A program made the position numbers and the translations under genes. Shown piece after piece: positions 1-38,244 of a stretch of DNA of 38,244 nucleotides. The first letter of the stretch is position 1. Every line of letters begins with the position of its first letter. Source of the stretch: Chiloscyllium plagiosum (Eukaryota). The notes beneath the pieces were generated by a model. The model was not told the origin of the DNA and made no database searches. It saw only the letters and a program-made list of their open reading frames with translations. Where the stretch lies: assembly GCF_004010195.1 (NCBI RefSeq), contig NC_057718.1:90467079-90505322 (forward strand), in the 5' to 3' direction.

Positions 1-199
1 GCCTATCACCCTCACCTTAACCTCCTCCCACCTATTGCATTCCCAATGCCCCTCCCCCAAGTCCCTCCTCCCTACCTTTTATTTTAGCCTGTTTGGCACA
101 CCCTCCTCGTTCCTGAAGAAGGGCTTATGCCCGAGACGTCGATTCTCCTGCTCCTTGGATGCTGCCTGACCTGCTGCGCTTTTCCAGCAATACATTTTC
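1..199 (+). mobile_element. Penelope-like element 3' terminus with minimal hammerhead motif (GAAA mutated to GAGA)
   Basis: C-rich tract, then CTGAAGA-A-GGGC-TTAT-GCCC-GAGACGTC and the gatgctgcctgacctgctgcgcttttccagc block repeated across the window. Confidence 0.75.
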
Positions 200-204
200 C
201 AGAG

Positions 205-483
205 GTAAGAATCAACCATGTTGCTGTGGGTCTGGAGTCACATGGAGGTAAAGATGGCAACTTCCTTCCCAAAAGACCATGAGTGGGCCACGTGGGCTTT
301 TCTGACAATCGGTAACAGCTTTCATGGTCAGCATTTCAGTCTTAATTTCAGATTTTTGTTGAATTCAAATTCCACCATCTTCTGTGGTTGGATTGAAACC
401 ACATCCCTCAGAACATTCTCTGGGTGTCTGGATTAACAATCTCATCTATTATTAGTCTACTACCACAAGGCTATCACCTCCCC
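205..483 (-). mobile_element. tRNA-derived SINE (second family, CR1-like tail), partial
   Basis: Reverse complement matches the 26606-26965 copy (ggtggaatttgaattcaa; atgtgactccagacccacagcaa). Confidence 0.7.
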
Positions 484-504
484 TTTGAGTAAACAATGAA
501 AAGG

Positions 505-726
505 AATTTCCCTGGAGCATCAGAGGCTGAGGGGTGACCCTATAGAGGTTTACAAAATCATGACGGGCATGGATAGGGCAAATAGACAAAGTCTTTTTCC
601 CAGGATAGAAGAGTCAAAAACTGGAGGGGATAGGTTTAGGTGAGAGGGTAAAAATCTAAAAGGGACTTGAGGGGCAACGTTTTCACGCAGTGGGTGGTGC
701 GTGTATGGAACGAACTGCTAATGGAA
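505..726 (+). mobile_element. CR1/HER1 LINE 3' fragment, interrupted; resumes at 1260
   Basis: Encodes an RLRGDPIEVYKIMTGMDR-type CR1 ORF2 C-terminus. Confidence 0.8.
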
Positions 727-1259
727 GTCATAAAGACAGATTCATAGAGATATACAGCATGGAAACAATCCCTTTGGTCCAATACATCCATGCCGAACAC
801 ATATCCCAACCTAATCCAGTCCCATTTACCAGCATTTGGCCCATTTCCCTCTAAACCCTTCCTATTCATGTACCCATCCAGATGCTTTTTAAATGTTGTA
901 ATTGTACCAGCCTCCATCACTTCCTCTGGCAGCTCATTCCATACACGCACCATCCACTGCATGAAAAAGTAGCCCCTTAGGTCCCCTTTTAAATCTTGCC
1001 CCTCTCACCCTAAACCTATATCCTCTAGTTCTCAACTCCCCCACCCCAGGGCTAAGACCTTGTCTATTTATCCTATCCATGCCCTTCATGATGTCAAAAA
1101 CCTCTATAAGGTCACCCCTCAACCTCCGACGCTCCAGGGAAAACAGTCCCAGCCTATTCTCAAATCCTCCAACCCTGGCAACACCCTTGTAAATCTTTTC
1201 TGAACCCTTTCAGGTTTCACAACATCCTTCCGATAGGAAGGAGACCAGAATTGCACACA
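727..1259 (-). mobile_element. CR1/HER1 LINE 3' end inserted in inverted orientation into another copy
   Basis: Minus ORFs CVQFWSPSYRKDVV, RGDLIEVFDIMKGMDR and VWNELPEEVMEAGTITTFKKHLD; ctctatga-type tail. Confidence 0.85.
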
Positions 1260-1430
1260 GGAGACTGGTACAATTACGACATTTAAAAGGCATCTGGATG
1301 GGTCTATAAATAGGAAGGGTACAGAGGGATATGGACCAAATGCTGGCAAATGGGACTAGATCAGCTTAGAATATCTGGTCTGCATGGACGAGTTGGACCG
1401 AAAGGTCTGGTTCCTTGCTGTATGACTCTT
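1260..1430 (+). mobile_element. CR1/HER1 LINE 3' end, continuation of 505-726
   Basis: ggtacaattacgacatttaaaaggcatctggatgg ... ggacgagttggaccgaa ... tatgactct. Confidence 0.8.
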
Positions 1431-1764
1431 TGAATAAACCTGATATCAGTTTTGATTCCGCTATGATAGCTTATTGACCAGGTTATGTTGGTTCCTGAAC
1501 CATTTCAGTTAAGGCTTGATCAATGAGATTGCATGGATTGTCCAGCTCATTCATTTCATTCTAATACTTCTTTCTAATCAGATTATTTATTTTTTGTCCT
1601 TTAAAGATTTTTAGTCCTGCTATATCTAAATGCTGCTTTAATTCCAGCCTTTAAAGGCTTTTCACCTTGCAGTATATTGATGCCACTTTAATCTCTTACC
1701 CAACAATATCTTCCTGTATCAATATAACAACGGTGTTTTCTTTTCCTAATCTGAAAGGCTTTTA

Positions 1765-1990
1765 AACTCTGTAACACCTATCGCCTTCCCAGCTACCTTC
1801 CCTCCAGCCCCACCCGCAACTCCCTATTAATCTCCCAGCTCCCTTCCCCCTCCACATTCCTTCATGAAGGGTTTTTGCCTGAAACACCGACTCTCCTGCT
1901 CCTCGGATGCTGCCTGACCTGCTGTGCTTTTCCAGCGCCACCCTTTTTGACTCTGACTCTCCAGCATCTGTAGGCCTCACTTTCTCCCTG
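1765..1990 (+). mobile_element. Penelope-like terminus with degenerate HHR
   Basis: catgaagggtttttgcctgaaacacc followed by the conserved gatgctgcctgacctgctgtgcttttccagc. Confidence 0.7.
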
Positions 1991-2534
1991 TACCTCTGCA
2001 TTGCTCATATTTCTTTATTCAAAATGAAGGTCTCCCAACTTCTGCAAGCAAAACAGACGATTTTCCACCTTCCACCTTAATACCCAATGCTTGTTCTTGT
2101 CCATGACTTCCCCAAAAAACCCAGGGAATATAGCTTTAATAGCCTTCCTAAACCATCGTTTAATTTACACTTTTACCTCAGCCTCATACTCTCCTTAGTT
2201 ATCACCTTTTTCTATTGGACCCTGCCTGTTTAGTTTTTTTGTATTGCCCCTTTGCCACCTTAATTCTGGTTTTGTGCACTACCAGGGTCATGACCTGGGT
2301 GTAAATTACTTATACGCTCTTTGACTTCCTTAGTGTATTCTTGTCTCGTGTTTTTGCAGTCTGTGATACCACTGCTTGTTGGCAGCTGTAAGTAATCCTT
2401 TTCAATGTCGGAACCCATTCTGTGCCATTAATGTATCATTCTCCCCTTAGGGATTTTCTCTTTACTCAAACTCCCGGTTCTGCACCCCCCTGAAAGCACC
2501 TTCTCTACATCCATAATTAAAAATTAATTCACAC

Positions 2535-3296
2535 TTGCCTTTATTGGTCAGACCATTGAGTATAGGAGTTGGGAGGTCATGTTGTGGCTGTTCAGGACAT
2601 TGGTTAGGCTACTTTTGGAATACAGTGTGCAGTTCTGGTCACCCTGCTATCAGAAGGATGTTATGAAACTTGAAAAGGCTCAGGAAAGGTTTACAAGGAC
2701 ATTGAGTATAGGAGTTGGGAGGTCATGTTGTGGCTGTTCAGGACATTGGTTAGGCTACTTTTGGAATACTGTGTGCAGTTCTGGTCACCCTGCTATCAGA
2801 AGGATGTTGTGAAACTTGAAAAGGCTCAGGAAAGGTTTACAAGGATGTTGCTGGGTTTGGAGGATTTAGGTATGGAGAGAGGCTGAATGTTTACTCTGGA
2901 GAGTCTGGAGGGGTGACCTTAAAGAGGTTTATAAAATCATGAAGGGCATGGATAGGGTAAATAGACAAGCTTTTTTCCTCAGGATAGGAGAGTCCAAAAC
3001 TAGAGGACATAGGTTTAAGGCAGGCAGGGCAAGATTTAAAAGGGACCTAAGGGGCATTGTTTTTATGCAGAGGTTTGTACATGTGTGGAATGAGCTGCCA
3101 GAGGAAGTGGTGGAGGCTGGTACAATTACAGCATTTAAAAGGTTTCTGAATGGGTATATAAATAGGAAGGGTTTAGAGGGATATGGGCCAAATGCTGACA
3201 AATGAGACTCGATCAGTTTAGGATAGCTGGTTGGCATGGACGAGCTGGACCGAAGGGTCTGTTTCTGTGTTGTACACCTCTATGATTCAATGACTG
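2535..3296 (+). mobile_element. CR1/HER1 LINE 3' end with internal 146 bp tandem duplication
   Basis: ORFs LVRLLLEYSVQFWSP and MKGMDRV...WNELPEEVVEAGTITAFK; repeat units start at 2554 and 2700. Confidence 0.85.
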
Positions 3297-3614
3297 ATGA
3301 AGCTGTTATCCCTGTTCACTTGCAGCTGAATCATTCACTGGGACTGTTCCCACACATTCTTGATTCCAATGGATTGTGTAAGTGCCGGGTGTGTCTAGAC
3401 TTTAGTTCACTTGTGCTTCTGCACTTTCCCTAATAGATCTGAATTAACTGGATTTACCATTAAGTGTTGACCGAGCCTTGCTGAGCTTTCCACGAGTTTG
3501 TCTGCAGGCTGTTTGACTCTAGCTCTTAAATCTGTAAAGTCTTTAAAGCTGGAAATATCCAGCACTACTCCCATGTCCACTGGAGATTTCACCATTATTA
3601 CCTTATAATATTCA

Positions 3615-3910
3615 GAACATAGAACGTTACAGTACAGTACAGTCCTTTTGGCACTCAATGTTGCGCCAACCTGTGAAAATAACCTGGTGCACATCTAACC
3701 TACACCGTTCCATTATTATCCATGTGTATGTCCAATGCCCAATGAAATGCCCTTAACATCGGCATGTCTACTACTGTTCCAGGCAGGCCATTCCACGCCC
3801 CTACTACTCTTGAGTGAAAAGATTACCCCTGATATCTGTCCTAAATCTATCATCCCTCAATTTAAAGCTATGTCCCCTCATGTTCGCCTTCACCATCCGA
3901 GGAAAAAGGC
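3615..3910 (-). mobile_element. CR1-type LINE 3' end (different subfamily)
   Basis: agaacatagaac tail; minus strand resembles the CR1 'F.Q..V..WN.LP' C-terminal region. Confidence 0.6.
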
Positions 3911-4239
3911 TCCAATTGAGCTAGGATGTTCACCATGTTCTGCAAGACTAACCACTACCAGCTTGTAGTTTTGGGGTAGTTTGATGCATCCATCCTCTTT
4001 TCTTGCCCTGGGTGGAAGGACCTAATTGTTTTATATTTGGGGATGAAAAGCACTCGTGAGTCTTAATGAGACAAAGGCCTTGTGTCAAATAAGTTAATTG
4101 CATGAGAACAATCAGATACAAGTTACACTAGCAAGTTAGACACTGATACTAAGACAATGTGGAGACGTAGGACAAGAGGTTTTCACTCCACAAGACCCAA
4201 AGGTATTCTGCCTTTTCTCCAACCACATCTGGACGGTAT

Positions 4240-5520
4240 CATCAGATTGGGTGGACTTCCACAGGGGTTAATGTTGGGACAACGACCATTCACGTTATAC
4301 GTGAACGATCAGGATGAAGGAACTGAGGCCATTGTCGCTGAGTTTGCAGCTGACACAAAGATGGGTGGAGGGATGGTGGTGGTGAGGAAGTGGGGACGCT
4401 GCAGAAGGATATGGACACACTAGGGGAGTCAGCAATGAAAGGGCAGATGGAATGCAATGTGGGAAAGTGTGAGGTTATGCATTTCGGTCAGAAGAATAGA
4501 AAAAACAGACTATTCTCTGTTTGAGGGAAGGTTTCAGAAATCTGAAGCACAAGGAGCTTTAGATTAGATTACTTACAGTGTGGAAAGAGGCCCTTCGGTC
4601 CAACAAGTCCACACTGACCTTCCGAAGAACAACCTACTCAGACCCATTCCCCTGCATTTACCCCTTCACCTAACGCTATGAGCAATTTGGCATGGCCAAT
4701 TCTCCTGACACGCACATCTTTGGACTGTGAGAGGAAACAGAGCACCCAAAGGAAACCCACGCAGACACGGGGAGAATGTGCAAACTCCACACAGTCAGTT
4801 GCCTGAGGTAGGAATTGAACCCGGGTCTCTGGCGCTGTGAGGCAGCAGTGCTAACCACTGTGCCACCGTGCCACCTTTAGTTTAGGATTCTCTTAAGGTT
4901 AACATGCAGGTTCAGTTGGCAGTTAGGAAGGCCAACACAATGTTAACATTCATTTCAAGAGGGCTAGAAAATGAGCAGAGATGTATTACTGAGGCTGTAT
5001 AAAGTTCAGGTCAGGCTGCGTTTAGAATATTGTGAGCAGTTTTGGGCCCCGCATATAAGTAAAGATGTGCTGGCATTGGAGACGGTACAGAGGAGTTTTG
5101 TAAAAATGAGCCACGGATGAATGATTCATCATATGAAGAGCGGTTGAGGATTTTGGGTCTGTAATCAGTGGAGCTTAGAACACTGAGAGGCCTGGGTAGA
5201 GTGGACGTGGAGTAGATGTTTCCCCTAGTCGGGGATACTAGGATCCGAGGGCACAGCCTCAGAGTGAAGGGGCGACCCTTTAGAACTGAGATGAGGAGGA
5301 ACTTCTTCAGCCAGAGGGCGGTTAGTCTGTGGAACTCATTGTCACAGAGGGCTGTGGAGACCAAGTCACTGAGTGTATTTAAGATTGAGATGGATAGGGG
5401 ATCAAAGATTATGTGGGGGAAAGCAAGAGAGTGGCATTGAGAAATGTATCAGCTATGACCAAATGGTGGAGCAGACTGGATGGCTGAATGGTCCAAGTCT
5501 ACTCCAAATCCTATGGTTTA
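4240..5520 (+). mobile_element. CR1 LINE reverse transcriptase to 3' end, degenerate, with SINE insertion
   Basis: GLPQGLMLG...FTLYVND...FAADTKMGG; RGHSLRVKGRPFRTEMRRNFFSQRAVSLWNSL. Confidence 0.85.
4559..4875 (-). mobile_element. HE1-type V-SINE
   Basis: tRNA-like head (A/B boxes), V-domain (gtgtggagtttgcacattctccccgtgtctgcgtgggtttcc) and (taatc)n tail, all on the minus strand. Confidence 0.9.
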
Positions 5521-5797
5521 ATGCAGTCTCCGACGTTAACCCTTTCAGAACTATTCTAATGCACAATGCTGGTGCCACCCTGGGATAGCTCCTTCCTGTT
5601 CTACTCAATGTCCCGCAGAGGCCCCCCCTTCAAAAAGCTCTGTCCCACCCCGCTTCTCTAACACATTGACACCTCCCTGACCCCTGCAGCATAATTGAGT
5701 TTGGGTCCCCAGACCTTGAGGTGGGGTTGGACATCCTGGCCCCTGCGAAACCCAGGAAGTGCAGCAAAGTCCAGATCCACGGCATTTCTTCTTCGGA

Positions 5798-5996
5798 AGG
5801 AGTCAAAATAAATTACTGCAGATGCTGGAATCCAAGGTAGACCAGCAGGAGGCTGGTAGAACACAGCAAGCCAGGCAGCATCAGGAGGTGGCGAAGTCAA
5901 TGTTTCTTGGCAGAAGGATTACACCTGAAATGTCGACTTCTCCACTTCCTGATGCTGCCTGGCTTGCTGTGTTCTCCCAGCCTCCTACCTGTCTAC
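5798..5996. mobile_element. Inverted pair of Penelope-like termini with 15 bp TSD
   Basis: catttcttcttcgga at 5783-5797 and 5997-6011; arms are reverse complements (agcaagccaggcagcatcagga / tcctgatgctgcctggcttgct). Confidence 0.75.
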
Positions 5997-6195
5997 CATT
6001 TCTTCTTCGGAGGCTGTCTGAAGTTCCAGCTGCGGCCACAGCTCCCCAGGGGTCGGGTAGGGGTCAAGAATATGGCTAGACACTGAGTGGGCAGCTCTTA
6101 GATGTAGGATGCCCTCCATAGGGATTGGCACAAGTCTGGTCCTGAAGCAAGCCTGAAAAGCACTGGGGTCACAGCCCAGCCAAGCAGAGGTGGAC

Positions 6196-6543
6196 TCATA
6201 GAACATAGAATCACCTATAGTGTGGCAACAGGCCCTTCGGCCCAACAAGTCCACACTGACCCTCCAAAGAATATCCCACCCAAACCCATTCCCCTATCAC
6301 TCTACATTTACCCCTGACTAACCTACACATCCTTGGACACTATTGGCAATTTAGCACAGCCAATCCACCTAAGCTACATATCTTTGGATTGTGAGAAGAA
6401 ACCAGAGCACGCGGAGGATACCCGCACAGACATGAAGAGGTGTGTAAACTCCACACAGACAGTCGCCCGAGGTGGGAATCAAACCCGGGTCCGTGGTGCT
6501 GTGAGGCAGCAGTGCTAACCACCTGAGCCATTGTGATGCCCCC
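6196..6543 (-). mobile_element. HE1-type V-SINE
   Basis: Full head, V-domain and tail on the minus strand. Confidence 0.85.
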
Positions 6544-6697
6544 ATGGTGGATGGTGAGTCGGGGGAGTTGTGTAGTTGCATCAGGAGAGGGTTGGTTTGA
6601 ACAACTGCCTCCACTTAAAATTCCAGCACTAACCCGCAGTGGGGAATGAAGGGACGCAAGGAGAAACCAACGTTTTTTTCTTCTCTCCTGCCAGGAA

Positions 6698-6770
6698 GGA
6701 AGTCGAGAGTGTGGCGCTGGAAAAGCACAGCCGGTCAGGCAGCATCCGAGGAGCAGGAGAGTCATCAGGG
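6698..6770 (-). mobile_element. Short Penelope-like terminus fragment
   Basis: gctggaaaagcacagccggtcaggcagcatccgaggagcaggagagtc. Confidence 0.7.
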
Positions 6771-7024
6771 ATCAGGAAGGAAAGCAGGTTCAGAGGAGGG
6801 CAGATTAAAACAAAGCGTGTGTTTTCAACTTTAAAACTATGCTGTGAACATTCTCTTGAGAGAGGATGGGCTGACGGAGAAAGTGCAAGAGGAGGAAAGA
6901 GGAAGGGAGACTCTGGTCAGCTCCTTTCTTCGTGGGTGGGATGTAAATGCCTAATTCGAGAGAAAGACCAATGGTGTCGACTCTCAACCCTCAGTCATCA
7001 ACAGTCTCTCCTCACCTCCTTCAG

Positions 7025-7405
7025 TCACTGGCCATTCTCACATCGAGCTCTTGATTGGGGTTCCCATGCATCTGCTGTCCTTGCCCTTCCGGGTAATGGA
7101 GGTTGCAGGTTTGGAAGGACTGCTAAAGGAATTTCAGTCAGTTGTGGCCATGTATCTTGTAGGCAGTACACACAGCTGCTGCTGCGCATGAGTGTCGGTG
7201 AAGATGTTAGATGGGAGATCAATCAAGCAGACATGGAGAGAATGTGCAAACCCAACACAGACAGTCACCCGAGGCTGGAATTGAACCCAGGTCCCTGGCG
7301 CTGTAAGGCAGCAACACTTTGTCCTGGACAGTGTCAAGCCTCTTGAGTGTTGTTGAAACTACACTCCTCCAGGCAAGTGGGGAATAGTCCATCATACTCC
7401 TACAA
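7025..7405 (-). mobile_element. CR1-clade LINE relic (same family as 20995-22075) with partial HE1 SINE at about 7230-7318
   Basis: Similar to 21200-21300 and 21710-21780. Confidence 0.6.
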
Positions 7406-7422
7406 GGTATTGAGGAGACATT

Positions 7423-7757
7423 GAGTCATAACAGTGTGGAAGCAGACCAGTTGGCCCATCGAGTCCACACTAACCCTCTGAAGAGCATCCCTGGATGCAC
7501 TCTGCAACCCTCTATTTTCCACGGCTAATCCACCTAGTCTAGATATCCCTGGACACTATGGGCAATTTAGCCTGGTCAATCCACCTAACCTGCACATCTT
7601 CGGATTGTGGAAGGAAACCGGAGTACCCAGAGGAACCCATGCAGACATGGGGAGAATGTTCAAACTCCACACAGACAGTCACCCAAGGGTGGAATCGAAC
7701 CAAGGTCCTTGGCATTGTGAGGCAGCAGTGCTAACCACTGAGCCACCATGTCACCCC
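7423..7757 (-). mobile_element. HE1-type V-SINE
   Basis: Consensus head and V-domain on the minus strand. Confidence 0.85.
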
Positions 7758-8169
7758 ATGAGAAGTACTGCTCACCGAGTCTGCCTCTGACTTTGTATTT
7801 TTGCCCGTCCTTGTGCTGCTGTGCAGTGCCAGCCCAAGTGGCTCATCATTGCCAGTTGAAGACTGTTGACTTTCTGCAGATGGTGTTGTCATGGATTGCA
7901 TTGTTTCAGTTTGCCTGTCCCACTCTTGCAAGAGCAAATGTACCACTGGAGTGGCAGGGGTGCCGTGATGAACGCTGATCTCTCGAGAAGGTTCTAGAAC
8001 CTCATGCTCCACAGGGTTGTCGGGATACTCGGTACAATAAGGTACACCCAACTGGTACCAGCGAAATTCTTATGAAATAATGGTAAGTTCAGTAAGATTC
8101 AGAAAGAAGTAAAAACGAAAATTGCTAGTAAAGCTCAAGAGGTCTGGCAGCATCTGTGGAGAGAAATTG

Positions 8170-8452
8170 TGGGTGGCACAGTAGCACAGGGGGTTCAATT
8201 TCCGTCTCGGGCAACTATCTGTGTGGAGTTTGCACATTCTCCCCGTGTCTGTGTGTGTTTCCTCCGGGTGCTCCGGTTTCCTCCCACAGACACAAAGATG
8301 TGCAGGCCAGGTGAATTGGCCATGATAAATTGCCTATAGTGTTAGGTGAAGGGGTAAATGTAGGGGAATGGGTCTGGGTGGGTTGCTCTTCGGAGGGTTG
8401 GTGTGGACTTGTTGGGCTGAAGGGCCCACACTGTAAGTAAGTAATCTAATCA
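8170..8452 (+). mobile_element. HE1-type V-SINE nested in the PLE
   Basis: V-domain and taatctaatc tail; head partly deleted. Confidence 0.85.
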
Positions 8453-8664
8453 AATCAGAGTTAACCTTTCAGGTCGTGTGACCCTTCCTCAGATCTGATG
8501 GTAGCTGGGAAAAGGATGGTTCATAAGCAGAGGATAGGGTGAGGGGAGGGAGTAAGGAGTAAATGATAGGTGGGGATTGAGCCCAAAGACACAGAAGAAC
8601 AGTTGGATAGACAAAGGAATGGATAGTGATCTGGCTAGGAGAGTGAACAGCTGTTAATAGGCAC

Positions 8665-9405
8665 TTTGAATTGAATTTATTGCCACGTGTACCGAAGCAC
8701 ATTGAAAAGCTTTGTCCTGCGAGCAATACAGGCAGGTCACTGAGTTAAATAGCATAGATAAGTAAATAGTAGGTAAACAGCGTTAAAAGCAAACACACAG
8801 GGACAGGCAAATATTAAGAGTTTGAGAGTTCATTCAGTATTCTAACAACAGTAGGGTAGAAACTGTTACAAAACCGGCTGGTGCATGTGTTCAGGTTTCT
8901 GTACCTTCTCCCCGATGGTAGAGGTTGTAGAAAAGCATTGCCAGGGTGGGATGGAGCTTTGAGAATGCTGGCGGCCTTTCCTTGACAGCGGGCTTGGTAG
9001 ATGGACTCTATAGATGGGAGGTTGGCCTTCGTGATTGTCCGGGCCAAGTTCACCACTCTCTGTAACCATCTCTGACCTTGACTGGTACAGTTGCCACACC
9101 AGGTAGTGATACATCCAGACAGGATGCTCTCGATGGTGCACCTATAAACGTTGGTAAGGGTATTCAGCTACCTGAGGAGGAAGAGACATTGTTGGGCCTT
9201 TGTAACCAGTGGGTCCACATGAAGAGTCCAAGGAAGCTTGTTGTGGATGACCACTTCCAGGAGCTTGACACTCTCCACTCATTTCACCTCTGTGTTGTTG
9301 ATGCGTCGGGGGGGGGGAGGGCATGAGTAACCTCCTGCCGAAAGTCAATAATGAGTTCCTTGGTTTTGCCGGCATTGAGAGCGAGGTTGTTCTCCGTGCT
9401 CTGTT
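8665..9405 (-). mobile_element. Rex1/Babar-type LINE 3' end nested in the PLE
   Basis: ENNLALNAGKTKELIIDFR; AASILKAPSHPGNAFLQPLPSGRRYR...SRFCNSFYPTVVRILN. Confidence 0.8.
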
Positions 9406-9754
9406 TTTTTTAGGTCTTCCTTGCTAACAATAGGTGGCATGTAATAGCAGACTATGATAACAAGGCCTGGTGTATGGGTGTTGGGGGAAGGACATGGGAG
9501 AGCTCAAACCTTAAAGTCGTTGAACTCGATATTGCGTCCAGAAGGCTGCAGCGACCTCAAGCGGAAAATAAGGTGCTTTTCTTCCAGTTTGTGCTGAGCT
9601 TCACTGGAGCACTGCAGCAAGCCTGAGACAGAGATGCTGAGCAGGAACAAGGGGGTGGGTTGAAGAAGCAGTAAACAAAGCAGAGTGAAAATGATTGCTA
9701 TTAAACATGAATTCCATTAGTTCTCCTTCGAGACTCCCTCTGCTGGTACATGTT

Positions 9755-10107
9755 ATAGAATCATAGAATCGCTACAGTGTGGAAACAACCCTTTGGCACA
9801 ACAAGTCCACATCGTCCCTCCGAAGAGTAACCCACCCGGACCTATTCTCCTACCCTATTACTCTACATTTCCCCCTGACTAATGCAACTAACCTACACAT
9901 CTCTGAACATTATGGACAATTTCCCATGGCCAATTCACTCTAACCTACACATCTTTGGACTGTGGGAGGAAACTGGAGCACCCGGAGGAAACCCACGCAG
10001 ACACGGGGAGAATGTGCAAACTCTGCCCAGACAGTCACCCGAGGGTGGAACCAAACCTGAGGTACTATGAGGCAGCAGTGCTAACCACTGAGCCACCGTG
10101 CCGCCCT
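9755..10107 (-). mobile_element. HE1-type V-SINE
   Basis: Consensus match on the minus strand. Confidence 0.9.
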
Positions 10108-10389
10108 GAATGTGTGTATGGTATTCCGAAGTGGAAAAGAGTCGATGCAATTTTCAACGCACGACAATATCCACAGTCACGATAACACCCACATGAGCTT
10201 CCATTGCAACTCCCAGGTTTTGGTGGAAGTCACCTTGTGCTATGATGACACTGAGGCATCATTCTTCATTGGCTTCATTGTGGTCGGATCCATTAATCTG
10301 CTGATGGAGCTGCCCACGCTGAGAAGGTTGGGCTCCAAGCCAGGCTATCATGAAATCTCTTTACAGTTAAATTTTCACAGCAAAAGCGA

Positions 10390-10506
10390 AATGGAAGCAT
10401 CCAGCAGAGAGTGAAGAAAATGTTGCGAATGCTCAGCGAGTTGAGCAGCATTTGTGGAACGAGTAACAGAATGAACATTTCAGGTTGGTAAACATTCTTT
10501 TCGAAC
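10390..10506 (-). mobile_element. Old Penelope-like terminus
   Basis: aaatgttgcgaatgctcagcgagttgagcagcatttgtgg...acatttcagg resembles 17690-17780. Confidence 0.5.
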
Positions 10507-11194
10507 CCAGTGGGCTTTGTCGCTTCCTCGGGGATTTCTTTTACCTTCTTGTTGCAAACATTTGCTTTCATTTCTCAAGGCTGTCAAAGCTGGAAGAAGT
10601 GACTCACTTTTTGCCTGATAGCCACAGCATCAACATTAACTAGGCTTTCCTTTTGGAGGTTCCCCCTCTGTTTCTGGGCAGTATGCCGTCAGGCGGATTC
10701 CTCATCCAGTCGCACTGTCTTTCTTATCAGCAAGGGCATCTTCTGAAAACACGTTTATACTTCCGAAACACAGTATACCAGGTGAGATGTTTCTCACTCC
10801 TGATATGCCCCTCAGGATTTGCCAGTGGTCCTAACTCCAGACCTAAATATGGTAACTCAAGCATCATCATGTAAAATCCCGGCCCCTTGCTTTATTAGAA
10901 TAACTCAACTGACTGAGAAGTGACTTCCTTCTTGATCAGTCCCTTGGGAATCAAGGAAGACTTGCTCCTACCCTGATTTGTTTTCTGAATTGACTGGTAT
11001 GTGTGACCCGCGGTAGGTGCAACTTGACAGCTTGGTGGTTGGTGATCGTTTGAGGGTTTGTGCAGCCCCTCTGATGCCCAGTCTTGGCAAGGTAGCATAC
11101 GTCATGCTGTGTGGCCTGGAGTGATGAGTACTTTGATGCTGGGCATGTTGGTTTGGGGGAGATAGCTGTTGTTAAACTTCCTTTCTTGCCACTG

Positions 11195-11537
11195 GATTTC
11201 ATCGATCCCCTACAGTGTGGAGGTAGGCCATTCGGCCTGTTGAGTCTATACTGAGACTCCAAAGAGCGTCCCATTCAGACCCACACCCCATCCCTGTAAC
11301 CCTGCACTTCCTGTGGCTATTCCCACTAGCCTGCATATCCCTGGATATGGGAAATTTAGCATGGCCAATCTACCTCACCTGCTCATCCTTGGACTGTGGG
11401 AGGAGGCCAGAGCACCAGATGAAACCCATGCGGACAATGCACAAATGCCACACAGACAGTTGCCCGAGTCTGGAATCGAACCCAGGACCCTGGCGTTGTG
11501 AGGCAGCAGTGCTAACCACTGGGCCACCATGCTGCCC
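11195..11537 (-). mobile_element. HE1-type V-SINE
   Basis: Consensus match on the minus strand. Confidence 0.85.
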
Positions 11538-11559
11538 AGATTGGGAGGATCTTGTGAAG

Positions 11560-11795
11560 AGCTGAAAATGTGTTGCTGGAAAAGCACAACAGGTCAGGCA
11601 GCATCCAAGGAACAGGAGAATCGACGTTTCGGGCATAAGCCCTTCTTCAGGAATTTCTTCAGGATTCCTGAAGAAGGGCTTATGCCCGAAACGTCGATTC
11701 TCCTGTTCCTTGGATGCTGCCTGACCTGCTGCGCTTTTCCAGCAACACATTTTTCAGCTCTGATCTCCAGCATCTGCAGACCTCACTTTCTCCTC
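11560..11795. mobile_element. Young inverted pair of Penelope-like termini with 15 bp TSD
   Basis: TSD gaggatcttgtgaag at 11545-11559 and 11796-11810; ~95 bp near-perfect inverted arms at 11560-11654 and 11664-11760. Confidence 0.85.
11662..11701 (+). ncRNA. Minimal type I hammerhead ribozyme motif; mirror copy on the minus strand at about 11617-11654
   Basis: ggattc CTGAAGA A GGGC ttat GCCC GAAA cg TC gattct: conserved core, stem II, palindromic ACGT stem III and imperfect stem I. Confidence 0.7.
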
Positions 11796-11994
11796 GAGGA
11801 TCTTGTGAAGGTACAGCCAACATTTCTCCAGTATGTTGAGGTGCCTACTTTAGATTGTCCAAGTCTCTGAAACATGTAGGAGTGTTGGGGTCATAGCTGA
11901 CCAGTAGACAATGACCTTAATTCTTAAGCCACGAAATTACAGACATGTAAACTCACACATACACCTCAATACATGGCAGGAGGTGAACAGGTAG

Positions 11995-12412
11995 TGTTGT
12001 GGTTGATAGCACCTTTTAGGAATGACCATATGCAGAGAATTCCTCAAGATGATAAGCCTTTATTTGCAAACAAAAGCTGTTACCATCAGAGCAGACAACC
12101 CTGACAGCTCCCAAACAGCGAGACTACTCTGAGATTATGTTGTTCTAAAAGTCACGCCCTATCCCTGTTATATTAGCATAACCAATCACACTAAGCCTAC
12201 ATTATATCCCCTTAACCAATCAGACTCTGCCACAATTGTCTGCTGGATTGTTGCAAATCATCATGTTGTGCTGTGGTCATCCTCCTTCACCTTTTGTCAC
12301 CTGACAGACCGTAGTCACACAAGGCTGATTCGAGCCTGCAACCCAAGCCTTACAACTTACGCAATATCCCAACATGTTTGCTTTGTAGTTATATATTCAT
12401 ATTTACCATATA
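11995..12412 (-). mobile_element. ERV 3' LTR
   Basis: Follows the PPT aaagggggaaa (about 12413-12423, minus). Has AATAAA on minus at 12059-12064, two CCAAT motifs, and ends in CA on minus. Confidence 0.6.
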
Positions 12413-12715
12413 TTTCCCCCTTTGAGAGCTATTGGTCACGCACAACGAAAGAACACAATGAGGATAGACCAATTCATGTAGTTGTAGGCCCGAAAGTGGG
12501 CGGAAAATGTAGAGGATCAGTTCTCAAAAGGTTCTTCCTGTATCCCTGGAGTAACCGGGCCAAAAACCTGTCCCTCAAAGTCCGGAACAGGAAAAAAGAC
12601 CCAGAAACACTAAAAGACTAAATTTAAGGAGAAAATGAGACAGGGGAACCGAGAGAGAGAAAAAAACCAAAAACTCAGAAAGTCAAACGCTGTCTGTACC
12701 TCAGTAGACAGCAGG

Positions 12716-13637
12716 TCATAATAATAAAGCCTCGTCTGCAATGGGAGACGGCTCAGGGCAGACCGGTATGAAGAGGAGTTGCTTTGCAGCGAAGTGCATT
12801 ACAAAAGACCTAATGAGAGGTAAAGCATGGCGTAGCACAATGGCAAGGACAAGTAATACTATAGCAGCAACGATTGCAATCTTGGCAAACCAAGCCTCCC
12901 AACTTCTCAAGACGTTGTCTACCCAGTCAAAGAACTGATGACCAGACCCCACATTTTCCTTAATCTCTCTGCTCAGATTCCTCAGCTTATCCATTGCCTT
13001 AGTAAACGACCCCTCAGGACTAGTGTTACTAGGTATGAAGAAGTTCTCCTCCTCTCTGTACAAGGATCTCAGTGCCCACCTGTCAATCTTCCTTCCCACC
13101 TATCCGCTCCCCCCTCCTCTCCGACCTATCACCTTCATCCCCACCTCCATCCACCTATTGCACTCTTAGCTACCTCCTCCCCAGCCCCACCCTCCTCCCA
13201 TTTATCTCTCCACCCTGGAGGTTCCCTGTCTCATTCCTGATGAAGGGCTTTTGCCCGAAGAGTCTATTTTCCTGCTCCTCAGATGCTGCCTGACTTGCTG
13301 TGCTTTTCCAGCACCACCCTAATCTTGACTCTTACTTGGTCTAAAAGGTACAGCAATGTTCCCCAAACATTGCATAGACACCACCATCAGCCAACAGCCA
13401 GTCCAAAACCTGCCTATTTTGCCACACCATTATTCTGGTTGCATCCAACTGCTCACCTAGTGCTGAGATGTCATCATTGGGGTAATTAATAAATCTCTGC
13501 TGGTTATAGTAAAGATAGTTAATCCATTTGGAATTTCTGATCACACCAATGGGCAGGGATCATTGCTTCCCTCTTATTTCTGGCCTTGAAATCACTAGGG
13601 ATGCCCCTTGGCTATCCTATACTATCAATCCGTATTG
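12716..13637 (-). pseudogene. env: Endogenous retrovirus envelope TM subunit (gamma-type env as in fish ERVs), disrupted
   Basis: IDSIG*PRGIPSDFKARN; WINYLYYNQQRFINY; immunosuppressive-domain-like QNRQVLDWLLA; GGVYAMFGEHCCTF|IPSNTSP; hydrophobic TM IAIVAAIVLLVLAIVL. Carries a stop, a frameshift and a PLE insertion. Confidence 0.88.
13041..13344 (+). mobile_element. Penelope-like fragment inserted into env between CCTF and IPSN
   Basis: cctgatgaagggcttttgcccgaag and gatgctgcctgacttgctgtgcttttccagc; removing it restores CCTFIPSN. Confidence 0.8.
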
Positions 13638-13921
13638 TTACAGACATGTAAACTCACACATACACCTCAAATACATGGCATGAGGTGAACAGGAGGTGTT
13701 ACATAAGGAAAACCTGGTGCCACATTGTGTTATTGAAGGAAACGTGGTTGGCACGGTAGGCTAGATCAAACTAGGGAGCACAACCAACATAAAAGTGCAA
13801 AATCTTCAGAAGGCTTAACATTCATTTGATTGGTAGTTTACTATTGGAAATGTTTGGTTAACAAGTCAGCAGTGAGGAAATATTAGGAATATTTCAAATA
13901 TCCTAAAAATTTAGTAGCTTT

Positions 13922-14236
13922 AAGATTAGATTCCCTACAGTGTGGAAACAGGCCATTTGAGCCAACACTGACCCTCTGAAGAGTAACCCACCTAGACCCA
14001 TTTCCCGACCCTACATTTATCCTGACTAATGCACCTAACACGATGGACAATTTAGCAATTCACCTAGCCTACACATCTTTGGATTGTGGGAGGAAACCAG
14101 AGCACCTAGAGGAAACCCATGAAGACACGGGAAGAACGTACAAACTCCACACAGACAGTCGCCCGAGGCTGGAATCGAACCTGGATCCCTGGTGTTGTAA
14201 GGCAGCTGTGCTAACCACTGAGCCACCGTGCCGCCC
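13922..14236 (-). mobile_element. HE1-type V-SINE
   Basis: Consensus match on the minus strand. Confidence 0.9.
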
Positions 14237-14379
14237 GTAAGATTTTAATCTAAATTTAAAATAACATCTGTGGTGAAATGTTAGGAGGTAGATAATAAAA
14301 TTAGGGTTATGAATAAGCTTTATAAAAAGTGTAACAGGCAAATACGAAGGGAATTTGGAAGAACCTTAGAAATATTAAT

Positions 14380-15775
14380 GAAATCATGAGGATAAGATAG
14401 AAGGAAATAAGGGTTTTTTTATAAACATGGAGAAAATGGAAGAATTGGCAAGAGATAAAAGAGGGGGAATCTTAGTGTGGAGGATGAACACACGTTGGAT
14501 TAAATAAAAAATATTTTGTGACTTTCTTTCCCCCCAAGTGTTAGTGTCAATGAGAATCAGGTTGCGCCAAAGGAAAAATAGAACAAATGTCAAGATTGCA
14601 AAAGGAGAATCAATTCTCAAGAGATTAGCAGAACTTGATGTGAATAATTTGCAAAGTGCTAGTGGCTAGTGAAGTCAAGATTGTTGAAAGGAGACAGAGG
14701 AGAGAAAACAGAGATCAGTCTAGAATATTTTGCTGTTTCTAAAATATGTGAATTGTGCAATGGGATTGGGGAGGGCATGATATAATACCCTTATCCAATG
14801 ACAGAGGGGATGGATGCATAGTCCAGATCACTAATAGGCTGCTGAGTTTAATATTAGTGGTAATCAAATTCTTGGTCATTCAGATTTATAAACGTTTGCA
14901 GAAAAATGCATCAGCAATCCATCACTTGAAACAAAGCTGTGTCTAACGAGTGACCAGAATACATGGGCTAATCTGGAATAGGCGACATGGATTTGTTTGG
15001 GACTGATTTTGCTGAATAAATCTAATAGGATATTTTTACAAAAACAGTGTTAGATTGGATAGGTAAAGCTGATTCAGAGGGGAAAGTCTTTGATAGACTA
15101 TCTTGCAAGGTTTGTTAAGAAATATTCAAACCTTTTGCAAAAAAGGAGAGGTTGCGGAATGGCTAGAAAGTTGACCATTGTAAAGGGCAGGGGTTTCTTG
15201 GAGTGGGGGGAGTTTGGAATTGAGGCACCTCAGAAATCTGCTTTAATCTTCATTTTGAATTTGGATGTAGGTCTGAACATTTGTTGACACGCACATATAA
15301 GTGTTCATAATTGCTCATTAATTTTGTGATTCAATAGTTTATTTTGATTTTAATGATTTGGCTTCTATTTCTGCTTTATCTGTCCAAAATCACCAGCTTT
15401 AGGAGCTTCAGGTGAAATGGCTCTTGGATTATAACCCGGTGTCATGTGACTTTGTCTACCCCAGTACAACATCAACACCTCCGCATCATGCTTTATTTGT
15501 GTTGGCATCACAGACTAACATCTGTATTGTCTATAATTTTATTGTGAATTAGAATTACTTATTTTGTCCGTGTCATCATCACAATCCGGCACCTGGCACC
15601 TTTTTGACCAAACTACACTAAGGTGGAGATTTGGTCAACTGCGGAATATTGTTAGATTTCAGGACAACGTACACAAGCTGCCAGGATGGGAAAACAGGTA
15701 ATAGATGTCATTGCACATGGATATAAGTGAGATAATACATGACACAGTGATAATATCATGGGCATATCTCTTAAG
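14380..15775 (+). mobile_element. Highly decayed CR1 LINE ORF2
   Basis: Residual RT-like motifs (IIPL, LLSLILVV, HGF, FQDNVHKL.GW). Confidence 0.5.
15385..15490. mobile_element. Fragment of a second Penelope-like family terminus
   Basis: ttggattataacccggtgtcatgtgactttgtctaccccagtacaac, recognised from memory of shark PLE ends. Confidence 0.45.
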
Positions 15776-17650
15776 TGTATGCTGCTACACTGACTCTGAG
15801 ACTCAACACTACATCCCACTTTGCTAAAGATAAAAGTTTATTCCAAAGTGACACACATGACAGGAGACAAGGCATATCCATTGTCAGATCAATACTTATA
15901 CAGACAAGCAAAGCAGAGATTACAAGATTAATGTTCCAAAGTTCAATGTAATGGTTTGGAACTTTGACAACTCATCCTGATTGGCTGATCATATAGTAGC
16001 CTGGAGAGGTACATTCTATTCAATGTTGTACTTGTTTAATCTGCTGCTGGATGTTGTCTCTTAACGTCATGCCCAACATCATTGTCAGAGTGTTCTCCCT
16101 CATTCTGTGGGTACCCAATTGGTGTAACTGCTCTGAGTTGGCTTCTGTTCCTTTTCCATCTAGCCTCATAATCAATGTATGATTTGGTTTCCTTGCATGT
16201 TCTAGAAATGTTTGCTGCTATCAAAGTGTTTGTATTGGTGCAGATGTGATAGTTCAGTACCTACACACTCACTATGTATCGTTTCTTCGCCCCTGTGTTT
16301 GAAGAAAAATATCCTGTGTCTCAGAACGGTTAGATAATTGGTTGCTGGGCAAGGGCCATTCACACTTGCCTTCTGAGCGTATGTTGTGCTAGGAATTGTA
16401 ATCCCTTCTCCTGTTGAGTTGCACGAGAATGCATCAACGCAATGTGAAAATCTAACATTGATGCTCAACACTTAACGATTACTGATTTCATAGTACAGAC
16501 CGTGCGCCCTACTGGACAACTTGAGTATGGATTGTGGAGTGACATTTTGATCGGGGTCAGTCCCCACTTTATACACATGTCTCTAAATGGTTTGCCACTG
16601 TCCTGTTGTCAGGTACTATCTCTTCAATGAACAAACTGACAACAGATTCACTGTGGTCAGTGGTACTCACACTCAATGTGTTGCTGAGTTGTTCAGCAAT
16701 GGGAAATTTAGAGAAGTAAAGGTCTGGTGATACTTACATCCAAGATGTGGATAAAATATTGTGTATAGTTTGCTCCACTGCTGGCTCGAGAGGTTTGCAA
16801 TCCCTCACATGCATTCCCCAGTCTTTGAATATCCTGCTTCATCCTTGGCCAATAGCCAGATTCATGTGCTAGCCATCCTGTGTCCATATGTGCATGGTGG
16901 ACATGATATCTTGGTGTAACATTTTTAATATTAGAACATGCACCCTTACCAAGCTTGGCTCTATATGGCAAAAACAAACAAATTTTCTCAGTTACTTTCA
17001 TACCTGATAGGCCATCTAGAATTAAAATCCCTCGTGTGGAAACAGGCCCGTCAGCCTAATAAGTCCACACTGACCCTCCAAAGAGTATCCCACCCAGACC
17101 CATTCCGCCTGACTAATGCACCTAACCTACACATCCCTGAACACTATGGGGCAATTTAGCATGGCCAATTTATCTAACCTGCACATCTTTGGACTGTGGG
17201 AGGAAACCCACACAGACACAGGGAGAACGTGCAAACTCCACACAGCCGGTCACCCGAGGCTGGAATCGAACCTGGGTCCCTGGCACTATGAAGCAGCAGT
17301 ACTAACCACTGAGCCACCGTGCCACTCTGAATAATGGCCTTTTGCAACCCTGGTTGTTGTTCATCTTTGGCAGTTGCTGATTGTAACTATTCACACTGGC
17401 TTTGGCTAAAGTGTAACAGAGCAAACGTGAGAACATCTTCAACTTTGTACTCAAGAACATCCAAGTGCAGGTCAAGTGTAATATCTTGGTATTTGAGTGT
17501 GTTGGGTGATCTTCTCAGAGTGTCATTCTGGGATCTGGCTTATATCTCACTTCCAGTCATAGCCTTGCAGATTGTTGATGGATTCTATTACATCGACATG
17601 ATCTGTTGTGCCACAGTGAATATGGTGGGAAGCTCTTGCATTTTGCCTAC
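15776..17650 (-). mobile_element. Gypsy/Ty3 LTR retrotransposon relic: RNase H end, integrase and probable LTR remnant
   Basis: Minus strand LQGYD..VRYKP; HHCC-like HHAHM...ESGYWPRMKQDIQR...CEG; KRNRSQL; SG*VVKVP; AATAAA on minus near 15837. Confidence 0.75.
17015..17325 (-). mobile_element. HE1-type V-SINE inserted in the Gypsy relic
   Basis: Consensus match on the minus strand. Confidence 0.85.
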
Positions 17651-17651
17651 G

Positions 17652-17782
17652 CTGAAAACTGAAAGGACTGCTGGAAACCAGAAACAAAAATAGAAATTGC
17701 TGGAAAAGCTCAGCAAGCCTGGCAGCATCTGTGGAGAGAAAGCAGAGTTGGCATTTCAGGTCCATTGACCCTTCTTCAGAAT
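17652..17782 (-). mobile_element. Penelope-like terminus with degenerate HHR
   Basis: Minus strand CTGAAGA-AGGGTC-AATG-GACCT-GAAA. Confidence 0.7.
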
Positions 17783-17984
17783 GTATGGCCATCTTGAGGT
17801 TCTGCTCCTCTCTCTGACAGGAATTCTAATCCAATCTTTTTCCTTGCTCCTTGCTGTTGCTCAGTGCTTTCTCTCCATAGACGCTGCCCTCCATCTGCTT
17901 TTATGCGAGGATTGAGGATGACTTTCGACTGCTCCTTGATGGTCTGGGTCCTGACCTGACAAATCAAACTCTCAGGGCTTTGTT

Positions 17985-18432
17985 ATGGGAAGGACATCAT
18001 TAAGGTGGAGAGTGTTCAGAAGAGATTTACCAGGATATGGCTGAGAATGCAATGTTTGAGTTATATGGAGGGTAGGCCAGGACGTTTTTCACTGGACCAT
18101 AGGAGGTTGAGAGGTGACCTTATAGAGGTTTATAAAATCATGAGAGGTAGAGACGTGTTAATGGTAGTTGTCTTTTCCAGAGGATGGGAGGAGATTTCAA
18201 GACCAGGTGTACATTTTTAAGGTGAGAGGAGAGAGATTTAAAAAGGGCACGAGGGGCAATGTTTTTACACAGAGAGTGGTTCTTCTGTGGAAGACACCAG
18301 GATAAGTACATGAACAGGAAAGGTTTGGAGGAAGATGGGCCAGGGGCAGGCAGGTGGGACTAGTTTAGTTTGGAATTATGGTCGGCATAGACTGGTCAGA
18401 CAGATGGTCTGTTTCCATGCTGTATGACTCTG
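17985..18432 (+). mobile_element. CR1/HER1 LINE 3' end
   Basis: ESVQKRFTR...RRLRGDLIEVYKIMRG. Confidence 0.85.
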
Positions 18433-18878
18433 TGACGCTGCATTGACTGGGGGCAAGTGCTACTTCCTGAACTGGGTAAGGGTGTGGGGGGGTGCTCCTT
18501 GAGTCTCCAAACACTCCTTCTGCTCTTTGCGCTTGACCTCTGCCCAGGCTTATCGGAGATGCTCAGAACGTTTTGGCACCTTTGCCGATGCCTCTTCTCC
18601 AGTTTAAGCAGCGTTGGGCTGGAGATTCCCATGAGGCAGTGGAGATATCGAGCTCTTCAATGAGATCTTGAAGCTGGGTGTTGTGAGTCGAGAGCTTGTC
18701 ATGGAAGCCTGCTGTCAGGCATTCAGAGGATGTTGACCACCCACCAGTGCCTCGCCACCAGGCATGTTGGACAGAGAAAGAATACTGATGGTGCTATCCT
18801 GCTTGAGGATTTTGAACAGGCATTGCTGGAGATATTTCAAAGCTCTGTTGTACATCGTCCAGATCTCTGAAGCACACA

Positions 18879-19218
18879 GGATAGAATCATTGAATCCCTA
18901 CAGTGTGGAAGCAGGCCATTTGGCCCAACCAAGTCCACACCAACCCTCCGAAGAGTAACCTATCCAGACCTATTCGCCCTACCCTATATTTACCCCTGAC
19001 TAATGCACCTAACCTACAAAATCCCTGGACATAATGGGCAATTTAGTACAGCAAATTCATCTAACTTGCACATCTGAGAGGAAACTGGAGCACCCAGAGG
19101 AAACCTACGCACACGTAGGGAGAAAGTACAAACTCCACACAGACAGTCGCCCAAGGCTGGGATCGAACCCAGGTCCCTGGCCCTGTGAGGCAGCAGTGCT
19201 ACCCACCATGCCACCACC
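18879..19218 (-). mobile_element. HE1-type V-SINE
   Basis: Consensus match on the minus strand. Confidence 0.85.
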
Positions 19219-19896
19219 TAAGATCTGGTAATGCTGTTATCCTCTAAACCATGAGCTTGTTGTCCAGTTTGAGGTCATTATCATCAAGCATTCCGACATT
19301 CAGATGGTCAAAGGCTGGTTTGGTAGACTGGAGGTGATGTTGAATTTGATTGTCACTCAGAGGAAGCTGCTAAGGTGTGGAAGTTGATCCACTTTGTCCA
19401 TTGACTCACTGTGGACGATAATAGGGTTTGTAGGAGAGCTGGCTGATAGAACATATCTATGCTCCAGATGTTTAGCCCAGTGTCCAATTTTAATGTGTCT
19501 TGATCAGGTTGGACAGTTTGGATCTTAGCTTCTGCACACACTCAGCTGCAAATTGCAGTTCAATGGCACGGTTTGGGGTGGTCTTGGTTCTGGACTGGGT
19601 GACGCTGGTCCCACTCACCCTGTAGATGAGCCCCACACCAGATTATCAGATACCGAGTGAAGTGCTGCAACCAGGAAGATGGAGAAGTGTTGGCACCATG
19701 ACATGGCCTGGCTTAACCCCAGCTTTCTCACGTATTGGGTCTTTGCTGGTGAGGATCACCACTTGTATGTCAACTTCAATGACACATTGGAGCAGCTGGC
19801 AATGCATGCTACTGGGGCTTGTGTTGTGACACTGAGTCCTTAGCCGTCTGTTTCAGTTTACCGACAGCATCTGTATTCTTGATCTTAAAAAAAAAG

Positions 19897-20207
19897 GGGC
19901 GGCATGGTGGCTCAGTGGTTAGCACTGTTGTCTCACAGCACCAGGGACCTGGGTTCGATTCCAGCCTTGGGCGACTATCTGTGTGGAGTTTGCATATTCT
20001 CCCTCGGTCTGTGCCGGTTTCCTCCCACAATCCAAAATGTACAGGTTAGGTGAATTGGCCATGGTAAATTGCCCATAGTGTTAGGTGCATTAGTCAGGGG
20101 GTAAATATAGGGTGTGGGAATGGATCAGGGTGGGTCCCTCTTTGGAGGGTCGGTGTGGACTTGTTGGGCCGAAGGCCTATTTCCACACTGTAGGGCATCT
20201 AGTCTAA
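19897..20207 (+). mobile_element. HE1-type V-SINE
   Basis: gggcggcatggtggctcagtggttagcactg...gggttcgattcc (A and B boxes), V-domain and tail. Confidence 0.9.
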
Positions 20208-21313
20208 TTAGCGCTGGAGGAGGTTGGTGATGAATTACTGCAGGCAACTAAATTTGGGGAAGGTATCAAGAGGAAGGTCTTAATGAGTCCAAAAGAGACC
20301 ATGTCGGAACGTGATTGCTGCTCTCCACACTTCATTTCAATTGGTCTTAGTGTGATGGTCACGTCCACTATGCCTCTCAATGGACAGACTCCACATTATG
20401 ATTCTGGCAGGAACCTCTTCAACTCCCCCATCAGCAGGCAATGAGAACGCTTTTTGCAATGACCTTCCTGGTGGTGGACAGCAGGGAGATCCCTCTGCAG
20501 TTTCCACAATGGGTCTTACCTCCCTTAATGAAGGTGGTTGCAGGTATGGCCTCTCAGACTCTGTCCAGCAAGTTGTCCACCTTCCAGATGAGGTGACATC
20601 TGCATGCCGAGGCTGCTTCTCCTCCATGCTTTAGTATTTTGTCGAGGATCCCAACTGCATCAAGAGCCTTGTTGGTTCTCAGCTGCTGGGCGGCCTTTCC
20701 AAACTCCTGTTGAGCTGAGGTGGTCTTGGGATGGTGACAGGTAGCATTCTGTGGGAATGTCATCAAGGGCGTTATGTCAAAGATTGAGCTTGGTTGATGA
20801 GATCTTCAATGTGCTCCTTCCAATGCCTTTTTGTCCTTGACAAGTGTCACTCCGTTCGTAGCTCACAGTGAGGTAGGTCTGTAAGCATTTTGGCTATGGA
20901 TAACCACATTGAAGGATCAAGGCACATCATGATTTTCAGTCTCCTCTGTATCTGCCCACTGTCTAGTCTTTAGGTTTTTGTATTCCAAGGGAGTCACTAT
21001 TGTCCATCCCTAGTTGTCCTTGAGAAGGTGGTGATGAGCTGCCTTCTTGAACTGCTGCAGTCCATGATTTGAAGGTTCACCCACAATACTGTTAAGGGAG
21101 GGATTCCCAGGATTTTGACCCAGCGACAGTGAAGGAACGGCGATATATTTCCAAGTCGGATAGTGAGTGCCTTGGAAGGGAATTTCGAGATGGTGGTGCT
21201 CCCATGTACCTGCTGCCCTTGTCCCACTAGATGGAAATGGCCATAGGTTTAGAAAGTGCTGTCCGAGGATCTTTGGTGAATTTCTGAAGTGTATCTTGTA
21301 GATGGCATACAAT

Positions 21314-21630
21314 GGGCGGCACGGTGGCACAGTGGTTGGCACTGCTGCCTCACAGCGCCAGAGACGCGGGTTCAATTCCCACCTCAGGCGACTGACTGGG
21401 TGGAGTTTGCACATTCTCCCTGTGTCTGCGTGGGTTTCCTCCGGGTGCTCCGGTTTCCTCCCACAGTCCAAAGATGTGCAGGTCAGGTGAATTGGCCATG
21501 CTAAATTGCCCATAGTGTTAGGTAAGGAGTAAATGTAGGGGTATGGGTGGATTGCGCTTCGGCGGGTCGGTGTGGACTTGTTGGGCCGAAGGGCCTGTTT
21601 TCACACTGTAAGTAATCTAATCTAATCTAA
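21314..21630 (+). mobile_element. Young full-length HE1-type V-SINE
   Basis: Intact A box (tggcacagtgg), B box (ggttcaattcc), V-domain and (taatc)3 tail. Confidence 0.92.
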
Positions 21631-21795
21631 TGCTGCTACTGAGCATCGGTGGTGGATGTTTATGTATGTGGTGCCAGTCAATCGGGCTGCTTTTCCCAGA
21701 TGATGTGAAGCTTCTTGAGTGTTGTAGGGGCTGCACTCATCCAAGCAAGTGGACCATATTCCATCACACTCCTGACTTGTGCCTGGTAGATGGTG

Positions 21796-22007
21796 TCGAA
21801 GAGTGTGAGTGCTGGAAAAGCAAAGCCGGTCAGGCAGCATCCGAGGAGCAGGAGAGTCAACATTTCGGGCATAAGCTCCTCATCAGGAATTCCTCTTATG
21901 CCCGAAACGTCGACTCTCCTGCTCCTCGGATGCTGCCTGACCTGCTGTGCTTTTCCAGCACCACACTCTTCGACTCTGATCTCCAGCATCTGCGGTCCTC
22001 ACTTCCT
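21796..22007. mobile_element. Inverted pair of Penelope-like termini with ~14 bp TSD
   Basis: cctggtagatggtg at 21782-21795 vs cctggtaggtgatg at 22008-22021; arms are reverse complements. Confidence 0.8.
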
Positions 22008-22119
22008 CCTGGTAGGTGATGGACAGGCTTTGGGAAGTCAGGAGATGGGAGGCCCGCTGCAGGACTCCTAGCCTGTAATTCATGGACCTTTTTGTTGGTC
22101 TCAGCCCGTTAAGCTCTCA

Positions 22120-22290
22120 GAGTCAGAGTCGTAGAGACGTACAGTACAGAAACAGACCCTTCAGTCCAACTCATCCATGTCCACCAGATATCCGAAAATA
22201 ATCTAGCCCCATTTTCAAGCATTTGGCCCATATCCCCCCAAACCCTTCCTATTCATCTTTCCCCCCCCCACCCTAAACCTATGCCCTCCA
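22120..22290 (-). mobile_element. HER1 LINE 3' tail
   Basis: Matches 740-870. Confidence 0.75.
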
Positions 22291-23065
22291 TTTCGTTTGT
22301 GAACCTGCTTTCTTTCCCTCGATTATTGACAGCCTTTTCAGTTCAGGAATGTTTTACATCAGTTTCTCTACAATTCTTTGGTTTACAGCTGGATTCAGCT
22401 GAAGTTTGGACAGATATCTATTTAATTTAAATCTTTGTGATTATAATTTTCATCTGTACAAAAAGAAAACATAGATTGTTTTTTTTCCTCTCTGGGCTGT
22501 TGTGAGGGCAAGAGTCAGTCAACATATCAAACCGCATTGCACTTGCTTTAATGACTACACCTCCTGTGAGGAACTCATGTAAATTAACGAGGGTAATTGT
22601 TTCATTCTCATGTCTCATTCGTCGAAATTTATGTTTTGCCAACAAACAAATATACTGCACAAAATACACTTGCACAGTGACTCATTTCGACTTAACTGGC
22701 ATTAAAATGACTTTGTTATTTAGCAAGGCGTAGGCAACTCATTTAGTTCAATATCTCATTCTGGGTGAAAAAGTCTCAGAGCTTCAATGCTATGAACGTT
22801 CACAAACTTTTCATCGCATTTTTTGGTTTGTCTCTTGGTCCTCCTTTTGGGGGAATAGTAAAGAATTGAAAGGATTAAGAAACTGAATATCAACCAGCTT
22901 GCACCACAACATTAACACCACTGCCAGGGGCAACAAGTCCTACAGGGGGACTTGAAGCCAGAGCTTCGGCCGGGAGGCAGAATCACCACTCACTACTCAC
23001 AAGCCTTTCCTATGCAATGGTTTAAGGTGTTGGGACACTGCGTTCTACATAGTCACTGTGTCACA

Positions 23066-23602
23066 AGGTTAGGGTGGGATGCTCTTCGGAGGTCTGTGCA
23101 GACTCAATGGGCCGAATGGCCTCCTTCCACACTTTAGCAATTCTATGGGGCAGCATGGTAGCTCAGCAGTTAGCAGTGCTGCCTCACAGCATCAGGGACC
23201 AGGTTCAGTTCCAACCTTGAGCAATTGTCTGTGTGGAGTTTGCACATTCTCCCCGTGTCTGCGTGGGTTTCCTCTGGGTGCTCTGTGTTCCTCCCACAGT
23301 CCTGAGATGTGCAATTAAATGGATTGGTCATGCTACATTGCCTACATTGTCTAGGGATGTGCAGGTTAGGTGGATTGGCCATGCTAAATTGCCCACAGTG
23401 TCTAGGGATGTGCAGGTTAGGTGGATTGGCCATGCTAAATTGCCCACAGCGTCTAGGGATGTGCAGGTTAAGTAAGTTAGCCATGGGAGATGCAGGGTTA
23501 CAGGGATAGAGTAGGGGGCTGCTGGGATTGCGTGGGCTGCTCTTTGGAGGGTAGGTGTGGATGAGCTGAATGGCCTGCCTCCACACTGTAGGGATTCTAT
23601 GA
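23066..23602 (+). mobile_element. HE1 SINE tail followed by an HE1 SINE with an internal 51 bp tandem expansion
   Basis: gtctagggatgtgcaggttag... units at 23349, 23400 and 23451. Confidence 0.85.
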
Positions 23603-24087
23603 TGCCAAGCAATGCCTTTAAATAAATTTAAACTGGCTCATCTCATTCCATAAGCTTTCACCACTTCCTTCACTTTTATCTGCTCAGACAGAGCTTATGA
23701 AGATTAGATGAAAGAACAAACAGAAAGCAGAGGTAAGGATACACAACTAGCAGCAGAACAGATTAGTCAATGAAAAAATCCGAGGTCAAGTAACAACATC
23801 AAAGAATGCTTTCTCCTCTGGTGAAGAATTGAAACAGTGTAGGTCTGAGCAGAGACCATAAGGAAAGAGTTATCCAGACCGTGGTTTGGACTGTCATGCT
23901 GTATGAGATTGGATTGCAGACTTTGGGGAACTGGCCACCTAATGATGAGGCAGCCTGTGAGACACGGTGCTGGAGAAATGTGGAGTGCACTCAAAAGCAA
24001 ACAGTTCACAGGATGGTGGAAGAGGGAAGGATGTTCATGGAAATTATCAAGAAATGGCAACAAGGTTGGATTTTTAAAAATTCTTTT

Positions 24088-24212
24088 AATAGAATCCCTC
24101 CAGTCCACACTGTCTCTCCGAAGAGTAACCCCCCCCCCAGACCCATTCCCCTACTACTCTACATTTACCCCTGACTAATGCACCTAACCTACACATCCCT
24201 GAATACTACAGG
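24088..24212 (-). mobile_element. HE1 SINE 3' part
   Basis: cccattcccctactactctacatttacccctgactaatgcacctaacc. Confidence 0.75.
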
Positions 24213-24704
24213 CCATGTACTAAGAGATGAGAACTTGCTAAAGGGATTGGGCCAGGGGATGAGGGGGTAATTGAAGGAAGATTCATGGGATGCAGACAAA
24301 GAGGGAACAAAGAGATTGATCTTGTTGGACACTTCATATTGAAAATGGAAGGCCATCAAGAGTGACAGAAGAGGAAAGTGACAGAGCACAAGCTGTGGAG
24401 AAATGGATAGAGGACTTGCCTTAGGCAGATCACCACAACATATCTGTAGGTTAAACATTAGACTCAAATCAAAGTGGTGTGAGAACACCTCCTTGTAGTG
24501 GTGTTCCCCACCTTGTCCACATGTCATTCACGTGAGTTCCCATCTGAGATACACTCCTTGGTATGGGTCAATGCAAAGCTGGATCCAAAACATATTGAAA
24601 CAAATTGCCCAGCATGACTGGTATATTCTGAAGAAAATGTGTTACTGTAGGGAAGTACTGAGAACATTGTGCAATGATATAGTCTCAACTTTTGAATTTC
24701 CTTA

Positions 24705-24893
24705 TATAGAGTCATAGAGATGTACAGCATGAAAACAGACCATTCAGTCTAACTCGTCCATGCCAACCAGATATCCTCATCTCATCTAGGCGCATATCCC
24801 TCTAAACCCTTCCTATTCATATACCCATCCAGATGCCTTTTAAATATTGTAACTATAGCAGCCTCCATCACATCCTCTGGCAGCTCATTCCAT
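24705..24893 (-). mobile_element. HER1 LINE 3' tail
   Basis: Matches 740-940. Confidence 0.8.
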
Positions 24894-24929
24894 ATGGCAA
24901 TAGATTTGAATTTGGATCGAGATTGTCTG

Positions 24930-25805
24930 TTACATCCATTCCTGGCTGGTCACCTACATTCTACAGTTTGTAAATTTGACCTTGTACAAAGCTCGATGCT
25001 ATATCTTAACTTGTACTAAGTCCTATTCCTCTCTCATCCCTGTGCTGGTTGTCCTACATTGGTTTCCTCGTGGCTTTAAAATTCTCATCCTGTTCTCAAA
25101 GCCCTACTGGCCTTGCCCTTCCCTATGTCTGTAATCACCTCTGGTCCCACAACCCTCAGGGATGAGCGTTTTTCTTTAATTCTCGCCTCTCCAGCATTCC
25201 CGATGGTAATCATTCCACCTTTGGCTGCACCTTCGGCTACGTGGATTATGGAATTCCTTTATTTCTTGCCTTGCTTTCTATCTACCGTCCTTGCTTTCCG
25301 TTCTGTAAGGACATTAGGACACTAAAGCAGCCCTGTGATGATGTCAAGGAGCTGCCCATCACTGAGTATAAATACTGTAGTCTGGGCGGAGTTAAAACGC
25401 CACAGGGAACAGTTTGCAACTCTGCATCAGAGCAAACTACAACATCAGTAGAATCATACAAGATAGATTAGTCCTTACTGAATGTTAGCATTTATATTCA
25501 CCATGTAAGGCAGTATTTAGTGTTAATATATAAAAGACAAACTTATGAGGAAGTCTGAGTCTGATGATAATCCTTGACTTTGCCTTCTCATTCACCAGCC
25601 TGTAAATATTCCAAAGTTCATAAAGTGGCATCAAACAACACAATAAAAGACCTTCCACCTTGAAAGCACTTCTTAAAACATGCCTCTTTAGCCAAGCTTT
25701 TAATCATCTGATCCAGTACTTCCTTATATGACTTGGTGTTTCAGAATGGTCCTTGTGACATTTCATTGTGTTAAAGCTGCCATATAAATGTGAATTGTTA
25801 TTGAA
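24930..25805 (+). mobile_element. L2-type LINE 3' relic in two pieces (about 24930-25260 and 25650-25805)
   Basis: IPVLVVLHWFP..FKILIL resembles the L2 ITPVL..LHWLP..FKIL motif; cttaaaacatgcctcttt. Confidence 0.6.
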
Positions 25806-26485
25806 CTACAAAATACAATAGGAGCGATCTGTTTTTGCAGAACTCAAATTGCAAACTGAATTGAGCCAGAGGTGGCTTTCAAGGGACTCAAAAGTGATAA
25901 AAACATGTGAAGGAACTAATGTTATAGTACCTGCTGGCAAACCCAAACATTGTTAAATATAACTTACGATTCTATCACTGTTTATTATCCCCACAATCTG
26001 TATTTGCAAACACTCAATGCCGATCATTTGCAATGAACCTCTTTGCATTTTCCAAACCTCGTTTCCAATAATCAACATAGTTTAACACAATGTGATCAAC
26101 TCAACATCGAATCATCCCTGATCCCAGTGCAGATCATTTTGAAACCATCCAATAAGTCAATCCCTTTGAATGCTAATGTAGCAGGACCTGCATTGCGGAA
26201 AACGAATTATATGAGACTGTACGAGATCTGGAAGAGGATTTGCAGAAACAGTGGGAAGTTCGTAAAAGCTTATTAAGCAGCCACTTGTTCAGACTTCCTG
26301 TCACATTAATGTTTCCTGACAAGTCAAAGTCGTTTGTAAGGAAGTGTGAAAAAAGTAGTGGTGACAGAGACTGGGAATACTGCCCTGATAGTGTATGGGA
26401 ACCAAGATGATGTCGAGGTCGGATCAAATTATTTCCTTCTACTTCTATAATTCGACATCCCACTGAGTAGGGCATCATCAGCAGA

Positions 26486-26589
26486 GGTCAAGATTAGGGT
26501 GGTGCTGGAAAAGCACAGCAGCTCAAGCAGCATCTGAGGAGTAGGAAAATCAACATTTCGGGCAAAAGCCCTTCATCAAGAATCAGGAC
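26486..26589 (-). mobile_element. ~100 bp Penelope-like/HHR unit with 11 bp TSD
   Basis: tcatcagcaga at 26475-26485 and 26590-26600. Confidence 0.75.
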
Positions 26590-26605
26590 TCATCAGCAGA
26601 AGACA

Positions 26606-26965
26606 GGGGAGGTGCTGGCCTAGTGGCATTATTGCTAGACTGTTACTCCAGACACCCAGGTAAGGTTCTGGGGACCTGGGTTTGAATCCTGCCCTGGCAA
26701 ATAGTGGAATTTAAATTCAATAAAAATCTGGAGTTAAGAATCTAATGATGACCATGAATCCATTGCTTTTTGTCGAAAAAGAAACCATCTGGCTCACTAA
26801 TGCCCTTTAGGGAAGGAAACTGCCAACCTTACCCAGTCTGGCCTACATGTGACTCCAGACCCACAGTAATGTGGTTGACTTTTAACTGCCCTCTGGGCAG
26901 TTAGGAATGGGCAATAAATTCTGCATATCCAATGATGCCCTCATCCCATGAGTGAATAGAGGAAA
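26606..26965 (+). mobile_element. tRNA-derived SINE (second family) with CR1-like 3' tail
   Basis: A box tggcctagtgg, B box gggtttgaatcc; tail ttaggaatgggcaataaat is shared with the 20995 LINE end. Confidence 0.75.
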
Positions 26966-27394
26966 ACATGTAAAACCTACCTACAAGAATTTGTGTCCAT
27001 TAGCATTCATTTCTGCATAGGCTTCAAGAGCCATTAATGTTCCAAATGGGTTCTGTGGCACACACACACAATGCTGGGGCAATTTATGCCAGTCGCTGTA
27101 TTGGTGAGGGCATGGCTGTTGGAACTATGCGGGGCAGGGCAGATCCTGATGTGACTCACTGTCCAACTCAATTGGCTTTCATGCTGCAGCTACTGCCCTT
27201 GTATTGCTGACCATATGTTCAGCAGCAGGAGGTTCACCAACTCTCCACCAGTAGCACTACTTAAAGAGATTATCAGGTTGCCTGCAGGTTTGTTGTTGGT
27301 CGTTGGATTTTTGAAACTGTTGTTACAAATCTCGAACATTTCTGCAGTGGTTCCAAATCGCCAAAGGACTTTCTCCTTCATATACCACAAAGGG

Positions 27395-27760
27395 TTCTGA
27401 GATGGGGCTTGATGGGGTAAATGCTGGGAGGATGTTTTCTCTTGTGGGGTAATCCAGAGCTAAGGGACGTGCTTTAGAAATGAGGGATCTCCCACCAAAG
27501 AATGAGGTAAGGAAAAATTCTTCTTTCGCAGGTCATTGGTATTTGGAATTCACTCCTCCAGTGAGCAGTAGGTCATTGATTACATTGAAGATTGAGTTGG
27601 ACAGATATTTGATCTACAGTGGAATTGAGAGTTGTGGGGTGAGGAGGGGGTGGGTCCAGTCAGGCAAGTGGAGTTTACAGCTACAATTAAATCTGCCACG
27701 ATTCTTTTGAATGACAGACCACACCTGAGAGACAGAATGGTTTCTCTTGCTATTACTTCA
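27395..27760 (+). mobile_element. Old CR1 3' end
   Basis: NEVRKNSS; LKIELDRYL. Confidence 0.6.
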
Positions 27761-27829
27761 CTACAGCCTTCTGCACAAACAAGTCACTCCCAGACATGGG
27801 TGCACTCATAAGCAGACCCCATTGGATAC

Positions 27830-28380
27830 AACATAAGTTTGCCTGGAGTACGATGTGCAGTTTTGGTCTCCTTACTTGAGAAAAGAGGTCCTGGCACTGG
27901 AGGGGGTGCAGAGGAGGTTCACAAAGTTGATGCTGGAGTCGAGAGGGTTGGTTTCTGGGGAAAGATTGAGTAGACAGGGGCTATACTCATTGGAATTTAG
28001 AAGGATGGGTGGGGGGGGACGAGGGATCTTATAGAAACATACAAAATTTTGAAGGAAATAGATAAAATACAAGCAGGGATGTTGTTTCCCCTGGTGGGTG
28101 AAACCAGAACGAGGGGGCATTGCCACAAAATAAGGGGGGAACAGATTTAGGACTGAGTTGACGAGGAACTTCTTCACCCAGAGGGTTGTGAAGCCATTGA
28201 GGCTACCTTGTTGAATATTTTTAAGGCAAAGAGAGATAGATTTTTGAACAGTAAAGAAATTAAAGGTCATGGTGAGCGAGCTGGTAAGTGCAGCTGAGTC
28301 CACAAAAAAGGTCAGCCATGATCTTATTGAATAGCAGAGCAGACTCGATGGGCCCAATGGCCTACTCCTGCTCCTAACTG
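27830..28380 (+). mobile_element. CR1 LINE 3' end
   Basis: LEYDVQFWSPYLRK..LALEGVQRRFTKL; RNFFTQRVV. Confidence 0.8.
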
Positions 28381-29784
28381 GGAAAGTTAGCAGAGGCCAC
28401 ACAGAAGAGGATGAGCTGGCAGAAGACGGAGGAGGAGAGTGAGAGAAGGAGGAGACCATAACAAGTAGGTACTGATCCTTTTGAATTCCCAGGGAGGAAC
28501 GCGATGTAAACGCCCAAAAGGAAATTATCCCTAATTTTGGCTACCTGCCGCAGTTACAGCAATGCACATGGGTTCCACCAAGGCTGGTGATGCAGCTATT
28601 GGCAACATCTTGCAGTTTTCCATCATCCCTGATGTAAAGGGGTCACTGAAGCTCTTTATTCGAAGAGAGCTGACTACATTCTATTCTTTCTTTTCAGTAA
28701 ACAGGGGGCGGGGACACCATGAGGTTTTGCTAGGATTATAGTCAGTCCTGACCCACAGAACAGCATTGATTGCATCTATACTACTTGGGCAGGCTCTGAA
28801 TGTCAACCCTCCCTTAATGAAAAGGGAATTCACTCCCTGACTTCCAGCTGATGAATGGCCATATCTCGGGAGTAATGCCCAGTATTTGAACAGGAATTGT
28901 TATGTGCTCATTCTGCGACTGTCCACTCTGCATTTATGCTGCCACAGCAAAGTGGAAGGTGGCTACTGGGAGGTCTATGTATCACATGGCTCTTCAGTAA
29001 CTGAAGAAGCAATAGCAGGAGGAGGAGAACGAGGAAGTGGAGGGGGGCAGGGAAGGGGGAATGAGATGAGGCCACCTTGATAATTCCATGCCTGTGTCTG
29101 TGACAAGCTCATTCAAGTGCAACACCATTAATCATCATTCCCCATTCACCAGCTGACCTGTTCCTTTTTGTCCCAGACTATCACCGATGGTCAGATTACA
29201 AATGGAAAACAAATTTTGCAAACCAAATTTATAAATAGAATCAAAGATGCGCGCTCATATAAAGTTAACCTTTCACCATGTGCCATCCCTTTGAGCTGAC
29301 TCTCTGTGGGTCTTTGCCTAGCCCAGTTGTTGCTGCTGAGTTTCAGTGTAAGGGAACTGCAGGTGGCCTTGCTGGATGACCATGAGGAACCCTGAACCTA
29401 GAAAGTCCAGCTGTGTACTGTGCCACTGTCGGGAGGTGGGAGTGGTCTCAGTCCGGACTGGCAGACTGACTGGTAACAGTGAGGGCACTACCCCACTGAC
29501 AGGGTTGGGAGGATGAACGTTGTCTTCATGAGAGAGGGTAGCAGGTTCATATCTCATGGAGCAAATGCATTGCCTTAGGGTGGTGCCACAGTAATGCTGG
29601 TGATCTGCTGGAACATTGATTACTGGTGAAATATTGAAATAATAGGTACGAGGGCAGGTTGATGGGAGGTGAGTGATGCATGTGTAGTGAATTGAGCAGT
29701 GGGTGAGGACTCTCAGGCAGTTGGAAGGATATACCTTTGAGGATACATTCACTTACCTTCACCCCTTAGATAAGATTATTGAAC

Positions 29785-30085
29785 TTAGATTAGATTACTT
29801 ACAGTGTGGAAACAGGTCCTTCGGCCCAACAATCCACACCGACCCGCCAAAGCGTGACCCATTCCCCTATGTTTACCCCTTCACCTAACATCACAGGCAA
29901 TTTATCACAGCCAATCCACCTGACCTGTACATCTTTGGACTGTGGGAGGAAACCGGAGCACCCGGAGGAAACCCACGCAGATACGGGGAGAATGTGCAAA
30001 CTCCACACAGAGAGTCGCCTGAGGCAGGAATTGAACCCGGGTCTCTGGCGCTGTGAAGCAGCAGTGCTAACCACTGTGCCACCAT
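29785..30085 (-). mobile_element. HE1-type V-SINE
   Basis: Consensus match on the minus strand. Confidence 0.9.
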
Positions 30086-30204
30086 GCAGTATCCCTTCTA
30101 GATCCTCACGGATGGACTCCTGATATTTTGGCTATCGAGCTTGTCCCTTGTGTTGTATCTGCTGCTCCTCTGCCAAGGCTCCTATTGCTCAGACTCTTTC
30201 CTTG

Positions 30205-30635
30205 GAAGTCATAGAGTCATAGAGCACGGAAACAGACCCTATGCCGACCAGGTTTCCCAAACTAATCTCGTCCCATTTGCCTGCATTTGGCCCATGACCC
30301 TCTAAACCCTTCCTAGTCATGTACTTGTCCAAAAGTCTTTTCAATGTTGTAACTGTATCTGCATTGACCACTTCCTTTGGCAGTTTATTCCATATACACA
30401 CCGGCCTCTATGTGAAAAAGTTGCCCTTTAGGTCCCTTTTAAATTTCACCCCTTCCACTTTAAAACAATGCCCTCTAGTTTTTAATCCTCCTACCTTGGG
30501 AAAGACCTTTGCTATTCACCTTATCTATACTGCTCCTTGTAAACCTTTCCCAATTTAACTATATCCTTCCTTTAGCAGGGTAACCAGAACTGTATACAGT
30601 GCTCCAAACGTGGCCTCACCAATGTCCTATACAAC
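30205..30635 (-). mobile_element. HER1 LINE 3' fragments
   Basis: WNKLPKEVVNADTVTTLKRLLDKYM. Confidence 0.8.
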
Positions 30636-30856
30636 CCAATGAAGAATGGGAAAATAGAATATGAATGCAAACAGGTGAGTAACATAATGTCAGACTGTAA
30701 AAGCTTCTGAAAGTAGGTGAAAGGGGGAAGATTAACTCAGAGAAATGTGGGCTGATTATAAGCGGGGACAGGAAAATGTATAATTCCGAACAGAAATTAA
30801 ACTGTTACTTTGAGACTGTCTTCATCACAGAAGAAGATACTCTACTAGAAATACTG

Positions 30857-30942
30857 GATTAGTGGTGCTGGAAGAGCACAGCAGTTCAGGCAGCATCCAA
30901 GGATTTTTGAAATCGACGTTTCGGGCAAAAGCCCTTCATCAC
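30857..30942 (-). mobile_element. 86 bp Penelope-like/HHR unit with 10 bp TSD
   Basis: agaaatactg at 30847-30856 and 30943-30952; the empty site is preserved in the other arm of the palindrome. Confidence 0.85.
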
Positions 30943-31138
30943 AGAAATACTGAACAACCAAATGGCATGAGGATCTGAGGAACCAAAAATAAGCCTGTAT
31001 TAGTAAGTCTTAGATTTAGAGGTCTTAACTGAAAAGTTACCAAAAGAGAAAATGTTGGAAAATCTCAGCAGGTCTGACAGCATCTGTAAGGAGAGAAAAG
31101 AGCTGACGTTTCGAGTCTAACTAACCCTTTGTCAGACT

Positions 31139-31177
31139 AGTTTTGACAAAGGGTCAGTTAGACTCGAAATGTCAGCT
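31139..31177 (+). ncRNA. Minimal hammerhead motif, U3/A8 core variant
   Basis: agtt TTGACAA A GGGTC agtta GACTC GAAA tg TC agct. Confidence 0.55.
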
Positions 31178-33114
31178 CTTTTCTCTCCTTACAGATGCTG
31201 CCAGACCTGCTGAGATTTTCCAACATTTTCTCTTTTTGTAACTTTTCAATTAAGACCTCTAAATCTAAGACTTACTAATACAGGCTTATTTTTGGTTCCT
31301 CAGATCCTCATGCCATTTGGTTGTTCAGTATTTCTAGTAGAGTATCTTCTTCTGTGATGAAGACAGTCTCAACGTAACAGTTTAATTTCTGTTCGGAATT
31401 ATACATTTCCCTGTCCCTGCTTAGAAGTCAGTAATAGAGGAAATGTTAGAATTCATTAAAAAGGATGAGATCACTGAATATTTAGCAAAGAATTGTAAAA
31501 CTGGGGAGAGTCAGCATATACTTGTGGGAGGGAAATAATGTTTGACAAATATGTTGGAGTTTTTGAGGATATTACTTGTAGTATTACTAAAGGATAACCA
31601 ATGGATGCAGTCAATATGTATTTTCAGAAGACTTTTGCTAAGGTCCCACACAGATAGTGAGTGAATACAATTAGAGAGCAGAAGATTGTGGGGGAATATA
31701 TGAGAATAGATTGAGATTTGGTTAACAGACAGACAGTAAGCAGAGATTAAGGATAAACATTCTCACTCTCAGGATGGCAGGTTTTTATGACTGAGATACC
31801 ATAAGGATCAGTGCTAAGTCCACCATTGATCTCAATCTATATCAATAGGAGCATAGGCCATTCAGCCCCTTGAGCCAATTCGGCCATTCAATGAGATCAT
31901 AGCTGATACATGACTTAGCTCCTTTTACCTGCCTTGGGCCCATATCCCTTAACACCTTTGCTTAATAACAACCCTACTTGCCTCAGATTTAAAACTCACA
32001 ACTGATCTCAATGACCTGGATAGGTGGATGAATTGTAACATTCCCAAATTTGCCGATGACACCAAACTGGATGGGAAAGTAAATTGTGAGAAGCCTTCTA
32101 GGGGACTTGGGCAGCCGAAGTGAATGGGCTAAAATAAGGCAGATGGAATATAATCTCAATAAGTGTGAAGTTATTCACTTTGGTCAAGAAAATAATCAGA
32201 AAATGATAATATTTCTTAAGTGGTGAGAGGTTGGGAAACATTGATAGCCAAAGGGAACTGGATGTTCTTGTTTATGAATCACTAAAAATTGGCAATTGGG
32301 AAGGCAAAATATTATGTTGATTATCATCGCAAAGCAATTTAATTACAGGAGTAAAGTTGATTTGTTGCAGCTGAATACAGCTTTGGTGAGACCTCACCTA
32401 GGATGTTGCATACAATTTTGATATTATCTAAGGAGGGATATACTTACTATAGAAGGAATGCAACAGAGGATTACCAGATTAATCCCTGGGATGGTGAAAT
32501 GTTTTTCTGATGCTAAATTGAGGTGACTGAGTCTGTATCCTTAGAGTTTCAAAGACTGAGGGTGACTTAATTGAAACTTACAAAGTATGTCAGGGTGGAT
32601 ATACTGACATATACTTCCCCTGCTAATGATGCTAAAACCAAGGGACAAAATCCCAGGGTACGAGAGTTAAAACTGAGATGGTGAGGAATTTGTTCTCCTC
32701 AGAGACAGGTGAATCTGTGGAATTCCCTACCCCTCATGGCTAAGGGAGATTAATCATTGAGCAGGTTCAAACAGAAATTGACAGTTTCTTGAGGACTGGT
32801 GATATCAAGGGAGATGGAAATAGTACAAGACAGCGACATTGACATTGGTGATCAGCCATGACCTGACTGAATGACAGAGAAGGTTTGATGGGCTGAATGG
32901 TATACTCCTGTTCCTAATCCCAAAGGACCCCCCTGGAAGTGTATAGCAACCAACATGGAGATTAATACTAGTCTGAATTCTGTCATGGTGACAATGGGAC
33001 AGATGGAAGGTTTGAAGACCAAGGCAGTTGCCTCACCTCTCTCCCAATGACTGACCTGAATCTAGACCTTCTCAGCTGGCAGGAGGGAATTAGAACAACA
33101 GCACAGAAAGAGCA

Positions 33115-34065
33115 TGCACAACATATGTTAATGACTTGGATGAGGGAACAGAAAGTAACATCTCAAAGTCTGCAGATGATACCAAGTTGGGTGAAGATGG
33201 TGAACCATGACGAGGATGCAGAGATCCTTCAGCATGATCTGGACAGGTTGGGCTGAGTGGGCAAATCAATGGCAGATGCAGTATCATTTGGATAAATATG
33301 AGGTTATTCACTTTGAAAGCAAAAACAGGAAAGCAGGAAACAGGAAAGCAAGAAACAGGAAAAACAGGATATTACCTGTACATTGGCAGAAGGGAGTGTG
33401 CAGTGGGACCTGGGTGTCCTTGTGCACCAGTCGCTGAAGGTAAGCAGGTGCAGCAGGTCTAAAGAAGGGAAGTGGTATTTTGGCCTTCGTTGAGTTTTGA
33501 GTACAGGAGCAGGGATGAGTTGTTGCAGTTATGCAGGACCTCGGTGAGACCACCCCGAATTGTGTGCAGTTTTGATCTCCTGTTCTGAGGAAGGATACTC
33601 TTGCTCTCGAGGGAGTGCAGTAAAGATTTACCAGGCTGATTCTGGGGATGGTGGGACTGACGTGTGAGGAGAGATTGACTGGGTGAGGATTGTTTCCACT
33701 GGAGTTCAGGTAAGTGAAAGGGCATCTCATAGAGACTTATAAAATTCTAACAGGACTAGACAGGGTAGATGCAGGGACGATATTCCCAGTGGGGTGTGTG
33801 TCCTAAACCAGAGGTCAAAGTCTGAGGATTAGGGGTAGACCATTAAGGATGGCGATGAGGAAACATTTCTTCACCCAAAGAGTGGTGAGCCTGTGGAATT
33901 CATTACCACAGGAAGGAGTTGATGTCAAAACATTGAATGTATTCAAGATGCGGCTAGATATAGCACTTGGGGCAAATCGGGTCAAAGGTTATGGAGAGAA
34001 AGCAGGATTAGGCAGAGCAGGGCCAAATGGCCAAATGGCATCCTCCTGCTCCTATCTTCTATGTT
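33115..34065 (+). mobile_element. CR1 LINE RT C-terminal half to 3' end
   Basis: ADDTKLG; WANQWQMQY..DKYEVIHF; RKHFFTQRVVSLWNSLP. Confidence 0.85.
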
Positions 34066-34184
34066 TCTTTCTCCTTCTCCAACAGCAGTGCACAAGGTGC
34101 ACAAAGTTTCTCCTGGAGAGAGAATGTATTGACTAAAACAATGTCTTTTTGCCTAGTCCCCACTCTTCCCCACAAGCAATATTC

Positions 34185-34310
34185 TAGGGGGTGCAGTGCT
34201 AATGTCACTGGATTGGTAATCCAGACATCCAGACTAATGCTCTGGGGGTTTGAGTTTGACTCCCATGAGAGCAAATGGTGAAATTTGAATTCAACAAACA
34301 GAAATCTGTC
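34185..34310 (+). mobile_element. 5' part of the second tRNA-derived SINE
   Basis: Matches 26620-26730. Confidence 0.6.
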
Positions 34311-34394
34311 ACTTAGGGTCTTGTGCTGCAGAAGTAATGTCCTTATCTTTGGAATAGAAGTTGGGGGTTAAAGACTCAGATGTGGCTTAAATGA

Positions 34395-34752
34395 AAAATA
34401 TATGATTCTGAGGGGAGTTGACTGGGTGGAAGGATGTTTCTTCTTGTGAAAGTGTTTAGAACCAGGGTCATAGTTTAAAAATAAAAGGACACCCATTTAA
34501 GACAGAGTTGAGGAAACCATTTTTTTTCTCTCAGAAGATTGAGTATCTTTGGAATTCCCTTCCTCAACAGGCAGTGGATGCAGAATCTTTAAATATTTTA
34601 AAGGTGGGATAGATAGATTTTTGATTACCGAGGGGATGAAAGATTGTTGGTGATATGTAGGGTTGAGGTTAAAATCAGATCAGCCATCAGCTTATTGAAC
34701 GGGGGAACAGACTCAAAGGACTGAATGGCTTATTGTTGTTCATTGTTCCTAA
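34395..34752 (+). mobile_element. CR1 3' end
   Basis: GHSLKIKGHPFKTELRK; LWNSLP. Confidence 0.75.
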
Positions 34753-34789
34753 GTTCCACCTGCCTCTGGAAATAGGGGCCTGTGGTACA

Positions 34790-36338
34790 GTGTGGGACTG
34801 CCATAGTGTTAAGGGTTTTGATGGAGAGGAATTTGTTAGGTGTGTACAAGAAAATGTTCTGATTCAGTACGTGGATGTATCTACTAGAGAAGGTGCAAAA
34901 CTTGACCTACTCTTGGAAAATAAGGCTGGGAAGGTGACTGAGGTGCCAGTAGGGAAGCACTTTGGGGTCAGCGACCATAATTCTATTAGTTCTAAAATAG
35001 TGATGGAAAAGGATAGATCTGTTCTAAATTGGAGGAAGGCTAATTTTGACGGCATTAAGCAAGAACTTTCAAAAGCTGATTGGTGGCAAATGTTTGCAGG
35101 TAAAGGGACGGCTGGAAAATGGGAAGCCTTCAGAAATGAGATAACAAGAGTTCAGAGACAGTATATTCCTGCTAGGGTGAAAGGGAAGGCTGGTAGGTGT
35201 AGGGAATGTTGGATGATGAGAGAAATTGAGGCTTTGGTTCAGAAAAAGGAAGAAGCATATGTAAGGTATAGACAGGATAGATCGAGTGAATCCTTAGAAG
35301 AGTATAAAGAAAGTAGGAATATACTGAAGAAGGAAATCAGGAGGGCAAAGCAGGGGACATGAGATAGCTTTGGCAAACAAGGTTAAGGAGAATCCAAAGG
35401 GATTTCATAAATATGTTAAGGACAAAAGGGTAACTAGGGAGAGAATAGGGCCTCTCAAAGAAGGGCTTATGCCCAAAACGTCAATTCTCCTGTTCCCTGG
35501 ATGCTGCCTGACCTGCTGCGCTTTTCCAGCAACACATTTTCACCTCTCAAAGATCAGCAAAGCAGCCTATGTGTGGAACCGCATTAGATGGGGGGATATA
35601 CTAAACAGGTATTTTGCATCAGTATTTACTGTGAAGAAGGACATGGAAGATATAGAATGTAGGGAAATAGATGGCGATCCAGTGACATCTTGAAAAATGT
35701 CTATATTACAGAGGAGGAGGTGCTGGATGTGTTGAAATGCATCACAATAGATACACCCTCAGGACCTGATCAGGTGTACCCGAGAACTCTGTGGGAAGCT
35801 AGGGAAGTGATTGCTGGGCGTCTTGCTGAGATATTTGTATCATGGATAGTCACAAGTGAGGTGCCGGAAGATTGGAGGTTGGCTAATGTGGTGCCACTAT
35901 TTAAGAAGGGCAGTAAGAAAGAGCCAGGGAACTATAGACAGGTGAGCCTGACATCGGTGGTGGGCAAGTTGTTAGAGCAAATCCTGAGGGACAGAATGTT
36001 CATTTATTTGAAAAGGCAAGGATTGATTAGGGATTGTCTACATGGCTTTGTGCATGGGAAATCATGTCTCACAACTTGATTGAGTTTTTTAAAGAAGTAA
36101 CAAAGAGGATTGATGAGGGCAGAGTAGTAGAGATGATCTATATGGACTTCAGTAAGGTGTTTGGCAAGGTTCCTCATGGGAGACTGGTTAGCAAGGTTAG
36201 ATCTCACGGATTACAGGGAGAACTAACCATTTGGATACAGAACTGGCTTGAAGGTAGAAGACAGAGGGTAGCTTTTCAGACTGGAGGCTAGTGGTGTGTA
36301 ACAAGGATCTGTGCTGTACATCGCTCTGACTCTATGAT
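34790..36338 (+). mobile_element. HER1/CR1 ORF2 (endonuclease end to RT) joined by a deletion to its 3' tail
   Basis: TREGAKLDLLL...SDHNSI; DWRLANVVPLFKKG...NYRQVSLTSVVGKLLE; YMDFSKVFGKVPH. Confidence 0.9.
35461..35542 (+). mobile_element. ~82 bp Penelope-like unit with 10-11 bp TSD inside CR1
   Basis: cctctcaaaga at 35451-35461 and 35543-35553. Confidence 0.85.
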
Positions 36339-36344
36339 GAACTC

Positions 36345-36780
36345 TCGGAAAGGATGTCAAGGTTCAAGTCCCTTCTGCACCTGGAAACAGAGCTTTGTGG
36401 TGCAAAGGTAGCATACGTACCTCTGGGGCAGGATGTTACAATTCAAGTCCCTCCTAGCCCTGGAGATAAAGTATTGTGGAAAAGTGTTAATGTGCCCATC
36501 TTTGGCACAGGAGATCAAGGCTGAGGGCCCACCTGCTCCTAGAGATAGCATCCTATGGTACAGTGGTAACGCACTGATCTACTTCTGACAGAAGGTCAAG
36601 GTTCAAGGTGCAGTGATAGTGACCCTAACTTGGGGACAGTAGGTCATGGTTCAAGTACTTCCTCGAGTCATACAGCATGGAAACAGATCCTTTGGTAAGT
36701 CATGGAGATGGGGGTTTTGTGATGTGGTGGTAATGTACCTACCTGTGGAACAGTAGGTTCAAGAACCTCCTGGAGTGTTA
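36345..36780 (+). repeat. Degenerate tandem array of ~79 bp tRNA-like (A box/B box) units
   Basis: B-box-like motifs at 36361, 36440, 36519, 36600, 36648 and 36756; A-box-like tggtgcaaagg at 36398 and tggtacagtgg at 36556. Confidence 0.65.
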
Positions 36781-36805
36781 GTGTTTGTTGTAAATCCTTT
36801 TTTTA

Positions 36806-37127
36806 AAGAATCCCTACAGTGTGGAAACAGGCCCTTCAGCCCGACAATTCCACACCGACCCTCCAAAGAGTATCCCACCAAACCCATTCCCCATTACTCA
36901 ACTTTTACCCCTAACCTACACATCCCTGCACACTATGGGGCAATTTAGCACGGCCAATCGACCTAACCTGCACATCTTTGGATTGTGGGAGGAAACTGGA
37001 GCACCCGGAGGAAACCCACGCAGGCACGGGAGAGTGTACAAACTCCACACGGTCAGTCACCTGAGGCTGGAATTGAACCCGGGTTCCTGGTGCTGTGAGG
37101 CAGCAGTGCTAACCACTGAGCCACCCC
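36806..37127 (-). mobile_element. HE1-type V-SINE
   Basis: Consensus match on the minus strand. Confidence 0.9.
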
Positions 37128-37175
37128 AAATGCAAGACCCTATCTCCAGGGCTATGAGGGACTTGGGTCTTGATA

Positions 37176-37286
37176 TCCTATCCTAGAGTTACAAACACTA
37201 CCATTCCAATGCAAGATCTTATCTCCAGGGCTGTGAGGGATAAGGTCTTGCATTGGAGAGGTAGTGTTTGCAGCTCTGGGACAGGA
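37176..37286. repeat. Inverted repeat: 48 bp arms with a 15 nt loop
   Basis: 37176-37223 vs the reverse complement of 37239-37286, about 7 differences. Confidence 0.85.
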
Positions 37287-37421
37287 GGTGAAGTTTCCAC
37301 AAGGCGGTTGCCAGGATGGGCTGATTGAGAGTAACCGGACCCTCCAAAAATGCCGTGGGGCCCCCTGCACAAGTGAGCTGGGTAACAAAACCTCTGCCTT
37401 CTCTGCTGCCCCAAAGCTTGC

Positions 37422-37712
37422 CTAGGTGTGTGTGTGTGTGTCTCTAGGTGTGTGTGTGTGTCTCTAGGTGTGTGCGTGTGTCTCTAGGTGTGTATATGTG
37501 TCTAGGTGTGTGTGTGTGTGTATATGTCTACGTGTGTGTATATGTACGTGTGTGTGTATATGTCTCTAGGTGTGTATGATTGTGTGTGTATATGTCTACG
37601 TGTGTGTATATGTCTCTAGGTGTGTATGATTGTGTGTGTATATGTCTACGTGTGTGTATATGTCTCTAGATGTGTGTGTGTCTCTAGGTGTGTATGATTG
37701 TGTGTTTGTGTG
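37422..37712. repeat. Compound TG micro/minisatellite
   Basis: Recurrent tctaggtgtgtg and tgtgtatatgtc units. Confidence 0.9.
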
Positions 37713-37799
37713 ACCCAGACTGTGCAGACACCCCCCCACCCCCCCCTCCCACACACACACACAGTGCCATGAAGGAGGGACTGTGAGGGTGATAATGTA

Positions 37800-38244
37800 G
37801 CCCTCCCTCCCAAGGGGAATGCCTTGTATTGGAGACGGGAACCCGAAGAGGGCGCAGCGGCTGCCCAGATGCTGCCTCTCCCCTCTCTCCCTCTCCCTGT
37901 CTCCCTCCCTCCCTCTCTGTGCGCGGCGCTGGGTTTAGTGCAGAGCTGGAGACTTGAGTTGAGTTTGCAGCGAGGCTCCAGTCTATCGCTGTCCCTCTGC
38001 CTCCGTCTCCTCTCTCTCTCTCTCTCCCCCTTGTTCATGGATCAGAAGAAGGCACTAGCAGCAGCAGCACCCAAAGCCTCCAACCTACCCCCCCATCTCC
38101 TCTCCTCTGGGCGTCTAATGGACTGAAAGGGGGGGGGAAACTAATCCCCCCCTCCTTCCCTTTCCCACCCCTCATCCCCCTCCCCATCCCTCTCCTCCTC
38201 CCCTCTTTCTATTCCCCCCCCCTTCTCTCTCTCTCTCGCTCTCT
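37800..38244 (+). promoter_or_regulatory. Possible promoter/5' UTR of a gene continuing beyond the window
   Basis: Transposon-free, GC-rich with local CpG retention, CT-rich tracts, an inverted CCAAT near 37828 and a short ATG ORF at 38037-38126. Confidence 0.4.

Follow-up and report, generated by a model that had tools for sequence, protein, structure and literature searches.

Insertions of PLE retroelements usually carry head-to-head copies that meet in a palindromic junction, optionally with a tail on one arm, and are bounded by a TSD, as described in the available parts of two reports (PMC3846280; PMC8557442), the second of which treats the origin of these inverted structures as still debated. 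In the available text of PMC11167929, both DNA strands are cut and extended by a purified PLE protein, which initiates at two tail-bounding sites. The minimal hammerheads of PLEs are known to include a U3-A8 core variant and to occur as dual motifs on opposite strands, and such motifs are reported in the relevant part of PMC4209133 to be weakly active, as dimers.

Type 3-2-1-4 and its mirror case together make up 31% of human-chimp template-switch events in the portion of PMC5453318 that reports them; such events have a mean length of 11.6 bp and a maximum of 318 bp in the available text of a further study (bioRxiv 10.1101/2021.11.26.470150). L1 fold-back duplications are put at ~0.3-0.4% of cases in an excerpt of PMC10191854, L1 induction is said to yield fold-back junctions in one of PMC11702581, and snap-back synthesis in microhomology end joining is a related idea (PMC5728401; PMC2943611).

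Here we describe a PLE pair whose symmetry continues into the host DNA, in a window of 38,244 nucleotides (the whole stretch analysed; contig NC_057718.1, positions 90,467,079 to 90,505,322) of Chiloscyllium plagiosum, species A below. Contigs were compared from four of 24 public runs, X1 from species A, X5 from a relative B, and X9 and X11 from a relative C. No description of PLE pair symmetry extending into a host flank was found in the literature, mostly that outside subscription papers and supplements. Each ingredient is already known, and earlier work describes inverted pairs as a feature of PLEs.

A palindrome centred on a head-to-head PLE pair

Two stumps lie head to head, the left at 31041..31138 (minus strand, ~98 bp) and the right at 31139..31237 (plus strand), neither with a tail. 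Both are 5'-truncated copies with a palindrome at their junction, each arm's stump (~98 bp) starts at a minimal type I hammerhead motif, and this motif lies inside the repeat, as in described PLE insertions. The one-arm tail of 30-40 bp, optional in the literature, is absent from the focal pair. The focal ends also carry no TSD, their best matches being 7-9 nt with a mismatch, just as a preliminary description of this DNA had stated. A motif scan found no open reading frame with RT and GIY-YIG within the window, so the PLE label rests on structural hallmarks.

That description had also named the stumps as two ~98 bp PLE/hammerhead termini; the pair is confirmed, and the ribozyme part holds as motif anatomy, that is, as a putative hammerhead. 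The right stump has the minimal type I motif with the U3-A8 core variant, while the core of the left is degraded (C3 with A8, 5' strand of stem I disrupted), and both copies carry lesions. When 13 stumps of the window are aligned, 98% of cells are paired in stem II and 79.7% over the named hammerhead structure, whereas slid partners give 20-42%; covariation does not stand out clearly from shuffles (27/500). No hammerhead family is represented in the 21 matches to Rfam at E<=1, which are only sub-threshold microRNA hairpins that match because of the palindromes. Folded singly, the arms have minimum-energy structures that contain stem II and lack the active core; with DNA parameters, the 197-nt core has a folding energy of -105.9 kcal/mol. 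The stumps at 11654/11664, 17781, 21890, 26584, 30942 and 35458 start a few bases upstream of the core, and not at the cleavage site.

The left arm of the palindrome (30756-30846 plus 30943-31138) mirrors the right arm (31426-31139) with 10 substitutions in 287 aligned bases (96.5% identity) and gaps of 1 nt at the centre and 1 nt at the outer end. An outermost 4-nt match pairs 30752-30755 with 31431-31428, and the mirror-image stretch spans ~680 bases in all. Its centre of symmetry is an 11-nt, slightly decayed segment (31134..31144), three letters longer than that of the same PLE family at other loci among the contig pieces listed. The symmetry previously proposed to run into the host CR1 (31238-31431 against 30752-31040) is real and amounts to 190-194 bp when the insert described next is left out.

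This insert (30847..30942, minus strand) is found in the left arm only. It is a 96-bp unit made up of an 86-bp hammerhead-headed stump of another PLE family and a 10-bp TSD (30847-30856 / 30943-30952). In C (X9 record 24) and in B (X5 record 17) the empty site is joined across; thus the insertion is late.

We considered whether the palindrome could be an artefact of assembly or of a chimeric read, as assemblies are troubled by inverted PLE structures in the part of PMC8557442 concerned. If two real arms exist, the 31-mer structure of the window should yield one contig specific to the left arm, with its end at 30803, and another specific to the right arm, with its start at 31379, and the X1 contigs of species A branch in this way: record 1 covers 30603-30803, record 8 covers 31379-31950 and bridges the right junction, both with 0 differences, and record 7 (31208-31408) is common to both arms. 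The depth ratio of the X1 arms is 1.48, against an expected 1.57 without the 96-bp insert and less with it. X1 may be the very sample behind the window, which leaves some room for an artefact; its contigs nevertheless stem from a separate assembly step. The preliminary description had argued against an artefact from arm divergence and a private insert, and the 10 differing sites and the TSD-flanked 96-bp insert are indeed there. The palindrome is genuine and the artefact reading, which we hold to be extremely improbable, is largely refuted.

Three further head-to-head pairs lie in the window, at 5836-5997 (wider span 5783-6013, TSD of 17 nt), 11558-11761 (11545-11810, 15 nt) and 21795-21974 (21782-22018, 11 nt). 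All three have a TSD (two with one mismatch) and a tail of 33-36 nt on one arm, and none shows flank symmetry: in the 40 nt past the element ends, 7, 8 and 8 positions are symmetric, as against 39 of 40 at the focal pair. The pair at 21.8 kb has an asymmetric centre, because its right arm is missing the hammerhead core. Contigs from other loci span a same-family head-to-head centre in A, B and C, several with shorter left arms, which indicates that such pairs are common. Flank-capturing symmetry is thus found in one of the four pairs of the window, the one that was chosen for showing it.

The head-to-head pattern was also sought elsewhere. In metagenomes it gave 18 loci that resemble bacterial terminators, none of the 18 with a blastn match to the window, and a scan of prokaryote genomes and viral contigs found none.

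Host CR1 and the size of the replaced segment

The flanks belong to one decayed CR1. Its ORF2 is recognized on the left at 30640..31040 (plus strand) by tblastn and frameshift-aware alignment to CR1 proteins, and the final two bases of this flank (31039-31040) could be part of the element according to the loose-end consensus of contigs. The template of the inverted copy is 30752..31040 (plus strand; 190-194 bp without the insert), and the copy occupies 31238..31427 (minus strand), where 190 bp stand in place of ~206-209 nt of CR1. On the right, CR1 protein alignment places the resumed ORF2 at 31428..32800 (plus strand). As the preliminary description had it, CR1 returns at the SV.GKML motif through a tcag: the window's SVIEEMLE at 31428 aligns to SVVGKLLE of CR1 ORF2 proteins. 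The return junction (31419..31431) has TCAG microhomology at 31428-31431 inside a 12-13-nt imperfect match, and its breakpoint is approximate. A short high-copy repeat on the minus strand (31850-32000) breaks the host CR1 further on.

Since no host-subfamily copy spanning the lost segment is present in the window, the loss was sized from proteins only, and the age and own indels of the host CR1 leave ~15 nt of doubt. The best frameshift-aware local alignment to P0076 and P0090, the references whose linker was judged by eye to be closest to the host's, gives 206 nt missing; forcing the same alignments to the flank end gives 194-218 nt. Across the top 30 of 74 CR1 proteins the forced alignments have a median of 207.5 nt, with two outliers at 137, and a no-indel hand count from the conserved LN motif gives 209 nt. 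Thirteen of the top 30 proteins gave local estimates of 101-116 nt, which were set aside, as those alignments stop near 30840, ~100 nt before the flank end. The gap had earlier been put at about 65 codons from PGPD to VSLT; this motif spacing stands, with 66 residues from SPGPD to VSLT in 15 of the 16 reference proteins that have both motifs, but the left flank ends several residues before SPGPD. The CR1 that had served as the earlier ruler (about 34780-36300) is younger and of another subfamily than the host; it contains a solitary stump at 35458-35550.

The copy is 0.87-0.98 of the lost CR1 in length (best 0.91-0.92), and the loss exceeds it by ~16-19 nt (range +4 to +28). The overwritten segment probably also included a tail and TSD, which total 44-53 nt in the neighbouring pairs; if so, ~250-260 nt were replaced by 190, an excess of 60-70 nt. 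The similar size of copy and loss is real, the two agreeing within about 10%. Equal size, as first claimed, is not supported (190 nt against ~206-209 nt missing, 194-218).

An overwrite in register and of equal length, whether by quasi-palindrome correction or by conversion running past the pair and returning at the mirror position, would account for this closeness, and the host CR1, with indels of its own, could have been shorter before the event than the references are. Even so, the best estimates leave the 16-19 nt over (60-70 nt with tail and TSD), the replaced CR1 has no inverted homology beyond a few bases, and the microhomology fixes the return point. We regard such an overwrite as very improbable. 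The classical form of quasi-palindrome correction, with a prior near-perfect inverted repeat and with length kept, does not describe this locus. What is found instead is a reverse complement of upstream sequence standing in for downstream sequence, as in a type 3-2-1-4 template switch, and a short-loop inverted repeat at the centre with an exit microhomology, as in a fold-back inversion. Of the mechanism proposed in the preliminary description, a fold-back or template switch nucleated by the inverted pair thus fits the sequence, the microhomology and the flank loss, but in-register quasi-palindrome correction is not supported, given a replaced CR1 lacking inverted homology and a loss longer than the copy by ~16-19 nt or more. 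We consider hairpin-primed fold-back synthesis with microhomology rejoining to be the probable origin with good confidence.

Several other features were noted in the window. Fragments of CR1 3' ends at 507-3288, in opposite orientations and with ~80% identity, look like separate insertions and not like a duplication. A 51-bp tandem duplication lies within a SINE-like repeat (23352-23457), a short imperfect tandem within a CR1 (33330-33365), and a long, GT-rich compound microsatellite at 37409-37727. The 127-aa open frame at 12716-13099 (minus strand), with a long hydrophobic stretch followed by a short tail, is presumably similar, judged by eye, to an envelope-type membrane-anchor end. Among the proteins compared, P0006 and P0161 are CR1-type sequences that carry bacterial names; they probably derive from host DNA included in assemblies of bacteria.

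Related species and the order of events

The left side of the locus diverges from A by ~4.3% in B and ~3.4% in C. A contig of C (X9 record 24) runs unbroken over 30534-30846 and then 30943-31065, including the first 25 bp of the PLE; one of B (X5 record 17) covers the same span unbranched, and one from another study of C (X11 record 9) also crosses the arm boundary. The left PLE junction is present in all three species, and thus the PLE predates their split. Moreover, the contigs of B and C are unbroken where those of A break, and so show no second copy of the flank; for two arms at 3-4% divergence, the probability of having no common 31-mer in 190 bp is 0.003-0.019. The contigs of the relatives therefore lean towards growth of the palindrome after insertion. 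A copy that formed early and was then lost from B and C would, on the other hand, leave equally unbranched contigs, and in neither species does a listed contig of this locus reach across the palindrome centre, the junction at the right PLE end or the point where CR1 resumes.

We assign about an even chance to growth after insertion, post-split in the lineage of A; the weights on these readings of the timing are judgements and were not computed. Besides the contigs, which in B and C cross the arm boundary unbranched, the three neighbouring pairs all keep TSD and tail with no flank symmetry. Between the arms, the PLE part has differences at 5 of 97 sites and the flank part at 5 of 188, the direction expected of a two-step history, although the gap is not significant (Fisher p ~0.3). 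A precedent exists in yeast, where resection, hairpin formation, flap trimming and extension, with long stems favoured, are described in the available part of PMC7467729. Weighing against growth after insertion, the ancestral right side is unseen in the listed contigs of B and C, an early copy followed by loss would look alike, and a pair in the ancestor, in preference to a single stump, is an assumption of the reading. The changes in the flank, furthermore, fall mostly in the right arm (3-4 sites), and the left arm differs from C at one position in ~187 bp among the sites listed; under a uniform clock, at least 4 changes have a probability of 0.12-0.56 for an old copy and of 0.02-0.12 for a post-split one. 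X5 record 17 also has 1.3-1.5x the depth of the other contigs of its run, like the collapsed arms in X1 (1.48), depth being a poor measure of copy number.

Alternatively, the fold-back could have taken place during integration, a reading that we hold tentatively and rate as somewhat unlikely. Here, a nick-primed cDNA with no tail would have folded back on its self-complementary 3' end, second-strand synthesis would have run through the cDNA and 190 nt of flank and joined the resected side at TCAG, and B and C would have lost the right copy later because a long no-spacer palindrome is unstable. In favour of this reading, both arms end at the same base and neither has a tail, and the number of changes in the right arm is what an old copy would be expected to have. 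Self-priming of PLEs at palindromic junctions is proposed in a part of PMC3846280, and L1 fold-back duplications of 52-220 bp of target DNA are given in the available text of PMC10191854 for 3-4 of ~1,200 events (a total inferred from percentages). However, it requires that the whole right copy was lost, with the left intact to 31065, in both B and C, and the PLE arms are somewhat more diverged than the flank arms, a difference that is not significant.

The ancestor could also have had a single left stump, whose short palindromic 5' end would later have folded back once and so given rise to the entire right arm, PLE and flank together. B and C show the left junction to 31065 only, the arm ends are identical, and the centre is three letters longer than the common form, all of which would fit. 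Departures from the family consensus that are specific to the left arm nevertheless number 3 in the PLE part and at most 1 in the flank, and head-to-head pairs with the same centre are common as insertions. We thus judge a single ancestral stump improbable.

No shared-derived sites between the arms that could date the copy are visible in the contig comparison. No reads cover positions 31664, 31668, 31747, 31767 and 31798 in X9 and X11, which have no right-flank piece among the longest listed, and X5 has no pieces between 31420 and 31605. These sites could reflect right-side deletions in B and C, which would favour early formation, or filtering, or records outside the comparison (~14-15% of those of X5 and X9), and were given no weight as evidence. 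Bin depths of X9 and X11 suggested that the right flank starts near 31431, a reading that was dropped, as other CR1 copies add depth there.

Under growth after insertion, the order of events could be as follows. A pair of ~98-bp head-to-head stumps entered an old CR1 before A, B and C split, as the left junction dates it, and its original form would probably have been that of the three neighbours, which have a TSD and a tail on one side. The top strand may then have become exposed in the lineage of A when a break occurred, or a fork stalled, at the pair or immediately to its right. The stumps could then have paired into a 98-bp hairpin, and the unpaired 3' flap, with the tail, the TSD and some CR1, would have been trimmed; we infer this single-stranded hairpin as the intermediate. 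A polymerase would have extended the hairpin 190 nt along its own left flank, after which the new end may have come off the template and paired at TCAG with the resected flank on the right, with ~206-209 nt of CR1 removed. The hammerhead would have had no catalytic part in this, its self-complementary stem I only setting the centre. The product present in the window is an inverted duplication with a deletion, of type 3-2-1-4. Finally, the 96-bp stump of another PLE family entered the left arm only.

Comparison with known systems

The class of repair accident is known, and the locus represents one event in decayed repeat DNA with no evident function. It is nevertheless a datable record, in which data from relatives can order the steps. 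We raise, as an unlikely but consequential generalization, that head-to-head PLE stumps, dispersed over shark genomes, act as zero-spacer palindromes that are recurrent fragile sites long after insertion and capture their flanks by hairpin-primed synthesis. If this were true, a dead retroelement would go on making local inverted duplications and deletions genome-wide, with lengthening palindromes. A genome-wide comparison of pairs across these close species would tell whether flanks are captured as PLEs integrate or when palindromes are repaired later, and would yield the rate at which zero-spacer 100-bp palindromes mutate naturally in a vertebrate germline.

In its stumps, junction palindrome and minimal hammerhead the focal locus is like the PLE inverted-copy insertions described in the available parts of PMC3846280, PMC8557442 and PMC11167929, and the neighbouring pairs of the window are also like them in tail and TSD. 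It differs from the usual insertions in having neither tail nor TSD, in its symmetry reaching 190 bp into the host, and in the loss of ~206-209 nt of target. The hammerheads resemble those of PLE pseudo-LTRs, as far as the consulted part of PMC4209133 describes them, in the core, the extra nucleotide after position 9, the palindromic 15.2-16.2, the U3-A8 pair and the dual motifs on opposite strands, whereas both focal copies are lesioned and are known here by sequence.

As in 3-2-1-4 template switches (PMC5453318; bioRxiv 10.1101/2021.11.26.470150), downstream sequence is replaced by the upstream reverse complement and an inverted repeat results; those events, in the available text, are mostly ~10 bp and are argued to be inter-strand, whereas the focal one measures 190-290 bp and has a retroelement pair at its centre. 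Yeast hairpin-mediated fold-back inversions, in the available part of PMC7467729, share a short-loop inverted repeat as the likely primer, flap trimming and extension, but they become gross rearrangements, while synthesis here stopped at 190 nt and was rejoined locally. Somatic L1 fold-back duplications (PMC10191854; PMC11702581, each in the part available) are likewise retroelement-linked inverted duplications of target DNA, of 52-220 bp. They lie 5' upstream of the L1 target site and are made at integration, whereas the focal copy adjoins the PLE 3' end, belongs to another element, is germline-fixed and may postdate the insertion.
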